Shown here: one piece after another, positions 1 to 64,000 of the stretch
Layout: each line of letters opens with the position of its first letter
Numbering within the stretch: position 1 is the first letter of the stretch
IMG/VR virus record: IMGVR_UViG_3300021514_000002
Coordinates: 1-64,000 of that record
Source of the DNA: a virus
Taxonomy: Duplodnaviria > Caudoviricetes
DNA length: 64,000 nucleotides
Strand: one strand, 5' to 3'
Notes under the pieces: generated by a model
The model's database searches: none
What the model saw: the letters and a program-made list of their open reading frames with translations, nothing else
What the model was told of the DNA's origin: nothing
Program-made: the position numbers and the translations under genes

Positions 1-12
1 CAGATTTATGAC

Positions 13-255
13 ATGGAAGCAGCGGAAAAAGAAAAATCGGAACAAGAAAAAGAAACGCAACAATTAGCGAAGCTTGCAAGATTCCAACATCAAAAAGCAC
101 AAGATGCTGAAGTAAAATTATCAATGGAAGGCAAAGAAGAAGCTAAGAATGATGATGGTCAGCCTTGGAAGATAAATGATGCAGATGATGATGATGACGA
201 ATTGACATTAAAAGAACTATCTACTTTAATAATGCGCAATCTAGGACATAACTAA
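13..255 (+). CDS. Hypothetical protein, probably 5'-truncated by the window edge
   Basis: Frame is open from position 1; TAATG overlap with next gene. Confidence 0.7.
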   Translation: MEAAEKEKSEQEKETQQLAKLARFQHQKAQDAEVKLSMEGKEEAKNDDGQPWKINDADDDDDELTLKELSTLIMRNLGHN

Positions 256-557
256 TGAGCAAGCAAACTTTCAGAGAATACTTAATTGAATTAATGGTTA
301 GCGATGATCCAGCACAGGCTATACAAGACGTTAAACAAGCAGCCCGTAGTCCAGACAGATATAAAAAGCAACAAAGAGCACAAACTGTGGATGTACAAAA
401 AGAAATCCAGAAAGATCCAAACGATCCTCTTAAATCAGACAAACTTCGTCTTGCGAAGATGAAACAACAGATATCGTCACAAGAATCGCGTTTAACACGA
501 AAAGAAAAACAAATGGCTAGGCGTGCAGGTGTTGCACCAGAAGAAGGAAGGGTATAA
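255..557 (+). CDS. Hypothetical protein
   Basis: Coupled ORF with TAATG overlaps at both ends. Confidence 0.75.
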   Translation: MSKQTFREYLIELMVSDDPAQAIQDVKQAARSPDRYKKQQRAQTVDVQKEIQKDPNDPLKSDKLRLAKMKQQISSQESRLTRKEKQMARRAGVAPEEGRV

Positions 558-898
558 TGAAAGTTGATGAAATATTATTTAATTATGTATGTGAATTTGA
601 AGAAGTTCATGTTAACGAAGATGACGAAATACTTTCAGAAGCTGCTATTAGACAATGGAAACGCAGTGGTGCAAAAATGGTGCAAAAATATCGGTGCTTA
701 TCGGGGTCAAAGAAAAATAGATTAGTATCTAGTCCAGGTGACTGTGCAGTCCGTAAAGATCCTAAAAAAGTGAGACATGGACGCAAGGTTATGCGTGCTA
801 AGAAAGGCATGATAATGCGTAAATCAAAAATCGCCAAGAGAAAATCTATTAGTAAAATTCTTACTAAATTGAATGCAAGACTTATGGGAAAAGTATAA
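557..898 (+). CDS. Basic hypothetical protein
   Basis: SD-like GGAAGG upstream, coupled to previous ORF, K/R-rich C-terminus. Confidence 0.75.
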   Translation: MKVDEILFNYVCEFEEVHVNEDDEILSEAAIRQWKRSGAKMVQKYRCLSGSKKNRLVSSPGDCAVRKDPKKVRHGRKVMRAKKGMIMRKSKIAKRKSISKILTKLNARLMGKV

Positions 899-904
899 TA
901 CTAT

Positions 905-1336
905 ATGAAAAGAAAGATACTTATAATGGGATTACCCGGCTCAGGTAAAACTACTCTTTCAAATGCAATCAAAGATATTCTTGGTAATATAATTACTTGG
1001 AATGCGGATGAAGTCCGTAATACAATCAACAAACATCTCACTTTTACATTAGAAGATAGAATAAAACAAGCCAAAACAATGAAATGGCTTTCGGATAAGG
1101 TGGTGGAAACCAAACATTTCTGTATCGTTGATTTTATTTGCCCAACCCCAGAAACCCGTGAAGCGTTTGATTATGAAAGTGCTTATGTTATTTGGGTTGA
1201 TAGAATTGATGCAGGACGTTTTGATGATACTAATCAGATGTTCATACCACCAGAATATTATGATATTCGTGTTATAGATGATGGAAGAAGTGCAGCGTTA
1301 TGGGCAGAGGAAATCGTTGTCCCATTTTATGATTAG
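905..1336 (+). CDS. Adenylylsulfate-kinase-like P-loop kinase
   Basis: GLPGSGKTT Walker A; NADEVR and VDFICPT segments. Confidence 0.75.
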   Translation: MKRKILIMGLPGSGKTTLSNAIKDILGNIITWNADEVRNTINKHLTFTLEDRIKQAKTMKWLSDKVVETKHFCIVDFICPTPETREAFDYESAYVIWVDRIDAGRFDDTNQMFIPPEYYDIRVIDDGRSAALWAEEIVVPFYD

Positions 1337-2016
1337 TCATCCTGTATTTTAGAATAATAATCTTGAAAAATTTCCTTAGTTCTAAGTACTGACTTCCATG
1401 GAATCTCTTTTGTATCAAAATCTTCACAGAGTTGCATCATTTCAGACGTAGCAAAATATGCTTGTATTTCATCAAAAATAACATGATCAGTATATCCCTT
1501 ACCAACAAGACCTTCATGTAGTAATTCTCTGGATTTATTAGGCATATTTGTAATTACGTTTAACATCTTATTTTTGTATTCTGTATTTAGATAATATAAC
1601 CCATGTGCAACTTCGTGTTCTAGTACACTTTTGCCTTCTTCATCGTCATCATAAGATGCAATTAAATAAAATTTGGTATTGGTTATTCCTGCTTCTTCTT
1701 TTGCTTCTGCTAATAATTTTTTTAGATGAAGTTCTTTCGTCAACAAATTACCTTCAAATACTTTAAAAAACTTATCAACTATGTGTCCTGGGACATTAAA
1801 ACCAGACCAATCAATGGTATATGTGAAATTCCCCATCGTATTAGCGTATTGATCCATGTAATCTTCGACTTCAAAATACTTACCCCTAATACTCTTATTT
1901 GGTGATTCGTAAAATTCCTACAGCCGCATCATTGATGATGTTATTTCGTATTGGGTATTAAAATGAAAATGAATTAAATGTGGAAAGATTTCCTTTGTTG
2001 TTATTTTAAATGTCAC
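1333..2016 (-). CDS. HExxH-motif protein with in-frame TAG at codon 33
   Basis: GGAG SD plus GTG at 2016, in frame with ORF 1333-1857; only break is TAG at 1918-1920; EHEVAH motif. Confidence 0.65.
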
Positions 2017-2132
2017 TACTCTTCTCCAAAATTTTCTGCGTAATGAAACTTTAAATTATCGCCTTCCCTTATAGCTAAGAAATAGTGATTGCCCGCTTTA
2101 TCTGTTTCCCTACCTTCAAATACTTTTTTCAT
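2016..2132 (-). CDS. Small hypothetical protein (38 aa) ending TAG-TGA
   Basis: MKKVFEGRETDKAGNHYFLAIREGDNLKFHYAENFGEE; the second stop overlaps the next GTG. Confidence 0.55.
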   Translation of the reverse strand: MKKVFEGRETDKAGNHYFLAIREGDNLKFHYAENFGEE

Positions 2133-2170
2133 TTTTTAACCATTCAACATCGTGACTGATGTTCTAATTC

Positions 2171-2246
2171 TGAAGCAGGAGCGGGATTCGAACCTGCGAC
2201 CTTGTGGTTATGAGCCACACGAGCTGACCAACTGCTCTATCCTGCT
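2171..2246 (-). tRNA. tRNA-Met(CAT), fMet-like body
   Basis: Cloverleaf; TGTGG-CTCATAA-CCACA; 3' end TCA rather than CCA. Confidence 0.85.
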
Positions 2247-2251
2247 ATATT

Positions 2252-2336
2252 TGGCGGCGGGTGACGGACTTGAACCGCCCTTTGTCGTTACCGAAGGCGC
2301 GACCTCCTACGACAGCACATCAATGCTATACCAACC
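2252..2336 (-). ncRNA. tRNA-shaped RNA whose anticodon loop is replaced by a 20-nt insert
   Basis: Acceptor, D and T arms and CCA present; GTCGT/ACGAC stem encloses AGGAGGTCGCGCCTTCGGTA. Confidence 0.6.
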
Positions 2337-2343
2337 ATTTGTT

Positions 2344-2433
2344 TGGAAGCGACGGTAGGATTCGAACCCACGAACTCGTTAGAGCGTACAGGGTTATGAG
2401 CCCTGGGAGATGACCTGACTTCTCGACGTCGCA
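2344..2433 (-). tRNA. tRNA-Met(CAT), initiator-type, with long variable arm
   Basis: CAGGG-CTCATAA-CCCTG; U1:U72 mismatch; 17-nt variable region; CCA. Confidence 0.85.
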
Positions 2434-2443
2434 ATTGTTCCGT

Positions 2444-3187
2444 TTACTTCTTTTCGTTTGTAATATCTGGCACAACATCTGCACCAACTTCACCTGTTTC
2501 TGATAGTACGTCTGCATTCGCTTGAATGTAAGCAGATTTTGATTTAAGTGCGAAAGATTTAGGTCCGCTGCGTAATCCGGTTGTGTATGCAGAAGCTACC
2601 GCGTTTGCATGTGTTGCACCTGCACCATTATCGACAAATGATACAGTTGAATCGGCATCAAACCCATATGATTGTCCAACTTTAATCGCATCTTGCCCTG
2701 CAGCCAAGAACATGAATTCCCAACCTTCTTCTTTGCGTTCGTTAATTAATGTATTGACTTTATCGCGCTTCCATTCCTTGCTTGAATTTTCATGACCATC
2801 TGTCATCACTACAACGATAGTTTTGCCATCTTCCGCTTTATATTTTAGGTTATCGGATACCACTGTTCCAATCGCATCGAGTAACGCAGTCATGCCGCGT
2901 GGATTAAGTTCATATTCAACAGCTTCGTTAATATCTATGCGGTCGCATACAACATTAATGTAGTTATCGAATTCAACGATTGTTAAGTTAGCTTTACCAA
3001 CTTTTTTCTGTTCTTCGATAAAGGCATTAAGGCCGCCTTGCGCTTCCACTTGCATGGAACCCATTGAACCTGAACGATCAACGATACAAATGATTTCGTC
3101 CGTACCGTTGGACGTAATTCCTGCGTCATTTAGTTTATCTTTGATTTTATCTTTTAAAAGTTCATCTAATACTTTTTCATCTGACAT
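2444..3187 (-). CDS. von Willebrand factor A domain protein
   Basis: MIDAS DRSGSM, T-ALLDAIG and MTDG motifs. Confidence 0.85.
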   Translation of the reverse strand: MSDEKVLDELLKDKIKDKLNDAGITSNGTDEIICIVDRSGSMGSMQVEAQGGLNAFIEEQKKVGKANLTIVEFDNYINVVCDRIDINEAVEYELNPRGMTALLDAIGTVVSDNLKYKAEDGKTIVVVMTDGHENSSKEWKRDKVNTLINERKEEGWEFMFLAAGQDAIKVGQSYGFDADSTVSFVDNGAGATHANAVASAYTTGLRSGPKSFALKSKSAYIQANADVLSETGEVGADVVPDITNEKK

Positions 3188-3215
3188 TATTAATTTTCTC
3201 CTATCTTATATTGAT

Positions 3216-3244
3216 ATATTATCATACCTTTATATGTATGTCAA
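3216..3244 (-). promoter_or_regulatory. sigma70-like promoter
   Basis: TTGACA-N17-TAATAT upstream of the VWA gene. Confidence 0.6.
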
Positions 3245-3276
3245 TAAAAGATAGGATACCTATAATTAGGTTTAAT

Positions 3277-3353
3277 TGGTGGGCCGCCTTGGACTCGAAC
3301 CAAGATCTTATGAATTATGAGTTCACAGCATTAACCAGTTATGCTAACGGCCC
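3277..3353 (-). tRNA. tRNA-Ile2(CAT), lysidine type (reads AUA)
   Basis: GTGAA-CTCATAA-TTCAT; GGGCCG acceptor and A73 resemble Ile2 bodies. Confidence 0.8.
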
Positions 3354-3456
3354 GCGCGATACTTGGGATATAAATACAACATTATACATATATTACAGGA
3401 AAAGTCAAGATGATGATACAGAATGATAAAGATAAAAAATAGGCTCGGGTATTTTA

Positions 3457-3840
3457 ATGCCACAACTACAATATCGGTGGAGACTTGTAATTACTAATAG
3501 TGTACCATTGATAGACGAAATAAAACAACTTCTTATAAGCCAAATAACTGCTCTAAAATTTAATTACCATTTACAGATTTTGGAAATGTTAGTAGAACAA
3601 AATGGAAATAATTTACACCTACATACCTTGGTTAAACAATTAAGCAAACTATCAAAGATTAATGATTATGATAAAATTTCATTTATTGTTGAACAATTGG
3701 ATGGTAATGCGGAAGTATTGGGAAGATTTATGTTTAATGGATGTAAGTTATTAGACCATTGTTATGCTTTGGATTATGCAGCCCGTGGAGCTTGTACACA
3801 CGAACTTAAATTTTCTTTCAAGGAAACGAAAGAAATCTAA
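3457..3840 (+). CDS. Hypothetical protein
   Basis: 127-aa ORF; TATAAATA late-promoter motif at 3369-3376. Confidence 0.6.
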   Translation: MPQLQYRWRLVITNSVPLIDEIKQLLISQITALKFNYHLQILEMLVEQNGNNLHLHTLVKQLSKLSKINDYDKISFIVEQLDGNAEVLGRFMFNGCKLLDHCYALDYAARGACTHELKFSFKETKEI

Positions 3841-3897
3841 TTTGGTGGGTTTGACATTTCCGCTCTAATTGCGTGGTGTGAGTGACCCATTATTAAT

Positions 3898-4060
3898 TTA
3901 AGGTTGGCGTCCACCGGATTCTTTAATCTGGTTCCTTTTAAGGCAGTTTGCGGTACGATTTAACGTAGTTGCATAAGGGTAACTTTTAAAACAACACCCT
4001 CTTCATTTATATACCGCACCATTCACCATTACCAATTACCAGCATCGCGCTAGACCTTAA
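3898..4060 (-). ncRNA. Rod-shaped structured RNA with central bubble (6S-like candidate)
   Basis: Nested stems TTAAGGT/ACCTTAA, CTGGT/ACCAG, GCGGTA/TACCGC, AGGGT/ACCCT. Confidence 0.45.
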
Positions 4061-4064
4061 AAAT

Positions 4065-4140
4065 TGGTACCCCTGACAGGACTCGAACCCGCATTGTTAG
4101 GCTTAGAAGGCCGACCGTTATCCAGTTGACTTACAGGGGC
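4065..4140 (-). tRNA. tRNA-Arg(TCT)
   Basis: Loop CTTCTAA, TTCGAGT T-loop, CCA. Confidence 0.9.
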
Positions 4141-4165
4141 ATTGTTTGATTGATATACTATAACA

Positions 4166-4462
4166 CTATTTTACAGGTTTTACAACTGTTACAACGCAAC
4201 TTCCTGTCCATTTTTTTAATTTAGTTTTATAGTATTCAGAATTTGGCTTTTCCGTAAGCTTACTCGTATAGTATTTTAATTTTCTATCACATCTGGCTTG
4301 TCTTTCTTTGACTAAGGTCGTTCTCGTTTTAACTTGAACAGCATCTTTCCAGCTGTCATTGACCCAATTACCTGCATTTTCTTGTTGTAGTATGCGCCCA
4401 AGATCCCCAGCTATGACAGGAACTGACATCATTAGCAAAAATATAGTTATTATTTTTCCCAT
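4166..4462 (-). CDS. Secreted hypothetical protein
   Basis: Hydrophobic N-terminal signal-like segment. Confidence 0.7.
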   Translation of the reverse strand: MGKIITIFLLMMSVPVIAGDLGRILQQENAGNWVNDSWKDAVQVKTRTTLVKERQARCDRKLKYYTSKLTEKPNSEYYKTKLKKWTGSCVVTVVKPVK

Positions 4463-4815
4463 TTTTCTTTTGCCTCTTCAAGTTGATCTTTTAATAACTC
4501 TAATTGTCTATTTAAGTATATTGGTACGTGTTTCCTCGCTCGCGTAAAGACAGCAATTTCGTCTTGGACGCCAATAATACGAAACTGAATATCATCAATC
4601 AAAAAACTACTGATTGCCCTTTCTGTTTTTTTAAGTTCTGTAGTTATCAACACGGCTGATTGTGTTACTGAACCCTTTACTAAATTATCGACTTTATCCC
4701 AATAATACTCTGATAACTGTGTCATGGATACGGCAAAAGCTGCCATTGATGCAAATGCACCGATGATTTTCCATACCCATGGTTTGGTCTCCTTAAGTGT
4801 TTTTTGCAATCCCAT
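4450..4815 (-). CDS. Membrane-anchored coiled-coil hypothetical protein
   Basis: One N-terminal hydrophobic helix; heptad-like C-terminus. Confidence 0.7.
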   Translation of the reverse strand: MGLQKTLKETKPWVWKIIGAFASMAAFAVSMTQLSEYYWDKVDNLVKGSVTQSAVLITTELKKTERAISSFLIDDIQFRIIGVQDEIAVFTRARKHVPIYLNRQLELLKDQLEEAKEKWEK

Positions 4816-4864
4816 TTACTTATCTCCATATATGTAACCATATTTATGAAGATCGCCAGAATTT

Positions 4865-4940
4865 TGGAGCGGATACGGGGATTCGAACCCCGAACTTCGA
4901 CTTGGAAGGACGCTATGTTACCGTTAAACACCATACCCGC
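4865..4940 (-). tRNA. tRNA-Gly(TCC)
   Basis: GCGGGTA acceptor, loop CTTCCAA, CCA. Confidence 0.9.
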
Positions 4941-4949
4941 TTAATTTGA

Positions 4950-5126
4950 TTATATTTCTTCTAATTCATACATATAACATTCTATCTGAACTTTGCTTTT
5001 GTCTAGTTCCACGATAATATATTCACCATCCCGTGAAATGGTTATCCCAATTTTATCATTTTCAAAATCTGGTCCTAGATTACGCAGTACCTTCACAGTT
5101 TCATTGATGTTAGGATATCTGTTCAT
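4950..5126 (-). CDS. Small hypothetical protein (58 aa)
   Basis: Uninterrupted ATG-TAA ORF filling the gap between two tRNAs. Confidence 0.55.
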   Translation of the reverse strand: MNRYPNINETVKVLRNLGPDFENDKIGITISRDGEYIIVELDKSKVQIECYMYELEEI

Positions 5127-5149
5127 ATATGTATATATTCCTAATAATT

Positions 5150-5225
5150 TGGTGGTGATACAAGGATTTGAACCTTGAACTCAAGCTTATGAGACTTGCG
5201 TGTTAGCCATTTACACCATATCACC
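5150..5225 (-). tRNA. tRNA-Met(CAT), elongator-type
   Basis: CAAGT-CTCATAA-GCTTG, CCA. Confidence 0.85.
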
Positions 5226-5642
5226 AAAACTTGTTTTAAGTGTTATCACACCATAATGAACTTTGGTATGACAATTCCCGCATAATACTGCGCATTTTTT
5301 AGATTCTTCCATCAATTTATCCCAAGTTAATTCATCGCGTTTTTCAGACAAACTAAATTCTTTTTCGCTTTGAATAAGGTGATGAAATTCTAAACACGGA
5401 CCAAAATCTTCATTACATACCGAACATTTTAATGTAGATTTGTACTGATTCCATCTTTTTCTACGTTGTTTTTTGCCTGTGCTCGCCTGTTGCTTAACAA
5501 AATCTTTATTATTTTTATAATATTTTGCTTGTTCAATCTTCCTGCATTTTTTACATGATTTTTGGTAGCCATCTTTTGTTGCCTTTGATTTGCTAAAGGC
5601 TTCAAATGGTTTTTTAATTTTACATTTCCCGCATTTTTTCAT
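5211..5642 (-). mobile_element. HNH homing endonuclease-like gene
   Basis: CxxC pairs, LEFHH and LCGNCHTKVH; SD inside a hairpin around a late promoter. Confidence 0.75.
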
Positions 5643-5681
5643 TTTAATCTCCAATTAGTATTTATCATTGGAGATTTTATT

Positions 5682-5768
5682 TGGCAGGTCGTGAGGGATT
5701 CGAACCCCCAATATCCTTACGGAAGCTGGTTTTGGAGACCAGTGCGATGCCAGTTACGCGAACGACCC
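5682..5768 (-). tRNA. tRNA-Trp(CCA) with long variable arm
   Basis: CTGGT-CTCCAAA-ACCAG followed by a 16-nt variable region with TCC-GTAA-GGA hairpin. Confidence 0.85.
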
Positions 5769-5775
5769 ATTAATA

Positions 5776-6906
5776 CTAAATTAACGATGAATAATTAATA
5801 AACGTCGAAGAAATAGCTTTTGTTATAACTCTATACTTTTCAGTTTCGTAAACTTCTTTTCCTTTCTGTTCAAACGCCAAGTCTGTTTCCCTGATATGAA
5901 ATTCATCATAATTTTCTTCATCATCGTTTTCAGTCGTGGCTCTAACTTTATTTGATGATACGTTACCTTTACTATGTGATTTTAATTTAATATGAATATA
6001 ATCATATCTGTCTGGTTTTGAGATAAAAGGCAAATCTGCCAATTCGCGTTCTTCGCCTGTAGCAATTTCAATAACTTTTAAGATTTCAAGTTTTGGTCCT
6101 GCATCTTCACGCACATCAATATTCAAGTCCTGTGTGATTTCTTCAACATCACTACCAAAACGCAAATGTTCTTCAACGATAGATTGAAGCATATCAAAAC
6201 TGAAAATTCTTGAACGTCGCGACAAATCAACCACATCTCGTGTAACTTCCTTATCAATTCTGAAGTCATTACAATAATCATTTATGCTTTTTTCGTCTAA
6301 CTTATGATAACGAAAATGATAATAAACACGACTTGGACGATTTAAGATAAACTCATTAATATCAAACTCCCGATTTTCGGATAGGATAATAAGGCGTTTG
6401 GTTTTATCAACGCCGTCCATTAAAGATAGTAGTGCTGTCTGTGAAACACTCCCTTCTTCATCGTAGTTTGCACCCGAAGAATACACCTTACCAAACTCAT
6501 CAAACATTAAACAACATTCGCCGATTGTTTCAATGAATGAAGTAAACTGTGTTCCAGTAAAAGCTTCTTTTATTAAGAGAACTGGCATATCTAAAGTGTT
6601 GATCACTTCATTTGCAAGCATAGACATCAACAAACTTTTTCCTGTTCCCTTATCACCAGTTAACAGAATGCCTGTGGATGCAGAACGATCCCTGTACACT
6701 GTTAAACATTTGTTAACACGTGATTCAACTGTGCCATAAATTTTTGATGGAACCACTAGTTTGTTTTTAGTGATTTCCAAATAAAATCCCGTAAGTTGAT
6801 TAAAACGAACAGTATAAACACCTGCAGGTAGTTTATCCAATGCAACTTCTTCGTTCATTTTAAAAACGTGAACGCTTGAACCGTCTATTATGTATTTTAC
6901 AGTCAT
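5776..6906 (-). CDS. AAA+ ATPase
   Basis: GDKGTGKS Walker A; LMFDEF Walker B; NRPSR arginine finger. Confidence 0.85.
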   Translation of the reverse strand: MTVKYIIDGSSVHVFKMNEEVALDKLPAGVYTVRFNQLTGFYLEITKNKLVVPSKIYGTVESRVNKCLTVYRDRSASTGILLTGDKGTGKSLLMSMLANEVINTLDMPVLLIKEAFTGTQFTSFIETIGECCLMFDEFGKVYSSGANYDEEGSVSQTALLSLMDGVDKTKRLIILSENREFDINEFILNRPSRVYYHFRYHKLDEKSINDYCNDFRIDKEVTRDVVDLSRRSRIFSFDMLQSIVEEHLRFGSDVEEITQDLNIDVREDAGPKLEILKVIEIATGEERELADLPFISKPDRYDYIHIKLKSHSKGNVSSNKVRATTENDDEENYDEFHIRETDLAFEQKGKEVYETEKYRVITKAISSTFINYSSLI

Positions 6907-6924
6907 GTTATTTCCTATATGTTA

Positions 6925-7347
6925 TCAATACCAAGTTCTACCAACTGTCAAGTGTAATTTCCAATTAGATGGAAATCTAAATTCTTCACGAATCTCTTTT
7001 AACATTGGGCAATCGATTTCGACAAACCAATAATGGTCTGGACGATCCCCGCCTGTGGTATCACCGCTTTGACGGACATGATGTTTGTATTTAAACTTAA
7101 TCTTCTGTCCATCATATTTTTTCCAAAGATGCATAAGCTCTTGAGGTGGTCGTTCACCGCGAATGATTGAAATGTGCGCATCCCAAGAAGGCATACATAG
7201 ATCAATCCATTTTTCTTTTTTCACCCACCAACGATAGTAGCGTGTGATTTCTCTATCAACTTTAACGATAGCCCACCAGTCAGTTTTACGTTTCATTCCT
7301 GGTCGTGGCGGATCGTATTTGATAATACCAGTACCTTCGTGCCACAT
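6925..7347 (-). CDS. 2H phosphoesterase (cyclic phosphodiesterase-like)
   Basis: Two HxS/T motifs: AHISII and LHLTVG. Confidence 0.65.
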   Translation of the reverse strand: MWHEGTGIIKYDPPRPGMKRKTDWWAIVKVDREITRYYRWWVKKEKWIDLCMPSWDAHISIIRGERPPQELMHLWKKYDGQKIKFKYKHHVRQSGDTTGGDRPDHYWFVEIDCPMLKEIREEFRFPSNWKLHLTVGRTWY

Positions 7348-7394
7348 AATTCACCGTCCGTCTATTACATAATAAAAATCTAAATTTCCTAACT

Positions 7395-7502
7395 TAGTGG
7401 AGCAGTATAGGATTCAAACCTACAAACATTGCGATCAACAATGCACCCCATAACGTGGGGGCGAACTCATCATGACCTACGGCGGTCTTGTTCAGCTACT
7501 CC
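7395..7502 (-). ncRNA. Expanded tRNA-like RNA
   Basis: GGAGTAG/CTGCTCC acceptor and T-arm enclosing three hairpin domains; ends ACTA. Confidence 0.55.
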
Positions 7503-7967
7503 AGTGATTTCCAATAAATCATAAAACGGTTTTATTAATGCGCTACGTATGCGACTTACAATATGTGTTCTAAATACGACTACGCTGCATTTTAAATTTG
7601 GACTATATAGTTTATTAATAGCCATCGCGGAATATGGTGCTTTTTTCCCAGGATCATAGCATTTATAACCATCCCACGCTAATGCATGTCCATTTTTACC
7701 ATTATATAGTAGTATTAGGGCTTTATTAAATTTTGTTGCTAAGGTTAGGGAATTAATATCATCGCGCATGTACGTATCGAATCCAATTTTCACAAGCGTA
7801 TTACATACTGTTTCCGAATCAATAGTAGAACCTTTGCCTTTACTCGGCTTATACCCGAAATGTTTTTTACAGAAATTTTTTATTTTGCTGTAATCATTGT
7901 TATTATTTAACATAAACAATGCTGCGGGTACACAACCGTAACAATTTTTCTGTGGTATCAATTTCAT
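7470..7967 (-). CDS. Papain-fold (C39-like) cysteine peptidase candidate
   Basis: Q..CYGC near N-terminus; GHALAWDG..YDP His-Asp segment. Confidence 0.55.
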   Translation of the reverse strand: MKLIPQKNCYGCVPAALFMLNNNNDYSKIKNFCKKHFGYKPSKGKGSTIDSETVCNTLVKIGFDTYMRDDINSLTLATKFNKALILLYNGKNGHALAWDGYKCYDPGKKAPYSAMAINKLYSPNLKCSVVVFRTHIVSRIRSALIKPFYDLLEITGVAEQDRRRS

Positions 7968-7985
7968 TTTAATATCTGTTTAATT

Positions 7986-8064
7986 TGGAGCACATGGTCG
8001 GATTCGAACCGACGATAAATCTAGTTTTGCAGACTAGCGCCTTCGACCGCTCAGCCACATGTGC
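7986..8064 (-). tRNA. tRNA-Cys(GCA)
   Basis: CTAGT-CTGCAAA-ACTAG, U73, CCA. Confidence 0.9.
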
Positions 8065-8066
8065 AT

Positions 8067-9092
8067 TTATTTTAATTGATTGACAATCATTTGTTTACCG
8101 TATCTCCAATGATCACCAGTATTAATATGGTCTTTACGAACAAACTTACCAGTTTTAAACCTAAATTGGCTCATTGGAAATGCATCCGCAACACGAACAA
8201 CATATCCTTCATGATCATCATACATGGAATCGTTCCATAAGTCAATAATTAAATCTTGGTCAAAGATGCCATCGTAAAGTACCGGAACGTGTTCAATGTC
8301 TACATGTAAGATTGCAAACCATTCACGCGTTTCGTCCCATGATAAGCATTCATTCTTTTCATTCCAAATGGAAAAACCATAAAAATAAGAAGAAAGATCT
8401 TTATAGGGTATAGAATGTTCCGCATACATATTTTCGCCACATACGCGCCAATCTTCTGGTATTTCAAAATTGAAGTTCGCCCAAAAGTTTTTAACCCACG
8501 CACGACTAATATCACCACCACTATCAACAGAACGCGCATGAACATGGTCGCTATACATTGTGGTATTTTCACCATCCAATTTTTCCGTTACGATAACGCG
8601 CTGACCATTGAATGCGTCAATATTAGGCATCATTCGGTCATCATCGTGCATACCTTGTGACCATGGTAAATGGTAAGTTCTTGGGTATTTTACGTAGCCC
8701 GTGAACAAAGACAGTACACCACCTTTTCCAAGTATTTTCTGAACACTTTCGTCAAAAAACAGTTCACCTTTTAGGCGCTGTGTATTTGGTAACACAATGT
8801 TTCCCCACTTGTCGTAGATTTGATCACCGTACAAGTGTGGTGGTATAATTGGTTTTAGTATTCGACACGCTTCACGAACTTCTTCAACCGATATGGTTGT
8901 CATTTCACATGCAAGATGATGCTCTCCACAAACGGAAGCACCATTGTTTAAATAATATCCATAGTCAGGCCATAATCTACGCTCTATGATGTGATGCGCA
9001 TCGACTGCGGGTTCATCACAAAAAACACAAATATGGTTATCGCGTTCAAAAACACCTTCACGGAATTCATCACGCGACAGTAGTTTGTTCAT
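8067..9092 (-). CDS. HNH domain fused to an Rnl2-like RNA ligase
   Basis: N-terminal CxxC, DAHHI, CGEHH; ligase KYPRTYHLP, TEKLDGEN, EGYVVR. Confidence 0.8.
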   Translation of the reverse strand: MNKLLSRDEFREGVFERDNHICVFCDEPAVDAHHIIERRLWPDYGYYLNNGASVCGEHHLACEMTTISVEEVREACRILKPIIPPHLYGDQIYDKWGNIVLPNTQRLKGELFFDESVQKILGKGGVLSLFTGYVKYPRTYHLPWSQGMHDDDRMMPNIDAFNGQRVIVTEKLDGENTTMYSDHVHARSVDSGGDISRAWVKNFWANFNFEIPEDWRVCGENMYAEHSIPYKDLSSYFYGFSIWNEKNECLSWDETREWFAILHVDIEHVPVLYDGIFDQDLIIDLWNDSMYDDHEGYVVRVADAFPMSQFRFKTGKFVRKDHINTGDHWRYGKQMIVNQLK

Positions 9093-9097
9093 TTTAC

Positions 9098-9280
9098 TTA
9101 TCCATTTAAAATTTTTTTTCTGGCTTCTAAAATTGCAGAACGACTAAAGGATTCATCCATCGCATACATCAATATTACACGATCTATTTCATCTGCTCCA
9201 AGTAGTCCCGAATTTTTGACCACCGTGACAATGGTTGTAATTTGCTTATCCCATTCTGGGGTATTGTCTTCTGGTCCCAT
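9098..9280 (-). CDS. Hypothetical protein
   Basis: Tightly packed co-oriented ORF. Confidence 0.6.
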   Translation of the reverse strand: MGPEDNTPEWDKQITTIVTVVKNSGLLGADEIDRVILMYAMDESFSRSAILEARKKILNG

Positions 9281-9281
9281 T

Positions 9282-9701
9282 TTAGGTTCCTTTTTTAAAT
9301 TCTTTTTCGAGATCGTTTAATTGTTCTCTTCTTTCAACTTTTTGTTGAGCCCAAGCGCGAACATAATTAAAATTATTTACAAATTCAACCGGTATACAAA
9401 ATTCGTCAGTGAACATATCAACAAGAAATATAAAAACAATACTTTTGCCTGATAATTCTTCTTTGTTTAAATAATTAATATAACTAAAATCAAAGTTATC
9501 AATTTCAGTTTTAATGTAATCGGGCGTATCAACAACTTCATACTTGCCGTATATGTATCTTAAAAAACGACCATATGTTTCGGGATCGGTTTTTGCCAGC
9601 AATTCTGTCATCTCGTTGACTTCGCTATTAAGTTTTTTTTGCGCTACTTGAATTGTTTCAATAAAAGAACCTATTGATTGTCTATACATTCCACCTATCA
9701 T
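9282..9701 (-). CDS. Hypothetical protein
   Basis: Tightly packed co-oriented ORF. Confidence 0.65.
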   Translation of the reverse strand: MIGGMYRQSIGSFIETIQVAQKKLNSEVNEMTELLAKTDPETYGRFLRYIYGKYEVVDTPDYIKTEIDNFDFSYINYLNKEELSGKSIVFIFLVDMFTDEFCIPVEFVNNFNYVRAWAQQKVERREQLNDLEKEFKKGT

Positions 9702-9713
9702 TTTATATTCTCT

Positions 9714-10742
9714 TTAATTGTTTGTTAAAAATTGCCCACATGCTGCTTTAACTTCTGAACCAGCTGAAACTTGTACCTTAATATGTGGGTGCACTTCCAT
9801 TAACCTTTTAATGATGTCTTTAAAATGGTTGCTTTCATGCATATATGTTGATACTTCACAAGTATTATAACGTAGTATGCGTAATTCATAATCATGTAAA
9901 TTGTAATCATCAATTAACTGAATTAGAGCATCAACTTCTTCATCTGTATCATTATACCCATCTATAAACATATGATGAAAAATAACATTATACTTGTTAT
10001 TTTCCGAATAGTCAATTAATGCAGGGATAGCTTTGTCCAATGACATCGCCTTTGGAATAAGTACATCCCTTGTTTTTTGTATCGCTGAATGTAATGAATA
10101 AAATAATCTAAAAATACTTCTATTAGGATATACCATATCCGTATTACTAAATTCAACATCACGATGAACCAATATATTATTATGCGGATTTATATCATAA
10201 TATGCTAATCTATCTTCTAGTCGTTTAAATATATCAAACGTTCTTGAAACGTTTGGGATATCTGGCATTACTGTCGATAAATCAATACCATCAAGTCCAG
10301 CGGCTAATCCACTGTCCATAATATTGTACAACATAACATCTGATACTTCTGAAACACGTTGTGCATTAACAAATGCATCACCCATTCCCATCCAGCACAA
10401 TTTAATGTACTTCGTATTAACAAACGGTAGGTCACCATCAACACTTGCAAAGTTTCTTTCAGTTAACGCTTCCCAAATATTGGTGCAGATATCTATACTA
10501 GTTAACTTCTTATATTTCATATTTTTAAGTGTTAAGTAACAAAAATTACATTTCATATAACAACCAGCCGAATCTGAAATAAAAACACTATACTTATTAC
10601 GATCTGTTTCATTCAATTTAAACGTACCATCTTCTGTCACACAAGTATCACAACTTGAAACAGTTTTGATAGCTGTTTCACTATTGTCATCGTGTACAAT
10701 CTTTGTGACGGTTTTATCGTCTGAAATTAATAGTTTTTTCAT
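9714..10742 (-). CDS. RlmN/Cfr-family radical SAM RNA methyltransferase-like protein
   Basis: GCYMKCNFC cluster motif, MGMGD, SLHSA, C-terminal AACGQ. Confidence 0.8.
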   Translation of the reverse strand: MKKLLISDDKTVTKIVHDDNSETAIKTVSSCDTCVTEDGTFKLNETDRNKYSVFISDSAGCYMKCNFCYLTLKNMKYKKLTSIDICTNIWEALTERNFASVDGDLPFVNTKYIKLCWMGMGDAFVNAQRVSEVSDVMLYNIMDSGLAAGLDGIDLSTVMPDIPNVSRTFDIFKRLEDRLAYYDINPHNNILVHRDVEFSNTDMVYPNRSIFRLFYSLHSAIQKTRDVLIPKAMSLDKAIPALIDYSENNKYNVIFHHMFIDGYNDTDEEVDALIQLIDDYNLHDYELRILRYNTCEVSTYMHESNHFKDIIKRLMEVHPHIKVQVSAGSEVKAACGQFLTNN

Positions 10743-10752
10743 AATATTCCTT

Positions 10753-10830
10753 TGGTGCCCCCAGTCGGATTCGAACCGACACGTAACTAAGGTTTGAGCT
10801 TAGCCCCTCTGCCAATTGGGGTACGGGGGC
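10753..10830 (-). tRNA. tRNA-Leu(CAA), short variable region
   Basis: CTAAG-CTCAAAC-CTTAG, A73, CCA. Confidence 0.85.
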
Positions 10831-10859
10831 AAAATTGTAGAAATTGGTATGACAGTACG

Positions 10860-10945
10860 TCCATTGCTCTACCACTGAGCTACTTCTCCGAAAAAGGATT
10901 TGGTGGAGAAGGCAGGGATCGAACCTGCGACCGATGGTTTAAAAG
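10860..10945 (-). tRNA. Circularly permuted tRNA-Lys(TTT): 3' half (10901-10945) precedes 5' half (10860-10889)
   Basis: Halves reassemble into a 75-nt Lys cloverleaf with 7-bp GGAGAAG/CTTCTCC acceptor and ATGG/CCAT anticodon stem. Confidence 0.8.
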
Positions 10946-10979
10946 TTAGAAGGAAGTCAATACCATAGCTACAAAATTT

Positions 10980-11327
10980 TTAGTTAGAATCTGGAGTTGC
11001 CCATATCGCGTCTTCAAATAAGACAGACATCATATAAGCAACGCCAATTTCTTTGTCTTCGTGTTTAGGTTCAAAAGAACCCATGTGTGCTTTAATACAC
11101 TTAAGTGCTGCATTAACCTCAACGTCTTTTTTTGGCACAACATCAAGCGATTTAAGGCCGACAAAAAACATATCATTAAATAGTTTTGTCCATTTAGTTC
11201 TATCAGATTTTTTAAATTCTTCCGAAAGGTCAGTCGTCTTAGGCAATAGTTTCGTTGTACCAAATGCTACTTCTACATCTGAAACATCTTGATAACCATT
11301 GAGAATTTTCTGTTCAAGGTTAGACAT
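10980..11327 (-). CDS. Hypothetical protein
   Basis: GGAG SD; promoter just upstream. Confidence 0.7.
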   Translation of the reverse strand: MSNLEQKILNGYQDVSDVEVAFGTTKLLPKTTDLSEEFKKSDRTKWTKLFNDMFFVGLKSLDVVPKKDVEVNAALKCIKAHMGSFEPKHEDKEIGVAYMMSVLFEDAIWATPDSN

Positions 11328-11356
11328 TGTGTATTCTCCAATTAATTTATATCAAC

Positions 11357-11385
11357 ATCTTAATATAATTTAACCTAAATGTCAA
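11357..11385 (-). promoter_or_regulatory. sigma70-like promoter with TAGGTTA box in spacer
   Basis: TTGACA-N17-TAAGAT. Confidence 0.65.
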
Positions 11386-11395
11386 GGAAAAATTT

Positions 11396-11482
11396 TGGTG
11401 CCGAAGGCGGGGCTCGAACCCGCACGACATTTCTGCCACCAGATTCTTAGTCTGGCGAGTCTACCAATTCCTCCACCCCGGC
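11396..11482 (-). tRNA. tRNA-Leu(AAG)
   Basis: CCAGA-CTAAGAA-TCTGG, Leu-type D loop, long variable arm, CCA. Confidence 0.85.
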
Positions 11483-11926
11483 GTTATTTTGTTCTTTTAA
11501 CCTCTTCTTTATAGTATCATATGCAAAATCTAAAAATACTAAAGATTCAGCGGCACAATAATTAAGATGTTTTTTATAAATTTCTTTTGCTGTCAAATGA
11601 TCATTATCATATACCCATATTACTAAAGTTACTTGATATAATACGTCAGCTGTTGTTAATGGTGGTTTTAGTGTTGGATTGCGCAGCTCTTGTTCAGCGG
11701 ATTTAAGTACCCATTCGGTCACGCCTTCTCGTGTTACGCCTGCCAGCCGTTGTCTTGCTATCTTGGCAACGTGTCCCGCACTTAAACTACATTCTTCATA
11801 TATTACTGTCTTTGTGTTATTGTATAACTTTTCAAGCTCTACAACATTTTCATTCGCGTCAGCAGGTGCGGTTGTACATCCCATTGCAAAAAATGATATA
11901 AGAAATAATATTAAAATGTTTTTCAT
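11447..11926 (-). CDS. Putative lipoprotein
   Basis: Signal peptide with FAMGC lipobox; stop codon lies inside tRNA-Leu(AAG). Confidence 0.65.
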   Translation of the reverse strand: MKNILILFLISFFAMGCTTAPADANENVVELEKLYNNTKTVIYEECSLSAGHVAKIARQRLAGVTREGVTEWVLKSAEQELRNPTLKPPLTTADVLYQVTLVIWVYDNDHLTAKEIYKKHLNYCAAESLVFLDFAYDTIKKRLKEQNNAGVEELVDSPD

Positions 11927-11940
11927 AATTTTTTACCTTT

Positions 11941-12016
11941 TGGCTGATCTGGAAGGATTTGAACCTTCAACCTTCACATTCAGAGTGTGCTGCGCTGCCA
12001 GTTACGCCACAGATCA
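11941..12016 (-). tRNA. tRNA-Gln(CTG)
   Basis: Loop CTCTGAA, U1-A72, G73, CCA. Confidence 0.9.
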
Positions 12017-12023
12017 ATAATTT

Positions 12024-12113
12024 TGGCGGAAGATGGGAGATTCGAACTCCCGTGCCGTTTTACTGACCACCTCATTTCCAATGAGGGACGATTAGCCTCT
12101 CTGTCAATCTTCC
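12024..12113 (-). tRNA. tRNA-Ser(GGA)
   Basis: CCTCA-TTGGAAA-TGAGG, long variable arm, G73. Confidence 0.9.
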
Positions 12114-12859
12114 AAAAATTTGTTTGTTTTATAAGATGTTTCAATGCGTTCCTTTGCGATATTAAAGTACTTATCTTCCAGTTCAATACCAATAAAATTT
12201 CTACTTGTATTTAGCGCAGCACATCCCGTACTACCACTTCCCATTGTATTATCAAAAACTGTATCACCTTTATTAGTATATGTCAATATAAGATATTCTA
12301 ATAAAGCTACTGGTTTTTGAGTGGGATGTAGGCTACTTTTCTGCTTATCCGTAGGGAACACCTGAACACTTCTTGGATATCGTTCAGTAGACCCACCACC
12401 GCTGATTCCTTGCTTAGTTTTTCCGTAAATTTCACCATCAGATTGATGTTTAGTATAACTATTCACTGGCTTGTGCCCAGTAGTCATTTGTGGGTTATAA
12501 GTAGGCAATTTGTCATAAAAGACCAATATATTTTCATGGGCTTTCATCGGCATCTTCTTAGCGTTTAGATGACCAGTAGATGTTGTTTTTTCCCATATCC
12601 ATTCGTACCGAAGCATTTTAAGGTTACTAGAACCTAAAACTTTATCAAATGGTGTTTGTGCGAATAGAACAATAGGACTGTTAGGTTTTGTAACCCTTTT
12701 ATACTGTTCCCACAGTTCTTCAAGGTTTATTGTAGAATCCCATGAACAGTTAGTTGTTCCATATGGGAGATCGCAAAGAATCATATCAACGGATTTATCA
12801 GGTATATGAATTTTCATTGCTGATATGCAATCGCCGTGCAATAGTGTAGGATTTTTCAT
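12104..12859 (-). CDS. N6-adenine/N4-cytosine DNA methyltransferase (beta class)
   Basis: DLPY catalytic motif, HPTQKP, MGSGSTG. Confidence 0.85.
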   Translation of the reverse strand: MKNPTLLHGDCISAMKIHIPDKSVDMILCDLPYGTTNCSWDSTINLEELWEQYKRVTKPNSPIVLFAQTPFDKVLGSSNLKMLRYEWIWEKTTSTGHLNAKKMPMKAHENILVFYDKLPTYNPQMTTGHKPVNSYTKHQSDGEIYGKTKQGISGGGSTERYPRSVQVFPTDKQKSSLHPTQKPVALLEYLILTYTNKGDTVFDNTMGSGSTGCAALNTSRNFIGIELEDKYFNIAKERIETSYKTNKFLED

Positions 12860-12903
12860 TAAATGAGTTTAACATAACACAAATGAAAAATCAAGAATAG
12901 GAA

Positions 12904-12995
12904 TTGTAGAAATCGTAAAGACTAAAACCGGATTGCTTTGCAAGCAATCTTGGTATCGAACCAAGAATAGAAGGAAGTCTATTACATAGCTACAA
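12904..12995 (-). ncRNA. Second copy of the permuted-tRNA flanking motif, enclosing a T-arm and a GCA anticodon arm
   Basis: Shared TTGTAGCTATG..GACTTCCTTCTA and GTC..ATTTCTACAA arms with compensatory changes. Confidence 0.7.
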
Positions 12996-12997
12996 TT

Positions 12998-13092
12998 TGG
13001 CGGAAGCTGAGAGGATCGAACTCTCACGTCATGTCACCATGACCATTTGTTTTCAAGACAACGCCCGTCGCCAGCCGTCGGGTGGAGCTTCC
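12998..13092 (-). tRNA. tRNA-Ser(TGA)
   Basis: Loop CTTGAAA, long variable arm, G73, CCA. Confidence 0.85.
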
Positions 13093-13104
13093 AATTATTT
13101 TATA

Positions 13105-13587
13105 TTATTTACCTGCCATAGATCTGGCATCGTAATCTATTTCAGCGCGCATCTCAGGATCTTGGTCAATTTGCGATGAAAGCATCTTTTCAATACGACG
13201 AATATTAGCGCGAATACGGTTCATGTTACCCATAACACGGCTTCTGTTTGTAGTACGAGCTGGACTATCTGCTAATTTATTAACTAAACCTAGACCGCGT
13301 TTTGCCGCTTCCATTTGCTGCATTACAGTATCCATTGCCGCCATAACATCATCCATGGTATTTCCACCTTCAACTTTTCCAGGTGCTGGCATTTGTCCAT
13401 CCTGCATGTCGTTAGCCATCGGTGCAGGTTGGTCTTCGCCTGCTAAACGATCAGACGCAGCATCCATTGGCGCTTCTAAAATCATTTTCATTTGATTAAT
13501 GACACTATCTAATTCTTCAACCAGTGCGATATATTCTGCTTCTAATTCTTCGTCAACTTCGACACTTTTAACGTGTTCTAATAACAT
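13105..13587 (-). CDS. Helical hypothetical protein
   Basis: GGAG SD before MLLEHV; GATAAATA late-type motif upstream. Confidence 0.7.
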   Translation of the reverse strand: MLLEHVKSVEVDEELEAEYIALVEELDSVINQMKMILEAPMDAASDRLAGEDQPAPMANDMQDGQMPAPGKVEGGNTMDDVMAAMDTVMQQMEAAKRGLGLVNKLADSPARTTNRSRVMGNMNRIRANIRRIEKMLSSQIDQDPEMRAEIDYDARSMAGK

Positions 13588-13641
13588 TGTATATTCTCCA
13601 TACATTACAATTTGTAAAGTATTTATCAGTGTTATAATATT

Positions 13642-13716
13642 TGGTACCCCCATCAGGAATCGAACCCGGATCTCAACGTTCGAAGCGTTGTATGTTATCC
13701 GTTACACCATAGGGGC
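13642..13716 (-). tRNA. tRNA-Arg(TCG)
   Basis: CAACG-CTTCGAA-CGTTG, CCA. Confidence 0.9.
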
Positions 13717-13726
13717 ATTGAATAAA

Positions 13727-13862
13727 TTGCTATAGTTTATCCAGCATTTGTCAGCACTTATATAGGCAGCTTACCTAAAGGCACGTTTTACGGATGGTAG
13801 TACTAAATCATCCATTGCTGGCGCAACGATGGCGTAAAGGGCTTTCACGACTACTATAGCAA
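13727..13862 (-). ncRNA. Structured intergenic RNA candidate
   Basis: 10-bp closing stem TTGCTATAGT/ACTATAGCAA, inner CCAGCA/TGCTGG. Confidence 0.45.
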
Positions 13863-13865
13863 AAT

Positions 13866-13956
13866 TGGAGGAAGCGGTGGGATTCGAACCCACGTGCCAC
13901 GTTAAGTGACCCATTCCTTAGCAGGGAAGGACGATTAGCCTCTCTGTCACGCTTCC
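13866..13956 (-). tRNA. tRNA-Ser(GCT)
   Basis: Loop CTGCTAA, long variable arm, CCA. Confidence 0.9.
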
Positions 13957-13960
13957 AATA

Positions 13961-14518
13961 TTATTTTTTGTATCTATTCTTTCTTCCATTTCCATTGTTT
14001 AAAGAACCGTACGTAGGGGTTAAACTATGACATGATGCGCAAATTAATGTCAAATTATCCTCTACGTTGTTTTCACTATTACCATCAACATGATCAATTT
14101 GCAATGGTATCTTTCCTGTATATTGATTTACTTTACACCAACCACATTCTGCACATTTATTATCGTATTTCTTAAATAAGTATCTTCTTATATGTGTAGA
14201 AACACCACCATTAATTCCTATTATACCATTTTCTAAACCTTCTTTCCAATTACCAATATATTCAACATAACGATAATCAGTCCTACATTTCACAGAACAA
14301 TATTTTTTACCGTTCCGTTTTTCTTCTATTTCTTTACCACAATAGTGACAATTAATATTTTTAGGTGATACACCATGTCGCCTTACACCTTTATTATTAA
14401 AACTTGCAGAGCAAGAATGACCACAGAATTTATTCCTACGTTTTTCGTACGATATAGGTTTACTGCATTCCTTGCATATTTTAGGTGACAATCTATATTC
14501 TTCTATACCCATTAACAT
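13961..14518 (-). mobile_element. HNH homing endonuclease-like gene
   Basis: CxxC repeats; LQIDHVDGN..NN..NL..ICASCH. Confidence 0.85.
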
Positions 14519-14578
14519 TATCCTTTTGAACTGTTATAGGTATTTATAGTTGTTTGTACTAAAAGTTCAATTAACCAT

Positions 14579-14654
14579 TGGAGCGGATATCGGAACTCGA
14601 ATCCGAAATTATAACTTGGCAAGCTATCGTGTTACCGATTGACACTATACCCGC
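14579..14654 (-). tRNA. tRNA-Gly(GCC)
   Basis: ATAGC-TTGCCAA-GTTAT, U73, CCA. Confidence 0.9.
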
Positions 14655-14660
14655 ATTATT

Positions 14661-15143
14661 TTAATAAAAATCTGTTTCTTTTGTTCCAGTCTGAACGTAT
14701 TGATTAGATGATTGTCCACACGTTTCTTCTGCTTGTTCCCTCGCTTCTTCACCTTCTGGTGATTGTTCCCATGCAGATTCTGTGGTAGTGTGTTTATTAA
14801 GAAGCCTAACGAATTCTTGAATACCTGTGATTGTTGTCATGGTATTACCACCACTGGTTATTACATCTTGTAATTTATCAAGGCGTTCTCGTAATTTATC
14901 ATCTGTGGAAATATAGATAGTTTCTTGATCGGCGCGTTGAAGTAGTTTATTTAAGAATTCTTCTTCTTTTTGGAAATTAACGTCACTGTGTTTTGCGGTT
15001 ACGTCTTGTATCATTTCCAAAAAATCTTCGTAATCCATACCAATTACACCAGTAATATCTTCATATTTTTCATGAAATAGGTCTTTCATGGTTGTGTATG
15101 TACAATCTTCATCTTGTTCATTAAGGATATCACTAATCTTCAT
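14661..15143 (-). CDS. Acidic hypothetical protein
   Basis: GGAG SD before MKISD; TATAAATA upstream. Confidence 0.7.
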   Translation of the reverse strand: MKISDILNEQDEDCTYTTMKDLFHEKYEDITGVIGMDYEDFLEMIQDVTAKHSDVNFQKEEEFLNKLLQRADQETIYISTDDKLRERLDKLQDVITSGGNTMTTITGIQEFVRLLNKHTTTESAWEQSPEGEEAREQAEETCGQSSNQYVQTGTKETDFY

Positions 15144-15184
15144 ATATTTCTCCAATACTTTGTAGTATTTATACTGATTGGATA

Positions 15185-15595
15185 TTAACGGCGAATACTT
15201 CCACCGTCAGAAGTGTGGTGCCCGTGTTCAAAGAAGTATTTATTACGTTTTCTGAACTTTCCGTTTACCCAAAATCCCCACTTTCTGCGTTCCCTACCAG
15301 TAATAAGAAACGTCCAGCAGTGTTTGCTAAGCAATTGGACACAATGTTGGTGTTCAGCAGTACGATAGGCTATTTTTCCAGCTGACATTATTTCATCACC
15401 ATCTGGTGATTTATCCATATAGGAACCGTGTAGTACGAATGTCATAAAAGACCAAGCATGGTCATGGGGGTGGCGTAGGTCGTCAGAACCTGTCCAGTGA
15501 TGCAATCTAAAGGATATGAATCCTAAATCAAGAACCCATCGCGTAAGATATGGTTCTTCAGGTATTCCAAGTTTTTCGTTCTAAGTGAATTTCAT
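15185..15595 (-). CDS. Cupin-like protein with in-frame TAG at codon 5
   Basis: ATG overlaps previous TGA (ATGA); HDHAW..F..L.GSY and H.V cupin-like motifs. Confidence 0.65.
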
Positions 15596-15849
15596 GATTC
15601 GTCCTTCATTTCATTGATTACTAAAAGCGTTGCTGTCTTTAATTCCGTTAATGATTCGGTTGCATTTATCCATTCATCGTCTGTTTCGGGACGAATATAC
15701 CAGAATTGATTTAATTCTGCAACTAAAATATTTACTTGTAATGTTTCTTTATCGTCACTTAAGGTGATTGAATGATTTACGCCTTCCTCGGTAGGAAACA
15801 TTTCATGTGCCTTTGTTAAGAAATCATGTAAAGTTTCGATATTTGGCAT
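15592..15849 (-). CDS. Hypothetical protein
   Basis: AGGA SD, intact ORF. Confidence 0.65.
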   Translation of the reverse strand: MPNIETLHDFLTKAHEMFPTEEGVNHSITLSDDKETLQVNILVAELNQFWYIRPETDDEWINATESLTELKTATLLVINEMKDES

Positions 15850-15878
15850 AATATATTCCTATGTTGATTGGAAAGCAC

Positions 15879-16073
15879 TTTCGGTGTGCGGTTAGTGTTT
15901 ATCGTGAGTACTAAGTAACGGTGAATGTAAGCTTTCTAAGAACTTACGTTCAGTACGAAGTACAATGACGGGCAACTAACTCACAAGCAAGGCTGTCTAA
16001 ACAGATCATTAGGTACGTCTACCCTACCATTCATCCCTACACGTTGCAACAGGCTTCAGCCCGAACACCGAAA
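15879..16073 (-). ncRNA. Multibranched structured RNA candidate (about 195 nt)
   Basis: TTTCGGTGT/ACACCGAAA closing stem; GTGAGT/ACTCAC and other inner helices. Confidence 0.45.
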
Positions 16074-16156
16074 ATACTCTCATTATTGGCGCAAGTTAGC
16101 TATAGTGCATACACTACCTATTAACGAACATCTCTATTCGAAACCTGCATTTAAAT

Positions 16157-16291
16157 TGGTCCGCTGGAGGGGAATCAAACCAAGATTTCTTCTCGGGGTT
16201 GCCGTTCTATAGTTAACGACCCCTACGTCCACCCACCTGTCTACGTTAAGTTTTGCACCAAAACGTCGTTCTATCATTGAACTACCAGCGG
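16157..16291 (-). ncRNA. Expanded tRNA-like RNA (Pro-like acceptor)
   Basis: CCGCTGG/CCAGCGG-A-CCA, normal D arm, 14-nt anticodon loop, about 60-nt variable insert. Confidence 0.6.
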
Positions 16292-16302
16292 TTAATATGT
16301 AT

Positions 16303-16331
16303 ACTATACGGTAACTTTAACCTAATGTCAA
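16303..16331 (-). promoter_or_regulatory. sigma70-like promoter with TAGGTTA box
   Basis: TTGACA-N17-TATAGT. Confidence 0.7.
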
Positions 16332-16717
16332 GCACTTTTTACTAATCTATATAACTTTTTATGTTGTCTTTTAAGTATTCTTGTAAGAAGCACGTAACAA
16401 TAAGCTTCGCTTCGTCTTATATTAGAATCTTCACCATACCCATAACCATCATATTGTATTTCTATTCTGGTCGTGTTCCAGTGTTGCATGATTTCTGATA
16501 ATTGATTAATGTAATTATATGCATTTAATAAGGATTCAACTTTACGTAATTCTTTGCCCAAAATTGAACCGATTGTAAAGCCGTCAAGTGTTGTAAAATC
16601 AAACGTACCCATTATATCATTATATTGTAGTTCGCTATGAGGCACAGATGTTTGTAGTCTGAATTTAACAGCTTCTGTTTTTATATCCGTAATGAAGTCT
16701 TCTAATAGTTGGTTCAT
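16328..16717 (-). CDS. Hypothetical protein
   Basis: Intact 129-aa ORF. Confidence 0.6.
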   Translation of the reverse strand: MNQLLEDFITDIKTEAVKFRLQTSVPHSELQYNDIMGTFDFTTLDGFTIGSILGKELRKVESLLNAYNYINQLSEIMQHWNTTRIEIQYDGYGYGEDSNIRRSEAYCYVLLTRILKRQHKKLYRLVKSA

Positions 16718-16740
16718 ATGGATATTTATATTAAAAATCT

Positions 16741-16896
16741 ACTTAGTGATGGGGTTCGAACCCATAATGGGAAATTATGTTTGGCTATTATTCCCAAGGT
16801 GGATTTAACCATGAGCCAAGAACATGCTATTATCATTCACACGCCCATCCGTATAGGCTTAAGCCACACCCCTGTATACCACTTCCAGCACACTAG
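16741..16896 (-). ncRNA. Expanded Leu(TAA)-like tRNA-like RNA
   Basis: Leu-type D arm, GTGTGG-CTTAAGC-CTATAC, about 80-nt variable insert, ATGGG-TTCGAAC-CCCAT; no CCA. Confidence 0.5.
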
Positions 16897-16907
16897 ATAG
16901 ATTTATT

Positions 16908-16990
16908 TGGTACGCCCGGTGGGAGTCGAACCCACAAAAGTCTACGGTCTAAACGTAGTAGCTGTGCCAATTTACATTAACCACAGGCGC
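16908..16990 (-). tRNA. tRNA-Leu(TAG), short variable region, enlarged D region
   Basis: CTACG-TTTAGAC-CGTAG, CCA. Confidence 0.8.
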
Positions 16991-17120
16991 ATTGTATTCA
17001 TTCGTAACGTTCAGTACTTTAGCTTCGTTACGACAAGGACACAGTAACCGTTGCCGCTGTACTACGGTTACATGTTTGGAGCCGGTACGTAGATTCATAC
17101 GTAGATCATCCGGCATTGTA
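16991..17120 (-). ncRNA. Three-hairpin RNA candidate between tRNAs
   Basis: GCCGG/CCGGC, GTAACCGT/ACGGTTAC, TCGTAACG/CGTTACGA. Confidence 0.45.
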
Positions 17121-17121
17121 T

Positions 17122-17197
17122 TGGCGGGGCAGACGGGACTTGAACCCGCAACATCTTGATCGACAATCAAGCGAACTACCAATTGTTCTACCACCCC
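17122..17197 (-). tRNA. tRNA-Asp(GTC)
   Basis: CTTGA-TTGTCGA-TCAAG, G73, CCA. Confidence 0.9.
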
Positions 17198-17366
17198 AGA
17201 ATTGTGCCACACATTTATCAGACCAACGAGTTGTGTTGGTCACCTGTTCAAGACAGGCGGTTTGCAGCCACCAAAAACCTAAACCAGAACAGACACCCCA
17301 TCTGTCTTCGTCCACGGGTGATGGACTATAGCAATTACTACCACTTCGGGCAGCAGTAATCTACTG
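17198..17366 (-). ncRNA. Hairpin-rich RNA candidate containing an isolated GCA anticodon arm
   Basis: GGTGG-CTGCAAA-CCGCC at 17256-17272 among several GC-rich hairpins. Confidence 0.45.
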
Positions 17367-17510
17367 TTTAGAGAATTTTTTAAAATGTTATCCAATGATA
17401 GGGATATTGTTTTACGAATAAACGTAAAATCTTTTTCTCAAGTTTCAATAATGGTAGTGTGCCTAATGTTACAATTGTATCATCTTTTTTCTTAAAATGG
17501 AATAGCATAT

Positions 17511-17738
17511 TCATACCTCTACTTTTTCAAGTGGCATAACCGTTCCATGTGGAGCACCATCATCATAATGACATTCAGTATCAGGATATGTTTGACCGAA
17601 TTTAAAACGCATGTAGTCAAACGTTTCGCCGTTCCACGTACCTATCGTAAAGTTGCGAGCTTCACAACGATACTCTGCACCAACTTCAAGTTGATCTTTC
17701 GGAATATATTTAGTATTTTCATCGTACATCACGATCAC
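17511..17738 (-). CDS. Hypothetical protein
   Basis: Intact ORF; ARNF..G.W.G..F segment. Confidence 0.7.
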   Translation of the reverse strand: MIVMYDENTKYIPKDQLEVGAEYRCEARNFTIGTWNGETFDYMRFKFGQTYPDTECHYDDGAPHGTVMPLEKVEV

Positions 17739-17761
17739 CAGTTAGTTAAGTTAAAAGAAAT

Positions 17762-17839
17762 TGGTACCCCACCTCGGAGTCGAACCGAGAGAACACTACG
17801 TTTTAAGCGTAGCCGCTTTGCCAATTAGCGTAGCAGGGC
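17762..17839 (-). tRNA. tRNA-Leu(TAA), short variable region
   Basis: CTACG-CTTAAAA-CGTAG, CCA. Confidence 0.85.
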
Positions 17840-17869
17840 ATAACGACCATGTTTCCATGGTCGCAATAG

Positions 17870-18640
17870 TTAAACTATTGTTAACGATGTACCACAGTCG
17901 GTACAAAATTTAGATGTTGCTTTATTTGTACGTCCACACGTAGTGCATTTTGATTTTGCCTTGACTGTAACAGGTTTGATAACTTGTTGGTTATCTTCTG
18001 TCTGTCCAAGCATTTGTAACACAATAACATGAGTTTTGGCTTCTGTTGCAAACCACACACCGTCTGTGAACTCCTGATCCGAAACAGACCCTGGAACAGT
18101 AAGACCTGCATCGTTTGTAAGAGAAAGAGTATGACTAGCATCGTTTGTTATATTACCAGTTGTGGTAATATCCGCCGAATAATTTACATTACTTCCAATA
18201 TTATTAGAAGCGTATGGAATATTGTGGTTTTGAACGATACCACGCATATTATTATATCCATCATATTGAGATGGGAATGGGCTTAATACTTTTTCGAAGT
18301 TAAATTCAATACGAATTAGTCCATCTTCAACACCAACGCCGCGATGTTGTTCAATAGCATTTGTTCGTTCAATAAATTTAAAACGATTGCCACTCGTAAG
18401 ATTGTAATTTTTAAGATATCGTTCAAGTTCAACATCGCGATTTGGTTCAATGATAAATTTTGTACCATCGCCAATATCTTCCCCATCAATTTCTATTTTG
18501 ATGAGTGCACGAACACTATTAAGGTTTTTGATTAGAACTGAATATTCGCTTCCGAATGGAACGTAGACGGTCTCTCCGAATTCACGTAGAACCTTCCCTG
18601 CAGATTTTAGAGCTACTGCGAGCTTATTATTATACATCAT
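17870..18640 (-). CDS. Hypothetical protein with C-terminal double zinc ribbon
   Basis: CTTCG..NK..SKFCTDCG. Confidence 0.75.
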   Translation of the reverse strand: MMYNNKLAVALKSAGKVLREFGETVYVPFGSEYSVLIKNLNSVRALIKIEIDGEDIGDGTKFIIEPNRDVELERYLKNYNLTSGNRFKFIERTNAIEQHRGVGVEDGLIRIEFNFEKVLSPFPSQYDGYNNMRGIVQNHNIPYASNNIGSNVNYSADITTTGNITNDASHTLSLTNDAGLTVPGSVSDQEFTDGVWFATEAKTHVIVLQMLGQTEDNQQVIKPVTVKAKSKCTTCGRTNKATSKFCTDCGTSLTIV

Positions 18641-18735
18641 GATTACTCCAATTGTACGGCGTACAGACTAAACACCTTATTATTATTAAAGTCTGTTAAG
18701 ATGAAATTTTAGTCCTTATGACAAAATTCCGAAAA

Positions 18736-19314
18736 TCATTTTACTTTATTTATACTTTCATTTTTATCTATTACTATAGACAATCTCGGTTCAGCTAATC
18801 CTGTACCGTATACCCAATGGGTATTTTCATGGTGTCTTATTCCATACGAACCTAATTCTATATTATTTGATTTAATATCGTAGCTTTCATCACTACGTGC
18901 ATCATTAGTCTTTATGACTGCCGTAGGTACGTGCAGCGAAAAGAAATTGTTTGCATCATAAATCATTGTTTCTAAACTATTAGACCATTTCCACCATTCA
19001 CTTGTGACGTGGATTAGTTCCAACTTCATAAAATACTTTTGATGAGTGTCATCTTCATCGTCGTCACGAAAACACGGCGTAATCGCGCAATATTTTCCAG
19101 CCGTTAGTTTGCCAGTTTTCATTAGATGTAAAAAGGATTGTTCCGCACTTCCAACCAAATGTTTATCAAGATACTTACTATTCTCAAGATTAATATTTTG
19201 GCGTGCAGTTATCCTTATCACATCTTCTGGCACTGTCCAAGGTACATCAATTAATTTGTAACCGTTGTCTTGGTAGTATTCAACCGCATCGGCGATTAAC
19301 AAATAGTCAATCAC
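18736..19314 (-). CDS. Stand-alone class II aminoacyl-tRNA-synthetase-like catalytic domain
   Basis: VPW motif 1, GSAEQSF, TPCFRDD motif 2, ELGSYG and GTGLAEPR motif 3; no anticodon-binding domain. Confidence 0.75.
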   Translation of the reverse strand: MIDYLLIADAVEYYQDNGYKLIDVPWTVPEDVIRITARQNINLENSKYLDKHLVGSAEQSFLHLMKTGKLTAGKYCAITPCFRDDDEDDTHQKYFMKLELIHVTSEWWKWSNSLETMIYDANNFFSLHVPTAVIKTNDARSDESYDIKSNNIELGSYGIRHHENTHWVYGTGLAEPRLSIVIDKNESINKVK

Positions 19315-19433
19315 TCACGCGGCCAGCTGATAGCGGGTTCTTTGTGTCCACAGCATTTACATGTTGATGTACCTGCGGCGTTATCACTATCAAAGTACAG
19401 GAAGTGTCCAAATACCTTACAAAGTAGTTTCAT
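19311..19433 (-). CDS. Small Cys/His-rich protein (40 aa)
   Basis: ATGA and GTGA overlaps with both neighbours. Confidence 0.55.
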   Translation of the reverse strand: MKLLCKVFGHFLYFDSDNAAGTSTCKCCGHKEPAISWPRE

Positions 19434-19678
19434 TGTCTTCCCCCGTCACTAAATGCCCGTTTCGTGGCTTCGGACATTATTTCTAAATCTTTCATAGTTA
19501 TTTCTGGAAAATATTTTTTCAAGTAACCATCAAGTGCACCATAGACATCTGACAATTCGCACATTGCCATTATCATGTTGTCTTGCTCAAGGGCTTCTTT
19601 TAATTCATCCAGTTCTTCTTCTATCTTAGAAATTTCACCGTATTCACCCTTTTTGATTTCTCTTAAATGATATCCCAT
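19430..19678 (-). CDS. MazG/HisE-like all-alpha NTP pyrophosphohydrolase
   Basis: KIEEELDEL...ELSDVYGA. Confidence 0.65.
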   Translation of the reverse strand: MGYHLREIKKGEYGEISKIEEELDELKEALEQDNMIMAMCELSDVYGALDGYLKKYFPEITMKDLEIMSEATKRAFSDGGRQ

Positions 19679-19681
19679 GGT

Positions 19682-19951
19682 TTACTTCCTATCAAAATGG
19701 CCTATGCTATGTAGAAATCTCCTAACAGGTTCTTCGGCTTTTTCCCATTTGTCAGTGCCATACCGCCAAGCAAGTTCCCAATGGTAGCAATCAAGATCTT
19801 CTTTACCATTTTTCCAAGGCTTATTAAAAACCCTTTGGAATTCTTCTTTCATGGCGACGTATTCATTGCACCAACAAACTGAACCACGTCCACAACCGAG
19901 ACCGTCACAACTTCCATTTACTATTGCCGGAAAATTGTTTTCTTCGTTCAT
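19682..19951 (-). CDS. Hypothetical protein
   Basis: GAGG SD, intact ORF. Confidence 0.6.
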   Translation of the reverse strand: MNEENNFPAIVNGSCDGLGCGRGSVCWCNEYVAMKEEFQRVFNKPWKNGKEDLDCYHWELAWRYGTDKWEKAEEPVRRFLHSIGHFDRK

Positions 19952-19967
19952 TTTATTTGTCCTCGTT

Positions 19968-20054
19968 TGGTGCGGGTGGTGGGAGTCGAACCCACATGAC
20001 CTTTCAGTCGTCGCATTTTAAGTGCGGTGCATATACCAATTTCGCCACACCCGC
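19968..20054 (-). tRNA. tRNA-Leu(TAA), long variable arm
   Basis: Loop CTTAAAA, Leu D loop, A73, CCA. Confidence 0.9.
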
Positions 20055-20134
20055 AAAATAATTAATCAAGCGGCAATTTGAGTAGACCTTTGCTCTTATC
20101 ACTGGGACGGTCAGGCAGGGACTTGATTATTTTA

Positions 20135-20344
20135 TTAAACTGTTACACCACGTGTAGCTAAAACGGTACGGGCATTTTGATGCCAACGTCCCTTGCCAGC
20201 TGTTTCAAGCACAGTTTTAAGATCTTCCGTTGACATTGTAACTGCAGAAGTACCACTTTTACGTGTACCAATGCGGAATTTATGTGGAAGATTTGTACGG
20301 ATAATACGATTATCCACTTTTCTAGCTCTTACTCGTTTTGGCAT
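20135..20344 (-). CDS. Small basic protein
   Basis: ATG at 20344 just downstream of promoter 20379-20407. Confidence 0.6.
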   Translation of the reverse strand: MPKRVRARKVDNRIIRTNLPHKFRIGTRKSGTSAVTMSTEDLKTVLETAGKGRWHQNARTVLATRGVTV

Positions 20345-20378
20345 TTTCTTAGCCCTTTTGTTGGTTGATAAAAAATAT

Positions 20379-20407
20379 ATTATATAACCTATTAAAACAA
20401 AAGTCAA
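20379..20407 (-). promoter_or_regulatory. sigma70-like promoter overlapped by TAACCTA-N16-TAGGTTA inverted repeat
   Basis: TTGACT-N17-TATAAT. Confidence 0.75.
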
Positions 20408-20414
20408 TAGGTTA

Positions 20415-20720
20415 TTACCAATAATTCCAATTGGCATCCTTTTTGAAAAGGATGAATACGGGTTCTTCATTGTTGCTACGAACAGCGTGGTTAAGAATAG
20501 CATTATTCTTAGCACGGAAAGTACGGTTTAAACACTGACGAAAATCTTTAGGAGCGTTAAATTCATATTTGTCAGAATGGTAATCTGCCAAACGTTTTTT
20601 GCGTTCCACGGTATAGTCAATATTTACAGCTTGGGCTTCATGTTCGTAATAGTTATACCAATCATCTACAAACCAATACTCTTCCCAACGTTCATTTTTT
20701 CTACGGATAGTTCTTGACAT
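20415..20720 (-). CDS. Hypothetical protein
   Basis: GGAG SD, intact ORF. Confidence 0.7.
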   Translation of the reverse strand: MSRTIRRKNERWEEYWFVDDWYNYYEHEAQAVNIDYTVERKKRLADYHSDKYEFNAPKDFRQCLNRTFRAKNNAILNHAVRSNNEEPVFILFKKDANWNYW

Positions 20721-20772
20721 ACATTTCTCCTTTGTGGGATGTATGATCGACTATCGTAGTTTAAGTAATGCT

Positions 20773-20991
20773 TCATAAGATTTCTCCTAGCTTTTGTTTC
20801 GTAACCTTGGCTTTGATTCTAATTGCCCAACAGTTGTATTTAATATTATAATATATTGAATTAATACTCTTGTCAAGTTTCTCACATATTGGGATAAGTT
20901 TTTCTTTAGTATCACAAATTACGTAATGATTCCCACCTAAACCTATTTTCAATTCAGGGGTTTTGAATGATAATGTTACTAATGAAACCAT
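20773..20991 (-). CDS. Hypothetical protein
   Basis: GAGG SD, intact ORF. Confidence 0.6.
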   Translation of the reverse strand: MVSLVTLSFKTPELKIGLGGNHYVICDTKEKLIPICEKLDKSINSIYYNIKYNCWAIRIKAKVTKQKLGEIL

Positions 20992-21009
20992 GGTATTATC
21001 CCTCTTATT

Positions 21010-21083
21010 TGGCGGACCGCCAGGGATTCGAACCCCGCACGCTGTAGTTTGGAGCCACGGCTGCTTACCCGTGAGCGCGATCC
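21010..21083 (-). tRNA. tRNA-Trp(CCA)
   Basis: Loop CTCCAAA, G73, CCA. Confidence 0.85.
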
Positions 21084-21089
21084 ATTGTT

Positions 21090-21169
21090 TGGTACCGACG
21101 GCGGGGTTCGAACCTGCATGTGTCCAGTTAACCTTTCAACACGTTCGTAGCGTGAGGGTATACGACGGC
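21090..21169 (-). tRNA. Non-canonical tRNA-Arg(ACG) lacking a normal D arm
   Basis: Only TATACC between acceptor and TCACG-CTACGAA-CGTGT; 21-nt region with TAACTGG follows; T arm and CCA normal. Confidence 0.6.
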
Positions 21170-21230
21170 ATTACTTTCTAAGCAAATATTATTTTGTAAC
21201 ATAATAAAAAATTATTTATTGTGTTAAAAT

Positions 21231-21305
21231 TGGTGCACCCGATAGGATTCGAACCTATGTCTCCGGATCTTCAATCCAGCGCTAATCCATCTCAGCTACA
21301 AGTGC
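21231..21305 (-). tRNA. tRNA-Phe(GAA)
   Basis: CTGGA-TTGAAGA-TCCGG, CCA. Confidence 0.9.
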
Positions 21306-21310
21306 ATATA

Positions 21311-21949
21311 TTAAAATATTATTTTTCTACCCTTAGTCCATCCTTCTAACAGGTAACATTCCATTTCCTCTTTTTTAATCTTGATTGATTTCTTTTTAGA
21401 TAGTGAATAGATCCAACAAGTCCCATACTGTGAATTCTTTTTACCGATTTGATGGTTGTTGGTTTTATGCGTTGCTCGCATTTTCTTTTTTGCTTTACCT
21501 GAGTGTTTTCTCCCTGTCCAGTCTGGCGGTTGTACAACGTTCCGTCCATTCGCATAAGCTTTTTTTCCTGCTGCGCTTATATTCTTGGATTTATTTTCTA
21601 ACCATATCGGATCATTTTTTCTTAACCATTTTAATTTTTCAACGGCGGATTTATTATAACCACCCACCCCACCTATTGTTATATTCATGCACAGTGAGTC
21701 ATGTAGTAAATCTTCATTTATGATATCAGATTCCTTTTCTTTAAGTGTTTTCCTGTCAGGTAAAAATTCTAATATTTCGGTTTTGTGATTTTCTTTCCCA
21801 TGTTTATTCACAGAATACCATAAACGTTTCCCAGATCCAATATACCCGTCGTCTAAGTCATTAGTTGAATGCATTCCGATATAATATTTGTTGTTTATTA
21901 TATTGGTCGTTTTATAGATATAATGATATTTCTTTTCTTTTCTTGGCAT
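21311..21949 (-). mobile_element. GIY-YIG homing endonuclease with NUMOD3-like region
   Basis: YIYKTTN..NNKYYIG; YIGSG; GRKHS..AKKKM. Confidence 0.85.
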
Positions 21950-22038
21950 CTTTGCTCCCCTTTGATCTATTTATCAAGAGGAACAAAAGTTCAATACAAA
22001 CCAACGGGGATTGAACCATCATTGTTGTAATTATAATT

Positions 22039-22113
22039 TGGGGTGACATTACGGTCTTGAACCGAAATCTTTCTCCTTCACAGGGAGGGGCTTTACTTTA
22101 AGCTAATATCACC
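22039..22113 (-). tRNA. tRNA-His(GTG)
   Basis: Loop CTGTGAA; encoded G-1:C73 pair. Confidence 0.9.
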
Positions 22114-22296
22114 ATTGAAATCGTGCGACTTATGTAGATTACTACGGCGCGTCGTTTAAATTAATTAACTATGGGCGTCAACTCCACAGCCCAAGACAGT
22201 AATCGTATTACTTGTCCGAGGCAGTCGCATAGGTTTTATTGGGTTATGAGTCCGTATTATCCTACTTGATGCTACACTTGTGTGCTTAGTTAATTA
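22114..22296 (-). ncRNA. Structured RNA candidate with possible pseudoknot
   Basis: AATTAACTA/TAGTTAATT closing stem; internal TGCGACT complementary to downstream AGTCGCA. Confidence 0.45.
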
Positions 22297-22302
22297 AAAA
22301 TT

Positions 22303-22377
22303 TGGCGACCATGAAGGGAATCGAACCCTCATTGGGCTGATAGACAATCAGCTGCATTACCAGTCTGCTACATGGCC
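22303..22377 (-). tRNA. tRNA-Asp(GTC)
   Basis: GCTGA-TTGTCTA-TCAGC, G73, CCA. Confidence 0.9.
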
Positions 22378-22383
22378 ATTGTT

Positions 22384-22713
22384 TTATTTTTGTGGATAAC
22401 ATTCACAGTTAGGACCACATGATTTACCTTCAGGTACGTTACCTGATTCATAATCTTCAATACTATATCTTTCAACGTCATCCGTATACGGTTTCGTTTT
22501 TATTTCACCCGATTTAATCTTGTTAAGAAAACCGAATGTATCATTTGCGATTTCTTGCGCAGTTTTACCTTCGCGGAAATCTTCAAGTAATCCAGCATAA
22601 TCAAATGTAACATGTACATTCCCACCAGACTGTTCTTTAATTTCTACTAAAACTTCATTAATGAAACTAAGTTCTTCTTTTGTATATCCATCACCGAATA
22701 ATAAATCAAACAT
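22384..22713 (-). CDS. Hypothetical protein
   Basis: GAGG SD, intact ORF. Confidence 0.65.
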   Translation of the reverse strand: MFDLLFGDGYTKEELSFINEVLVEIKEQSGGNVHVTFDYAGLLEDFREGKTAQEIANDTFGFLNKIKSGEIKTKPYTDDVERYSIEDYESGNVPEGKSCGPNCECYPQK

Positions 22714-22744
22714 TTTTACACCTCTATCTTTTATCTTTTATAAA

Positions 22745-22822
22745 TGGTGTCACGAACGAGACTCGAACTCGCATCTCTCAGGTTGAAAGCCTGATGTTCT
22801 ATTCCAGTTAAACTACCGTGAC
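22745..22822 (-). tRNA. tRNA-Glu(TTC)
   Basis: TCAGG-CTTTCAA-CCTGA, CCA. Confidence 0.9.
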
Positions 22823-22831
22823 ATAATTTTG

Positions 22832-22915
22832 TATTCCAGACGGGAGTTGAACCCGCTAATTGCTTGCGCAAAGCCAGCTTGAAAGGCTGGTGACCCACCG
22901 TTAGTCATCTGGAAT
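22832..22915 (-). tRNA. tRNA-Glu(TTC) with long variable arm, no encoded CCA
   Basis: CCAGC-CTTTCAA-GCTGG then TTGC-GCAA-GCAA hairpin. Confidence 0.75.
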
Positions 22916-22922
22916 ATTTTTT

Positions 22923-22988
22923 TGGCGACTGCGCGAGGATTTTGGCCTCCGTTATTTACCAAAGTGGTCATGACGCACTTTCGCTGTC
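22923..22988 (-). pseudogene. Degenerate tRNA-like remnant
   Basis: Ends GCCA, partial acceptor pairing and T-arm-like hairpin; no clear anticodon arm. Confidence 0.3.
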
Positions 22989-22995
22989 CATTGTT

Positions 22996-23109
22996 TGGTG
23001 CGCCAAGGGGGACTCGAACCCTATCTTACCGTCCAAGATGATCAAGTCATATTCAGTAAGCCATCTCCCACATTCGTTAGTGGAGTTCTGCCAATTAAAC
23101 TACCGGCGC
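22996..23109 (-). ncRNA. Expanded tRNA-like RNA with 8-nt anticodon loop
   Basis: GCGCCGG/TTGGCGC-A-CCA, normal D arm, TCCAC-TAACGAAT-GTGGG, about 45-nt variable insert. Confidence 0.6.
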
Positions 23110-23120
23110 ATTATTTAATT

Positions 23121-23204
23121 TGGTGCAGCGAGGTGGAGTTGAACCACCACAGCCAGAGGCACTTGATTTACAGTCAAGAGGGTTCACCAATACCCAGCCG
23201 CTAC
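23121..23204 (-). tRNA. tRNA-Tyr(GTA)
   Basis: CTTGA-CTGTAAA-TCAAG, long variable arm, CCA. Confidence 0.9.
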
Positions 23205-23220
23205 ATTATTTTATTTTGTT

Positions 23221-23296
23221 TGGCAGCCCTATCAGGATTCGAACCTGAAATGCGACATTCAAAGTGTCGTGTGTTAGCCAATTACACCATAGGGCT
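23221..23296 (-). tRNA. tRNA-Gln(TTG)
   Basis: CGACA-CTTTGAA-TGTCG, G73, CCA. Confidence 0.9.
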
Positions 23297-23304
23297 ATAT
23301 TGTT

Positions 23305-23382
23305 TGGTCCGTGCGACTGGATTTGAACCAGCATATTCCCGGCTCCAGACCGGGACGATTACCAAGTTTTCGTTACACACGG
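23305..23382 (-). tRNA. tRNA-Pro(TGG) with atypical C33/A37
   Basis: CCCGG-TCTGGAG-CCGGG; C1-G72, A73, CCA. Confidence 0.75.
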
Positions 23383-23386
23383 ATAA

Positions 23387-23463
23387 TATGGGCAGTTGGA
23401 TTTCATACCAACAATTTCTTTCGTAGAGAAACGCTGTCCTATGAAGGTTTAGACTATACCCAT
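23387..23463 (-). ncRNA. Degenerate tRNA-like RNA with ACG anticodon arm
   Basis: ATGGGTA/TGCCCAT acceptor, TTTCT-CTACGAA-AGAAA, GTTGG/CCAAC with non-canonical T loop; no CCA. Confidence 0.5.
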
Positions 23464-23474
23464 TATTTTTAATT

Positions 23475-23552
23475 TGGTCGGGAATGTAGGATTCGAACCT
23501 ACGGCCCCTCCGCCCCAAACGGAGTGCTCTGACCAGACTGAGCTAATTCCCG
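23475..23552 (-). tRNA. tRNA-Pro(TGG)
   Basis: CTCCG-TTTGGGG-CGGAG, C1-G72, CCA. Confidence 0.9.
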
Positions 23553-23594
23553 AAATATTATTACTAAAAATTATACATACTTTTCCTATCTTTT

Positions 23595-23758
23595 CAGGGA
23601 CCGGTTTTACGGTTCAATTACCCTCTTGGCTGGCACCATTCCGACACTACCGGTAGGTGAGTTCCGTTATATGGTTCGGGGGGAATTTCAACCCCTGCGA
23701 ATGATCATATAACCCGATTTTCTTGAAACTAACCTGTATCTAAGTGTTCTTCAGGTTA
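23595..23758 (-). ncRNA. Structured 5' leader of the tRNA array
   Basis: TAACCTG/CAGGTTA, GTTATATG/CATATAAC and GGGG/CCCC stems. Confidence 0.4.
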
Positions 23759-23814
23759 ATCTTGCATTTCTAACCACTTTTCACAACATATACTTGTTTT
23801 TCATGGTTTTTAAA

Positions 23815-23843
23815 ATTTTAACACTTTCTAAAACATTTGTCAA
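23815..23843 (-). promoter_or_regulatory. sigma70-like promoter at the head of the tRNA array
   Basis: TTGACA-N17-TAAAAT. Confidence 0.75.
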
Positions 23844-23885
23844 GCATTTTTTTAACTTTTTTAAAACTTTTTACTTCTTATAACG

Positions 23886-23922
23886 AAAAAAGGCTGAATC
23901 CTTTCGGGTTCAGCCTTTTGTG
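23886..23922 (-). terminator. Intrinsic terminator (attenuator hairpin)
   Basis: GGCTGAACCC-GAAA-GGATTCAGCC followed by T6. Confidence 0.85.
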
Positions 23923-23943
23923 TTTTCTTTTTGGTATCTACTT

Positions 23944-24090
23944 TTACATTATCTTAGTAGATCCCGTCACAAAAGGCTGCGTGTGTTCATAGCTGCGCGG
24001 ATCGAGTTGAAACGAGCCTAGACGCAATGATCCCATTCCACATAATATGGATTGTTGGTGCCATTGATGTTGTATAGATGAATGTCTCAT
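23944..24090 (-). CDS. Putative attenuator leader peptide (48 aa)
   Basis: AAGGT SD; MRHSSIQHQWHQQSILCGMGSLRLGSFQLDPRSYEHTQPFVTGSTKIM; codons 38-41 are the exact complement of the terminator 5' arm. Confidence 0.75.
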   Translation of the reverse strand: MRHSSIQHQWHQQSILCGMGSLRLGSFQLDPRSYEHTQPFVTGSTKIM

Positions 24091-24131
24091 TACTTTACCT
24101 TTTATGTGCCTTGCGGCGTTAATTTCAATGT

Positions 24132-24160
24132 ATCTTACTACTATATATAACCGATGTCAA
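24132..24160 (-). promoter_or_regulatory. sigma70-like promoter for the leader peptide
   Basis: TTGACA-N17-TAAGAT. Confidence 0.65.
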
Positions 24161-24199
24161 TAAAAACTTTTCGGTTTGCTTTAAATCTCTCAAGTCAGT

Positions 24200-24228
24200 A
24201 CTATATACCAACCTGAAATGGATGTCAA
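24200..24228 (-). promoter_or_regulatory. Second tandem sigma70-like promoter
   Basis: TTGACA-N17-TATAGT. Confidence 0.65.
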
Positions 24229-25121
24229 CACTTTTCTAAGAAATTTATTATAATTTTCCTATATTGTTCCTGACAATCGCCATGGTGGATAAACTTGGCG
24301 TACTGTGTCATTAGCGATATGAATTCTTCCTTGGTGTCTGGGTGTTGCATTTTGTCACCATATACTAACATAGTTTTTGGTGCGTATACAATAGGCGTAT
24401 CTTCATTATTCATATCTTTACTACCAACAAGAATAGTATCACCTAATCCCCACAGACTGCAATAGACAGTAACTTCTTTGTTGTTAATAGTTAACTGTCC
24501 TACATGCATAAGGTCACCCATAGTTCCATGAGGTTCACCACCCTGTTTATATTTGGTGTGCTTGTCGGATTGTAATATTGCAAGTATTAATGCTGGTACG
24601 ACAATCCAATTTGCATGTGCATCTATCACAGCGGCTGTTATCGCATCAGTTACACCTCGTGTGTCTTCAAATCCTTTTACATCAATATTTATTTCTGTAG
24701 CGTACTGGCCAATAAGGTGTAAGAATACGGCTACTATTTCTATTTCTATTTCAGTGGAACACGCATAATTTATTTCGCATTCAAGATCTAATCCAGATTG
24801 CGTTTCAAGTTCTTTATCGCTTGGTCTACATGGATAACCACATTGAAGTGGTCTTGTATCAACTTCCACTTCATATTCAAGTCCACTAGATTTAATGGTT
24901 GGAATTTCTTCGCTCGTGATTGGCTGTATACCAATGATATTACCAAGGGGAAAACGGCTTAGTATACGTCGTACTATAACAGCAGCATTGTCCATGACGT
25001 TTTTATTTTCTTTGTTTTTATCGGTAAAATGATATTGAAGTTGATTTTTTAAAATAGTTTCTTTGATATTATTATGGTCATTTATATCTTCCATTAATAC
25101 ATCAAGTGTTTCTTTGTACAT
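24225..25121 (-). CDS. Divergent, shortened T4 gp23/gp24-like capsid protein paralog
   Basis: IIGIQPI, RPL..GY..., GLDLE.EI....STEIEIEI, ANWIVV, ILVGSK, IVYAP, SLMTQYA echo gp23 motifs in order. Confidence 0.6.
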   Translation of the reverse strand: MYKETLDVLMEDINDHNNIKETILKNQLQYHFTDKNKENKNVMDNAAVIVRRILSRFPLGNIIGIQPITSEEIPTIKSSGLEYEVEVDTRPLQCGYPCRPSDKELETQSGLDLECEINYACSTEIEIEIVAVFLHLIGQYATEINIDVKGFEDTRGVTDAITAAVIDAHANWIVVPALILAILQSDKHTKYKQGGEPHGTMGDLMHVGQLTINNKEVTVYCSLWGLGDTILVGSKDMNNEDTPIVYAPKTMLVYGDKMQHPDTKEEFISLMTQYAKFIHHGDCQEQYRKIIINFLEKC

Positions 25122-25145
25122 TATATTATCCTTTATAGTTTATTT

Positions 25146-25496
25146 TTATTTATTATTAGGATTTTTTCGGTTTTTATCATCCTTGATTTTCTTCAAACGA
25201 TACCCGTTACGACTCGTATGTGGTATGCTTCTTGGTTTTTCAAAAGACACGCCTTGGTAATCTTTTTTCTTTTTAGACCATTTACCGTAAGTTTCTTTAC
25301 AATCATTACAGGCAGCAACGATTTCTTCATTCTCTTCATCGTAATATGCGTTTGCGTCAGGAAAGCGAGTTTTAATATCCGCAACCCAATTTTCATAATT
25401 GTTATACCATAGAGTCTTCTTGGCTCTAGACTTTGGAGTCTTTGGTACTGGTTTATAATATTTGTTCTTGTATTCAAGAAGATCCATTACTTTCAT
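25146..25496 (-). CDS. Hypothetical protein
   Basis: ATGA-coupled ORF. Confidence 0.7.
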   Translation of the reverse strand: MKVMDLLEYKNKYYKPVPKTPKSRAKKTLWYNNYENWVADIKTRFPDANAYYDEENEEIVAACNDCKETYGKWSKKKKDYQGVSFEKPRSIPHTSRNGYRLKKIKDDKNRKNPNNK

Positions 25497-25681
25497 GTTT
25501 TTTCCAGTGCAGTAAGCATTATTGTCATTGGTTTTTTTATTTCATCGAATTTAACACTAGCCGATGAAGAATTAATATTTATAATTTTTCCGCGCAAGTC
25601 AGCATATTTAGAATTTATATCTTTAACTTTAACGTTATCACCATACTGTAATATTGATTCAGAAATGTCAGATAATTTCAT
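25493..25681 (-). CDS. Small KOW/SH3-like protein
   Basis: GDNVKV....LRGKII pattern. Confidence 0.55.
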   Translation of the reverse strand: MKLSDISESILQYGDNVKVKDINSKYADLRGKIININSSSASVKFDEIKKPMTIMLTALEKT

Positions 25682-25690
25682 ACTTGTGTT

Positions 25691-26008
25691 TTACCGTTGA
25701 CGATCAGGGTTTCCCATCTCGCCCTGTCGCATAGAATAGTCAGTATAATCTTCATATTTTGTTACGCCAACAAAATCAGGATACTCTATTTCAAGATCAT
25801 ATTGATCATCAATTTCATCATGTAATGCCATATATGCATCTTTATCATTTTTCACAATATCGGCGAAGCGCTCTGCAGAAATACCTTTTTGGTATATACC
25901 ATAGAGTATATAATCACTAATATCACTTTTGCCGATGAGTCGGTTTATTGCAACCGAATAATTATTGAATGACATATTATTTTCATTTAATATTTCAATT
26001 ATTTTCAT
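25691..26008 (-). CDS. Hypothetical protein
   Basis: Tightly packed ORF. Confidence 0.65.
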   Translation of the reverse strand: MKIIEILNENNMSFNNYSVAINRLIGKSDISDYILYGIYQKGISAERFADIVKNDKDAYMALHDEIDDQYDLEIEYPDFVGVTKYEDYTDYSMRQGEMGNPDRQR

Positions 26009-26461
26009 TTAATAATGACCTTGTTGATTTTTCCATTCTGTTGCATCGTCGGAATCTTTCCAGTTATCAAATTCTTCGGCAGCATCAACAAGTTCTTTTG
26101 TTAAGGAATATAATTTATTAAATTGTATTAAAGGGGTATCATTAGAATCCTGTAACTGTTCAAATTTCTTATATAGATTATTAAATTCATCATTGTCAAG
26201 ATAAGCACCGGGATGAAGTTTTTCCTGCCATGTTTGCAACATCTCATCACCCTGTTGGTTAAGTTTAGTACTTTTCTTAACCGCCACTGCAACAATTTTC
26301 TTAACAAGTTCAGGATCAAACTCGTCCATTGAAGTTCTGTCGTTATTGAACTCATGGGACATTTTATCGTTTATTTGTTCTTCTTCTTCTGCTCTTCGTC
26401 TTACTTCACGGCGTTTGGCAAGGTAAGGATCGTGGGTCGGTAAAAATTCATTAAGTAACAT
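26009..26461 (-). CDS. Hypothetical protein
   Basis: GAGG SD, tightly packed ORF. Confidence 0.7.
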   Translation of the reverse strand: MLLNEFLPTHDPYLAKRREVRRRAEEEEQINDKMSHEFNNDRTSMDEFDPELVKKIVAVAVKKSTKLNQQGDEMLQTWQEKLHPGAYLDNDEFNNLYKKFEQLQDSNDTPLIQFNKLYSLTKELVDAAEEFDNWKDSDDATEWKNQQGHY

Positions 26462-26474
26462 AGTAATTCCTCAA

Positions 26475-27269
26475 TTATGCTGGTACGCTATCGTCGTACA
26501 TTATTAACCAAGCAGCAACACCATGATTGAAATAAATATCATTTACTGTGCTCGCTCCCCTTGTTGGTTTATTTGGTACAGTACGAAGTTTTCCAATAAG
26601 CAATGACGTGTATGTTTGATATCCATCACGGAAATTTAAATCAAAAACATCTTCAATAGTAGAAACACCGACACGCTTTTCTTTCAATCCTACGTATCCT
26701 ATTGTTGCTTTGAAAAGAGATCCACCTGCAATTTTTATTACTTGCCCGGCACCCGTTGCAACTGTTGTAATCTCAATGTTACCATTAAAGATATTTGCAA
26801 TCAATGTACTTGCTACCTCGGGAGAGCCTGTTACAGGAAATACGGCATTGATAGCGGCTACTAAATTAGTAAACGTATCACCATTAGTTCCATTTATGGT
26901 GTAAGTTGTTGTAGTATCATTTAGTGTAATTAGGAAAGTATAGTCTACGCCTGCGGTTAATCCTGTCGCATCGCCACCACTAACTGATTCATTATAATCA
27001 ACCGTATGGTATCCGGCGCTTGCTACAAAACCTGTTACAGCCGTGGTTTCTGTTAGGGTAGGCGAACCTACTGTACGGTTGGCATATCCCATGATCAAGT
27101 CATGTACGCGCTGTCTGTCGTAACTATCAAGGAAATCCCATCTAATGTTTCGTTTGTCGCCCGTAACCGCAGGTGAACCTGAGTTATCTGCCAATAAAAC
27201 AGCAGGGAACTGTTGTTCGTCCCAATAGAAGTATTCGTTAGTTAAGTAATCTGGATTTGGTAATGGCAT
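26475..27269 (-). CDS. Probable virion structural protein
   Basis: T/G/A-rich beta-like composition; downstream of a late promoter. Confidence 0.55.
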   Translation of the reverse strand: MPLPNPDYLTNEYFYWDEQQFPAVLLADNSGSPAVTGDKRNIRWDFLDSYDRQRVHDLIMGYANRTVGSPTLTETTAVTGFVASAGYHTVDYNESVSGGDATGLTAGVDYTFLITLNDTTTTYTINGTNGDTFTNLVAAINAVFPVTGSPEVASTLIANIFNGNIEITTVATGAGQVIKIAGGSLFKATIGYVGLKEKRVGVSTIEDVFDLNFRDGYQTYTSLLIGKLRTVPNKPTRGASTVNDIYFNHGVAAWLIMYDDSVPA

Positions 27270-27284
27270 TTATTTCTCCTAAAA

Positions 27285-28427
27285 TTATTTCAATGTATTA
27301 CGTGGGCCGGTGATTGGATACTGTTTACCGACTTCACTCATGTAGCTTTTCAAGGAACGGGTTTCGCCACCATTGGTTAAGAATTTCCAAACATTGGTTG
27401 GGATTTTGTGAAGCATTGGTCCCATTAATGTTTGTGCAAATATCTGTGCTTGTTTAATATCATAGCGGGTGCCTTTCTCAAGGTGACCAAGAAGGTCTTC
27501 AAATGCGCGCGCTAAATCTTTGTAGAAATAACTAGCATCCTTATCGCGTACATCGAGTTTATCTGCTTCTTTTCTTGCGCTTTCTATTTCAGTGCGAAGA
27601 GCCTGTTTAATACCATTTGGTACTTTTACTACTGTACTAAGATCATCGCCTGATTTATCTTGTTTAGAATTATCTTGCTGATCCATAGTTTTTAATTGTG
27701 TAGGACTTTCGTTTTTCAATTTTTCTTCTTCCTCATCCCAAACCTGTTCATCGTTGGTAGTTCCATCGGCGACATTGATAGGTTTTTTCTTATCCTCATG
27801 TCCGTCATATTGCACACCATAATAATGCATAGCTTCTTCAAGTCTAGTATCCATTATTTCAGTAAGTGCAGCCAGTGCGTTTTCGCGTATCATCGCATCA
27901 GGATTTGCTAATTTCAATGCAGCAACTGCAACATTTAATTGGTCGCGTTGAATGTCCGACAAACTGTTGATGAAATCACCAATATCTTCATCTTCTTGCA
28001 TTTCGCATTCTTCTTGGCCTGCTTCTAATTCAGCATATGTTTCTTCTTCCTCTTCCTTGCGTTTAGTCTTCTTGCCTTCGCCATCAAATTTTCGCAAATC
28101 GGAAGTGATCATTTCAAGATAGGATTCCATTCCATCATCGCCACCAGTATCTAGTAAATCTTCTAATTCACCAATAAATCGTGGGACATCACCAGAAAAG
28201 TCGGTTGCAGGGATTTTCTCAAGGGCAGCTACTGCAGCTTGAATATGTTTAACAGCTTGTTCTACGCCACGTTTTTTAGCTTTTAACGATTTACCATCGA
28301 CTTGCTTTAGGTCTGTTTTACGTCGCGGGGTTTCGCGGGCTTCGGTAACTACTACCTTTTCTGTAACTTCAATGCTTGGATCGATAGGGATACCAGCATT
28401 AAGACGTAGTTTATTCAGTTGTTTCAT
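27285..28427 (-). CDS. Acidic hypothetical protein, possibly virion-associated
   Basis: 380-aa ORF; TATAAATA at about 28463-28470. Confidence 0.7.
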   Translation of the reverse strand: MKQLNKLRLNAGIPIDPSIEVTEKVVVTEARETPRRKTDLKQVDGKSLKAKKRGVEQAVKHIQAAVAALEKIPATDFSGDVPRFIGELEDLLDTGGDDGMESYLEMITSDLRKFDGEGKKTKRKEEEEETYAELEAGQEECEMQEDEDIGDFINSLSDIQRDQLNVAVAALKLANPDAMIRENALAALTEIMDTRLEEAMHYYGVQYDGHEDKKKPINVADGTTNDEQVWDEEEEKLKNESPTQLKTMDQQDNSKQDKSGDDLSTVVKVPNGIKQALRTEIESARKEADKLDVRDKDASYFYKDLARAFEDLLGHLEKGTRYDIKQAQIFAQTLMGPMLHKIPTNVWKFLTNGGETRSLKSYMSEVGKQYPITGPRNTLK

Positions 28428-28490
28428 TGGTGAACTCCATGATTATTCATATATGTGTATTGTATTTATACATGTTTACCATGAAGTGAC

Positions 28491-28519
28491 AAAAATGCCC
28501 CGTACAGGACGGGGCATTT
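28491..28519 (-). terminator. Intrinsic terminator
   Basis: ATGCCCCGT/ACGGGGCAT stem with T tract. Confidence 0.8.
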
Positions 28520-28602
28520 ATTTAATTAAAAAATTGCTAATTTAGGCAAAGATTAAGAAAAGTCCAACGACGCCATCCAATTACACAATTTTAACCTAAA
28601 TG

Positions 28603-29316
28603 TCAACCCCAATATCCATATATTAGTGGCCGTAATTGGTAGATATATTTGTCATCTGTGAATATTTTAAGGTATTTTATCAATTCTACCAGTTCAGCAG
28701 GGATGATAGGAACGATGTAGGCATCCAATTCTTCTTTAGTAGCTACGCCAACCGATTTTAGCATCAATTCAGGAGATTTCATCTGTTTGAGACCTAAATT
28801 ACGTATAGTATTATGCGCTTGATATTGCATGTTAGTCAAACGAGTAGGTGGTATTGTCTTAATATTGATATATGCTTCCCAAGGCCATAATGGACGATCT
28901 ATTTTTATTACGCTTTCTGCGATTCCGCCATCTTTTGAATGGTTAGCTGGATCGTAATAATCTATCATATCGTCGTATCTTGTCCAATTTTTAATAGACG
29001 TTGGTGGTATAAAAAGTATCACTTCTGGATTACCGAATTCCATATCATAAACGACAGAATGGTAAAGTTCTGTCATCATCGGTTCAATTTGGCGTTTCAA
29101 TAATAGTAAATCAAACTGATCAAAATCCTCATTACCCAATTCTTCAATTCTACTATTAATATATTCGGTGAATCCATTGCGAGTAAAAGCATTTTCACCC
29201 TCGAACATGTAGCCATTTGGATTAAAACGCGGATCGTTTTTTAAACTCCAACTATCTTCGTCTGCTATAACATCAGTCAAACCATATCCAATCGCCTTGT
29301 GAATTCTAATTCCCAT
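28603..29316 (-). CDS. Hypothetical protein
   Basis: Intact 237-aa ORF. Confidence 0.75.
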   Translation of the reverse strand: MGIRIHKAIGYGLTDVIADEDSWSLKNDPRFNPNGYMFEGENAFTRNGFTEYINSRIEELGNEDFDQFDLLLLKRQIEPMMTELYHSVVYDMEFGNPEVILFIPPTSIKNWTRYDDMIDYYDPANHSKDGGIAESVIKIDRPLWPWEAYINIKTIPPTRLTNMQYQAHNTIRNLGLKQMKSPELMLKSVGVATKEELDAYIVPIIPAELVELIKYLKIFTDDKYIYQLRPLIYGYWG

Positions 29317-29318
29317 TA

Positions 29319-30296
29319 CTATTCCTCTAGATCTGAAAGGTCAGATAAGGCTTCTTTTGTTATCATGACCTTCATTTTCTTTTTCATTTTAACAACATTT
29401 GGAGGCGTCTTTTTTATTTCAATAAGGGCGTCTTCGAGAGCTTTTTTAAATTCTTTCAATTTTTCATCTTTATATGTGATAATTTCATTAACATCGCCAC
29501 GTATATTTTCACAATCTTCGACAAAATTTTCAAAAGTAATTTTTTTAAGAACGTCCATAGAACCAAAAACGTAATTCAATGATGGGTCATTTTCATTTTC
29601 AGTGACATCGATAACAAAAACACTATCCCATTCGTTTTGTTTTTCTGCGTGTAAATTATTCAACCAATTATTACTAAATTCGTGTATTTGTTCGTGCCAG
29701 CCTTCTAATCCATTGGCATCTAAACGTTTATCCCACTGATAACCACCAAGTGACATCTTTCCATCATTTTCACCAGAAACATATTCATATGGTATTTCTT
29801 CAGCCATCCAATCAAGTGCAAATTCTTCCAAGCCCCAAAATAACCACATTTCCATACTAAAAAGATTTAAATAATGAAATTTTTCATCAACGAAGGCGCG
29901 CGCCCAACTATTAAATCTGTTGTATAATTCATCAGCCTTATAGTCAACAAAGAAATCATCGTCAACTAAAGCAGACTCTTGGTATTCGTGGTAGTACTCA
30001 TTATATTCATATAAATTCTTATATGATAGAATCTTTTCGTTCCAATCAAATTCATTCAACATGAAACTATTCTTACCAATTCCATGATACGGAAGTACTG
30101 TTGTGTTATATTGAAGAATTAGACTCTCCGAATCATTTTCATCCGCCGCTATACCTAAATCTTTATAGACAAATGCTTGAATTTTTTCATCCAACTCACT
30201 ATGCTCTTGCAACTTAAATAGGTTCTGATCTTCTTCCGTCATCGTGAAGAAGTCGTTATGGTGTTTCATTAATGCTCTTGTTAATATACTATTCAT
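29319..30296 (-). CDS. Hypothetical protein ending TAG-TAA
   Basis: Intact 325-aa ORF. Confidence 0.75.
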   Translation of the reverse strand: MNSILTRALMKHHNDFFTMTEEDQNLFKLQEHSELDEKIQAFVYKDLGIAADENDSESLILQYNTTVLPYHGIGKNSFMLNEFDWNEKILSYKNLYEYNEYYHEYQESALVDDDFFVDYKADELYNRFNSWARAFVDEKFHYLNLFSMEMWLFWGLEEFALDWMAEEIPYEYVSGENDGKMSLGGYQWDKRLDANGLEGWHEQIHEFSNNWLNNLHAEKQNEWDSVFVIDVTENENDPSLNYVFGSMDVLKKITFENFVEDCENIRGDVNEIITYKDEKLKEFKKALEDALIEIKKTPPNVVKMKKKMKVMITKEALSDLSDLEE

Positions 30297-30300
30297 AATT

Positions 30301-30552
30301 TTACTCCACGAAAATTATAACTTCTTCTGTGATTGTACCAGTAAATGGCATTTTTTCAAACTCGGCGTTAGTGGCTTCTCTTCCTGCTTCGGCCATTCCA
30401 ACTAATCGTTTTTCGGGGTCGTTTATTGCCCTGTAAATTGCATCAAATAATGCTTGTTCATTATTAGATGTTGCAACACGGTCGATATTGATTACACCAC
30501 CCCATGGATCGCGTTCTTCTACCACAATACCCAACACTAAAATATATTTCAT
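30301..30552 (-). CDS. Hypothetical protein
   Basis: ATGA-coupled ORF. Confidence 0.65.
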   Translation of the reverse strand: MKYILVLGIVVEERDPWGGVINIDRVATSNNEQALFDAIYRAINDPEKRLVGMAEAGREATNAEFEKMPFTGTITEEVIIFVE

Positions 30553-31088
30553 GTTGTTTTCTCCATTTCTTCTTTAATGTAATCTTCTGCCAAACCAATA
30601 CCAACTTTTCTATACATCAAAGTAATAGCAGCGAGACAAATAACCCATCCTGTTCCAGTAAACCAAAAACCAGAACCAATACAAAGAAATCCTGCAAATG
30701 TTCCCACACCCAAGCGTACCTTTGTCCACCATCTAAGTACAGGAAATAATGGATCGCCACTATTGTCAACTATGGTATTTGGTGTTATATTCGTTTCACC
30801 GCTCTTAATCGTATCTTTAATACTTTTCTTGATCGTCTTTTCAAACACATCATCATAAAAAACAACCGCAGCAAGAATTATACTTAACATAAAATATACG
30901 ACCCCAAGTAGCCACAACATATTTCCGAATATATCAGCTGTAGTAATGAATGGCGTTGGTATGGTGGGGAATAAACTCAATCCAAGAGCTGCTTCGGATG
31001 GATCAAATAAAAACGTAAATGTGACAATTAAGAATATCATATTACCAACTATATTTCGTGTCATGTTTCGCATAAGAGTTCCTGGCAT
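30549..31088 (-). CDS. Membrane protein
   Basis: Several hydrophobic segments. Confidence 0.65.
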   Translation of the reverse strand: MPGTLMRNMTRNIVGNMIFLIVTFTFLFDPSEAALGLSLFPTIPTPFITTADIFGNMLWLLGVVYFMLSIILAAVVFYDDVFEKTIKKSIKDTIKSGETNITPNTIVDNSGDPLFPVLRWWTKVRLGVGTFAGFLCIGSGFWFTGTGWVICLAAITLMYRKVGIGLAEDYIKEEMEKTT

Positions 31089-31654
31089 TGTTTTGCGTTA
31101 TCAAAAATTTGTAAAAATTTATTACCATCGGTGTGTGTGTCAACACTAATCATAGTGTAATCGTCCGTACGATATACGTACTTAGGAAGGAATCGTTGTG
31201 TATAGATTTCGCGTTCGTAGTAATCACCAACCTCTAAGTCTTCTAAGTTTTCTTTTTCTTCCGCAAAGCGGACAAAGCCAGAATCTTCATCGACATACCA
31301 GAAGTAATCACGGGCATCTTCTAGTGGAATTTTCACCCAATCTTCAACGTATCCAAAATATGAATGCATCGCCCGTTCCGAATTAAAGAAATTATCGATA
31401 CGTGCTGCTGCACCGTTGTCTTCGCTTGAACGACGATTCATTTGTTGCTCGAGTAATTCAACAGCCAACCCCTGTTCTTTTAATGTATTAAGTCTTACCT
31501 GTGTTACTACATCATCAGGCAACTCATCAAATATTACTGGGTTATATTGTACGTCAACGCCCGCATCTTCTAATGTCTTTTTAATAATTGATGTGATGGT
31601 ACTTTTCCCACCACCTGTTGATGCTGCTACTGTAACTAATACTGTTTTATTCAT
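31061..31654 (-). CDS. Hypothetical protein with N-terminal P-loop-like motif
   Basis: ASTGGGKST; ATG overlaps upstream stop. Confidence 0.6.
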   Translation of the reverse strand: MNKTVLVTVAASTGGGKSTITSIIKKTLEDAGVDVQYNPVIFDELPDDVVTQVRLNTLKEQGLAVELLEQQMNRRSSEDNGAAARIDNFFNSERAMHSYFGYVEDWVKIPLEDARDYFWYVDEDSGFVRFAEEKENLEDLEVGDYYEREIYTQRFLPKYVYRTDDYTMISVDTHTDGNKFLQIFDNAKQCQELLCET

Positions 31655-32561
31655 TTTCTTCACCATAATAATTTTTAACAATTTCTGCAGATTTTAAAGT
31701 TAAGTTAGCGCACAATTCTTGGTAACTAGTGTCGTCATTTTGTGAACCAACACCTGAAGGAACAACCCAAGATTTTCTTGCGCCGTTCATGAAATATGAC
31801 AATATACTAAGACGAACAGCATTATCAAGCATATCGTCATAATCTTCATGGTTTTCTTCCCGCATGTCAAATAACGATTCAATTACGTGTAAAGGATAAT
31901 CTATACCAAGAGTGCCTTGTCCACGATACGCAAGTAAATCACCAACCATCGTTTCGCCTATCGTTCCATCCATTCTCCAAGAACGTCTTCTAAAATCATT
32001 AGGATCTAAGGTAAGCAGCTCGTCTATATCTTTGGTAAATTGTGCATATTCTTTTACTAAATCATTATACCCTGTGTAGTAGGTCACATGTTGTTCTCGA
32101 TCCCAATTTTCAAATGTTATGTTATTAATAATACCATCATATACTTCTTTGCGAATAACAATATGTTTAATACGAACCCCATCGCGCATGTCATGCATCA
32201 TTTTTTGGTTTATAATAAACAGTCTACCTTCATGATCAAGTTCAAATAATTTATCTACATCAAAATCATCTTTTCTTGCGGGAATATCATGATATTCGTT
32301 TTCGCCCACTTCCATTTCAAGAAGATGATGTTGTAGTGATTCTAATAGTGTTTTGAGCGCTACACCTTCACAATTTTCTACAGCACCATAATCGTCGTAA
32401 TCGCCTGAAAAGGTAAACGGCATCGGCAAATGATATGCATCAGGATGACAAAATGAAGAGTCATCATATCCAACTCTACTTTTCAATAAAACAACTTCAA
32501 CCTTTTCACCAGCATAAATTGGTAAATTAGTAATTGCACATGTATGATTCCAACAACCCAT
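31647..32561 (-). CDS. Hypothetical protein
   Basis: MGCWN.TC..TNLPI..G start; 304 aa. Confidence 0.75.
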   Translation of the reverse strand: MGCWNHTCAITNLPIYAGEKVEVVLLKSRVGYDDSSFCHPDAYHLPMPFTFSGDYDDYGAVENCEGVALKTLLESLQHHLLEMEVGENEYHDIPARKDDFDVDKLFELDHEGRLFIINQKMMHDMRDGVRIKHIVIRKEVYDGIINNITFENWDREQHVTYYTGYNDLVKEYAQFTKDIDELLTLDPNDFRRRSWRMDGTIGETMVGDLLAYRGQGTLGIDYPLHVIESLFDMREENHEDYDDMLDNAVRLSILSYFMNGARKSWVVPSGVGSQNDDTSYQELCANLTLKSAEIVKNYYGEENE

Positions 32562-32562
32562 A

Positions 32563-32889
32563 TTATTCTCCCTTACCCATTTCAGTAACTATTTGTTGAT
32601 CGCAATCCATCCAGACCCGATTAATATTTTTCAATAAACCAATAGCATTATCTAACCTAACCATTGGTTTTCGTTGTTCTCTTGTTACGATGGCCAAATG
32701 ACATAACCTATTGCCAATTTCTGTAATAATGCCTTTGCATTTCATTCCTGCTACGTGATACTTTTCACCACCATGAGGAATAACAATTATACTATTTTCA
32801 TCAACCACATCCCCGTTATCTGGAAAGCATAATTTGCCTGTTATTTCAAGCCCAGATCCTGTGATAATGTCTACATCAAATACGTTCAT
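32563..32889 (-). CDS. PEP-utilising enzyme mobile (swivel His) domain protein
   Basis: GIITEIGNRLCHLAIVTRE. Confidence 0.7.
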   Translation of the reverse strand: MNVFDVDIITGSGLEITGKLCFPDNGDVVDENSIIVIPHGGEKYHVAGMKCKGIITEIGNRLCHLAIVTREQRKPMVRLDNAIGLLKNINRVWMDCDQQIVTEMGKGE

Positions 32890-33509
32890 ATACCTACCTT
32901 TTTAAGATAATGTTCATGGTGTTCAGGACTACAAAAATGTATTTTGTGTTCCACTAAAGTTTTCTTAATAAATTTGCCACAACATAAACACTTTGGATGT
33001 TTGTGTGGCTTTACAGTCGTTTCTAATAATGGAACATCAGTAGGTGCTTCATCGCCATCTTCTTCTGCAGCTTTAAATATAAGCCAATTAATAAAAAGTT
33101 CTATTGGCACATCTAATACTTCATTTTGTTTAACGCCCAACTCACCTAAATCTTTAATAAATGCTTCTAATAGATCACTTGCATTAATATGTTTGTTGAA
33201 CTCGCGTGCATTGTTACCCTTATGTGTTATTATAGCATCTTCGTCTGATATTGTAAAATTACCATCCCCATCAACATTAACAACACTACCATCTGGCAAT
33301 TTTAAACTTGAGTACGGTTTTACTTCAATATCACCTTCAAGATATTGGGTTTCACCTTGAATAACATCAGATACTGTTAATCCTGATGCCGTGCTAGTTC
33401 CCGAAGAACTAATAGTATACCACGCTGCTGTCGAAGCAGTTGTACCAATAAACGTATTATTACTGACAGTAGCATGACTTCCATTATTAATGGTAATCGC
33501 AGATGTCAT
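32886..33509 (-). CDS. Hypothetical protein with C-terminal zinc finger
   Basis: CLCCG...FCS.EH. Confidence 0.7.
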   Translation of the reverse strand: MTSAITINNGSHATVSNNTFIGTTASTAAWYTISSSGTSTASGLTVSDVIQGETQYLEGDIEVKPYSSLKLPDGSVVNVDGDGNFTISDEDAIITHKGNNAREFNKHINASDLLEAFIKDLGELGVKQNEVLDVPIELFINWLIFKAAEEDGDEAPTDVPLLETTVKPHKHPKCLCCGKFIKKTLVEHKIHFCSPEHHEHYLKKVGI

Positions 33510-33818
33510 TTATCGTATCCATTTATTTCTTAAATAGTTAGCAGCAGAAGACGTTTCCATTTTCAATGATTGATGGCTCCACACACGTTCAGTCCTATCT
33601 ATAGTGTCACCCCATTTACTATCCCATCGTTCACTTGTAACTTGACCATTTTCAATTACACGACAATGTTCATGTCCACAATACGGACAAATGATAGTAT
33701 GATTACCATCAATATCAAAATCAATAGATGCGTAAAAGGTTTTATTGCAGTCGTGACAATGCATGTCCGTACGAATAATTCCTTCTGCTTTCCCATCTTC
33801 TGATATAACTTCGGCCAT
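33510..33818 (-). CDS. Zinc-ribbon protein
   Basis: HCHDC...ICPYCGHEHC. Confidence 0.75.
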   Translation of the reverse strand: MAEVISEDGKAEGIIRTDMHCHDCNKTFYASIDFDIDGNHTIICPYCGHEHCRVIENGQVTSERWDSKWGDTIDRTERVWSHQSLKMETSSAANYLRNKWIR

Positions 33819-33819
33819 G

Positions 33820-34308
33820 TTAATTCCTCAATTCACTAACAGCTCGTTGGATCTTGTCAATGATTGCACGCCCCTTACGCCCAACCTGTTCAACACGATG
33901 CGCCCATTTATCTTCATGGAAGGTTTCTTTGCGCAGTTTCATAGATTCTGCTACGCGCTGTGCTGCATTTAATTGGTCGGCGGCTGATGCATATCTCATA
34001 CCATCTTTACCACCAGCGGCCATAATTTTATCCCATGGGAAAGGTGTCTTATCGTGGAATACCCATCCTGCATCTACTTTTGAATTTTTATTACCAAAAG
34101 AAAATGTTTCTTTAAAGCCTTTTTCTGGCATGGCATCGCGATATTCCACGATAGGTTCTTGCGCCATATCAAAAATAGAATAAATTACCTTTCCACCTTC
34201 TGTGGATTCAACGAATAGTAAACTACCATCATTGTGTTCACCCCAAACTCCCATACATAGGGTATCGCTTTTGGCGCTACCATGACCAGGTACGTCTTGT
34301 GTACTCAT
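33820..34308 (-). CDS. Hypothetical protein
   Basis: GGAG SD, intact ORF. Confidence 0.75.
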   Translation of the reverse strand: MSTQDVPGHGSAKSDTLCMGVWGEHNDGSLLFVESTEGGKVIYSIFDMAQEPIVEYRDAMPEKGFKETFSFGNKNSKVDAGWVFHDKTPFPWDKIMAAGGKDGMRYASAADQLNAAQRVAESMKLRKETFHEDKWAHRVEQVGRKGRAIIDKIQRAVSELRN

Positions 34309-34320
34309 ATTATTTTCTCC

Positions 34321-34608
34321 TTAGTAACTGTTAACAAATTGTATTTTTTTAATCTGTGGCATTTCTTTTGCCAATACTACAAGATCGATTTCAAAACCAT
34401 CTGCACAATCATGTGGACTGACATTGGTTACGAACTTATCAATATCAAATGAAACACCCGCATCATTTGGCGGTTCATTGTCAAAAAATTCCCACACTTC
34501 GCTCGGTGGATCAATGTCTGCTGCCATACAAGCATCATATATGCTTTTCATCTTTTTAAATGTTTCGTCTGGCGGTACAAAACCAATTACATATGTGCTC
34601 ATACTCAT
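34321..34608 (-). CDS. Hypothetical protein
   Basis: Intact ORF. Confidence 0.7.
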   Translation of the reverse strand: MSMSTYVIGFVPPDETFKKMKSIYDACMAADIDPPSEVWEFFDNEPPNDAGVSFDIDKFVTNVSPHDCADGFEIDLVVLAKEMPQIKKIQFVNSY

Positions 34609-34774
34609 ATTATTCTACCTTTTCGTTTTTAATTAATTTAAGTGCATGTTCAAATTCTTTGGTTTTTCTTGCCAATACTTTTTCGTAATTCTGTCTGACC
34701 AATGCAACCATGTCTATAGTCGAGTTGTATGAATGCCTTTCAATATCTTTAAGTTTTTCACGTAAGGATTTCAT

Positions 34775-35287
34775 TTAAAATTCATATTCTTCAATTGAAA
34801 TAATTTTATGCGCATATGCACCTTCAATGTTTCTAGCCACATTTGCACCCATTTTAATATTCCTTTCAAAACAATCCATAAAGTCTTCAACGTCGGTGTC
34901 ATTATCTATTTCAATAATCACATTAACCTTTATGCGTTTTTTATTTCCTTTATTTCTGCCTTGATATTGATAAGCGAGTTCATTGTTCGTTTCCCAGTAA
35001 AATATTTCCCAAAACCCATATAAACTATATCCAATATGTTTGTATAGTTCACGGATGCGTGGATCATTTTTATCGGCACCTTTCATAAACAAATCATTTA
35101 AATCTCTCGCACCGAACATGTCCATCATTTCCTGTTCTTTTTCGGGATCTGCAACCCAACGAATAGTTCCATGCTCGTTGACATAAAGTTCATGTCCAAG
35201 TTCTTCGGTTTCTAAAATTTCAGCATATTCTTCACTTATCGCTGCTGCATCTTCCCAACTGATTGGACCTGGTTTTAATTCACTCAT
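34775..35287 (-). CDS. Hypothetical protein
   Basis: AGGTG SD, intact ORF. Confidence 0.7.
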   Translation of the reverse strand: MSELKPGPISWEDAAAISEEYAEILETEELGHELYVNEHGTIRWVADPEKEQEMMDMFGARDLNDLFMKGADKNDPRIRELYKHIGYSLYGFWEIFYWETNNELAYQYQGRNKGNKKRIKVNVIIEIDNDTDVEDFMDCFERNIKMGANVARNIEGAYAHKIISIEEYEF

Positions 35288-35301
35288 TTATTTTCACCTT
35301 T

Positions 35302-35529
35302 TTAATTAAACGGAAATTCTTCGTTATAATTCTCCGACATATTGTAATCTGCTTCCACTTTGATAGTTAAATCTTTACGTGAATGTGAGGTAGGAACATT
35401 ATCAGGAAGATTAACAATAACTCTGAAAACATATTCGCTTCCAATAGAATATAAAAATTCAACGTCAACCCGTTTAGGATCAACGTTATATTGAACAGCT
35501 AACATAGATTGTATTGCACGATTTTTCAT
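35302..35529 (-). CDS. Hypothetical protein
   Basis: Intact ORF. Confidence 0.6.
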   Translation of the reverse strand: MKNRAIQSMLAVQYNVDPKRVDVEFLYSIGSEYVFRVIVNLPDNVPTSHSRKDLTIKVEADYNMSENYNEEFPFN

Positions 35530-35547
35530 TTTTCTACTTCCACCTTT

Positions 35548-35760
35548 TCATCTTTGCGACCAAAGTTCTTTCCAATGATTTCGTATATCTGCGGCATCAT
35601 CAAATTTACCTAATTTATTATATGAGATATTGTTATGCAGCTCACCTTCTTCGATCCCCATTGCAATAGCAAGATCTTCAGACATTGTTACGATCCCAAA
35701 TGCCTCGCCAAGTTCTGATAATAGAACATAAACAACTTTTGCGTGGTCACCATTATTCAT
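35548..35760 (-). CDS. Hypothetical protein
   Basis: ATGA-coupled to the RNA ligase gene. Confidence 0.6.
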   Translation of the reverse strand: MNNGDHAKVVYVLLSELGEAFGIVTMSEDLAIAMGIEEGELHNNISYNKLGKFDDAADIRNHWKELWSQR

Positions 35761-36899
35761 TCTATTTCCACTTTTTCATCTTTAAGACCTAATGATTTCC
35801 AACGCTTTTTCATAACGTCTTTATAAGAAAAATCGTTGCCAATATACTTCTGCATAACTAAACCAAATTGTAATTTGTCTAGTTCTTTCTGTCCAAGAAT
35901 CGCATAATCTTTACGTTCAAGATCTTTATTACGTTCGTAAAAACGTTCAACAGTATCTACTAAATGATTATACTTAACTTCAACAAAAGTTTCCATTTCG
36001 CTAATTAATTTAATAGCAAGCGGATCATCGTGAAATAAAGAACGCATATCATCAGTAGCTTCTTCCAATACAGCTTCATACAACCGTCGTGGACAGTTGA
36101 TTGAGTCTTTTGTGTGGTGCAAAGCTAAGTACCAAGTACATTTCTTTTTCACACGCTGACCAGATGGAAGTTCAAACACAACACCTTCAACGCCCTGCAT
36201 ATCATCAATAGAATTAATGTATGCTTCTGGATCGTCAACAGTGATGATTTTAACCCAACGGTTTAATATTTCTGGAAAGTGTTCAGCATCAATATCATAG
36301 AAGCTAATGTATTCACCTGTTTTACGGTTACGCACAGCCAATACTTTCAAATGTGCTTCCATGTAAGGCAACACAATTCGGTTGTCTGGTGCACACCATT
36401 CCATGATAACAGTACAATCCAACTTTTCAGCGTGAAGCAATTCGTTTCGGAATGTATTGTTTTCATCAAGGCGTAAGTATGCATTGGCGTTTATCGCCTG
36501 ATCAGAAGTCAAAGAACCCTTTGTCTTAACTTGAAGAACACTATCGTGTAGGTATGTACTGATCATAGAACAATCAGCCTTGTCTGCAATTTCTTTAATC
36601 GTAGACAAGTCCAAGTCCATAGTATATGGATTTTCATATAAATTAAAGAATTTCTGGGGCGGTAAAGAAGCCAGACGAACAGCCATCGGATCAAGTGGAT
36701 CGACCATTTCAAACATAATACCACGACATTCCAAAGCGCTTGGTTGCAGAAACTCAGTATAAGAGGCCAAGCGATAGTTGAAGATACGATACCAAGTATC
36801 GTTAGTTTCATCTAAATCGTGGTCACTGAAAAAGAACGCTTCACTGAAAGCAACAAGGCGCATTAAGTCTTCGTATATTTTTGTTTGATATGTGTTCAC
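35757..36899 (-). CDS. rnlA: T4 Rnl1-type RNA ligase
   Basis: FNYRLASY, ECRGIMFE, KFFNL.EN, KADCSMISTY, EGVV, KKK..WY..LH. Confidence 0.9.
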   Translation of the reverse strand: MNTYQTKIYEDLMRLVAFSEAFFFSDHDLDETNDTWYRIFNYRLASYTEFLQPSALECRGIMFEMVDPLDPMAVRLASLPPQKFFNLYENPYTMDLDLSTIKEIADKADCSMISTYLHDSVLQVKTKGSLTSDQAINANAYLRLDENNTFRNELLHAEKLDCTVIMEWCAPDNRIVLPYMEAHLKVLAVRNRKTGEYISFYDIDAEHFPEILNRWVKIITVDDPEAYINSIDDMQGVEGVVFELPSGQRVKKKCTWYLALHHTKDSINCPRRLYEAVLEEATDDMRSLFHDDPLAIKLISEMETFVEVKYNHLVDTVERFYERNKDLERKDYAILGQKELDKLQFGLVMQKYIGNDFSYKDVMKKRWKSLGLKDEKVEIE

Positions 36900-36934
36900 T
36901 ATAAATACCTACGTAAAAGTTTTTCAAGATAAAC

Positions 36935-36962
36935 ATTATAGGTTATTTTTTGATAAAGTCAA
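36935..36962 (-). promoter_or_regulatory. sigma70-like promoter with TAACCTA box
   Basis: TTGACT-N16-TATAAT. Confidence 0.65.
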
Positions 36963-36974
36963 GAGAAATCTACA

Positions 36975-37508
36975 TCAAAACTTGTTTTCAACACCAATTC
37001 TAATAAAATCTCTACCGTCATTAGGTTTATGTGATTCATCTAGGTTACAAATTTTTTGACAATTTGAAAAATGTGTTAATCCTACCAATACATTCCAATC
37101 ATCATTTATTTTGTATCCACCACCAATATTCACCTCAAATTGTCTGTGTCCTGTTAAGTATCCATTCTTTACGCGTCTACCATCTGGATTATCTAAATAT
37201 CCTATTCCAAAAGAACCTTCAACGAAAAATTTTGTTGATGTTCTTCCGCCTATATTAATTGAAATAATTTTTCCATTTTCAAAATCTTGTTTACCACTAT
37301 TCCAAGTAGTATATTTACCCATGAAATATAAGTTTTCATTAACATAATATCTAATACCAATCCCAAGTGATTGGTTGTTGGGACTAAGATCATTTGTTCC
37401 TGGTAAAGCATACGATGAACCAATGTCAATCGTATAGGTTACAGTTTCCTCAGCAGCAAATGTGGTAAAAGGAAAGATAAGCGACAAAAATAACCATATT
37501 GTTTTCAT
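36975..37508 (-). CDS. PagL-like outer-membrane beta-barrel (lipid A deacylase family)
   Basis: Signal peptide, amphipathic strands, HFSN..PNDGRDF, terminal Phe. Confidence 0.65.
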   Translation of the reverse strand: MKTIWLFLSLIFPFTTFAAEETVTYTIDIGSSYALPGTNDLSPNNQSLGIGIRYYVNENLYFMGKYTTWNSGKQDFENGKIISINIGGRTSTKFFVEGSFGIGYLDNPDGRRVKNGYLTGHRQFEVNIGGGYKINDDWNVLVGLTHFSNCQKICNLDESHKPNDGRDFIRIGVENKF

Positions 37509-37538
37509 AGTTAATATACCGTTTTTTAATTGAACTAC

Positions 37539-37567
37539 ATTATAGGTTATTTTTTTGGAGGTGTCAA
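37539..37567 (-). promoter_or_regulatory. sigma70-like promoter with TAACCTA box
   Basis: TTGACA-N17-TATAAT (full consensus). Confidence 0.8.
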
Positions 37568-37818
37568 GGATTTCTTGGTTTAAATTTATACCATAAGATG
37601 ATACTACCAATCAGAATATTGAAGGTATAATTGAGAATTAAAGGTAATAATCCTGTTGGTAGGATGTATATTAGGACAAATACTTCACCCCAAAACCATA
37701 ATCCAATGAAGCCCCATGAAATTCCATAACTATGTCCGTCTTTGTAGCTTTTCCATGCTTGAGGAGCACCACAGATTGCAAGCATGAAACCACCTAACCA
37801 ACCAATAATTTCTAACAT
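37564..37818 (-). CDS. PQ-loop / SemiSWEET-like membrane protein
   Basis: IGW.G...LAICGAPQA.K; three TM helices. Confidence 0.8.
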   Translation of the reverse strand: MLEIIGWLGGFMLAICGAPQAWKSYKDGHSYGISWGFIGLWFWGEVFVLIYILPTGLLPLILNYTFNILIGSIILWYKFKPRNP

Positions 37819-37819
37819 T

Positions 37820-38659
37820 TCACATTGATAAAAGATCATGCATTTTACGAAATCTGCCTAATCTTTCTTCTGCGATTGCGTAATATTCTGGTACTATTTC
37901 TGTACCTATAAAACTTCGGTTATTCTTTAACGCCATTTTACCTGTCGTACCACTACCAGTAAACGGGTCAAATATAACATCCCCTTCATTACTCCATGAT
38001 AGGATATGATCTTCTGCTATTTTTTCGGGAAATATCGCTGGATGTTTAAATGCGATTTTTTCTTCGGCAGATATACCACCACCTACAGGAACTGTCCATA
38101 CATTACGATTCTTTACGGGTTGGTCGAGATTAAGATCAACCCGCCGCGAATCAAAATTACCATCTTTATCACGTACGAAGCTTTTGTTCCGTGATATTCT
38201 TTTATCGTTCCATTTGTTGGTGCGTTTAACCATGATTGGGTTAAAGGTTTTTGGGGTGCCTTTGGAAAAGACGAACATATATTCAAACGCTTGAAAATAT
38301 CTAGTGTTGCCACCCGTTGGTACAGGATTTTCTTTTTGGTAAATCATGGTATCGTGTAAGTTAAACCCACAATCTTTGAAGTATAGTGCTTGTATGAAAC
38401 TATTACCAGTTTCACTACCATCAATAGTTGCATCATTTACTATCCAAACAACAACACCACCTTCTTTGGTTATGTTATATAAATTATCAACAACACGCTC
38501 GAATATGTTCCAGTCCCATTTAAGAGTATTTTCATAATTGCGGATATCGTCGTATGGAGGGGATGTTACAGTTAAGTCAATGGAACTAGGTTCCATTTTC
38601 TGCATATATTCAATGCAGTCACCTAGATGTAGTGTGAGATTTATAGCATTATTTTCCAT
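37820..38659 (-). CDS. N4-cytosine/N6-adenine DNA methyltransferase
   Basis: TSPPY, HPAIFP, DPFTGSGTT. Confidence 0.85.
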   Translation of the reverse strand: MENNAINLTLHLGDCIEYMQKMEPSSIDLTVTSPPYDDIRNYENTLKWDWNIFERVVDNLYNITKEGGVVVWIVNDATIDGSETGNSFIQALYFKDCGFNLHDTMIYQKENPVPTGGNTRYFQAFEYMFVFSKGTPKTFNPIMVKRTNKWNDKRISRNKSFVRDKDGNFDSRRVDLNLDQPVKNRNVWTVPVGGGISAEEKIAFKHPAIFPEKIAEDHILSWSNEGDVIFDPFTGSGTTGKMALKNNRSFIGTEIVPEYYAIAEERLGRFRKMHDLLSM

Positions 38660-38666
38660 AGACGGA

Positions 38667-38695
38667 AGTATACTGCTAAATTAGGTTATTGTCAA
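38667..38695 (-). promoter_or_regulatory. sigma70-like promoter with TAACCTA box
   Basis: TTGACA-N17-TATACT. Confidence 0.7.
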
Positions 38696-39247
38696 TTACA
38701 ATCTTTGTAATTTTACGTGATAAGATCGTTTGATTCCCTGATAAGAGAATCTACAAGTACAGGAACTTGGATCGCGTTCTTCAACATCCATCTCAAAAGC
38801 TTTTTCACCTGCTTGCTTTCTGATCATTTCAATGACTTCTTCCATATTTCTTGCTTCTACAGTATGTCCTTTGCCAAACCTATCGCCAATTTCTTGCACG
38901 CGGACTTTGATACGTTTTTCCATTGCTTCGCGAAAAACAGTGGAAGACATTCTCCAACTTGAATCAACACCCTTACGAGCATCAGCTAATTCACCAACTC
39001 CCGTTTGAAGCAACTCTTCGTATTGTTGCCAGCCACCTTTTTCAGCAGGTGTTGGGCGTTCAACACCAGCAATCTTGTATGCTTGGTGTACCAACTCTAA
39101 CGCATTTGACCAATCTTGTTCTTGATCAGCGGCTCCTGCTTTAATATTCTTTTTCAGTTCCTTGATGATATCTTGACCAAGGACGGACAAATCACCTTTC
39201 TTAGGATTCGCTTCTGATAGCAGGTAAATACTTTTTAAGAGATCCAT
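38696..39247 (-). CDS. Hypothetical protein
   Basis: TAATG-coupled ORF. Confidence 0.75.
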   Translation of the reverse strand: MDLLKSIYLLSEANPKKGDLSVLGQDIIKELKKNIKAGAADQEQDWSNALELVHQAYKIAGVERPTPAEKGGWQQYEELLQTGVGELADARKGVDSSWRMSSTVFREAMEKRIKVRVQEIGDRFGKGHTVEARNMEEVIEMIRKQAGEKAFEMDVEERDPSSCTCRFSYQGIKRSYHVKLQRL

Positions 39248-39525
39248 TACGATGTTCCTTTGATAAAACTGTGGTATTTTGAAATCGCAGCCTTGAGTGA
39301 TTTTTCTGCTGCATATGCTCTGTGAGTATTTGTAATATATGTAGATTTGTCATCTTTGTTAACACTTTTCCAAACAGCTGGCGTTGCTTCACCATTATGC
39401 CCATGATGCCAAACTGCGTCTGCTTTCATAACTTGTTCGCGTTCTTCATCTGATAATGGTTTTTTATTCTTTTGAAGACTCGCAAATTCGCTTGCTTCTA
39501 TTAAAAATTCTCTAAACGTACTCAT
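39247..39525 (-). CDS. Hypothetical protein
   Basis: TAATG-coupled ORF. Confidence 0.75.
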   Translation of the reverse strand: MSTFREFLIEASEFASLQKNKKPLSDEEREQVMKADAVWHHGHNGEATPAVWKSVNKDDKSTYITNTHRAYAAEKSLKAAISKYHSFIKGTS

Positions 39526-39902
39526 TAGAAACCTATCTTGATTTGTTTTAATTCGTAATAACGACCACCGTCTGCGTATCGGGTTCTATGTAATTTGAAT
39601 TGTTTAGATTGTATCATTGCATCTACAACTCTACGTATCATTCTCTTTTCATATGGGGATTTCGCGAAGAGTTTAACCGTATTGCGTTTATTTGTTTTGT
39701 ATTGTTGATAGGCTGCTACCGCATTCACTGCAGCAGCCGCAGTTAATTTCGGATTGCTTTTAATAAAGTCTGCAATCATTTTATTATTTACCGCACCGCC
39801 GCGCTTTTGCATTTGTAATTGCTTTACGGATTGGCTAATAGCTTCCATTAACGGAAGTATTTCGCTACTATATTCTTCTGCAATTTCTTGTAGTAAATCC
39901 AT
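39525..39902 (-). CDS. Hypothetical protein
   Basis: TAATG-coupled ORF. Confidence 0.7.
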   Translation of the reverse strand: MDLLQEIAEEYSSEILPLMEAISQSVKQLQMQKRGGAVNNKMIADFIKSNPKLTAAAAVNAVAAYQQYKTNKRNTVKLFAKSPYEKRMIRRVVDAMIQSKQFKLHRTRYADGGRYYELKQIKIGF

Positions 39903-39915
39903 TTTCTACGTTTCC

Positions 39916-40158
39916 TTAATTATCGAGATCTAGTTGTTCAATGTTATCTAAAAGGTATAACATACCATCGATCCATCGATCCATACTTTCTTTCTTACTT
40001 TCTGATTCCGACACCATAACTACCTGAATATCACATTTACCCTGTTCTATTATTTTAATATCACTAGTTTCACAATCTTCAAGATAACACATGTTATAAT
40101 ATTCACAGGCAGGAGCCATATCAATTTTACTTTCTACTGTAAATGGCTCGTCTATCAT
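39916..40158 (-). CDS. Hypothetical protein
   Basis: TAATG-coupled ORF. Confidence 0.6.
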   Translation of the reverse strand: MIDEPFTVESKIDMAPACEYYNMCYLEDCETSDIKIIEQGKCDIQVVMVSESESKKESMDRWIDGMLYLLDNIEQLDLDN

Positions 40159-40520
40159 TATTTAACTGGTTCTGGTTGCTTTGCTGCTTTTTTCGCTGCT
40201 ATTTTAGCTTCTATTTTTTTGCGTTCTGTTTCATATGCTTTGTTAATTTTATTATATTCATCTAACGCCTTTTGCAATTCTTCTGAGTATCCCATGAGAA
40301 CCTTGACGGTCGCTTTATAATATTTCGCAACAACCCCATCTTCTTTTACTTGCGCTTCTGTCATTTGATGAATAGGCAATTTTGGTTGTTTAATAACAGG
40401 CGGTTTAGGTGAATATAATACAGGAACTAAAGTTTCCTTTACATCCGTGGTGAATTTTATTGGGTCTGCACCACAACCTACTAATAATAACACGAATCCT
40501 GCTAAGATTATTTTTTCCAT
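40158..40520 (-). CDS. o-spanin-like lipoprotein
   Basis: LLVGC lipobox, Pro-rich segment, overlaps i-spanin-like gene. Confidence 0.65.
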   Translation of the reverse strand: MEKIILAGFVLLLVGCGADPIKFTTDVKETLVPVLYSPKPPVIKQPKLPIHQMTEAQVKEDGVVAKYYKATVKVLMGYSEELQKALDEYNKINKAYETERKKIEAKIAAKKAAKQPEPVK

Positions 40521-40951
40521 TGTAAGTCCTTCCTGCCGTCACGGAGATAGTCAATAGCCGCTTTACACGTCTTTGGTGTCTTATCTTTTAATATGTTATT
40601 AACTTCTTTATCGGTTTTAACTCTAGCATCGTCTAGGTCTTTTTGTAATATTCCAATATCGCCTTCTAGATTTTTGGTTATATCTTTCCACTTTTTAACT
40701 TCTGCATTTCTTTCATCTATTGCAGCCGTTAAGGTTTCGTTGCCAGTCTTGCATACATTTACGGCGCGAAGCGCCGCATCTAGACGTAATTCTAAACTAG
40801 GAATGGTTTCCGCACCAAACAAAAAGCGTGTTTCGTTGAAATTTTGGTACCAGATTATAAAAGCCATGCCACCAACCAATACTTCTCGCCAATTCTTTAT
40901 AAGAAAGCCCATAATTTTTTTAACATTGAAAATCAATCCAAGAAATCCCAT
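40508..40951 (-). CDS. i-spanin-like protein
   Basis: N-terminal TM, coiled coil, C-terminal Cys. Confidence 0.65.
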   Translation of the reverse strand: MGFLGLIFNVKKIMGFLIKNWREVLVGGMAFIIWYQNFNETRFLFGAETIPSLELRLDAALRAVNVCKTGNETLTAAIDERNAEVKKWKDITKNLEGDIGILQKDLDDARVKTDKEVNNILKDKTPKTCKAAIDYLRDGRKDLQWKK

Positions 40952-41163
40952 TATCTATTATTCCTCAATATACCATTAAGACTATTTATATCATTGGAGT
41001 TCTTTCTACTAGTTTCATAAGCCCTATTAGTCTTTTTAGATAGCATTATAACCGTTTGCTGTAGACCTGACACGACATTTTTTAAGATGCGTATCTGCTT
41101 GGCCTGCTCTTTGAGTTGTTTTTCTAATTTTACTGTTTCTGTAATCATGGCAGTATTTATCAC
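40951..41163 (-). CDS. Coiled-coil hypothetical protein
   Basis: TAATG-coupled ORF. Confidence 0.55.
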   Translation of the reverse strand: MINTAMITETVKLEKQLKEQAKQIRILKNVVSGLQQTVIMLSKKTNRAYETSRKNSNDINSLNGILRNNR

Positions 41164-41178
41164 TATTGATATGAAAGA

Positions 41179-41526
41179 TTACGTTATTATGTTAATATTT
41201 GATATAACTACTACCAAATATATAACATTTAGTATTCCAAATACCCATTCCATTCTTTTTGTTTGACACGCTTCTCTGAATTTCTCAATGAAAATATAAG
41301 GAATAATGAGCAAAATCCCAATAATGGCGGTTTTAAACCATAAAATTGACCAAACAGTATCTGTTTTAGCCATCAAATAGTCTAATATTGGATACGCTTC
41401 ACCATATCCATGTTGTTCAATTGCAACCCTTGTGGTTTCAAAATCAAGAATATTTAGTATAATAAGCGAGATAATTAACCATGTATTTAAGTGCCAATTA
41501 AAATTACTCTGTGTTGTTGTGTTCAT
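41179..41526 (-). CDS. DUF5658-like membrane protein
   Basis: LNILDFETT...G.GEA.P; hydrophobic helices. Confidence 0.6.
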   Translation of the reverse strand: MNTTTQSNFNWHLNTWLIISLIILNILDFETTRVAIEQHGYGEAYPILDYLMAKTDTVWSILWFKTAIIGILLIIPYIFIEKFREACQTKRMEWVFGILNVIYLVVVISNINIIT

Positions 41527-41716
41527 TTTTAACCTCTATAAATATTTTGGCAGCGTCAAATGCGGCAACTGCTACTCTTCTTGCGTGATGTCCGTTGAAT
41601 TTTTGTTCAACTATTATATTATTAGCATAAATTAATTTAGCCAATTCACTAATCTCATAAATTGCATTTACATCTTCATCTTTATTACTCATGATTTGAC
41701 GGCACCAACAATGCAT
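41504..41716 (-). CDS. Hypothetical protein (start uncertain)
   Basis: Co-oriented ORF filling the gap. Confidence 0.5.
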   Translation of the reverse strand: MHCWCRQIMSNKDEDVNAIYEISELAKLIYANNIIVEQKFNGHHARRVAVAAFDAAKIFIEVKNEHNNTE

Positions 41717-42167
41717 GGACTAGGCCAATAGCTTCATCTAAATCATTGACAATAAATGGACAGGCTTCTCGTATCATTGGATGATCGTGGATATTACCCT
41801 CTCCCATTATTAGTACCACAGGAGTATTATTTTGTGCAGCCCATGCTATTTCCATCACGGTGCCAATACTTACACTTTGTTTTCCAGTATCGTCCGCAGC
41901 AAGATCAAGTAAATTGACCAGTACCACATCTGCCCGATGACAATCAAATCTATCACGAGCGTAAATTCCACGTTGTGTAGATAATGGCCAGTTTTCATAT
42001 GTTCCTGTTAGATTATCCTGATCTTTAAGATATGGTTTTTTTCGCAACGGCGAAAGACCTTCAATCACGGGATCAAGATTATCAATTACGTATTGTCGCC
42101 AATCAGTACTTTCTTTAAAATTAAGACCTGCGATTGGCCCTGCTAAGTATATTAAATAATTTGTCAT
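41685..42167 (-). CDS. Nucleoside 2-deoxyribosyltransferase-like protein
   Basis: IYLAGPI, D..D...AD, SIGTVMEIAWA. Confidence 0.85.
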   Translation of the reverse strand: MTNYLIYLAGPIAGLNFKESTDWRQYVIDNLDPVIEGLSPLRKKPYLKDQDNLTGTYENWPLSTQRGIYARDRFDCHRADVVLVNLLDLAADDTGKQSVSIGTVMEIAWAAQNNTPVVLIMGEGNIHDHPMIREACPFIVNDLDEAIGLVHALLVPSNHE

Positions 42168-42183
42168 TCTGTAACCTATATTA

Positions 42184-42396
42184 TTATTTTTGGCAAGCTA
42201 TTAGCCAATTTGGTATTTCTTTTTTATTTCTTTGAAAATGTGCCACTAGTGCGCAAGCAGCATCGCAATATGGCGTCTTCCCATCGTCTTTTTCGCGATG
42301 CCAATACTTTGTCGCTCGGGGGTCGTACCGTTGCTCATCGTCAGTTTCTGCTAGGAATACTTCTTTACCACAGGCATTGCATTTAGTTCTTATCAT
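42184..42396 (-). CDS. Small zinc-binding hypothetical protein
   Basis: CNAC...YCDAAC. Confidence 0.6.
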   Translation of the reverse strand: MIRTKCNACGKEVFLAETDDEQRYDPRATKYWHREKDDGKTPYCDAACALVAHFQRNKKEIPNWLIACQK

Positions 42397-42692
42397 CGTT
42401 TTCTCTTTCTTTTTCGTTCACATGTATCTTTGTGCGACGAATAAAAATCAGGAGGTTGTTTACTTACCCATTTTACGAATTTTTGTATTTCTTCATGCTC
42501 CAACAGACGTTCTATCGTGTGATAATGGTGTTGCATTTCTCTTTCAGATATCGTGTGGTGTAATTTATCATGACAGACGATATGTAATGTTATTTTTTCT
42601 TTACCTTTAAAGGTAGCAGGTATCAGATGATGCTCATTGTATGAACCTTCTGGCATTGGTCTTTTACATAAGGGGCAAATTTCTTCAGTCAT
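42393..42692 (-). CDS. Small HNH-family nuclease-like protein
   Basis: CPLC, EHHLIP...G, CHDKLH. Confidence 0.75.
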   Translation of the reverse strand: MTEEICPLCKRPMPEGSYNEHHLIPATFKGKEKITLHIVCHDKLHHTISEREMQHHYHTIERLLEHEEIQKFVKWVSKQPPDFYSSHKDTCERKRKRKR

Positions 42693-43170
42693 TGTCTTGG
42701 TGATGTTTAATAAGTTGTTCTAAGTTATCAAGAGCGTCTGATAACTTATCATCGAATCGTATTCCGTGATAATCGCAAAAAATTTCTACGTTGCCTTTTC
42801 GGAAATACCCATCAGGACAACATACCATCATTTTTCCATCTTCGCAATGTGCACCCAGTTCTAATAACGATATTGGTGAAATTGTATCAGGATCAAAATA
42901 CATGAAAATATATGATGCAGCAGAAAGATTTTCTAGTTCCCATAGTACTTGTTCTTCAAAACATGGATTATCAGCTGATTGTCTTTGCAGACTATCCCAA
43001 TAATTGCGCCTTGGATTAAGAAGGGTTAAATTTTCATATTTACTAAATCTTCCTTCAACCATCGCTTGCCAATTATCCGCTTTATCCATTTCAATTGAAC
43101 CAGCAAGAAAAATAGATATTCCAGTTTCGGTACATTGATCAAATACTTCTGGAGCTTTTATCACTTTCAT
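42685..43170 (-). CDS. Nucleoside 2-deoxyribosyltransferase-like protein (type 2)
   Basis: IFLAGSI, NPRR..WD, QV.WEL, SPISLLELG. Confidence 0.85.
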   Translation of the reverse strand: MKVIKAPEVFDQCTETGISIFLAGSIEMDKADNWQAMVEGRFSKYENLTLLNPRRNYWDSLQRQSADNPCFEEQVLWELENLSAASYIFMYFDPDTISPISLLELGAHCEDGKMMVCCPDGYFRKGNVEIFCDYHGIRFDDKLSDALDNLEQLIKHHQDND

Positions 43171-43493
43171 AGTTTTTTAACGTCCTTTATATCCACACTA
43201 TATTTCGTCTTAACGCCTGAATGAAAACTGTCAGCCACAAGTTGAAAATATTTCCCCTTATAATAAAGCGGTGTTTTATAATCTTCTTTGTTGTTATAAA
43301 TGCCATCTGCGAGTTGTTTACATACTTCGTTGCGCTTCTTCTCGAGTCTTTCACCGTTTGCCCATAATCGTTTTTGTGTCTCGTATATTTTCTGTTTTTC
43401 TTGATCATATACAAGAAGCGTATCCATCAACGCTTTCTTTTCTCTTACTAACATGCGTCGTTTTTTTGTTGCTGCTTTATTAACCATTACCAA
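43167..43493 (-). CDS. Hypothetical protein
   Basis: Coupled ORF. Confidence 0.65.
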   Translation of the reverse strand: MVMVNKAATKKRRMLVREKKALMDTLLVYDQEKQKIYETQKRLWANGERLEKKRNEVCKQLADGIYNNKEDYKTPLYYKGKYFQLVADSFHSGVKTKYSVDIKDVKKL

Positions 43494-43750
43494 TCTTCCC
43501 CTGCATTCTCTTCAAACCGTTCTTGATTAAGTTCAGCAACATCTAATGTTATTATTTTTTCAACTATATCCAATACCGATTCAGTATATGTAATGTATAA
43601 ACTAAAATACGATGATTCGAATTTATCAGACCACCAACAATCGTTGGTATCTGTAACTAATTTCATTCCCATAGTTTTTAATATCAGAGGTGTTATTTTA
43701 CTATTTGGATTATCACGCAATATATTAAATAAGGTATTATAATTATACAT
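43487..43750 (-). CDS. Hypothetical protein
   Basis: Coupled ORF. Confidence 0.6.
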   Translation of the reverse strand: MYNYNTLFNILRDNPNSKITPLILKTMGMKLVTDTNDCWWSDKFESSYFSLYITYTESVLDIVEKIITLDVAELNQERFEENAGEDW

Positions 43751-43751
43751 A

Positions 43752-44219
43752 TTAAAATTCCATAAATTGTGCTGCCTTTAACTTAGCACGAATTTTCATT
43801 AATCTGGAACAGAATTCTTGTTTAGTCAAGACGGTTTCGTTCATCTTACTACGTCCGATACTATGTGTCAAGTTTGCATCACCAGACGCTAATAGAGTCT
43901 TTTTTGCTTTTTCGTTGGTAGTGTATAATGTTTCATATGCTTCATCTAAAAGTTGTTGGTATTCATCAGAATCACGAGGGATGGCTTCGCCTTGCCACCA
44001 AAGGGTTTGAGTTCTTTGCCAGTTCTTTTTTGAACCAAATTTTTTAGCTTTAAATCCGACTAAAGTGCAACAATGTTTTTGCATTTCGGGATCTTTGAAT
44101 TTGACTGCTTGTAATAAACCTTCCATGGAATTGCATTCCACACCCCTAAATATAAAGGGTCGTGGCGTGAAATTAGATAATTTTCCACTTGGGCCTGATT
44201 TTTTTGAACCTATATCCAT
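43752..44219 (-). CDS. Phage NADAR-like protein (T4 gp30.3-type)
   Basis: LSNF, SMEGLLQ.VKF, AKKFG, LYWQ-like WWQG, LTHSIG. Confidence 0.65.
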   Translation of the reverse strand: MDIGSKKSGPSGKLSNFTPRPFIFRGVECNSMEGLLQAVKFKDPEMQKHCCTLVGFKAKKFGSKKNWQRTQTLWWQGEAIPRDSDEYQQLLDEAYETLYTTNEKAKKTLLASGDANLTHSIGRSKMNETVLTKQEFCSRLMKIRAKLKAAQFMEF

Positions 44220-44251
44220 TTACGTAACCTTTTGAATTTTATCGAAAAGTG

Positions 44252-44281
44252 AGTATAGAACAATCTTTAGGTGGAAGTCAA
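44252..44281 (-). promoter_or_regulatory. sigma70-like promoter
   Basis: TTGACT-N18-TATACT. Confidence 0.55.
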
Positions 44282-44285
44282 GTAC

Positions 44286-44930
44286 TTATTTGTTAAATAC
44301 TTCCTCAACGGATAGAATATCAAATTCTGTCAAATTTGTACCTTCTGGGGTATTTACGTTAATAACATCAACCCCCGTATCAAGCAGAGGCTGCTTTATG
44401 GTTTTGTAAGAAGCACGCATTTTTTGATAAACAGCTTCACCATCAATCCGCGCATGAGGTCTTGTATTAGAATGCCAATGGGATGTAGATTTAATGTTAC
44501 GTTCCCCCCATTTCATATCTAGGCCAAGTAAATATATTCGTTTAAATCCAAGGTGAACAGCCGCCATATTAAGTGCAGCATACGACGAATTTGACCCATG
44601 TCGCATACTTCCTGCTTTTGTTTCAAGTCCTTGTTGTCCTGTTAGATGCCATCGTTTATCGACTACATCCATTTTCGTCGGTTTAGTAAGATTAAGAACA
44701 CCCTGCCAAATCAAACCTTTGAAGTCAACTAAATCCTTTTCATGATCCTTAATCCATGGTTCATCTGTACAATAAAGAATTTGGGCATTTGGTAATTTCA
44801 TGTATGAGTTATTAATGGCTATAACAAATTTACCATCAAGTAAAGACCAATCAAAATCGGTTAGTGATGTACCACCACCAACTATGTAACACGTATTGTT
44901 ATATTGTAGGGGATTTATTCCTTCGATCAT
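44286..44930 (-). CDS. Maf/DUF115-like Rossmann nucleotide-sugar-utilising protein
   Basis: IVGGGTSL, IAINNS, GSNS...ALN.A..LG..RIYLLGLD. Confidence 0.7.
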   Translation of the reverse strand: MIEGINPLQYNNTCYIVGGGTSLTDFDWSLLDGKFVIAINNSYMKLPNAQILYCTDEPWIKDHEKDLVDFKGLIWQGVLNLTKPTKMDVVDKRWHLTGQQGLETKAGSMRHGSNSSYAALNMAAVHLGFKRIYLLGLDMKWGERNIKSTSHWHSNTRPHARIDGEAVYQKMRASYKTIKQPLLDTGVDVINVNTPEGTNLTEFDILSVEEVFNK

Positions 44931-45442
44931 GCAGGCAATCCTATTATCGTAAATTCACGTTCGCTACCGAACGTTTCAGTTATATTAAATCTATTTTCTA
45001 GTTTTTTCAACCACCAATCTTTATCTTCTATGATTAAATGTGCATTTCGTCCATCGGCAAGTGTTTTGCACGCAGGTCGTGTAGCGATTGTTAAGAAAAC
45101 TACTTTTTTTGCTAAATCATGTAATTCATTAAGTACATCGTCTAAGCATTCGGGTTCAATGTGTTCTAATACATCAGTACAAACGACAATATCATGTTGT
45201 GTTGGTTTTTGTGAAAATTCTAATATAGCGGGATCGTATTGTGTTATATTAAATGATAGCTTTTCTTGTAATGTGCTTTTACCACAACCATAGTCAAGAA
45301 CATCCCGCGATTGGTATTTTTTTGTTAAACCATTGATGTGTGTAGCCCATTTCCAACCACCTGTTCCATATGTTTCATTGCTATCATGGAGTTGTTCGTT
45401 TAGCTCTTTATATTCTTTGGTTATCGTGTTAGACATTTTCAA
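44927..45442 (-). CDS. Class I SAM methyltransferase
   Basis: VLDYGCGK, CTDVLEHI. Confidence 0.85.
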   Translation of the reverse strand: MKMSNTITKEYKELNEQLHDSNETYGTGGWKWATHINGLTKKYQSRDVLDYGCGKSTLQEKLSFNITQYDPAILEFSQKPTQHDIVVCTDVLEHIEPECLDDVLNELHDLAKKVVFLTIATRPACKTLADGRNAHLIIEDKDWWLKKLENRFNITETFGSEREFTIIGLPA

Positions 45443-45989
45443 ACATTCCGGTCTTTGGCATTATAAAATTATCATCTTCGGTTTTGATTAATCTACAACA
45501 GACTAAATGTTTTCCTTCGTCCACCCATAGATCTTTTATTTCGTACTTATTTAGTTCAGCAAAATTCTCAAAAAATGCTGGATATGGGTAGTATATGCCA
45601 GGGAAGCCGCTTGGTATGCCATGTCGTTTCCAGTATTTTGGTTGCGGTAACGCACACGATAATTGCCCACCAATCTTTAACATGTTATGAATATTGCGCC
45701 AACATGCCGCTTGGCCATCCACTGTTTGTACGTGTTCAGTGAACCCGAAATTAGTCACCACATCCACTGGCAAAAGATCGCTGATTTTTTTGGGTGGTTC
45801 CCTTCGTATATCCCACCCAATTGCGCCATTTTCTGCATTTATATCTGTGCACCAGTATTCTATCCCTTTGGAAATATACCAATCACGATATAATCCCGTT
45901 GGGTTCTTTTTATTACCAAGTTCCAATAGTCGTGTTCCTGCTGGTAAATCGCCAAGTGTACGGAGTTCACCTAATGGTATGTCTGTCAT
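45429..45989 (-). CDS. Class I SAM methyltransferase-like protein
   Basis: LLELGN, TNFGFTEHV, NIHNMLK.GG. Confidence 0.7.
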   Translation of the reverse strand: MTDIPLGELRTLGDLPAGTRLLELGNKKNPTGLYRDWYISKGIEYWCTDINAENGAIGWDIRREPPKKISDLLPVDVVTNFGFTEHVQTVDGQAACWRNIHNMLKIGGQLSCALPQPKYWKRHGIPSGFPGIYYPYPAFFENFAELNKYEIKDLWVDEGKHLVCCRLIKTEDDNFIMPKTGMFENV

Positions 45990-45990
45990 T

Positions 45991-46731
45991 TTATTTCCAA
46001 TTGTCCTTAATATAATCTTCTGTTGCTTCGTGTGGTTTTGGTTGTCCATGAAATACTATAATTGCCGTGTCTTCATTGGCATGTTTCCACTGTGGAACTT
46101 TCTCGTATTTGTATGAGACTACCCAACTTTTTGGATAATTGTATATATTATCCCTTAGAACGCGCCAAATATAACATTGATCGCCGTGTAATTGTTTCAT
46201 TACATCTGCGGAAAATTTATTGTGTATATTTTTAGTACTTTCTGATGGTGTCCAAACCATTATAGACGAATTGTGTGCTGCATGTCTTTTATTTGGGCCA
46301 TAATTTTCAATCATGCAGAAAGGTTCTTGTACGCTGACAATATTGTCCAGTGAACCAACAATCACCACATCTAAATCCAAATAAAGAATTCTACTATCAG
46401 AAGGAAATAAATCTGGATGGAATAGTCCTACCTTCTGCCACCACCCCTTACTTGCGTCTGATAATGGCGGTTTTATTTTTATTACACCTTCTGGTACTTC
46501 ATTGTTAGTAATACAAACAAATTCATGTGGAATAGAAAGATTTCGTTTAACTGAATTCTTTAATTTTTCAACATATTCTACGGGGTATAATGTTCCCCAC
46601 CATACACATACTACAATTAATTTTTCTGGTGGTGTGCCGACTGTTACTCTTGGTGGCGGCTCTAATAAATCTGGGGTTTTAAGATCAATACCATTTACGG
46701 TTAAGGTAGACTGTGTAATCATTCTAGACAT
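45991..46731 (-). CDS. GT-A glycosyltransferase
   Basis: CVWWGTLY, GWWQK..LF, LYLDLD (DxD), NSS, GDQ, FHGQPKP. Confidence 0.85.
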   Translation of the reverse strand: MSRMITQSTLTVNGIDLKTPDLLEPPPRVTVGTPPEKLIVVCVWWGTLYPVEYVEKLKNSVKRNLSIPHEFVCITNNEVPEGVIKIKPPLSDASKGWWQKVGLFHPDLFPSDSRILYLDLDVVIVGSLDNIVSVQEPFCMIENYGPNKRHAAHNSSIMVWTPSESTKNIHNKFSADVMKQLHGDQCYIWRVLRDNIYNYPKSWVVSYKYEKVPQWKHANEDTAIIVFHGQPKPHEATEDYIKDNWK

Positions 46732-46829
46732 ATTATTTCCTTATTTTCTATGGGTTGTATTGTATTTATTATCTTATGAAAGTCCAATTTATAAGATAAT
46801 AAATACTGTAAATATAAAAGGAGATAATA

Positions 46830-47402
46830 GTGGAATACGATATAGAAACTTGGAATAAAAATAAAGCTAAACCGACTATAGATGTGCCTGCTAACTGGGG
46901 GCGTGAAAGATGGATAGCGCACATGGCAAATGAAAATAAATGGACACGTGGTGCGGAATTGGGCGTTTGGAAAGGTCGCACATTTTTACATGTTTTGGCT
47001 TCCTGTCCTCAAGTTAAACTAATTGGTGTTGATGCATGGACGCCGCAAGCAGACAACGAAGGACCTGAAAATTATCTTGATTGGCCACATCATGAAAACG
47101 AACGTATGGTACGGGAAGGCGCAAAACGATTTGGCGATAGAGCAATTATTCATAAGATGTTTACACATGAAGCTGCGGAATTAGTAGAAGATAATAGTTT
47201 AGATTTTATTTTCATAGATGCAGATCATGGAACAGATGCGGTACGAAATGATATTTTAACATGGATGTCTAAAATAAAAGATAATGGTACGATTATTGGT
47301 CATGATATAAATTGGCCAACTGTTAAAGTAGTTGCTGATGAATTATTACCTGGATATGTAATTGGTCCAGATAATGCATGGTGTAGAAAGAAAATCGTAT
47401 GA
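46830..47402 (+). CDS. Methyltransf_24-type SAM methyltransferase
   Basis: AELGVWKG, DFIFIDADH, GHD. Confidence 0.85.
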   Translation: MEYDIETWNKNKAKPTIDVPANWGRERWIAHMANENKWTRGAELGVWKGRTFLHVLASCPQVKLIGVDAWTPQADNEGPENYLDWPHHENERMVREGAKRFGDRAIIHKMFTHEAAELVEDNSLDFIFIDADHGTDAVRNDILTWMSKIKDNGTIIGHDINWPTVKVVADELLPGYVIGPDNAWCRKKIV

Positions 47403-47962
47403 TTAAACATAGAGATTTTTGGCAAGGTCAGCGAGGGTTAAATAATATAAAACCTAAACGTATTGGTCTACTCTGGGAGAGTTTCAATGCCATTGATTTG
47501 GTCGTTGACTTCGTAGGCGATAACACCGTAGTCGAAGTTGGATGTGGGAACGGAAGATTTTCGCAAGGGTTTACCCCTGAGCAATATGTAGGGGTAGACT
47601 TAAACGTAGATGCTATTAATGTTTCACGTGAAAATTATCCAAAATACCAATTTAATATATTAGAAAAATATTCAGAAATTCCAGCCCGCGATGTAATGTT
47701 GCTACATTCTGCTGCATTGTATGTACCAGATGATGAAATTGCAGATGTATTTGCACAGGCAAAGAAACGTATTGTCTTGGCTGAGACTATGGGCGTAAGA
47801 GTAATTAAAGATCGTGAACAACCAGAGAATTTGGCATATCACTATGCAAGAACTGCCGATGAGTATGAGGCAATACTTAAAGATTGGAAACTGGTTGATA
47901 CAATTAATAAGAGAGATGCTAATAGCGGGAAAACGTTTACATATATGGTATTTGAAAAATAA
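47399..47962 (+). CDS. Class I SAM methyltransferase
   Basis: VVEVGCGNG, YVGVDLN. Confidence 0.8.
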   Translation: MIKHRDFWQGQRGLNNIKPKRIGLLWESFNAIDLVVDFVGDNTVVEVGCGNGRFSQGFTPEQYVGVDLNVDAINVSRENYPKYQFNILEKYSEIPARDVMLLHSAALYVPDDEIADVFAQAKKRIVLAETMGVRVIKDREQPENLAYHYARTADEYEAILKDWKLVDTINKRDANSGKTFTYMVFEK

Positions 47963-47972
47963 TTGGTGATAT

Positions 47973-48773
47973 ATGTCTAAAATCGTTATACATATGCGCC
48001 CAACTATTCCATGGCATAAACGCTGGGTTAAATTTTTTGTTACAGGGTTTAAAAAACATGGTATTGATGTTGTAGTATCATCATCGGCTCAAGTAACAAG
48101 AGGTTGTGATATTGCAATATTGTTTGGTCCTAATATGTGGAAAGCCATTGAATCATCAGGCGTATCATATCTTATGGTTAACCGAAAATTTTTTGGTGTT
48201 GAGGAACACGTAGCTGGTGATATTGTTGCAATGGGATGGAATGGTTTTAATGGTCCAGCAACATTTTGTGTCGAAGATGTATCACCTGATAGGTTACGTA
48301 AATTTTTAGATCCTGAAAAAGAAATCCAAGAATGGAAATCTGGTGGAACTAATATTTTAATTTGTGGTCAAGCTGACTTAGGTAGGTGTACTAGTTATAG
48401 TAACTTAGAAAAATGGTATAATCAAGTAAAGATTACAGTGAATTCACTAGTTAAATTTAGATCACATCCTACGCGTAAGAAACTTATACCATTAGATGAA
48501 GAATTAGAAAATGTAAAAGTTGCAATAACATTAAATTCTTTAGTCGCAATTGAAATTCTTATGGCTGGCATTCCGGTAATTTCAATGGATGAAAATAGTC
48601 CAGTGTACGGTGTCACAGGACATTCACTTAATGATATTAAATATCCTAATCGTTTAGAATTATTTCAGTATTTGGCACATTGCCAATGGTACTATACAGA
48701 AATTGAGAGTGGAAAATTTTGGGAACAGTTATATCCCAAAAGGGGATTACCCCTCAAGGAATATGCGCAGTAA
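47973..48773 (+). CDS. KpsC/KpsS-like GT-B protein
   Basis: LICGQ..D, FRSHP, ITLNS.VAIE..MAGIPV. Confidence 0.65.
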   Translation: MSKIVIHMRPTIPWHKRWVKFFVTGFKKHGIDVVVSSSAQVTRGCDIAILFGPNMWKAIESSGVSYLMVNRKFFGVEEHVAGDIVAMGWNGFNGPATFCVEDVSPDRLRKFLDPEKEIQEWKSGGTNILICGQADLGRCTSYSNLEKWYNQVKITVNSLVKFRSHPTRKKLIPLDEELENVKVAITLNSLVAIEILMAGIPVISMDENSPVYGVTGHSLNDIKYPNRLELFQYLAHCQWYYTEIESGKFWEQLYPKRGLPLKEYAQ

Positions 48774-48776
48774 GTT

Positions 48777-49775
48777 TTATTTTTCTTTGCCGTAATTTAA
48801 AAAGTTAAGAGTTGCTAAGTTTTTACTTTGTCCATATTCACGCCCTTGAATATCGCACCATACTAATGCTTCTGGTGTTTCTATTAATTGATCACAACCT
48901 TTACAATATGGTATGTCATCAAAACGTTCTTCTTCGTGTGCTTTTCGTAGTTCTATAAATTCTGGACTGTTAACAACTTCTTCAATTGTAGTTGTATCAA
49001 GATGTCCCAGTACGCCTTGACTATCTTTCCCCAATACCATACAACAGGCGACCACAGCCGCCATATGACCATCTAAACCACCCGCGCGCACTTGTAATAG
49101 TGGTGCGAATGGTCTACCACAAGTTCGTAGTTTAGGTGCTTCTTGTTTTTCGTCGCGACCATAATTAAGTTCAACTTTATCACTATCACTCCAGTTGTGC
49201 ATTAACCAAATTTCAGAAGAAGCACCAGTATATTCACCCCAATTTTTACGATACATTTCTATTTCATAATCAATATTATCGCGGTCTATGATAAGATGGT
49301 TTATGTGCATCTCTGTTGAGGTTCCTTTTGTTAGTTCGACAAAGCGTTTAGCGTTTTCACGAACAATGTTATAGTCACCTTTTTCCATCCATTCGACGTA
49401 AGTTTCTTCATTATAACCAATACAAGAAAGACGTAGAATATCAATACCTGCATTAATTAATTCTTTTGAAAGTTTTTCGGTAAGTTTTAAACCATTTGTA
49501 AAACTAATACATGTTAATCCACGTTCCTTTACCACACGAACGAAATCAGGCATGTCGCGATTAAGAGTTGGTTCACCACTACCATGTAATGTAACAGTTT
49601 TTAAACCATACTGCATAGCATCATCGATTGTTTTTATAAACGTGTCAAGGGAAAGCTTTTTAAGAAATTCTTTCTCACGGCTAATAGACTGTGGACACAT
49701 TTTACATTTGTAATTACAACCACCATTAAGTTCCATGTCAAGAACATGTACTTGGATGTCTTCTGATACTGGCAT
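48777..49775 (-). CDS. Radical SAM protein with SPASM/twitch domain
   Basis: CNYKCKMC; LHGSGEP; C-terminal CC and C..C. Confidence 0.9.
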   Translation of the reverse strand: MPVSEDIQVHVLDMELNGGCNYKCKMCPQSISREKEFLKKLSLDTFIKTIDDAMQYGLKTVTLHGSGEPTLNRDMPDFVRVVKERGLTCISFTNGLKLTEKLSKELINAGIDILRLSCIGYNEETYVEWMEKGDYNIVRENAKRFVELTKGTSTEMHINHLIIDRDNIDYEIEMYRKNWGEYTGASSEIWLMHNWSDSDKVELNYGRDEKQEAPKLRTCGRPFAPLLQVRAGGLDGHMAAVVACCMVLGKDSQGVLGHLDTTTIEEVVNSPEFIELRKAHEEERFDDIPYCKGCDQLIETPEALVWCDIQGREYGQSKNLATLNFLNYGKEK

Positions 49776-49976
49776 ATTTTTTCCTTTTATTTTGATACCA
49801 TAATTTAATCGTTACCAATCTGATGCTCGAGATGGCGGGCACGCTTAATGAGCCAGGATTTTGCGTCATTAACATTTACACCAAATGTTCTCATTTGTGA
49901 TAACCAATGTTGTTCAATTACAACTACAGGTTTAAATTCTTCAATAACATTTTCACCACTTTGTAAACATTTAACT

Positions 49977-50750
49977 TCATAATTCTTCTTCTAATGTAGA
50001 CATATGAAAACTAGTTAGTGCAGAACCTGGTGTACAATTAATAACTTCCATATCAAGTGCTTCAAGTTGTGGAACCATTTTATCGTAGGCTTCAATTAAT
50101 CCATCCAAAACACCTGGTTTAGATAATCCAACCTTAACACTAGGCCAATGTTGTAGTGGTTTAGGGTATTCTTGGAAATAATGCCGTGGTTCAGAACCTG
50201 CTTGTTGTTGTTGGCCGTTATAATCAGGCGCGAATTTCATATCATGTCCAATTAACAACACACGCTTGACACCATAATGTAATGCAAGATTAATACACAT
50301 TGGTCCACTACCATGATTAATGTGGATAATACTTGGATCTGTAGATAGTCCATGTTTTTCTACACCACCAATATAATTAATATTAAATTGTTTTGCTAGT
50401 TTAGGATACCAAGTATACTTAGGACATGATAATTCACGAAGTTCTTTTGACCGTGGATAGTACCAATGCCACCAAGGACCATCACATGAAAGATGGATAT
50501 CTGTCCATGGCACCCGCTGATATACATTGTTTATTGTGAAAACCCTGCAGTTGCCAGCTGCTTGATGTTGTTTAATAAGATCCAAATGTTCATCTGTTAG
50601 ACTTGGACCTGTTGCAATTATAACCGCAGTTTCGCCAGCAAATACTGGTTCAATTGGGGTTGCAGTTTTCTGTGCAGGTGGTATTCGCAAATCCGCCAAT
50701 TCCTTAAGCTCACGTGGTGTTAAATTTTTAACTTCTTCTTCAAAACTCAT
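49977..50750 (-). CDS. Maf/DUF115-like Rossmann nucleotide-sugar-utilising protein
   Basis: IIATGPSL, FTINN, HGSG..CINLA...G..RVLLIGHD. Confidence 0.7.
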   Translation of the reverse strand: MSFEEEVKNLTPRELKELADLRIPPAQKTATPIEPVFAGETAVIIATGPSLTDEHLDLIKQHQAAGNCRVFTINNVYQRVPWTDIHLSCDGPWWHWYYPRSKELRELSCPKYTWYPKLAKQFNINYIGGVEKHGLSTDPSIIHINHGSGPMCINLALHYGVKRVLLIGHDMKFAPDYNGQQQQAGSEPRHYFQEYPKPLQHWPSVKVGLSKPGVLDGLIEAYDKMVPQLEALDMEVINCTPGSALTSFHMSTLEEEL

Positions 50751-51328
50751 TTCGTTATCGCCATTTTCGCTGCTTCCTTATGGTATGTGAGGTTGCAATA
50801 TTCAATTGCTTGTTGTATTTCAGACATGTCCCCAGCTATAATTTTGTCAGTATCAACAAACACCCCACCATCCTTCGCAGCCAGTTGTTTCATGTAGTTA
50901 AATCTCCACAAGGTCACTTCCAGTGAATATTTATAATCCGCGTCTTTTCGCTTTTGGCAAATTGAATTCGCCACATCTTCTGGTTTTCTTGTAATAAAAA
51001 CGTTAAAGGGATTTAATCCACTATACGCTGGATAGTATTCAATACCCGTTTTCATTGACCATATTTGATCGGAGGGAACGATTTGTTTAATTCTATCATG
51101 AAACAGTTCAAATATTTCTGGGTTAGCATCGACAGCTCGCATGTGTGCACTCCCCCACAAAGGCTTAAACTCTTTTTGTAGAATCTTTATGTTATTGTTT
51201 TCGTATGTATCATAACCTGCCGATTTTACTTGTCTTTCACCCCAGAATATTCCATGCGCGGCAAAAATAGCTGATACCATTGATGAACGACTGCGTGATG
51301 TCATCCAAAGTAATATTGGTCTTGTCAT
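50747..51328 (-). CDS. Sulfotransferase-like protein
   Basis: MTSRSRSSM PAPS-loop-like motif; FITRKPEDVANS. Confidence 0.6.
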   Translation of the reverse strand: MTRPILLWMTSRSRSSMVSAIFAAHGIFWGERQVKSAGYDTYENNNIKILQKEFKPLWGSAHMRAVDANPEIFELFHDRIKQIVPSDQIWSMKTGIEYYPAYSGLNPFNVFITRKPEDVANSICQKRKDADYKYSLEVTLWRFNYMKQLAAKDGGVFVDTDKIIAGDMSEIQQAIEYCNLTYHKEAAKMAITK

Positions 51329-51330
51329 TA

Positions 51331-51621
51331 TTATAATTCTTTTATTTGATTGTTATAATCTTCCAGTGCTTTTTTCTCTTGCATTGTAAGACATTCTTTT
51401 TTAGTTTCCCAACCATTATGGCGTGGATTGCAACACATTAGACACGAACAAGGCGTTGGTGTACTTGCAACGATTCCTGCAGTTTTTGCTGGCATTTCTA
51501 TTATACCGTGAATACAATAACTACGATGACCATATTTACCGTATCCCCAATAACCCTGACGGTTATGTTTTATACGTGCACGCTGATGGCGGCGGTTCGC
51601 ACGAGCCATATTTTTGAACAT
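51331..51621 (-). CDS. Basic zinc-binding hypothetical protein
   Basis: PCSCLMCCNPR. Confidence 0.7.
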   Translation of the reverse strand: MFKNMARANRRHQRARIKHNRQGYWGYGKYGHRSYCIHGIIEMPAKTAGIVASTPTPCSCLMCCNPRHNGWETKKECLTMQEKKALEDYNNQIKEL

Positions 51622-51748
51622 ATTTTACTCCAGACCCACGTCCAGCACCCAACACAATTGTTAGTAGCGGCGTGGGCTTTATATGTTTAATGTTGACATG
51701 ATATGTTTCTCCTTTCATAAATACGTAGAATATAAGGTATATTATACT

Positions 51749-52456
51749 ATGTTTACTACTATTTATCAACGAAAAAACGACTGGAAACGTGCAGTTAATG
51801 AAACCCATAATGATTTTTATGACTATTCTTCTGTTGATTATATAAATGCTAACATAAAAGTTACCATTATATGTCCAAAACATGGCAAATTTCAACAAAC
51901 CCCACATGATCATAAAAATAAAAGACATGGATGTGCAAGATGTTTCGGTAACGCAAAGTTGACCAATAAAGATATAGACGAAAAAATTATTACTACAAAA
52001 AAACCAATACGTCGTATTGGTGATGTGCAGAACGCGATGACAAATTTAAAATGGTTGTGTTTAGACGATAAGTGTGGTGGAACATGGAATGCAGCACCAG
52101 ATAATGTGTTGAATAAGAATACGGGATGTCCATATTGTAAAATTGGTTACATTTCAAATCATTATGGGATTTTATATTTTGTTAAAATTGTTGATAATGA
52201 AACAAAATATGAATTTTTGAAAATTGGTATAACTAAAAAAGAAATACATGATAGGTTTTCTGGAAAACGATTTAGGGTAACGAAAGAAATTTTTATAAAA
52301 TCTTTGCCCCTTAGTGAAGCATATGGGATTGAACAAGAAATTATCAATAGCATGAAAGAATATGCTTATCTTGCGCCAATGTCATTTGGTGGGAGAACAG
52401 AATGTTTTATAAATTCAACACTGGTGGAAGAACATATTGCTGTTTTATTAAAATAG
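51749..52456 (+). mobile_element. Zinc-ribbon-repeat homing endonuclease-like gene (GIY-YIG-related C-terminus)
   Basis: CPKHGKF..GCARC, GCPYC, LYFVK..FLKIGIT, G.TECF; lone plus-strand gene. Confidence 0.7.
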
Positions 52457-52480
52457 AAGGCAGATTATTATCTGCCTTCT
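52455..52480. terminator. Hairpin between convergent genes
   Basis: AGAAGGCAGA/TCTGCCTTCT. Confidence 0.7.
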
Positions 52481-52487
52481 ATTAATA

Positions 52488-53858
52488 TTATCGCTGCATA
52501 GGTTTACAAACTTTATTCTTCATATCCAAGTACCATAAACGTACTGTACGTTGTTTTGGTGGAATTAACTTAATATCTGGTACAAGGTTTAACTCGTCTT
52601 TTGGACATAATAGTTCACGAATTTCTGTATAGTCGTTATTTTCTGGTGCAACAGTATATATGTTATTTAATCGTTCAATAATAGCTTCACCATATACCAT
52701 TAATAATACCATAACTATTAGAACGGGTACTAGAAAAATCCCAACAGTTATGAATATACTAGAAAATGTAATTACTATTGTAGCGATAATACTATATCCA
52801 AACCATTTTAAATATTTCCAACGGTTATTTTCATCAAGATATTCTACCATTGCACTAATTTTATTAACAACATCCTCGAACATTTTTCCAAATAACTCAG
52901 TTTTTTCAAGCCAGTGTTTTAATACTACACCAAGATCCCAAAGTACCCCAATAAAGAAAATAATTGCTGTAACGATAAGCATGTTCTGTGCAAAATGTTC
53001 TGCTGCTGCCCACACGATAAATGTTTGTATTAGCAATATTAATGGATTAAATGCCATAGTAAAGAACATTAGGGTCGTTTGCTCATCGCCGCTTTTATCG
53101 ATACGTTTTCGTTTAACCAAAAATGGATTGTCCGCAGGTTTGTTAATCTCATCTAATATATGATATTCTAAACTGCCCCATTTATAAGGTCTAAAGGAAC
53201 GCCAAAATTTATTACCTTTATAATATCCAGCTAATGCTACTGCACCAGCTACACCAACTCTAAACATGATTAACATTGCTGCCCAAATTAAAACTGGAAG
53301 CCATTTTAATGAAAATGCAATCATTACACGGCGGTTATAGTGACATTCATCAACAACTTTACTGCGGCTGTTGTGCCATAAATTTACAAACCATTTCATC
53401 CATGGACCTGGTTCTTTACCAAATACATCCGCTGGAATACTTACCGTTACTTCGGTACGATCATGTACGAAGGGAAGGTAATCATGTGGCTGACCTGTAT
53501 AATAAAAAATAATATCAGTCGCATACTCATTAGCAATGAATTGCATATACGTACTGTGGAGTTTTTTACGACCACATGCTCCATCAACAATAAAACCATA
53601 TAGTTTCATATCACCAGCTTTAGTAAACCGCACATATGTCATTAATTCCGCAATTGGTACTAATTGTCGTTGCATTTCTTGAGCATCGTCAGTTACAGTA
53701 ACTAAAAGGATATGAGGGTCTTTAATGTCATCATCTTCTAATTGTTTGACGAGTTCTGGTGTAACACACCATCGTACAGGAACGTCACCATTCATTATTT
53801 CGCCAGTTTCACTACCGACGATTAATTCAAATGGGAGTTTGTGTTCTTTAGTTTCCAT
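52488..53858 (-). CDS. Multi-pass membrane protein
   Basis: 456 aa with several TM segments in the C-terminal half. Confidence 0.75.
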   Translation of the reverse strand: METKEHKLPFELIVGSETGEIMNGDVPVRWCVTPELVKQLEDDDIKDPHILLVTVTDDAQEMQRQLVPIAELMTYVRFTKAGDMKLYGFIVDGACGRKKLHSTYMQFIANEYATDIIFYYTGQPHDYLPFVHDRTEVTVSIPADVFGKEPGPWMKWFVNLWHNSRSKVVDECHYNRRVMIAFSLKWLPVLIWAAMLIMFRVGVAGAVALAGYYKGNKFWRSFRPYKWGSLEYHILDEINKPADNPFLVKRKRIDKSGDEQTTLMFFTMAFNPLILLIQTFIVWAAAEHFAQNMLIVTAIIFFIGVLWDLGVVLKHWLEKTELFGKMFEDVVNKISAMVEYLDENNRWKYLKWFGYSIIATIVITFSSIFITVGIFLVPVLIVMVLLMVYGEAIIERLNNIYTVAPENNDYTEIRELLCPKDELNLVPDIKLIPPKQRTVRLWYLDMKNKVCKPMQR

Positions 53859-53950
53859 ATTTTTATACCTTTATATTAAAAGTTAACATTGATTGCAGAA
53901 ATATTAACATAAAAGGGTTAAAAAGTAAAGAGGTTATTTGGATTTTTTAA

Positions 53951-54778
53951 TTAGACGAGCTTTTTAGCATCAAAATATTTTATGGCGCGATTCAGAAGTT
54001 GACGATAATCCTTATTATCCAATGGCTTAGAAGGCATTCCTGCCGCATATCCTGCGATTTGTCTACTGCTTTGCCTAAGTGCATTCTCTTTTTCATCTTT
54101 AGTTGGGTATATTTCGCCCAAATCTCTATGATGCAAAAGATTATACAATTCGCTCATGAAGTCTTTAATAGACAAGGTTTCATTATTTCGTATCTTTGAT
54201 TTTATTAAAATTGTTATATCACGTTGGACTTGCGAAAACCGTGCGTTTATTTCGTGTGGTGATGCCAGATATTCGTAATCGCCGCCACCTTGAACCTCAT
54301 TGCGTTTATTCAATGGATGTGTTGTATCTTTTGCACCCTTTTTGTTTCTTGGGGTACTCCAAAGTGCCCAACCCGCCGATATTGAACTATCAAGGGCATG
54401 TCTAAGTTCATGAACAAGTGTAGATTCCATATCACTCATCATATTTTTGGCATTGGCAGGATAGTTAAGTTCTATTGATTTCTTTTCAGTATCAAAAACC
54501 CCTTCAACTTCTTTGGCTTCTTTGCCATAATTGACATCAATTTTAATTTTTCCCAATCGGTTAAATAGATCACTTAGTGCTTTTGAAGGAATAAGATCTT
54601 TAATAAACCCCAATTCAACATAAGGTGGCTCAGGGGGAAGCCCCCGCTTCACATCTTGTATGTGATATTTCTTTTCTTTTTCAACTTCTTTGCGTATTGT
54701 GCGTATCAGGTGTTTGGCAATGAGTTGAAGACGGTGCTCGTCTTTTGTGGTTTCATTTAATAATTCATTAACTTTCAT
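53951..54778 (-). CDS. HExxH metallopeptidase-like protein
   Basis: LVHELRHALD; Y..SPHEINAR. Confidence 0.7.
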   Translation of the reverse strand: MKVNELLNETTKDEHRLQLIAKHLIRTIRKEVEKEKKYHIQDVKRGLPPEPPYVELGFIKDLIPSKALSDLFNRLGKIKIDVNYGKEAKEVEGVFDTEKKSIELNYPANAKNMMSDMESTLVHELRHALDSSISAGWALWSTPRNKKGAKDTTHPLNKRNEVQGGGDYEYLASPHEINARFSQVQRDITILIKSKIRNNETLSIKDFMSELYNLLHHRDLGEIYPTKDEKENALRQSSRQIAGYAAGMPSKPLDNKDYRQLLNRAIKYFDAKKLV

Positions 54779-54794
54779 ATTATTATTTATGATT

Positions 54795-54869
54795 TGGAGC
54801 TTGATGGCGGAGTCGAACCGCCTTCCGCATCCTTACGAGGGATGGCTTCACCAGCAAAGTTTATCAAGC
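54795..54869 (-). tRNA. tRNA-Thr(CGT)
   Basis: CATCC-CTCGTAA-GGATG, CCA. Confidence 0.85.
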
Positions 54870-54873
54870 ATTT

Positions 54874-55158
54874 TTATCGGGCATCTTCAAACAACCATTC
54901 GGGCGTATCTTCTATCCAAATATCTGGATTTCCACCATATTGTATACGAAACGCGATTTTTTTAGCCTTTCTATTAGTATAGATTATTCTATCTACTTTA
55001 TCCCCAAGATTTTCTTCAACTTCTTGATTTTCTTTATCCGCATAGCGCATGGTTACACAAAATACTTTGTGACCTCTTTGTTTTGCTTGTTTAATAAATA
55101 AATCCCATAAAATAGGGTCTGCTGTATATGTGTCATCATAATCTAGTGCAATTATCAT
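54874..55158 (-). CDS. Small HAD-superfamily phosphatase-like protein
   Basis: IALDYDDT, VTMR, K, WIED. Confidence 0.75.
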   Translation of the reverse strand: MIIALDYDDTYTADPILWDLFIKQAKQRGHKVFCVTMRYADKENQEVEENLGDKVDRIIYTNRKAKKIAFRIQYGGNPDIWIEDTPEWLFEDAR

Positions 55159-55400
55159 TATTCACCTACTATTGCTTCAATTCTTCTTTCATATATCAGA
55201 TTAAGACTGTACCACATAGAATTGCGGTAAGTACGCCATGACATACACTCTTCATTGTAATCATCAATCATATTATTTTCAATCCATTCCCGTTCAGGTT
55301 CTAACAGATGAACAACCTTTTCCAATTGTTCATCTGTAACATTACCAAAGAAAGAATCTTCAACGAAAAATTCTAGTGTATATTCATCGCAGCTTGACAT
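55158..55400 (-). CDS. Hypothetical protein
   Basis: ATG overlaps the upstream ORF end; TAATG-coupled downstream. Confidence 0.55.
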   Translation of the reverse strand: MSSCDEYTLEFFVEDSFFGNVTDEQLEKVVHLLEPEREWIENNMIDDYNEECMSWRTYRNSMWYSLNLIYERRIEAIVGE

Positions 55401-56031
55401 TTCTTTTTTCCTTCCACTGATGGTTGTGTTTGCTTTGTGTTTTCCAAGATTTATCGCCGTGGCGATGATAATCATCCCAAGAATCTGGTAAGTTGCCTCC
55501 TTGCCGCGCAGCACGCACTTTTGGTGCGAACTCTTCATCATCCCAAGCATGTGCCCATTTACGTTCTTGGTGGGTTTTTATACTACGAAAACCACCCCAG
55601 ACTGATTTCTTGCAACCATTACGTCTGAACCAACGTTGTTTGTAGAGATTACTTGGTCTATTTTTTACCCATTCACGATAAAGACCAATTAAATGATCGG
55701 GTGTATATAATTCACGAAGATGATCATAAACCGCCCATGCTAAACGATATTCATTGTGTTCATGGCAATTTATTTTCCCACAATGGTGTGTATGTTTAAC
55801 ATAACGCCGTTTACAATAACCCCTACCGTAATCGATATGTGTAATACCAGTGCAAATTTTATCATTAATAGAATAACCTACATATTCTTTAATAATATAT
55901 TCATTTTCGTGTTCAAAAAAATCTTCTAACGACTTATAATAAGAAGCAATGATTTTTCTAGTCGCAAAGGTTTCGTAGTATACTACTTTATAGCGATATA
56001 CGTAAATACCTGGTTCGTTCTGATAGTACAT
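55384..56031 (-). CDS. Hypothetical protein
   Basis: GGAG SD; LPDSWDD..R...KSWK.Q C-terminus. Confidence 0.7.
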   Translation of the reverse strand: MYYQNEPGIYVYRYKVVYYETFATRKIIASYYKSLEDFFEHENEYIIKEYVGYSINDKICTGITHIDYGRGYCKRRYVKHTHHCGKINCHEHNEYRLAWAVYDHLRELYTPDHLIGLYREWVKNRPSNLYKQRWFRRNGCKKSVWGGFRSIKTHQERKWAHAWDDEEFAPKVRAARQGGNLPDSWDDYHRHGDKSWKTQSKHNHQWKEKRNVKLR

Positions 56032-56120
56032 TGTTTTCTCCTCTTAGTTTAACTAAGATCGAAAACCATGCCCCTTTTGAAAAAATAAAATTATAATATT
56101 CATCTGCTTCTTCTTTAAAT

Positions 56121-56197
56121 TGGTTGGTCTGGTCGGATTCGAGCCGACGACTTCTGCCATGTCATGACAGCGCTCTGACCTACTGAGCTACAGACCA
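56121..56197 (-). tRNA. tRNA-Val(GAC)
   Basis: CTGTC-ATGACAT-GGCAG; T loop CTCGAAT; CCA. Confidence 0.8.
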
Positions 56198-56221
56198 CTT
56201 GTATTCTATTTACTCGTTGTG

Positions 56222-56581
56222 TTAATTTGTTTTACCCGCTTCCATTAAGAAATTACGAAACATATCGTTGCAGTCTTCGCTTGGAAATCTGAGATCTTCT
56301 AACATTTCTGTAACTAACGCAATGCCTACTTCCTCATCACTGTCGCCCGTTCTTCCAACTTCAAAAGTTCTTCCAACTTCAAAAGTACAAATGTCATTTA
56401 TCAAGACCCGTTCTTCATCAGCATTTTCTACCTCGACAAACACGAATTTGGAAAGTGACAAGTCTTCATAAATTCCATCAAAATCGGATAACGGTCCAAA
56501 CTCACGGATTGTATCTTCTTCATACAACCCAAGCCAGATCCCATTATCACCATCATTAAATATTAAACCGTATGAATCCAT
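56222..56581 (-). CDS. Acidic hypothetical protein
   Basis: Intact ORF. Confidence 0.65.
   Translation of the reverse strand: MDSYGLIFNDGDNGIWLGLYEEDTIREFGPLSDFDGIYEDLSLSKFVFVEVENADEERVLINDICTFEVGRTFEVGRTGDSDEEVGIALVTEMLEDLRFPSEDCNDMFRNFLMEAGKTN
56350..56385. repeat. 18-bp perfect tandem duplication (FEVGRT x2)
   Basis: TTCTTCCAACTTCAAAAG twice, in frame. Confidence 0.85.
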
Positions 56582-56590
56582 AATTTATTC

Positions 56591-57094
56591 CTAAGCACAA
56601 TATCCCGTACGTAATGCATTGTAGTCATTAATATTCTTTGCTAAGCTGACAGCAAGTTTCTTCATTTCTGCTAATGAATCGACAACAAATACATTAGGAT
56701 GTTTCACGCCAAGCAACTTACTTTTGACCAGTTTGCGTGTTCTTACACTCGTTTTTCTTTCATCTTCGGTTTTTCTATCATCGGTACAATCATCGTCAAT
56801 CATAATGATTAGATGTTGATTACTACCATTCGCGATATTGCGAAGAATATTTAGAATTGAGAATCCGATTTCGCCAAGTGAGCCAAGACCCAAGCTGTCT
56901 TTTAAGACAGGAAACAAAATAATATCATCTTCCATAAGATGTCGATTTTCATCATCAATCATTCCAGGGTGCCAGTTATCGCCAGCATCAGGATTGAAAA
57001 ATTCAATGTCGTTATTATTGAACGCAGAAATAAAACTGTTGCGCCATGTAATATTGTCACATGTTCCGAATAGTCCTATACATAAATTCTTCAT
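56591..57094 (-). CDS. Nucleoside deoxyribosyltransferase-fold protein
   Basis: IGLFGTC...WR, FFNP..NW, SLGEIG. Confidence 0.6.
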   Translation of the reverse strand: MKNLCIGLFGTCDNITWRNSFISAFNNNDIEFFNPDAGDNWHPGMIDDENRHLMEDDIILFPVLKDSLGLGSLGEIGFSILNILRNIANGSNQHLIIMIDDDCTDDRKTEDERKTSVRTRKLVKSKLLGVKHPNVFVVDSLAEMKKLAVSLAKNINDYNALRTGYCA

Positions 57095-57489
57095 AATAAT
57101 TGTAAATCCCCTGTGATTTTGTCAACTTCTTCTTTTAGTGCAGGACCAACCGCAACCGCAGTATATGTAGGAACCCCACCAAACTCAGTTAAGCCTGCGT
57201 CTTTTATCAAACTGCACACTAAACCTGCATCTATTGCTTGCCTGTAGATGCAGATAAGCTCTTCTTCACTATCTACTCTAACGCAAATTTTAGTGAAAAG
57301 CCCTGCTAACCACGAATCCATTTCGGGCGTCATTGGTATAATATAACAAGGCAATCCAATTTCGTCGCGTTGAATATAACCATTATCTAATATAGCTTTC
57401 ATTGACGCATGGCAGCCTTGTGAAATTTCCTTCCCGCGACGCATCTTTAAATCTTTACGAATTACTATAACTTGTTTAGTATCCATCAT
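57091..57489 (-). CDS. Peptidyl-tRNA hydrolase, Pth2 type
   Basis: [14 protein letters not shown]...Q..HAS, KICVRV, DAGLTE, T..AVGP. Confidence 0.9.
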
Positions 57490-57809
57490 TTTTTCAAATA
57501 TTGTAATTTATCTTCCACACCATCCCATTTTTCAGCATCTGGTAATGGGTCAATTTGCTTCGTAAGATTTGGCCAAATCATCGCCAATTCTACATTTAGT
57601 TCTATAAAATGTTCTTGTCCTTCTGGAATATCGTCTGCAGGAAAAATTGCATCAGCAGGACATTCGGGTACACACAAGTCGCAAGCTATACATTCTTCTG
57701 GATTTATTACCAAGAAATTCGGCCCTTCATGGAAACAATCTACGGGGCATATTTCTACACAATCAGTATACTTGCACTTAATGCAATTTTCTGTAACAAC
57801 AAACGTCAT
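57486..57809 (-). CDS. fdxA: 7Fe ferredoxin (FdxA/FdI type)
   Basis: [38 protein letters not shown]. Confidence 0.9.
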
Positions 57810-57810
57810 A

Positions 57811-58626
57811 TTAACCCTTTTTAATACAATTGTCAATATCTATTAATTGACTTAATAAATCTTCCATCATTGTCAATGGTAACATATTTGGGCCATCACT
57901 TAAAGCTTTTTCTGGATTAGGGTGTGTTTCTATGAATAATCCAGATATTCCAACTGCAACTGCCGCTCTTGCTAAAGTAGGAACGAATTCACTTTGTCCG
58001 CCAGATGTCGTACCATTACCACCGGGCATTTGAACAGAATGTGTAGCATCAAATACGACAGGACAATGTGTTTGTTCATGCATTATAACAAGTGACCGCA
58101 TATCAGAAACAAGAGTATTGTAACCAAAAGACGTGCCGCGTTCACAAACCATAAGTTGTTCGTTGCCTGTCTTTTCCGCTTTGACCACAACATTTACCAT
58201 ATCTGCTGGTGCCATAAATTGTGCTTTTTTAATATTAACCGGCTTGCCAGCGGCTGCAACCCTTTGAATGAAGTTTGTTTGTCTACATAAAAAAGCTGGT
58301 GTTTGTAATACATCAACAACATCTGCAACTTCATCTATTGGTGTGTCTTCATGTACATCGGTTAATACGGGTATGCCTAATTCGTCTTTTACCTTTTGTA
58401 AGATACGCAACCCTTCTTCTATTCCAGGCCCACGATAACTAACAATGGAAGTACGATTCGCTTTATCAAAAGAAGATTTGAAGATAAAAGGAATTCCTAA
58501 TCTATCCGTAACCTTCTTTAAATATTCGGCTGATTCTAAAACAATCTTTTCACTTTCAATAACACATGGACCAGCAATCAAAAAAAGCGGGCGATTAAGT
58601 CCTACTTCAAAGTTACATAATTTCAT
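57811..58626 (-). CDS. kdsA: 3-deoxy-8-phosphooctulonate (KDO8P) synthase
   Basis: [48 protein letters not shown]. Confidence 0.95.
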
Positions 58627-58915
58627 GGTTTTTTCCCTCATGTAAAAATTTTATCAATGCACTTCTGGCTGCAGCAACGAGATATCCAAACACATTATCG
58701 TTTTTCGTTGGATCGAATGTTCGGTAACTTATCATTATTTGCATTATCGCTTGCTGTTTCATGTCTTCATTGTATGTAAGCCTTTTAAAGTGGGGAGGAT
58801 TTATTAATCGTTCCGCAATACAAACAAACATCCCTGCCAGTGCTTCCGTAATTCTTCCATTTTGTTTAGATTTTTCAATTTCAACAAGAAGATCGGCATT
58901 TATAACTTTAGTCAT
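58613..58915 (-). CDS. Short T4 gp55 (late sigma)-like paralog
   Basis: IT..LA.MF..IAERL...F...TY.EDM...A.......FDP.K..N.FGY. Confidence 0.6.
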
Positions 58916-59255
58916 TCCCGCCAACATTTTCACGAACGATATCATGCGCGTCAAGGTCAACCCAATAAATCTCATATACTACGGAATCTTCGAGTGATAT
59001 AAATTTGTGATAACATCCTGGTTTAACTGTCGTACTTTCACCAGCAGAAATGATAGTTGAATCAACAAGGTCATAATCATTTTGCCAAACATCAACTTGG
59101 AATTTTCCGCTTTCAACGAAGAATTTATTGAATTTATGTTCATGTTTATGTTTAGAACAAAATCCACCTTTAGTTGTTTCTATACGATGTACTTCTGAAT
59201 TACCGTTTCTGAAAATTAATTGAGTCTTACCCCAAACTTTACCTTGTATAGGCAT
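58908..59255 (-). CDS. Cupin (mannose-6-phosphate isomerase-like)
   Basis: KVWG, CSKHKH..K.N.F.VESG, PG.YH.F, EIY. Confidence 0.8.
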   Translation of the reverse strand: MPIQGKVWGKTQLIFRNGNSEVHRIETTKGGFCSKHKHEHKFNKFFVESGKFQVDVWQNDYDLVDSTIISAGESTTVKPGCYHKFISLEDSVVYEIYWVDLDAHDIVRENVGGND

Positions 59256-59285
59256 GTAATATCCCCTGTTTTTATTGTTATTATT

Positions 59286-59360
59286 TGGTGGAGCTAGTTG
59301 GAGTCAAACCAACGACCTCTACATTGCAAGTGTAGCGCTCTATCACTGAGCTACAGCCCC
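59286..59360 (-). tRNA. tRNA-Ala(TGC)
   Basis: G3:U70, CTACA-CTTGCAA-TGTAG, CCA; T loop TTTGACT. Confidence 0.9.
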
Positions 59361-59413
59361 AATACTTATTTATTCGTGCAAATGAACAGTAGTATCATCT
59401 TTTAAATATACCA

Positions 59414-59653
59414 TCATAAATTATCGCGCAATTTTTTTAATATCATAAATGCAGCAATATCATCATCGGTTGCTTTACGAAATATTCTATATTCTTGACA
59501 TTCAGGAAAATCAACCACAATATTACCATCTTTTATGTATCCAAATTCAGGCAAGTCAAATATTTCACAAAATTTTGTTAAAACAATTTCACTTATAAGA
59601 ATATCATCAATTTCAACTTCAATTTTTTTTGTATGTTTCGCGTTTACTTTCAT
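59414..59653 (-). CDS. Hypothetical protein
   Basis: Intact ORF. Confidence 0.6.
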   Translation of the reverse strand: MKVNAKHTKKIEVEIDDILISEIVLTKFCEIFDLPEFGYIKDGNIVVDFPECQEYRIFRKATDDDIAAFMILKKLRDNL

Positions 59654-59662
59654 TTCATTACC

Positions 59663-59914
59663 TTAGTCTGTAAGAATGTGTTTTAGTGTTTGGGCATATT
59701 CTTGTGATTCGTTATCTGTTAAATTAAATTCAGCGTTTATTTCTTGAATGATTATAGATATGATTTCATCTGTTGCATCAAGTTCTGGATGATAGCTATT
59801 AAGTTCCGTAATAATTTCTGGTCGCCATTTTGCGACCGCGATTTTACCATCAACAGAAATAGTGACACCACCATTATCTTCAATTTTAACATTAAATGTT
59901 CTACTCATCGTCAT
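59663..59914 (-). CDS. Hypothetical protein
   Basis: Intact ORF. Confidence 0.6.
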   Translation of the reverse strand: MTMSRTFNVKIEDNGGVTISVDGKIAVAKWRPEIITELNSYHPELDATDEIISIIIQEINAEFNLTDNESQEYAQTLKHILTD

Positions 59915-60065
59915 CCGACTCCTGTTCTAACGCTTCTTCCAAACACAGTTTACATAAGTCAGTATATTTTTCGCTTAATATAACTTTGGGTCTAGCGAGG
60001 TATTCAAGCTTGCAACTAGGACAAGCTTGATATACCATTTCAGTTGTTTTAGTATTCATAGTACT

Positions 60066-60094
60066 ATCGTACCATTTTATCCTTTAATTGTCAA
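60066..60094 (-). promoter_or_regulatory. sigma70-like promoter
   Basis: TTGACA-N17-TACGAT. Confidence 0.55.
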
Positions 60095-60097
60095 TAA

Positions 60098-60781
60098 TTA
60101 TTCCCATAATCTATCCATGTTACCACGAAAAACCTGCTTTAGGTTGGTCTTCTGACCAGTCATATGATCAATGATTATATCTTCCTGAAAACGATAAGTT
60201 CTAATCTTATCCCCGCGCATTCCCGAACCTACCATATCATGTCTTTCGGTATTTTGGTTGGCGTGCCGCTCGCCAAATATCAAAGAATCCAACATTTTAT
60301 CTACAGCTGCACGTGCTTCTATCTTATTCTTACTCTGACTTCGGCTATCCCGTTCTTGTTTGATTCCTGTAGGTAGATGAATGCATTTTATAGCAGATAA
60401 CGTCTTATTTTTCTTTTGGCCACCACAGCCCGTGGACTTAAATAGTTCAAAGAAATAATGATGATCTTCCCGTAAGGAATATTTGGAATGTGCAGAATAT
60501 TCGTCATCAAGCACAGCTACTGTAACAGTAGACGTATGAACTCTGCCTTTTCGTTCAGTCGGAGGCACTCGTTGGATACGATGCCCACCTGCTTCATTTT
60601 TTAATTTGTTTAGATTTTTTCCGATAACTTCAAGGGATATGAAACCATCGCGCTCAGATAAGCGGCTAGACTTTCAGCCTAGTTTAGAAAAGGTTTTTTC
60701 GTAAGCAACACAAAGATTGTTCACGAATAATTTTGAGTCTTGGCCACCTTCAGCGGCACGTATTTCTATAATTTTTTTCAT
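60098..60781 (-). CDS. prfA: RF1-like class I release factor lacking domain 1, with in-frame TGA at codon 36
   Basis: IEIRAAEGG, EAGGHRIQRVPPTE..GRVHTSTVTVAV (PxT), GGQ, IRTYRF; TGA at 60674-60676. Confidence 0.85.
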
Positions 60782-61041
60782 TTTATTTTTCCTTTTTGTA
60801 CTTATCGACTAGATGTTTAATAGCTAAGTAAGATGTTAGATCTATTTCTAATATCTTACTTATTTTAGGGTTTCTTTCTGTTTTTAATAACTCTTTAAAT
60901 AATTTAATCTTTTGATTAATTTCAAAAATAGTTACACTTCACCAGAAGTTATACCGCAACTAGAACCACCTAACTCCAGTACAATATTGCCTGTTTTTAT
61001 TTCTATATGTTTCATTCCATTTCTCCTTATTCTAGTATTTA

Positions 61042-61350
61042 TTAATAGAATACTTTCAATATTAAATCGCCCATGTCGGCATCCTTCAACATTTCACCCT
61101 TTACATGATATATAGTATTGTCTGTTTCAACGATACCATTTTCTTCATCATAAGCTATAACCAAAGACGAACGCATGTGCCAACCTATTTGGAATCTGCC
61201 AGTAGGATCTTCAACAACATTACCAGATAAAATCATAGCTTTGTCAACTTTAACATCCGGTCGTTTTTCTTTAAGCATCTCTATTGGAACCGACAATATA
61301 TTAAATGTCCAGTTTTCTATAGTTCCACCATCTTTTTTATCGTTGTTCAT
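61042..61350 (-). CDS. Hypothetical protein
   Basis: ATGA-coupled ORF. Confidence 0.7.
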   Translation of the reverse strand: MNNDKKDGGTIENWTFNILSVPIEMLKEKRPDVKVDKAMILSGNVVEDPTGRFQIGWHMRSSLVIAYDEENGIVETDNTIYHVKGEMLKDADMGDLILKVFY

Positions 61351-61598
61351 TCAATCACCTCTATAAAACAAGGCGTGCCTTCGCCAACCCATGCTCCTAT
61401 TTGATTAAACTCGTAATATTCGACCGCTTCTTCATATGTCATACCTTCGGCTATCAACGATTCAAATATTTTAGTTACATCGTATGCGACTATTGGCTCT
61501 TGTCCAAATCTTTGACAAATTCCAATAATACAATCATCAAATCCATCCATTAACATAATTTCTGGATATAGATCTGCTATTTGTTCTGCTTTAGTCAT
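61347..61598 (-). CDS. Hypothetical protein
   Basis: DGFDDCIIG, EEAVEYYEFN..GAWVGE.TP. Confidence 0.75.
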   Translation of the reverse strand: MTKAEQIADLYPEIMLMDGFDDCIIGICQRFGQEPIVAYDVTKIFESLIAEGMTYEEAVEYYEFNQIGAWVGEGTPCFIEVIE

Positions 61599-61770
61599 TA
61601 CGTCTTAATATTCCATACTTATAGCATTTTTCTTCTGTTAAGTTAACATCAATGTCACCACCGCCTTCATTGACAGCCCAGACACTCCAGCCTTCTTCTT
61701 CACAGAAGTAATCCCAGTCGTTACATCTGTCTAATACTTCTGATAATGTTAATGAAATTCTTATGACAAT
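61591..61770 (-). CDS. Small hypothetical protein with non-ATG (ATT or ATA) start
   Basis: AGGA SD; open frame IVIRISLTLSEVLDRCNDWDYFCEEEGWSVWAVNEGGGD... Confidence 0.45.
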   Translation of the reverse strand: MVIRISLTLSEVLDRCNDWDYFCEEEGWSVWAVNEGGGDIDVNLTEEKCYKYGILRRND

Positions 61771-61786
61771 TTCCTATTTTTAAAGT

Positions 61787-62071
61787 TTAATCAATTACCG
61801 CAACAATATCTTCTTCGCGCATAACCAACAGCTCTTCACCGTCAACTTTGATTTCTGTGCCCGCGAACTTGCCAAACATGACTTTGTCGCCAACCTTCAC
61901 ATCTAAAGCACGAACGCCGTTATCTGTAATCTGGCCATTACCCACAGCAATAATTTCACCTTGTGCTGGTTTTTCAGTTGCTGAATCTGGAATGACGATG
62001 CCACCCGCTGATGTTGTTTCTTCTTCCATACGACGAACGACCACACGGTCATGTAAAGGACGGATCTTCAT
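61787..62071 (-). CDS. groES: Co-chaperonin GroES
   Basis: [38 protein letters not shown]. Confidence 0.95.
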
Positions 62072-62132
62072 TTTTGTTTTCTCCTAAGTTATATTAATTG
62101 GATAGCCATATTTTCAATTTCATCTTTCATTG

Positions 62133-62411
62133 TTAATCTTCTTTTATAATTGGTCCTAAAGTAACACCAGTAGGACAATCGTCTTCTTTAGAATCTCGAA
62201 AATCCTTATAACTGTTTCCACAGAAGGAACAACGGTCATATAGTTCTATGCCACTACAATTACCACCATAATATTTTTGCTGTTTGTCTTCTGATAAAGT
62301 ATTAAAATAATCATTAAAACGTTTAACTTCTGCTTCGGCATGTTCTCTCGTCACACCAAAGTGAACCCAACCACATTTATTACATGTACGTTCGTTATAA
62401 TCAATTTCCAT
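62133..62411 (-). CDS. Zinc-binding hypothetical protein
   Basis: CNKC, CSFC, CP.GVT..PII. Confidence 0.7.
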   Translation of the reverse strand: MEIDYNERTCNKCGWVHFGVTREHAEAEVKRFNDYFNTLSEDKQQKYYGGNCSGIELYDRCSFCGNSYKDFRDSKEDDCPTGVTLGPIIKED

Positions 62412-63313
62412 TATATTTGAATCCCATGTTCACTAGTTCTGCTGTAATTTTCCAAGTCTTCCAACGCGGCGACAATTTTCTGACAATCGGCAGCGTAAAA
62501 ACCAGCAGAATTGATATTATTAATTTCAATAACTTTCATTCCAAGTGCAGTAACAGCAACATCCATAACAAACGCGTCTGCTGGAACACGCGTATCAGGA
62601 ATAATTTTACAATCTACCTTAGATTGCCATTCACCTATCATACGTTCACAGAACGCGTATACTTGTGGTTCAACATATTCATCTGATATTACTTGACTAC
62701 CACGTTTATATAAGCTTCCTGTTATAATGTTACCATCAACAATAAACATTCTGTATTCTGTTATAATATTTTTTGCACTAGAAATCATTATTTCTGTGTT
62801 TTTATGCAACAGGAGAAATTCATCAATCTCTTCAATTTTACTAATATCTTTTAACCATTCGTGTAATGCATCAATACTCATCACTTCACCCGAAAACGAT
62901 TTGTTATCATGAACAGGTCTTACAAATACATAATCATATGGTGGTATAGTTATATTTTTAATCAACCCAACACTTGCATCGCCATTTAAAATATTGTCTT
63001 TACCAAATCCATCACGCCATTTAGAAAAATCAAAATTTTCATTTAAATACGTACCCGGTGTCCATCCACGGGCTTTGGCTATACGTGTTAACGTTGTCGC
63101 ACCCATGACCATAATTTTCTGGTTAGTATCAATGAAAGGTTCTTCGACATCATCCACTTCTTGTGTCATGGAATCAAAGTCTGCTGGAACAAATTGATTA
63201 GTGAAAGGAATTGGTTTTATAACCAAATAATCAACTTGAAGTCGTTCTAAAGCTTCAATGAATCTAACGTAACCTGCTTCGTTGTATAAATCATTTTGTA
63301 CTACCCAAAACAT
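62411..63313 (-). CDS. ATP-grasp domain protein (DUF4343-like)
   Basis: FVRP..D.KSF.G, EYR.FIVDG, DVA, EINNINSAG.Y. Confidence 0.8.
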   Translation of the reverse strand: MFWVVQNDLYNEAGYVRFIEALERLQVDYLVIKPIPFTNQFVPADFDSMTQEVDDVEEPFIDTNQKIMVMGATTLTRIAKARGWTPGTYLNENFDFSKWRDGFGKDNILNGDASVGLIKNITIPPYDYVFVRPVHDNKSFSGEVMSIDALHEWLKDISKIEEIDEFLLLHKNTEIMISSAKNIITEYRMFIVDGNIITGSLYKRGSQVISDEYVEPQVYAFCERMIGEWQSKVDCKIIPDTRVPADAFVMDVAVTALGMKVIEINNINSAGFYAADCQKIVAALEDLENYSRTSEHGIQI

Positions 63314-63316
63314 ATT

Positions 63317-63526
63317 TTATTCTGCCTTTTTTAAATTTGCCACGCGTTTCGTTTCTGTTATTAGGAATGATTCAACGATTCCAAGAACTTCATCAATAGT
63401 ATCAACTGTATTAACCTCGTGTTGCTCTCCATCTACTTGCCAACGCACGTTTACAAAATATGAACCATCTACATTTAGTGCAATATCTATGTATTTGTCA
63501 TTTCCACACATTTTAATGTATTCCAA
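63317..63526 (-). CDS. Hypothetical protein
   Basis: AGGA SD, intact ORF. Confidence 0.6.
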   Translation of the reverse strand: MEYIKMCGNDKYIDIALNVDGSYFVNVRWQVDGEQHEVNTVDTIDEVLGIVESFLITETKRVANLKKAE

Positions 63527-63529
63527 TCC

Positions 63530-64000
63530 TTAACTATAAAAATGAACTAAACCGTATTGTACTTTAACAGATTTGCACTGTTTTTGCAAGGCGATAAGAA
63601 AATCTTCAAATTCAGTAGTGAAATTGGCAACCATTTCGGGGTTATTCTCAAGAACTGTACCACCCAATGATAAGTTATCCAATAAGAACGTTCCGTATTT
63701 GCCTTTGGTAAGGTTTTGTATTAACCAAGTTTTATCAGATGAATCAACATTGATATATCTAAAATCATCAATGTCTACAGGCAATAACCCATCGCTGTTT
63801 TCGTCTTCACCGTATACTAAATCAATATATGATTCTAGTTCTTCGATTGGATTGTTTGTAGATACTATTTCAGCACCACATTCACTACAAAATTTTTGTT
63901 TTGGAGATGTTACACGGTGACCATTTGGACAACTACGTGTAACATGATCAACAGTGTAAGAACGCATTTCTAATTCAATATAAGCGCCAAGGTATATTTC
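63530..64000 (-). CDS. Zinc-ribbon protein, 5'-truncated by the window edge
   Basis: Frame is open to 64000; CPNGH..FCSECG. Confidence 0.65.
   Translation of the reverse strand, partial: EIYLGAYIELEMRSYTVDHVTRSCPNGHRVTSPKQKFCSECGAEIVSTNNPIEELESYIDLVYGEDENSDGLLPVDIDDFRYINVDSSDKTWLIQNLTKGKYGTFLLDNLSLGGTVLENNPEMVANFTTEFEDFLIALQKQCKSVKVQYGLVHFYS

What the first reader, a model, noticed from the sequence alone, without database searches (positions are those of the whole stretch)
12904..12995. Second copy of the clamp motif, enclosing a T-arm plus Cys anticodon-arm mini-RNA
Seen: same 5' arm TTGTAGCTATG-TAATAGAC-TTCCTTCTA and 3' arm GTC-TTTACG-ATTTCTACAA as at 10835-10974. Pairing is kept by compensatory changes (GGTA/TACC to GTAA/TTAC; TGAC/GTCA to AGAC/GTCT), the bulged T is conserved, and a G-U pair favours the minus strand. 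The unpaired TTCCTTCTA is invariant and 7 nt precede GTC in both copies. The cargo is CTTGG-TTCGATA-CCAAG (T arm) followed by GATTGC-TTGCAAA-GCAATC (GCA anticodon arm), again in permuted order. Inference: a reusable RNA-processing cassette (ribozyme or enzyme recognition site) that excises or circularises tRNA-like cargo, here a roughly 38-nt tRNA mimic.
Basis: partly seen in the sequence, partly recalled or inferred. Interest (0 to 1): 0.85.

Follow-up and report, generated by a model that had tools for sequence, protein, structure and literature searches.

The report
Y-like small RNA carrying tRNA mimic
The "clamp" is the conserved handle of a widespread small RNA family, absent from Rfam, that sits beside one Ro60-like ring protein in bacteria and giant phages. 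This copy displays the top half of a tRNA in its loop, so it looks like a new relative of the Ro60/Y-RNA particle, not an RNA-cutting cassette.

Summary
12903-12996 (minus strand) and 10834-10975 share a bipartite stem, compensatory changes and an invariant UUCCUUCUA.

They are two of four copies in this 363-kb phage. They belong to a large structured-RNA family that has no Rfam 15 model. Its layout is a 7-bp stem, a CUAU/RNUUU internal loop, an 8-bp stem closed by C-G, and a loop that starts UUCCUUCUA and holds a variable insert.

Covariation is strong: 93% of cells pair, against 42-54% in slid controls. The RNA lies beside, and on the same strand as, a ~740-aa protein:
- in 78 of 80 bacterial loci fetched by protein similarity alone;
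- in 77 of 80 viral loci fetched the same way.

The protein has a Ro60/TROVE-like helical ring, a TerD domain and a RING-like finger. This phage encodes it at 73.85-76.09 kb, with two RNA copies directly upstream.

The insert of this copy is a T arm stacked on a closed 7-bp acceptor-like hairpin, not a Cys anticodon arm.

Best reading: a Y-RNA-like partner RNA whose handle binds the protein and whose insert is a tRNA-mimic effector module. Nothing supports excision, circularisation or a ribozyme.

The scan reached the same Ro-like reading earlier on other genomes.

The parts
12903..12996 (-). Whole small RNA, copy B (94 nt): handle plus tRNA top-half insert
   Evidence: Model R1 57.6 bits, E 4.8e-13 (this copy was in the seed). 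Sequence, segmentation.
12990..12996 (-). Outer stem, 5' strand (AUUGUAG); pairs with 12903-12909
   Evidence: Family covariation at 6 of 7 pairs.
12986..12989 (-). Conserved internal-loop strand CUAU; in the family, the G-G closing the outer stem plus CUAU are near invariant (GGCUAU)
   Evidence: Column counts: C121, U118, A119, U116 of 121 bacterial copies.
12977..12985 (-). Inner stem, 5' strand GUAA-U-AGAC (bulged U at 12981, closing C at 12977)
   Evidence: 7-8 of 8 pairs covary in the family.
12968..12976 (-). Invariant single-stranded UUCCUUCUA at the 5' end of the loop
   Evidence: UUCCUUCU is invariant or nearly so in 121 bacterial copies.
12949..12965 (-). T-arm mimic CUUGG-UUCGAUA-CCAAG (G53-C61-type closing pair, UUCGA T loop)
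   Evidence: Read from the sequence. Unique in the genome.
12932..12948 (-).
   Evidence: Same layout as the closed acceptor stem of YrlA-like inserts in other members.
12923..12931 (-). Loop 3' end CCGGUUUUA; the family's loops end in YUA before the closing G
12915..12922 (-). Inner stem, 3' strand GUCUUUAC
12910..12914 (-). Conserved internal-loop strand GAUUU (family: R-N-U-U-U)
12903..12909 (-). Outer stem, 3' strand CUACAAU
10834..10975 (-). Copy A (142 nt): same handle. The insert is a permuted, YrlA-like tRNA mimic: T arm, 7-bp acceptor with ACCA and an 11-nt linker, D arm, anticodon-like stem.
   Evidence: R1 44.4 bits, E 3.1e-9. Rfam YrlA 36.9 bits, below the gathering score of 69, model positions 23-89 only.
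12998..13092 (-). tRNA-Ser(UGA), ending 1 nt upstream of copy B; its 3' processing would set the 5' end of the RNA (inference)
10753..10830 (-). tRNA-Leu(CAA), starting 3 nt downstream of copy A; RNase P cleavage there would set copy A's 3' end (inference)

Best explanation
12903-12996 (minus strand) encodes a roughly 94-nt small RNA of a large family that Rfam lacks. I read this family as the dedicated RNA partner of a ~740-aa protein built from a RING-like finger, a Ro60/TROVE-like helical ring and a TerD domain. The phage encodes that protein at 73,853-76,093, outside the window, with two canonical RNA copies directly upstream. Shown: family membership; a strongly covarying two-helix 'handle' with near-invariant GGCUAU / RNUUUCC and C-UUCCUUCU...YUA-G elements; near-obligate same-strand adjacency of RNA and protein gene in bacteria and phages; and the Ro60-like fold of the protein. 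Inferred: the handle is the protein-binding module, as the bulged stem of Y RNAs binds Ro60, and the loop insert is an exchangeable effector module. In this copy the insert is a T arm coaxial with a closed 7-bp acceptor-like stem, a tRNA 'top half'. It could recruit or occupy T-loop/acceptor-recognising enzymes such as RNase P, the CCA-adding enzyme, TruB/TrmA or repair ligases, as proposed for YrlA. The RNA is probably co-transcribed with the tRNA array and freed by processing of the abutting tRNA-Ser. The particle probably works in surveillance or repair of tRNA and other structured RNA during infection.
For: Family and structure. The handle recurs in many phage contigs with different stem sequences. 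On 18 seeds, 95% of cells pair against 46-51% in slid controls, and 13 of 15 pairs show compensatory change. On 116 distinct bacterial copies fetched by protein similarity only, 93% pair against 42-54%, and 14 of 15 pairs are compensatory. The phage has 4 copies; five other jumbo phages have 6-8 each.

Linkage to the protein. The RNAs directly flank one ~740-aa protein in 11 of 24 pattern-fetched loci. Among 80 bacterial loci fetched by protein, 78 have at least one hit; 120 of the 121 hits are on the gene's strand, right before or after the gene. Among 80 viral loci, 77 have hits, and all 296 are on the gene's strand. All five RNA-bearing phages tested encode a homologue, though one has only a TerD fragment.

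The protein. The AlphaFold model has pLDDT 91.6. The TerD domain scores Z 14-17. Eight Ro60/TROVE PDB entries score Z 10.9-13.1 over 310-343 residues, above generic HEAT proteins, which align only ~100 residues. The helical domain alone aligns to a TROVE cluster at TM 0.61 over 280 residues.

Context. The gene order 'two RNAs then the gene', with a sigma70-like promoter ending 6 nt before RNA 1, matches phage phiLo Yrl1-Yrl2-Ro60 (PMC12135203). In Variovorax the gene sits divergently from RtcR; RtcR controls rsr-yrlBA-rtcBA in Salmonella (PMC4201824). tRNA-like inserts matching YrlA's tRNA domain recur in about 5% of copies in both bacteria and phages. RNA ligase genes lie near both RNA sites in this phage.
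Against: No binding or expression data exist for any member. No RNA run holds the window, and the lay on a Brevibacillus relative was uninformative. Pfam TROVE does not match the protein, and helical repeats can reach Z of about 13 by arrangement alone (note). The Y-RNA motif GNCGAA is absent. Copy B lies 63 kb from the protein gene, and the closest relative contig (L030) lacks it, so it may be dispensable. Direct abutment to tRNAs is not the family rule: 2 of 231 starts. The function of the particle is argued by analogy only.
Confidence: 0.65

Rival explanations
1. Processing cassette: the paired leader and trailer are a ribozyme or nuclease/ligase site that excises or circularises the tRNA-like cargo. 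For copy A this would make a permuted tRNA-Lys(UUU).
For: Copy A and its homologue in L030 hold all tRNA arms in permuted order, with an encoded ACCA and a CUUUUAA heptamer in register for an anticodon loop. Rnl2-type RNA ligase genes lie nearby.
Against: Most members have no structured cargo at all. No ribozyme family matches at E up to 10. There is no bulge-helix-bulge junction. The conserved nucleotides travel with a protein gene. Copy B has no acceptor end or D arm, so it cannot become a tRNA. The phage already has tRNA-Lys(UUU) twice, tRNA-Lys(CUU) and tRNA-Cys(GCA). Anticodon-loop-like heptamers occur in only 3 of 7 tRNA-like inserts examined by eye. In bacteria the acceptor stems are closed by tetraloops.
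Confidence: 0.07
2. Free-standing decoy or sponge, independent of the protein. The tRNA-like insert would distract host tRNA-targeting nucleases, or the pyrimidine motif UUCCUUCU (anti-Shine-Dalgarno-like; also identical to the stem/loop junction of tRNA-Arg(UCU) anticodon arms) would titrate an RNA or protein.
For: UUC-CUUCUAA is the anticodon stem/loop sequence of ordinary phage tRNA-Arg(UCU) genes (e.g. L010; T4 tRNA-Arg). The orphan copies sit in the tRNA array, far from the protein gene. Several inserts carry GGA-rich loops complementary to the motif.
Against: The motif is invariant in phyla with very different translation signals, and also in copies downstream of the gene. It is not flanked by a stem that would present it as an anticodon loop. 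Genome-level co-occurrence with the protein is near total.
Confidence: 0.1
3. Cis-regulatory element: an autoregulatory leader, attenuator or terminator for the adjacent genes, not a trans-acting RNA.
For: Many copies lie in the 5' leader of the protein gene. The long hairpin of the 76-kb copy is followed by a U-rich run. The hairpin in copy B's insert plus CGGUUUUAGU scores as terminator-like.
Against: Copies also lie downstream of the gene, in tandem arrays of up to nine, and as orphans inside tRNA arrays. Inserts are modular and tRNA-like. The terminator-like hairpin has only 3 G-C pairs, and the conserved 3' arm lies beyond it.
Confidence: 0.08
4. DNA-level element: inverted repeats of a small mobile element, or a single-stranded-DNA hairpin used in replication or recombination.
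For: It is an imperfect inverted repeat enclosing variable DNA. Copy B plus tRNA-Ser(UGA) is absent from the syntenic relative L030.
Against: Strand bias is absolute relative to the partner gene: 416 of 417 hits. A conserved U.G wobble and many G.U pairs would be A.C mismatches on the other strand. A promoter is placed at the 5' end. No transposase is linked.
Confidence: 0.03

Closest known systems
Bacterial and phage Y RNAs with Ro60/Rsr: YrlA and YrlB of Salmonella and Mycobacterium (Rfam RF02553), Yrl1/Yrl2 with Ro60 of Thermus phage phiLo
   Same: The 5' and 3' ends pair into a long stem with a conserved internal loop. The loop holds an exchangeable module, which in some copies is a permuted tRNA mimic (T arm, closed acceptor stem, D arm) that aligns to YrlA's tRNA domain. 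There are one to several RNA genes on the same strand next to a ring-protein gene, with short and tRNA-like forms side by side. One bacterial locus has RtcR next door. RNA ligases are nearby.
   Different: The partner protein does not match Pfam TROVE and carries a TerD domain where Ro60 has vWA, plus an N-terminal RING-like finger. The RNA lacks the GNCGAA(N)G / GGUCCGA motif and instead has GGCUAU...UUCCUUCUA. YrlA scores stay below Rfam's gathering score and cover only the tRNA-like part; copy B gives no Rfam hit at all. Most members (~65 nt) have no tRNA-like domain.
Circularly permuted tRNA genes (Cyanidioschyzon merolae type)
   Same: In copy A, though not in copy B, the 3' half precedes the 5' half, and leader and trailer pair.
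   Different: There is no bulge-helix-bulge motif and no splicing endonuclease. The same clamp encloses non-tRNA inserts in most members. Copy B has only a T arm and a closed stem. Ordinary tRNA-Lys and tRNA-Cys genes are present.
Phage T4 stable RNAs rnaC and rnaD (species 1 and 2) in the tRNA cluster
   Same: They are small stable non-tRNA RNAs encoded within a phage tRNA array and abutting tRNAs. rnaC contains a T-arm-like hairpin.
   Different: There is no UUCCUUCUA handle and no sequence similarity. No linked Ro-like gene is annotated in the 8-kb stretch read.
Two-piece (permuted) tmRNA
   Same: For copy A only, a weak Rfam match covers T arm, acceptor, CCA, linker and 5' acceptor strand (22.8 bits).
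   Different: There is no tag reading frame and no pseudoknots, and the score is below threshold. This does not apply to copy B.

Membership tests
   Copy B 57.6 bits and copy A 44.4 bits, both over the full model. All elements are present. Copy B has an extra bulged U in the inner stem.
   The gene lies at G000 73,853-76,093(-) with two RNA copies directly upstream. Copy B itself is an orphan 63 kb away.
Y RNA / YrlA (Rfam RF02553; Chen et al. 2014) | Reaches Rfam's gathering score for YrlA | tested here: not met
   Copy B: no hit at E up to 10. Copy A: 36.9 bits against 69, positions 23-89 only.
Y RNA / YrlA (Rfam RF02553; Chen et al. 2014) | GNCGAA(N)G motif near the 5' end (candidate Rsr contact) | tested here: not met
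   The 5' arm reads UUGUAGCUAUGUAAUAGAC with no GNCGAA. The motif definition comes from PMC4201824.
Y RNA / YrlA (Rfam RF02553; Chen et al. 2014) | Encoded near, and on the same strand as, a TROVE-domain (Ro60) gene | tested here: not met
   PF05731 is absent from this phage and from five other RNA-bearing phages. The linked protein is only TROVE-like by fold.
Y RNA / YrlA (Rfam RF02553; Chen et al. 2014) | Terminal stem plus internal tRNA-like domain with T and D arms | tested here: inconclusive
   The terminal stem is present. Copy B has a T arm and an acceptor-like stem but no D arm. Copy A has both arms.
Circularly permuted tRNA gene | Complete cloverleaf recoverable by joining the ends; bulge-helix-bulge at the junction | tested here: not met
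   Copy B lacks a D arm, an anticodon stem and a free acceptor end. The clamp is 7 bp / 4x5 loop / 4 bp / 1-nt bulge / 4 bp, not 3-nt bulges around a 4-bp helix.
Known self-cleaving ribozymes (hammerhead, twister, twister-sister, pistol, hatchet, HDV-like, hairpin; Rfam 15) | Match to a family covariance model | tested here: not met
   There was no hit at E up to 10 on copy B, nor at E up to 1 on 16 loci with arrays. A new ribozyme class cannot be excluded by this test.
Ro60 / TROVE protein family (for the partner protein) | Sequence match to Pfam TROVE (PF05731) with a C-terminal vWA domain | tested here: not met
   There is no PF05731 match. The C-terminal domain is TerD, Z 14-17.
Ro60 / TROVE protein family (for the partner protein) | Ring of HEAT-like helical repeats superposable on Ro60 | tested here: met
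   Eight Ro60/TROVE PDB entries score Z 10.9-13.1, with 310-343 residues aligned at rmsd 4.2-5.0 Å. Foldseek probability is 0.99-1.00. The Atlas TROVE cluster gives TM 0.61 over 280 residues. This is similarity at fold level; homology is not proven.
NCBIfam NF041916 MXAN_6230/SCO0854 RING-domain family (partner protein) | Score at or above the curated equivalog cut-off (600 bits) | tested here: not met
   470 bits over residues 10-724: a related subfamily, not an equivalog.

The most novel reading that the evidence does not exclude
The handle RNAs and the RING/TROVE-like/TerD protein form a second, undescribed Ro-type ribonucleoprotein found across about ten bacterial phyla and in jumbo phages. 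Its RNAs act as programmable adaptors. In this phage lineage one adaptor (copy A, with encoded ACCA and a linker) would be opened by RNase P into a two-piece, possibly chargeable tRNA-like cofactor. Copy B would present a bare acceptor/T minihelix. Together they would tether tRNA-processing or repair enzymes to the ring, to rescue or police tRNAs under host nuclease attack.
Probability: 0.12. Interest if true: 0.88.

Novelty: new variant of a known kind. Interest (0 to 1): 0.7.

Why it matters
Ro60 with its Y RNAs is the only known ring-protein/adaptor-RNA system for RNA quality control. A second, sequence-unrelated RNA family paired with a Ro-like ring that has TerD in place of vWA would show the design is more general. 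This second pair is found in hundreds of bacterial species and many giant phages.

It would also give function-unknown proteins (NF041916 relatives, PHROG 33734) a testable role. And it would explain the tRNA-like non-tRNA genes scattered through phage tRNA arrays.

For annotation, these elements should not be called permuted or broken tRNAs.

Tried and rejected
- **Near-identical phage DNA:** none found in INPHARED.
- **Exact clamp pattern in IMG/VR:** no hit; looser patterns were needed.
- **Rfam:** only sub-threshold YrlA, tmRNA and tRNA pieces on copy A, and nothing on copy B. The YrlA model aligned over a full-length member fits the tRNA-like part but not the stems.
- **T4 rnaC/rnaD:** checked as possible relatives; no handle found.
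- **Literature:** searches for UUCCUUCUA, Prok-RING/TerD/Ro60 and SCO0854/MXAN_6230 found nothing relevant. The Burroughs and Aravind 2016 RNA-repair paper is not held.
- **Protein sequence searches:** a PDB profile search found nothing, and PADLOC gave no hit.
- **Other conserved neighbour genes in 80 bacterial loci:** none beyond the RNA and the protein.
- **Origin of the inserts:** they are not recent copies of the phage's own tRNAs.
- **Expression of the window:** no RNA holder is listed for it.
- **Expression in a relative:** three RNA-seq runs labelled with the species of a Brevibacillus homologue were laid on L231. The reads were only 90-95% alike, shallow and on both strands. They covered the RNA and the start of the gene but defined no ends, so the result is uninformative.
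- **Permuted tRNA-Lys reading of copy A:** rejected as the main reading because normal tRNA-Lys genes exist and because of the family context.
- **Complex prediction:** not used, since it takes proteins only.

Full report
**The observation**

The window is the first 64 kb of a 363,531-bp viral record. It carries 31 tRNA genes, all on the minus strand. On that strand, 12996-12903 reads AUUGUAG-CUAU-GUAAUAGAC-UUCCUUCUA-[44 nt]-A-GUCUUUAC-GAUUU-CUACAAU. Coordinates 10975-10834 have the same plan with GGUAUUGAC / GUCAUACC and a 92-nt insert.

The exact arm words occur together only at these two places.

Folding energy does not choose a strand: z is -3.7 for the minus strand and -3.4 for the plus strand. 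Strand assignment therefore rests on wobble pairs and on context, described below.

**A family, not a pair**

Two degenerate pattern scans of IMG/VR recovered many elements. They share the conserved words but have different, still complementary stems, and they often stand in tandem arrays (scripts 23, 26, 27, 33).

An 18-sequence alignment (A2) gives this consensus:
- a 7-bp stem ending G-C, G-C;
- CUAU opposite R-N-U-U-U;
- an 8-bp stem closed by C-G;
- a loop that starts UUCCUUCUA, holds 8-100 variable nucleotides and ends YUA.

In that alignment 95% of cells pair, against 46-51% when partners are slid, and 13 of 15 pairs change on both sides. Those seeds were selected partly for pairing, so I repeated the count on an independent set (below).

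The covariance model R1 finds four copies in this genome:
- copy B, 57.6 bits (in the seed);
- copy A, 44.4 bits (not in the seed);
- two more at 76,120-76,217 and 76,230-76,299.

R1 also finds 6-8 copies in each of five other jumbo phages and 74 copies in the pattern-fetched loci. Rfam 15 has no model for the family. There is nothing on copy B at E up to 10. On ten phage loci and six bacterial loci, nothing overlaps the RNAs except sub-threshold YrlA hits on members with tRNA-like inserts.

**The partner gene**

I clustered the ORFs of the RNA-bearing loci. One ~740-aa protein turned up next to the RNAs in 11 of 24 loci, on the same strand, with gaps of a few to some tens of nucleotides.

In this phage the gene lies at 73,853-76,093 (minus strand). 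The two extra RNA copies sit directly upstream of it. A TTGACA-17-TAATAT promoter-like site ends 6 nt before the first RNA.

The protein has more than 2,000 homologues, some on bacterial chromosomes. I fetched loci by protein similarity alone, which is blind to the RNA:

| Set | Loci with at least one R1 hit | Hits (E below 0.01) | Hits on the gene's strand |
|---|---|---|---|
| Bacterial species, many phyla | 78 of 80 | 121 | 120 |
| Viral contigs | 77 of 80, by my reading of the table | 296 | 296 |

- The bacterial hits lie just before or just after the gene.
- The two bacterial loci without a hit are cut by contig ends.
- The bacterial set covers Bacillota, Pseudomonadota, Bacteroidota, Planctomycetota, Verrucomicrobiota, Chloroflexota, Acidobacteriota, Cyanobacteria, Saccharibacteria and others.

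On the bacterial set, 93% of cells pair against 42-54% for slid partners. Fourteen of 15 pairs show compensatory change, and one position is a conserved U.G wobble. Together with the strand bias, this fixes the functional molecule as RNA of the UUCCUUCUA strand.

No other gene is conserved beside the pair. All five RNA-bearing phages tested encode the protein, though one incomplete genome shows only a TerD fragment.

**What the protein is**

Sequence libraries say little:
- a weak Prok-RING_4 match at residues 121-151 and no Pfam TROVE match;
- PHROG 33734, function unknown;
- NCBIfam NF041916 (MXAN_6230/SCO0854 RING family) at 470 bits, below its 600-bit cut-off;
- nothing in PADLOC and nothing in a PDB sequence-profile search.

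The AlphaFold model from 72 homologues is confident, with pLDDT 91.6 and pTM 0.86. Residues ~507-690 form a TerD domain (Z 14-17).

The helical part aligns to every Ro60/TROVE structure in the PDB. These include Xenopus, human and Deinococcus Ro60 and the Thermus phage phiLo Ro60. They score Z 10.9-13.1 over 310-343 residues. Generic HEAT proteins rank below them and align only ~100 residues.

The helical domain alone matches an ESM-Atlas cluster that is 98% Pfam TROVE, at TM 0.61 over 280 residues. I call the protein Ro60-like by fold. Homology is plausible but not shown.

**Comparison with Y RNAs**

Bacterial Y RNAs have three features (PMC4201824):
- a terminal stem with a GNCGAA motif;
- often a tRNA-like domain;
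- a position next to the Ro60 gene.

Phage phiLo has Yrl1 and Yrl2 upstream of its Ro60 gene (PMC12135203). The present system copies that layout: RNAs next to a ring-protein gene, short and tRNA-like forms together, and in Variovorax the regulator RtcR divergently upstream. It does so with a different RNA signature and a different C-terminal domain.

The tRNA-like inserts (T arm, closed acceptor stem, D arm, anticodon-like stem) occur in about 5% of copies in both bacteria and phages. They align to the tRNA part of the YrlA model, while the stems do not align.

**This copy**

Copy B's insert is CUUGG-UUCGAUA-CCAAG, a T arm. The hairpin AUUGCUU-GCA-AAGCAAU follows it with no spacer. That is the geometry of T stem plus 7-bp acceptor stem, closed by a triloop. 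There is no D arm.

The same 'T arm plus hairpin' insert recurs in other phages, for example L065, L067 and L068. I therefore read it as a tRNA top-half (minihelix) mimic displayed on the handle.

Copy B begins 1 nt after tRNA-Ser(UGA), and copy A ends 3 nt before tRNA-Leu(CAA). tRNA end-processing would therefore release both; this is inference. Such abutment is not general in the family.

The syntenic contig L030 keeps a copy-A homologue, also with ACCA plus a linker. It lacks copy B and the adjacent tRNA-Ser. The inserts are not copies of the phage's own tRNAs.

**Why not a processing cassette or a permuted tRNA**

- Most members have nothing to excise.
- No ribozyme model matches, and there is no bulge-helix-bulge junction.
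- The phage has ordinary tRNA-Lys(UUU) twice, tRNA-Lys(CUU) and tRNA-Cys(GCA).
- Bacterial tRNA-like inserts have closed acceptor stems.

The open ACCA-plus-linker acceptor of copy A and its L030 homologue remains a lineage-specific oddity. I keep it as the basis of the novel case.

**Limits**

No binding, expression or end-mapping data exist. The public runs holding the window are DNA only. RNA-seq reads from a different strain of a Brevibacillus carrier were too divergent and too shallow to define an RNA. The function of the particle rests on analogy with Ro60/Y RNA, on the RtcR neighbour in one genus and on nearby RNA ligase genes.

**Earlier notes of this scan**

Other agents reached the same Ro-like/Y-like reading on other genomes, and first readers noted the 76-kb pair of this genome. 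I saw those notes after deriving the reading independently, and I tested the shared claims here.

Noticed in passing
L238:2843-3276 (+), Saprospiraceae MAG: A GOLLD RNA (Rfam RF02032, 171.6 bits, above its gathering score) lies about 470 nt upstream of two handle RNAs and the TROVE-like/TerD gene.
   Followed up: no
G000 252271-252344 and 252952-253023 (outside the window): ARAGORN calls two tRNA genes with anticodon CUA as 'Pyl'. They are amber-suppressor-type tRNAs and may bear on the in-frame amber codons that other notes report in this phage.
   Followed up: no
G000 72028-72642 (-), outside the window: A second RNA ligase gene (PF09414, 204 aa) sits between the TROVE-like/TerD gene and tRNA-Lys(UUU) 71935-72020. 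The order is therefore promoter, two handle RNAs, ring protein, ligase, second tRNA block.
   Followed up: partly
window 12104-12859 (-) and G000 76344-77108 (-): N6/N4 DNA methylase genes (PF01555) lie next to copy B and next to the 76-kb RNA pair. A homologous methylase sits in the syntenic contig L030 without copy B. This is probably coincidence.
   Followed up: partly
window 8067-9092 (-): A 341-aa protein has an RNA_ligase domain (PF09414, E 5e-30) 1.7 kb downstream of copy A, inside the tRNA array.
   Followed up: partly
window 12931-12949 (-): The acceptor-like hairpin of copy B followed by CGGUUUUAGU scores as a weak intrinsic-terminator-like site (8 pairs, 3 G-C).
   Followed up: no
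window 16911-16990 (-): Rfam tRNA hit (36.2 bits) that ARAGORN does not call. Several tRNAs in the array are unusually long, for example tRNA-Met 2344-2433 (90 nt) and tRNA-Trp 5682-5768 (87 nt).
   Followed up: no
L220:3023-4675 (-), Variovorax: RtcR (a sigma-54 activator with a CARF-type domain) is encoded divergently from the ring-protein gene, and two handle RNAs lie ~400 nt downstream of that gene. No RtcB Pfam hit is on record for the called genes of the locus.
   Followed up: partly

Follow-up and report, generated by a model that had tools for sequence, protein, structure and literature searches.

A candidate leader-peptide attenuator with codons matching the tRNA genes behind it in a giant phage

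Introduction

Why phages carry tRNA genes and how these genes are expressed are unsettled questions, for which codon compensation, host tRNA loss and escape from anticodon nucleases have been proposed. Leader-peptide attenuation, for its part, is known from biosynthetic genes, ahead of which it senses between one and three amino acids. In the window analyzed here (64,000 nucleotides, corresponding to bases 1-64000 of a complete IMG/VR phage genome of 363,531 bp), a promoter, a short ORF and an intrinsic terminator stand on the minus strand ahead of a long tRNA array. This locus raises the question of whether translation of the ORF controls transcription of the tRNA genes. The reading favored here, with a probability of about 0.8, is that the element would be a ribosome-mediated (leader-peptide) transcription attenuator of the trp/thr/ilv type tuning the transcription of phage tRNAs. 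It builds on the observed anatomy, conservation, covariation and codon/tRNA match of the locus. An attenuator had already been proposed in an earlier note made from the window alone, and this reading came through every in silico test applied, namely conservation, compensatory changes, the occurrence of a second unit and the distribution of Ile codons.

Genome setting and tRNA arrays

DNA of this phage occurs in hydrothermal-vent, cold-seep and marine-sediment metagenomes, and no RNA run was found to contain it. The phage is a distant relative of the GAP32/Rak2-like jumbo phages. A paralogue of the gp23 capsid gene (24225-25121), located directly upstream of the unit studied and sharing only 25-30% identity with the capsid genes of these phages, is followed by the leader region, for which a blastn search of 800 bp against deposited phages returned no match. 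Over the whole genome, ARAGORN identifies 45 tRNAs and a tmRNA, nearly all of them on the minus strand and gathered in two blocks:

2172-23552, minus strand: tRNA array 1, with 28 tRNAs found by ARAGORN, at least two non-canonical tRNAs and interspersed protein genes
54795-72020, minus strand: tRNA array 2, with Thr, Val, Ala, Lys, Asn and Ile(GAU)

Array 1 spans about 21 kb, with further promoter-like sites inside, and its isotypes according to ARAGORN are Met (CAU, four copies), Arg, Gly, Trp, Cys, Leu, Gln, Ser, Asp, Phe, His, Glu, Tyr and Pro. Two tRNAs of this array were missed by the program. The first is an intron-containing tRNA-Arg(ACG) at 22999-23109, decoding CGT and CGC, and the second, at 16911-16990, carries a UAG anticodon loop and covers CTA. 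As array 1 includes no explicit tRNA-Ile, ATA could be decoded there only if a lysidine-type tRNA-Ile is present among the four CAU tRNAs. One CAU tRNA would thus be the ATA decoder of the phage's own array 1, and relatives display an explicit tRNA-Ile(UAU) inside this array. A gene for the lysidine synthetase TilS was sought in the phage and not found.

Organization of the leader-1 unit

The elements of the first unit, called leader 1, follow one another on the minus strand from the end of the gp23-paralogue gene to the first tRNA:

24276-24247 and 24228-24200, minus strand: two tandem sigma-70-like promoters, each with 11 of 12 consensus matches, overlapping the end of the gp23-paralogue gene
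24160-24132, minus strand: leader-1 promoter TTGACA-17-TAAGAT, kept in L002, L005, L044 and L047
24108-24117, minus strand: small 5' hairpin GCC-GCAA-GGC at the start of the leader-1 transcript, present in the RNAalifold consensus of seven sequences with one compensatory change
24097-24108, minus strand: region 1, the SD-containing segment CACATAAAAGGT, complementary to region 2 and proposed as anti-antiterminator
24090-23944, minus strand: leader-1 ORF, 48 codons and a stop, with homologous peptides P0001-P0008 and only synonymous changes in its core
23983-24087, minus strand: sensing segment, codons 2-36, every codon of which is readable by array-1 tRNAs
23999-24033, minus strand: in-ORF hairpin GGATC...GATCC of the RNAalifold consensus, which may serve as an RNA polymerase pause hairpin
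23979-23968, minus strand: region 2, the antiterminator strand CAGCCTTTTGTG, codons 38-41, an exact 12-nt complement of region 3
23922-23911, minus strand: region 3, CACAAAAGGCTG, made of the terminator 5' arm and 3 nt upstream that pair only in the antiterminator
23919-23888, minus strand: hairpin of the intrinsic terminator (regions 3:4), with a CGAAAG loop and a T6 tract ending at 23886
23843-23815, minus strand: promoter P2, TTGACA-17-TAAAAT with a TG element, 3' of the terminator; a TTGACA promoter occupies the same place in L002, L005, L044, L046 and L047
23575-23763, minus strand: conserved structured RNA between P2 and the first tRNA (RNAalifold, seven homologs)

The promoter, the SD, the 48-codon ORF and the GAAA-loop terminator with its T6 tract that had been described in the earlier note are all in place, and codons 38-41 are, as it had also claimed, a perfect 12-nt complement of the terminator 5' arm. 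Its caveat about a promoter that could bypass control is likewise justified, since the 23843-23815 promoter is present and conserved in relatives.

The SD (AAAGG) lies 8-9 nt ahead of the ATG at 24090. The terminator hairpin reaches -17.6 kcal/mol with RNAfold, and compensatory changes affect its inner stem among homologs. Regions 1 and 2 form a helix of 11 pairs in the RNAalifold consensus of seven homologs, a helix that is also present in the minimum free energy fold of the full leader. Among all terminators of the genome that are preceded by a short ORF with a complement, leader 1 displays the strongest upstream complement (-20.4 kcal/mol). A promoter equivalent to the tandem sites further upstream is visible at homologous loci too. 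As for the structured RNA that precedes the first tRNA, 27 of its 42 pairs show compensatory changes, with a covariation term of -9.1 in RNAalifold, and it matches no family of Rfam.

Codon content of leader 1

Codons 1-36 of leader 1 encode 15 amino acids, and Ala, Asn, Thr, Val and Lys are all absent. These 15 had been equated in the earlier note with the amino acids served by array 1. The equation stands for 14 of them, for which ARAGORN finds tRNAs in 2172-23552, but Ile, encoded by ATA, has no explicit tRNA there. Similarly, the absence of A, N, T, V and K from both array 1 and codons 1-36 was verified, but the phage does supply these tRNAs, in array 2 (54795-72020).

The codons readable by array 1 represent 62.5% of the codons of the phage, so that 35 consecutive ones are expected with a probability of about 7e-8. 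In the six frames of the 363-kb genome, the longest ATG-started run of array-1-readable codons is precisely that of leader 1, with 35 codons, the next one reaching 25. Moreover, these 35 sensing codons sample 22 of the 24 tRNA species of array 1 (P of about 0.001 given the alphabet).

Leader 1 in related phages

Further copies of leader 1 were recovered by means of the neighboring gene, a degenerate DNA pattern and peptide searches. Six additional DNA copies, from G001, G002 and metagenome contigs, and eight database peptides were obtained in this way. On the metagenome contigs, the neighboring gp23 paralogue is only 58% identical. The ORF and its region 2 occur in all copies, together with the tandem promoters and the terminator, and most copies include the downstream promoter as well. 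The consensus fold of the family consists of the 5' hairpin, the 11-pair helix between regions 1 and 2, two in-ORF hairpins and the terminator.

Over seven homologs, 96% of the cells keep the antiterminator pairing 2:3, and both partners have changed in two of its pairs: A-U became G-C in L046, and U-A became C-G in L005. As it involves a base located beyond the terminator stem, the double change of L005 is explained only by the antiterminator. Among 500 shuffles, 5 equaled this result, and a partner slid along the sequence was 33-52% paired with no double change.

The reading frame and the start of leader 1 are kept in the seven DNA copies and the eight database peptides. No amino-acid change is seen in the peptide core, LCGMGSLRLG...DPRSYE, and all DNA substitutions within it are synonymous, which indicates that the ORF is translated. 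This amino-acid conservation is far stricter than a simple sampler of codons needs, and the peptide or an overlapping RNA structure may have an extra role.

In the sensing codons of 11 homologs, A, N, T, V and K amount to 5.9% (10.7% at variable positions), to be compared with 32% in the proteome and 26% in the leader-1 tails. These exceptional codons are concentrated in positions 2-5 and in the position that immediately precedes region 2. Leader 1 of G001 includes two Ala codons and an ATT without matching tRNA in its own array 1; this array carries a tRNA-Thr(GGU), yet no Thr codon appears in the sensing part. The exact 15-amino-acid mirror claimed in the earlier note is therefore a true feature of leader 1 in this phage but an extreme of the family, as relatives carry a small number of A/N/T/V/K codons.

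The hairpin could also be regarded as the terminator of the upstream unit carrying the gp23 paralogue, with the ORF and its 12-nt complement arising by chance. Indeed, the unit follows a protein gene (24225-25121), and the hairpin scores as a plus-strand terminator too. Nevertheless, three promoters stand between the end of this gene and the hairpin, the codon run has a chance probability of only about 7e-8, and the same design recurs at array 2. Above all, the ORF, its frame and the complement are kept in distant relatives with compensatory changes, which contradicts this explanation and makes it barely credible.

A second leader ahead of array 2

A unit of the same design was found ahead of the other tRNA block:

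genome 72896-72660 (L003 8896-8660), minus strand: leader-2 unit, 48 kb upstream of leader 1 and outside the window

It includes a TTGACA-17-TATAGT promoter, an SD, an ORF of 33 codons and a terminator with a GCGAAAG loop. The alphabet of codons 3-20 is limited to V, T, I, K, N and A, which correspond to the six isotypes of array 2. No longer run of this alphabet exists in the six frames of the genome, where these 18 codons tie for first place. From codon 2 to codon 20, array-2 tRNAs can read 18 of 19 codons, all but the Phe of codon 2, and the 18 codons touch 10 of the 11 array-2 anticodons. Codons 23-26 (GGGGTTTTG) pair with the terminator 5' arm. No promoter-like site was seen between the leader-2 terminator and the next gene. 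This first gene encodes an RNA ligase (PF09414, 35 bits for a cut-off of 27) and is directly followed by tRNA-Lys(UUU).

Ten further copies of leader 2 were reached via the ligase gene. The order of residues differs from one copy to another, and nevertheless the six-letter alphabet accounts for all but 13 of the 227 sensing residues, whereas 97 of the 132 tail residues do not belong to it. Among the single-base non-synonymous neighbors of the sensing codons, only 38% stay in the alphabet, and the substitutions, at least 34 in number, led to only 8 outside-alphabet states (binomial P = 5e-6). An A-rich RNA was considered as the cause of this alphabet and rejected, as the next frame is unrestricted by eye and 73% of the tail residues lie outside the set.

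The 2:3 pairing is found in all 11 copies of leader 2, where region 2 tracks its own terminator with the pairs TGGGG/CCCCA, GTCGGG/CCCGAC, GTCAGG/CCTGAC and AGAGG/CCTCT. The copy of L041, of the GTCGGG/CCCGAC type, forms 13 perfect pairs. This covariation was assessed by duplex folding of each sequence, because MAFFT misaligns the terminator 5' arms, and it gave on average -16.2 kcal/mol for cognate duplexes versus -12.4 kcal/mol for non-cognate ones. The terminators themselves range from -12.5 to -18.9 kcal/mol. The leader-2 copies also retain an in-ORF hairpin, in which one compensatory change is seen, and the invariant segment TCAAAACC can pair with region 2, a pairing only 1-2 sd better than that of shuffles.

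The earlier note had suggested comparing leader codons and array content across related phages. In this comparison, restricted alphabets are kept, and L043 provides a single in-step gain, its array 2 including a tRNA-Phe and the sensing part of its leader 2 a Phe codon. On the other side are the mismatches of G001 and that of L041, whose array 2 includes a tRNA-Tyr unsampled by its leader 2.

Relatives of the RNA ligase found in IMG/VR with 44-53% identity have another upstream gene and no leader, and L040, whose ligase is 65% identical, displays no leader 2 either. The leader-2 family thus seems to be confined to a narrower clade. A scan of the genome for a terminator with an upstream complement and a short ORF yielded only the two leaders as clean cases, and revealed no leader unit before tRNA-Arg(CCU) or the two CUA tRNAs. 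The same scan across the loci of all retrieved relatives found only members of the two leader families.

With the exception of the Phe at codon 2 of leader 2, both leaders confine their unserved codons to region 2 onward. This is a prediction of the attenuator model, in which a stall there would no longer favor readthrough. They also divide the Ile codons. In the sensing part of leader 1, Ile is encoded by ATA, with a single ATT among seven copies (codon 2 of L005), and in that of leader 2 by ATT or ATC, never by ATA. Over the genome, Ile usage is 54% for ATT, 30% for ATA and 16% for ATC. This split parallels the tRNAs supplied, that is, a tRNA-Ile(UAU) or a CAU tRNA in array 1 and a tRNA-Ile(GAU) in array 2, so that the match concerns codons and tRNAs rather than amino acids or peptide chemistry.

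Alternative functions of the leaders

Both ORFs could encode ordinary micropeptides of early genes, each equipped with its own promoter and terminator, the restricted alphabets reflecting peptide function and the position ahead of the arrays being incidental. The strict amino-acid conservation of the leader-1 core, changed only synonymously, is typical of a functional peptide, and the promoter downstream of the terminator fits a self-contained mini-gene. Such micropeptides, however, leave unexplained the covariation of codons 38-41 (leader 1) and 23-26 (leader 2) with the terminator 5' arm, as well as the reshuffling of residues by which leader 2 nevertheless stays in six amino acids. Neither the choice of ATA in one leader and ATT/ATC in the other nor the existence of two complementary alphabets, each matching the array behind it, is expected from peptide function, and this explanation appears quite improbable.

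Alternatively, decoding speed could be sensed by the leaders with a main output located elsewhere, either the short terminated RNA, released as a trans-acting sRNA, or, for leader 2, translation of the ligase through a CCCC...GGGG hairpin masking its SD. At the leader-2 loci, a conserved hairpin after the T tract pairs with the SD of the ligase (AAGGGG), and region 2 can also pair with the GCCCC segment of this hairpin; at array 1, P2 makes readthrough less necessary. A precedent comes from Sinorhizobium, where two reports describe trans functions for terminated trp leader RNAs and peptides (PMC7968998, PMC7298713). On the other hand, the terminator is the specific competitor of the 2:3 pairing and covaries with it, which points to the control of termination, and no target is known for a trans-acting RNA. 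Such an output, rather unlikely as the main one, could coexist with attenuation.

Proposed mechanism

Attenuation of tRNA transcription, the reading retained here, can be laid out from the predicted folds. The full-length leader-1 RNA folds into 1:2 and 3:4. For a ribosome positioned on codon 10 or codon 30, the remaining RNA adopts the 2:3 antiterminator at the expense of the terminator, which is formed instead when the ribosome occupies codon 36.

Transcripts from the 24160 promoter, and perhaps also from the two upstream promoters, would carry the 48-codon ORF. If codons 2-36 are decoded fast, the ribosome would cross region 2 and reach the stop codon; region 2 would then be barred from region 3, the 3:4 hairpin would form and transcription would end at the T tract. 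Should a charged tRNA needed for any of codons 2-36 be in short supply, the ribosome would stall there and leave region 2 free to form the 12-bp 2:3 pairing, allowing readthrough into the array. In the case of no translation, region 1, the SD segment, would pair with region 2 and the terminator would form.

The stop codon of leader 1 falls within the loop of 45 nt that separates regions 2 and 3. From there, a ribosome that has finished translation would prevent the 2:3 pairing, by an argument that is both steric and kinetic, as region 2 ends 21 nt upstream and stays physically uncovered. The strong and conserved P2 promoter (23843-23815) implies that the attenuator would only add to a basal level of array-1 transcription and would not be its sole control.

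In the same way, leader 2 would sense V/T/I/K/N/A codons and gate the RNA ligase and then the Lys/Ala/Ile/Thr/Asn/Val array. Slow decoding of the codons of a block thus probably leads to more of its tRNAs and of the putative tRNA-repair ligase. The two leaders would together exert a negative feedback on tRNA supply, in which a shortage raises the transcription of the matching tRNAs. Possible triggers include a mismatch between host tRNAs and phage codons, a loss of host tRNAs in infection and an anticodon nuclease. The presence of the ligase and tRNA-Lys at the head of the second operon fits the idea of a nuclease, which may be the trigger.

Significance

In a wider perspective, giant phages would exert a closed-loop control of decoding, with leaders that sample nearly all tRNA species of their blocks and the depletion of any of these triggering replacement, together with repair by the putative ligase in the second unit. 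Host anticodon nucleases, a decay of host tRNAs induced by the phage or a codon-usage mismatch could bring about such a depletion. This proposal is regarded as fairly probable. Full-text literature searches returned no description of tRNA genes controlled by a leader peptide, either for phages or for other organisms. If confirmed, the present elements would be the first class of attenuators to sense the very molecule that they regulate, and also the first pan-tRNA sensor.

A demand sensor on tRNA genes would show that tRNA supply is a regulated quantity for the phage, and the codon list of each leader would state which decoding steps the phage monitors. A textbook mechanism would thereby be extended to 6 to 15 amino acids, to tRNA genes and to a virus. 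The RNA ligase that comes first in the second operon would link sensing to repair. From a practical point of view, such leaders could serve as compact and portable reporters of decoding speed at many codons at once, and as marks of tRNA-operon heads in uncultured phage genomes.

Comparison with known systems

The closest analogues are the multivalent leaders of enterobacteria, namely those of thr (Thr and Ile), ilvGMEDA (Ile, Leu and Val) and ilvBN (Val and Leu). Like them, the phage leaders consist of a promoter-proximal short ORF with regulatory codons placed before region 2 and an intrinsic terminator, would sense more than one amino acid, and offer predicted 1:2/3:4 and 2:3 pairings that would be mutually exclusive. 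The thr and ilv leaders, however, sense two or three amino acids through runs of repeated codons and control bacterial biosynthetic enzymes, whereas the phage leaders sample 6 and 15 amino acids, with nearly each tRNA species represented once or a few times. Moreover, these leaders belong to a virus, and the products that would be regulated are the tRNAs themselves together with an RNA ligase. The curated leader families of Rfam all remained below threshold, the best one being Thr_leader (RF00506) with 19.1 bits against a threshold of 55 (E = 0.46), and this match covers only the generic terminator part.

In the pheST attenuator of E. coli, the leader peptide senses the supply of charged tRNA-Phe and controls the phenylalanyl-tRNA synthetase. 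As proposed for the phage, a component of the translation apparatus is placed under a leader-peptide attenuator; in pheST, a single amino acid and a synthetase are concerned, instead of tRNA genes, and no sequence relation was found between both systems.

T-box riboswitches bind uncharged tRNA directly and do not need translation. They share with the phage elements, as interpreted here, a leader RNA that reads tRNA status, a terminator/antiterminator switch and translation-related genes, but differ by the conserved and translated ORF found in the phage leader. The T-box covariance model gave no match at E <=10 in 23540-24130 or at E <=1 in 1-27000.

Phage answers to tRNA damage provide the last comparison. 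T4 uses Pnk and Rnl1 to repair tRNA-Lys cut by PrrC. The tRNA-Lys of T5 neutralises PARIS (PMC11464382). In these phages, as in the present one with its putative repair ligase, replacement tRNAs, an RNA ligase or both are supplied by the phage. To our knowledge, the tRNA answers of T4 and T5 are not under demand-sensing control. Unlike in T4 and T5, a candidate sensor stands here upstream of the ligase and of the tRNAs, and it constitutes the new element.

Structured RNAs behind the two leaders

A conserved structured RNA separates P2, the promoter at 23843-23815 on the minus strand downstream of the leader-1 terminator, from the leading tRNA of array 1. It would be the first product of transcription from P2.

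Window 23575-23763, minus strand: structured RNA of about 180 nt (RNAalifold consensus)
Homologs at loci of related phage contigs: L002 5372-5580; L005 1025-1235; L036 10235-10447; L044 5377-5585; L046 1028-1237; L047 1067-1276

In the RNAalifold consensus, 27 of the 42 pairs display compensatory changes, with a covariation term of -9.1, and an Rfam search with this RNA returned no match.

Behind leader 2, the second attenuator-like unit located ahead of the RNA ligase gene and tRNA array 2, a hairpin directly follows the T tract.

L003 8640-8672 (genome 72640-72672), minus strand: GCCCC...AAGGGG hairpin

This hairpin is predicted to sequester the RNA ligase SD, and its GCCCC segment is a predicted alternative partner for leader-2 region 2, the antiterminator strand inside the leader ORF. 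Together, these two pairings suggest a layer of translational control at leader 2. Most related loci retain the hairpin, the L037 version being GCCCT...GGGGG.

Overlooked tRNAs and protein genes in and near array 1

Two tRNAs of array 1 are missed by a default ARAGORN run.

Window 22999-23109, minus strand: tRNA-Arg(ACG) with a 36-nt insertion 3' of the anticodon
Window 16911-16990, minus strand: tRNA with anticodon loop UAG and an unusual D arm (Rfam, 36 bits)

They would decode the leader-1 codons CGT/CGC and CTA, respectively.

Two protein genes are also found, one upstream of leader 1 and one inside the array.

Window 24225-25121, minus strand: major capsid protein paralogue, 298 aa (Pfam Gp23, 42 bits)
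Window 21311-21949, minus strand: homing-endonuclease gene (PHROG 314, E = 2e-33)

The capsid paralogue lies directly upstream of leader 1, distant from the structural genes, and holds the same position upstream of the leader in related contigs. The endonuclease gene is flanked by tRNA-Phe and tRNA-His of array 1.

Other translation-related elements

Further elements are located outside the window.

Genome 233835-234219: tmRNA
Genome 249447-249519: lone tRNA-Arg(CCU)
Genome 252271-252344 and 252952-253023: two tRNAs with a CUA anticodon, predicted to read amber codons

In the related phage G001, a CUA tRNA is located within array 1. Genes for an RF-1-like protein, a CCA-adding enzyme, PTH2, and ClpS are present in related contigs.

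A tRNA-like element also lies within the span of array 1.

Window 10858-10936, minus strand: tRNA-like element, weak Rfam YrlA match (36.9 bits, below the cut-off of 69)

In this element, the T arm and 3' acceptor end precede the 5' acceptor and D arm. Were it a functional tRNA-Lys, array 1 would gain Lys, an amino acid that the sensing codons of leader 1 do not sample.

Follow-up and report, generated by a model that had tools for sequence, protein, structure and literature searches.

An in-frame UGA conserved at a tryptophan position of a short RF1-type release factor gene in large phages: a likely programmed gate, interchangeable with the prfB-type frameshift site

In bacteria, the gene of release factor RF2, prfB, is controlled by an autoregulatory +1 programmed frameshift, for which a Shine-Dalgarno (SD)-like element and the sequence CUU UGA C are used (Craigen and Caskey 1986; surveyed in PMC12421855). 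At this sequence termination competes with slippage, which makes it responsive to RF2. Read-through of UGA by tRNA-Trp is known from phage Q-beta, where it gives rise to the coat-extension protein A1. Bacteria generally read zero-frame UGA as Trp at a low rate, and more so when RF2 is impaired (PMC7918605); in the account of Karow 1998 given in that article, UGA read-through in prfB mutants of B. subtilis rose from 6% to 19-54%. A survey from 2025, covering over 12,000 genomes, described programmed frameshifting for prfB, not for prfA, and no conserved recoding of RF1 genes (PMC12421855). Likewise, no recoding was reported for the RF1 family or for prfH, which encodes a class-I release factor homologue lacking domain 1 (Baranov et al. 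2006, PMC1586002). Among viruses, the class-I release factor of Mimivirus and Megavirus is encoded by a gene whose internal stops are passed by both frameshift and read-through (Jeudy et al. 2012, PMC3521657), and Jade phages, which carry a tRNA(UCA) and a TrpRS, recode TGA genome-wide, with an RF1 gene described as written in the standard code (Borges et al., bioRxiv 10.1101/2021.08.26.457843). A published account of recoding in an RF1-type or a phage short release factor was not found in a literature search outside subscription journals.

The gene described here lies in the first 64 kb (hereafter the window) of a 363,531-bp virus record (GC 36%), that of a giant phage from a deep-sea vent. 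Like prfB, it is a class-I release factor gene with an early in-frame UGA which must be bypassed for the protein to be formed, and its relatives bear CTT TGA C itself, half of them together with an SD-like element. In contrast to prfB, the gene of the window needs read-through instead of a shift and has no SD-like stimulator; its product is of the RF1 type without domain 1, the gate is located in domain 2 and not in domain 1, and the gate codon is presumably read by RF2, so that control would be exerted in trans. The need for recoding at an internal stop of a virus-encoded termination factor is shared with Mimivirus and Megavirus, but their factor is of the eRF1/aRF1 type, belongs to eukaryotic viruses and is unrelated in sequence. 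Read-through in Q-beta A1 extends the C-terminus of a complete protein, whereas the stop at codon 36 is situated within the fold, and thus no product other than that of read-through can function. Zero-frame decoding of UGA as Trp at a low and RF2-responsive rate would be common to this gene, to Q-beta A1 and to the leaky UGA of enterobacteria and B. subtilis (PMC7918605). The Jade phages resemble the phage of the window in encoding an RF1 alongside a suppressor tRNA, whereas the latter retains TGA as a stop codon.

Translation of the minus strand yielded a single frame, 227 codons long and closed by TAA (Table 1), in agreement with the frame of 228 codons and a single stop at codon 36 that the initial annotation had described; the motifs quoted there, RVPPTE and GCGGQ, are present in this frame. 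The TGA ('tca' on the plus strand) is the sole internal in-frame stop. Its context is GGC TGA A, and downstream of it reading stays in frame 0. The list of open reading frames contains only the 3' portion (60098-60568, 156 aa, GTG start), as had been stated before. A scan of positions 59300-61400 for promoters and terminators gave nothing above shuffled sequences. The neighbouring genes, all on the minus strand, encode a DAHP/KDO8P-synthase-family protein (57811-58641), a Cpn10 co-chaperonin (61787-62071) and an R2K ATP-grasp protein (62411-63313). Related phage contigs share this synteny of the release factor gene with R2K and DUF6957, to which PTH2 is often added.

Table 1. Positions of the release factor gene and its parts in the window
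Feature	Position	Strand	Evidence
Short RF1-type release factor, whole gene with one internal TGA (start ATG 60781-60779, stop TAA 60100-60098)	60098-60781	-	Translation, Pfam, NCBIfam, AF2 model
Codons 1-35, 5' of the gate: first strand and helix of release factor domain 2, including the AEGG-x-D tip	60677-60781	-	Same frame; dN/dS
Gate: in-frame TGA, codon 36, where RF1 has a conserved Trp	60674-60676	-	Conservation, alignment, independent run
Codons 37-227 and TAA: rest of domain 2 (Q, PPT and HTST decoding residues), GGQ domain 3, domain 4	60098-60673	-	Translation, alignment
SD-like AAGGA (AGGA 60790-60793), 8 nt 5' of the ATG	60790-60794	-	Sequence, consensus only

The encoded protein matched the Pfam families PCRF (last 93 of 194 positions) and RF-1. 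RF1 was the top NCBIfam model (185.8 bits, model positions 106-334 of 347), with scores below the RF1 equivalog cutoffs (185.8 bits vs 400 and 178.5 vs 423; NF001859 and TIGR00019); RF2 (101.6 bits) and PrfH (48.1 bits) were both below their cutoffs as well. Domain 1, comprising about 105 residues, is absent and the sequence begins at domain 2; the relatives are all of similar size (219-238 aa). Since RF1 ranks first and the match starts at model position 106, the protein is, judged from its sequence, an RF1-derived class-I release factor without domain 1. RF1 was also the best match in alignments to proteins of solved structure. The segment HRIQRVPPTE...HTST aligned with HRVQRVP(A/V)TE...HTS of RF1, with the Gln, PxT and His-Thr retained, and the GGQ motif of domain 3 (GCGGQKKNKT) aligned with the GGQ of RF1. 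Ribosome-bound RF1 provided the top Foldseek matches (TMq 0.88, rmsd 2.8) of the AF2 model (pLDDT 89.6), and RF2 ranked lower. From these RF1-type residues and the fold, release at UAA and UAG is predicted for the factor. PPT occurs in almost all family members, and the decoding residues showed no covariation with the gate codon; one phage copy (L086, on an IMG/VR contig of 28.7 kb) has SPT in place of PPT. In a tree, the short factors formed a clade of their own apart from canonical RF1 (SH-aLRT 100).

Absence of domain 1 is a feature in common with PrfH, also named RFH (PMC1586002). Unlike PrfH, the protein of the window keeps the PxT of RF1, and its 48.1 bits, against a cutoff of 166.65 for TIGR03072, derive from the GGQ domain only. 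No RtcB gene is adjacent to it; the upstream neighbours are DUF6957 and Cpn10.

Conservation of the gate was examined at the nucleotide level, as the initial annotation had suggested. A scan with the family alignment detected 322 viral-contig loci, and the gate codon was read in the best 80 of these 322. The column of codon 36 contained TGA in 81 of 81 distinct phage nucleotide sequences, whose proteins were 45-86% identical to that of the window, and each of the 80 fetched viral loci possessed exactly one in-frame stop, namely a TGA at the gate codon. Synonymous sites are saturated over this set (pS ~0.79), so that retention of the TGA in all sequences is far beyond chance. For close pairs, dN/dS was 0.10 in codons 1-35 and 0.17 downstream (pooled pN 0.24 vs 0.31); purifying selection thus acts on both sides of the TGA. 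Furthermore, a vent metagenome obtained in 2018 by another study contained a contig identical over positions 60604-60754, the TGA included, and two further sequencing runs (X3 and X4) had just short, diverged pieces of the locus; none of the runs listed as containing it was an RNA run. Hence TGA, and not the TGG that would have pointed to an error or a private nonsense mutation, was found both in the homologues and in an independent sample. The gate codon aligned with the Trp of solved RF1 chains (ARRWRVEI in E. coli, NQGWKFEV in S. mutans), which bears out the earlier assignment of a Trp position. Assembly error, private mutation and decay are excluded as the source of the TGA.

Public annotation treats these genes in a different manner. 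A protein search yielded 120 close family members, 30 of them short calls of 137-190 aa and the others seemingly intact with a Trp. When the DNA of ten shortened calls was inspected, TGA was present at the aligned codon in nine, and the tenth (L012) was frame-shifted. Two of the 'intact' proteins, from seven contigs, matched the database sequence only if TGA was translated as Trp; they are table 4 calls on short contigs. The Variovorax copy in RefSeq is split into a hypothetical protein of 56 aa and a "release factor-like protein". Such split or truncated entries would be expected from a broken or misassembled gene, or from one with two products, i.e. a 35-residue peptide and a restarted C-terminal fragment. 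This explanation is extremely unlikely in view of the single stop at this codon in 81/81 sequences, the purifying selection on both flanks and the same sequence in the independent sample. In addition, no in-frame restart codon is conserved 3' of the TGA, and the first start lies more than 30 codons downstream in 46/81 genes.

The gate is not confined to phages. In a scan of a genome collection, in which the gate was read in the best 80 of 336 loci, the same TGA occurred in eight contigs, mostly labelled Alphaproteobacteria and several of them from cultured isolates, as well as in a Bosea plasmid; cultured carriers include Pararhizobium, Thalassospira and Jiella. In more remote short factors, encoded on plasmids of Cupriavidus and Variovorax as well as on further contigs, the zero-frame TGA is shifted by 11-15 codons in the 3' direction. 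Cultured carriers or relatives also include Variovorax and Thiobacillus denitrificans. Megablast of the locus against a phage collection returned no close named relative, and blastn of the Cupriavidus copy against plasmids gave no match. Two rare relatives without a gate, P0028 (on a 181-kb contig) and P0054, possess Ala or His in place of the Trp, and a myxobacterial form has Tyr; Trp is therefore not indispensable at this site. A short release factor gene with two zero-frame TGAs, the first at the Trp position and the second 13 codons further on, was detected on a 170-kb contig binned as Methanobacterium (L132, GC 35%), which probably stems from a phage and not from an archaeon. Among cellular copies of the short factor, the nearest ones are alphaproteobacterial. 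A permuted two-piece tmRNA of the alphaproteobacterial type is encoded outside the window (genome ~233886-234244, minus strand) and gives a hint of an alphaproteobacterial host.

The question of whether TGA is a sense codon in this phage was addressed with the complete record. The 511 predicted genes use TAA as the stop codon in 361 cases, TGA in 104 and TAG in 46 (71%, 20% and 9%), and long ORFs of table 11 cover both the window and the genome; a genome-wide recoding of TGA was therefore rejected. Ten other same-frame junctions were flanked by coding signal on either side, six at TAG and four at TGA. Those examined, the six at TAG and two of the four at TGA, mostly proved to be neighbouring genes, each with a start codon; near the TAG junction at 284318 there is no start. 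Since 104 of the 511 genes terminate at TGA and the junctions examined are for the most part neighbouring genes, the phage uses TGA as a functional stop, and codon 36 is the single exception. The region 280000-320000 of the genome, outside the window, contains 33 predicted genes, mostly on the plus strand, with 32 TAA, one TAG and no TGA stops.

The genome encodes 46 tRNAs or tmRNAs, none with the anticodon UCA and two with CUA. The absence of TCA and CTA suppressor tRNAs from the window, stated in the initial annotation, was confirmed; the two tRNA(CUA) genes are located elsewhere (252271-252344, with 58.9 bits in Rfam, and 252952-253023, with 67.9 bits). One of them, that of 67.9 bits, is embedded in a GOLLD RNA (199 bits; genome 252630-253088, minus strand, outside the window); the second (252271-252344) has an encoded CCA end and lies about 600 nt from the embedded one. 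When the tRNA arrays were compared with those of five complete relatives among phages (350-364 kb), tRNA(UCA) was present in 0/5, tRNA(CUA) in 4/5 and a tRNA-Trp(CCA), of ordinary structure, in 4/5. A tRNA(CUA) suppressor hence accompanies the gene in 5/6 complete genomes examined. A UGA-reading tRNA, one of the sources of read-through proposed before, is unlikely because tRNA(UCA) is absent here and in the arrays of the five relatives. The only tRNA-Trp(CCA) of the phage (5682-5768, minus strand) comprises 87 nt and has a long class II-like variable arm, in comparison to 74-76 nt in four related phages. Its pair C11-G24, read from the ARAGORN drawing, is one which we take to differ from that of the Hirsh UGA suppressor. 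An extra tRNA detected with Rfam (16911-16990, minus strand, 36.2 bits), missing from the ARAGORN list, has an oversized D region; it was rejected as a UGA reader, since the anticodon read from the loop is UAG (Leu).

Efficient decoding of the TGA as sense, be it by code table 4 or 25, a suppressor tRNA or the selenocysteine machinery, might be suggested by the table 4 gene calls on short contigs and by the unusual tRNA-Trp(CCA) with its long variable arm. Nevertheless, it is very unlikely and already largely refuted: about 20% of the phage genes end in TGA, no tRNA(UCA) was found in the phage or in its five relatives, and the same TGA occurs in isolates of Rhizobiales and Burkholderiales that use the standard code. 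All other Trp codons in the 81 genes, 1-3 per gene, are TGG, and RNAalifold revealed no conserved hairpin 3' of the TGA in these genes, as the SECIS element of bacterial selenoproteins would require.

At least 18 relatives, including a close one from a phage (L012), carry in the same region a +1 cassette of the prfB type in place of the read-through TGA; at 18 loci these cassettes were CTT TGA C (13), CTT TGA G (2), CTT TAG C (2) and CTT TAA C (1). The cassette ends the first 35-45 codons, and the remainder with PPT and GGQ follows in the +1 frame. GGGGG- or GGAGG-like elements resembling an SD sequence precede the cassette at nine of the 18 loci, and in five cases the spacing is 3 nt, as in prfB. 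In a maximum-likelihood tree rooted with canonical RF1, the frameshift gene L012 grouped with the gene of the window in a clade of 12 rows (SH-aLRT 99), and the read-through genes L131 and L143 were sisters (98) of the frameshift genes L145, L146 and L152, the stop codon of both groups occupying an identical position. At least five changes of the frameshift label are required on well-supported branches. According to this tree, read-through and frameshift devices have replaced each other repeatedly, and the early stop codon is what persists. The gate is thus real, site-specific, conserved and interchangeable with the prfB-type frameshift site.

The nucleotides next to the gate are biased. Directly 3' of the TGA, A predominates (67 of the 81 genes) over C and G (7 each), and U does not occur; a pyrimidine directly precedes the TGA in 79/81, the preceding codon being mostly GGC or GGT. 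RNAalifold predicted no conserved RNA structure around the TGA in the 81 genes, and an SD-like element 5' of the read-through TGA was present in 0/81. Because neither is found beside the TGA, the efficiency of read-through may be low. The lack of a stimulatory element would also be consistent with a leaky stop that just limits a potentially harmful factor at a fixed level and senses nothing, and excess release factors do lower the fitness of B. subtilis (PMC12421855). Such a fixed attenuation is quite unlikely: a weak ribosome-binding site would suffice for it, and an invariant TGA over saturated synonymous divergence, together with the repeated exchange with an RF2-responsive frameshift cassette, speaks for a device that responds.

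We consider it likely that a programmed UGA gate at codon 36 controls the synthesis of the RF1-type factor without domain 1. Termination by the host RF2 at this codon would release only a peptide of 35 residues, and read-through, most likely by the near-cognate tRNA-Trp(CCA), would lead to the full factor of 227 residues, probably with Trp inserted at codon 36. The output would rise when termination by RF2 at UGA is slow relative to decoding by tRNA-Trp. Formation of the full-length factor only upon read-through, and therefore a role as stop-codon sensor, had been proposed before; the conservation of the gate and its exchange with CTT TGA C are strongly in favour of this proposal, and the sensing itself is what we infer. 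As the two devices interchange at one site, both appear to make production of the factor depend on weak termination at UGA, presumably by sensing RF2. The gate would then follow the UGA logic of prfB, but in trans and on an RF1-type product. Two of the frameshift relatives are gated by UAG and one by UAA, which argues against such sensing, and the rationale for tying an RF1-type factor to RF2 activity is not obvious. The factor might add termination capacity at UAA and UAG, and when RF2 is limiting it could take over UAA, at which 71% of the genes of this phage end. At UAG it would compete with the two amber-suppressor tRNAs of the phage, and it may in this way close amber read-through.

prfB itself suggests another possibility, namely that the factor reads UGA, as an RF2-like or omnipotent release factor, and cuts short its own translation at codon 36 once it has become abundant. 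The design of the gene copies that of prfB, whose product reads its own gate codon; UGA serves as gate codon in every read-through form and in 15/18 frameshift forms, and L086 has SPT instead of PPT. A Ser in first place of the tripeptide would, according to the tripeptide rule, also admit UGA. The same rule for bacterial release factors, reportedly from Ito and colleagues in 2000, allows no G at the second codon base if Pro is in first place, as it is in PPT. Autoregulation by the factor is unlikely, because the Gln, PxT and His-Thr are of the RF1 type in nearly all members. Moreover, the decoding residues are identical between UGA-gated and UAG-gated genes, which favours sensing of RF2 over self-recognition.

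More tentatively, and with low confidence, the gate may be regarded as one arm of a phage circuit over the meaning of stop codons, and the short gated RF1-type factors as a hitherto undescribed, widespread class of RF2-responsive back-up factors. Read-through of the UGA would in that case signal that host RF2 is scarce or that phage tRNA-Trp has accumulated, and competition between the factor and tRNA(CUA) would time the read-through of UAG-gated phage genes.

For forty years, prfB was the single bacterial release factor gene known to be controlled by recoding; an RF1-derived family with a like gate, which is found across hundreds of large phages as well as in certain bacteria and plasmids, can now be placed beside it. 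This family uses two interchangeable forms of the gate, UGA read-through or a +1 shift. Its genes are split, truncated or mis-coded by annotation pipelines (fragments of 156-190 aa, table 4 products), so that the family is largely hidden in databases. The relatives without a gate, P0028 and P0054, would be natural controls for its function. Should the gate respond to RF2 activity, the gated genes would report naturally on termination capacity, with the factor as a candidate back-up terminator that is carried together with phage tRNAs, tmRNA and suppressor tRNAs.
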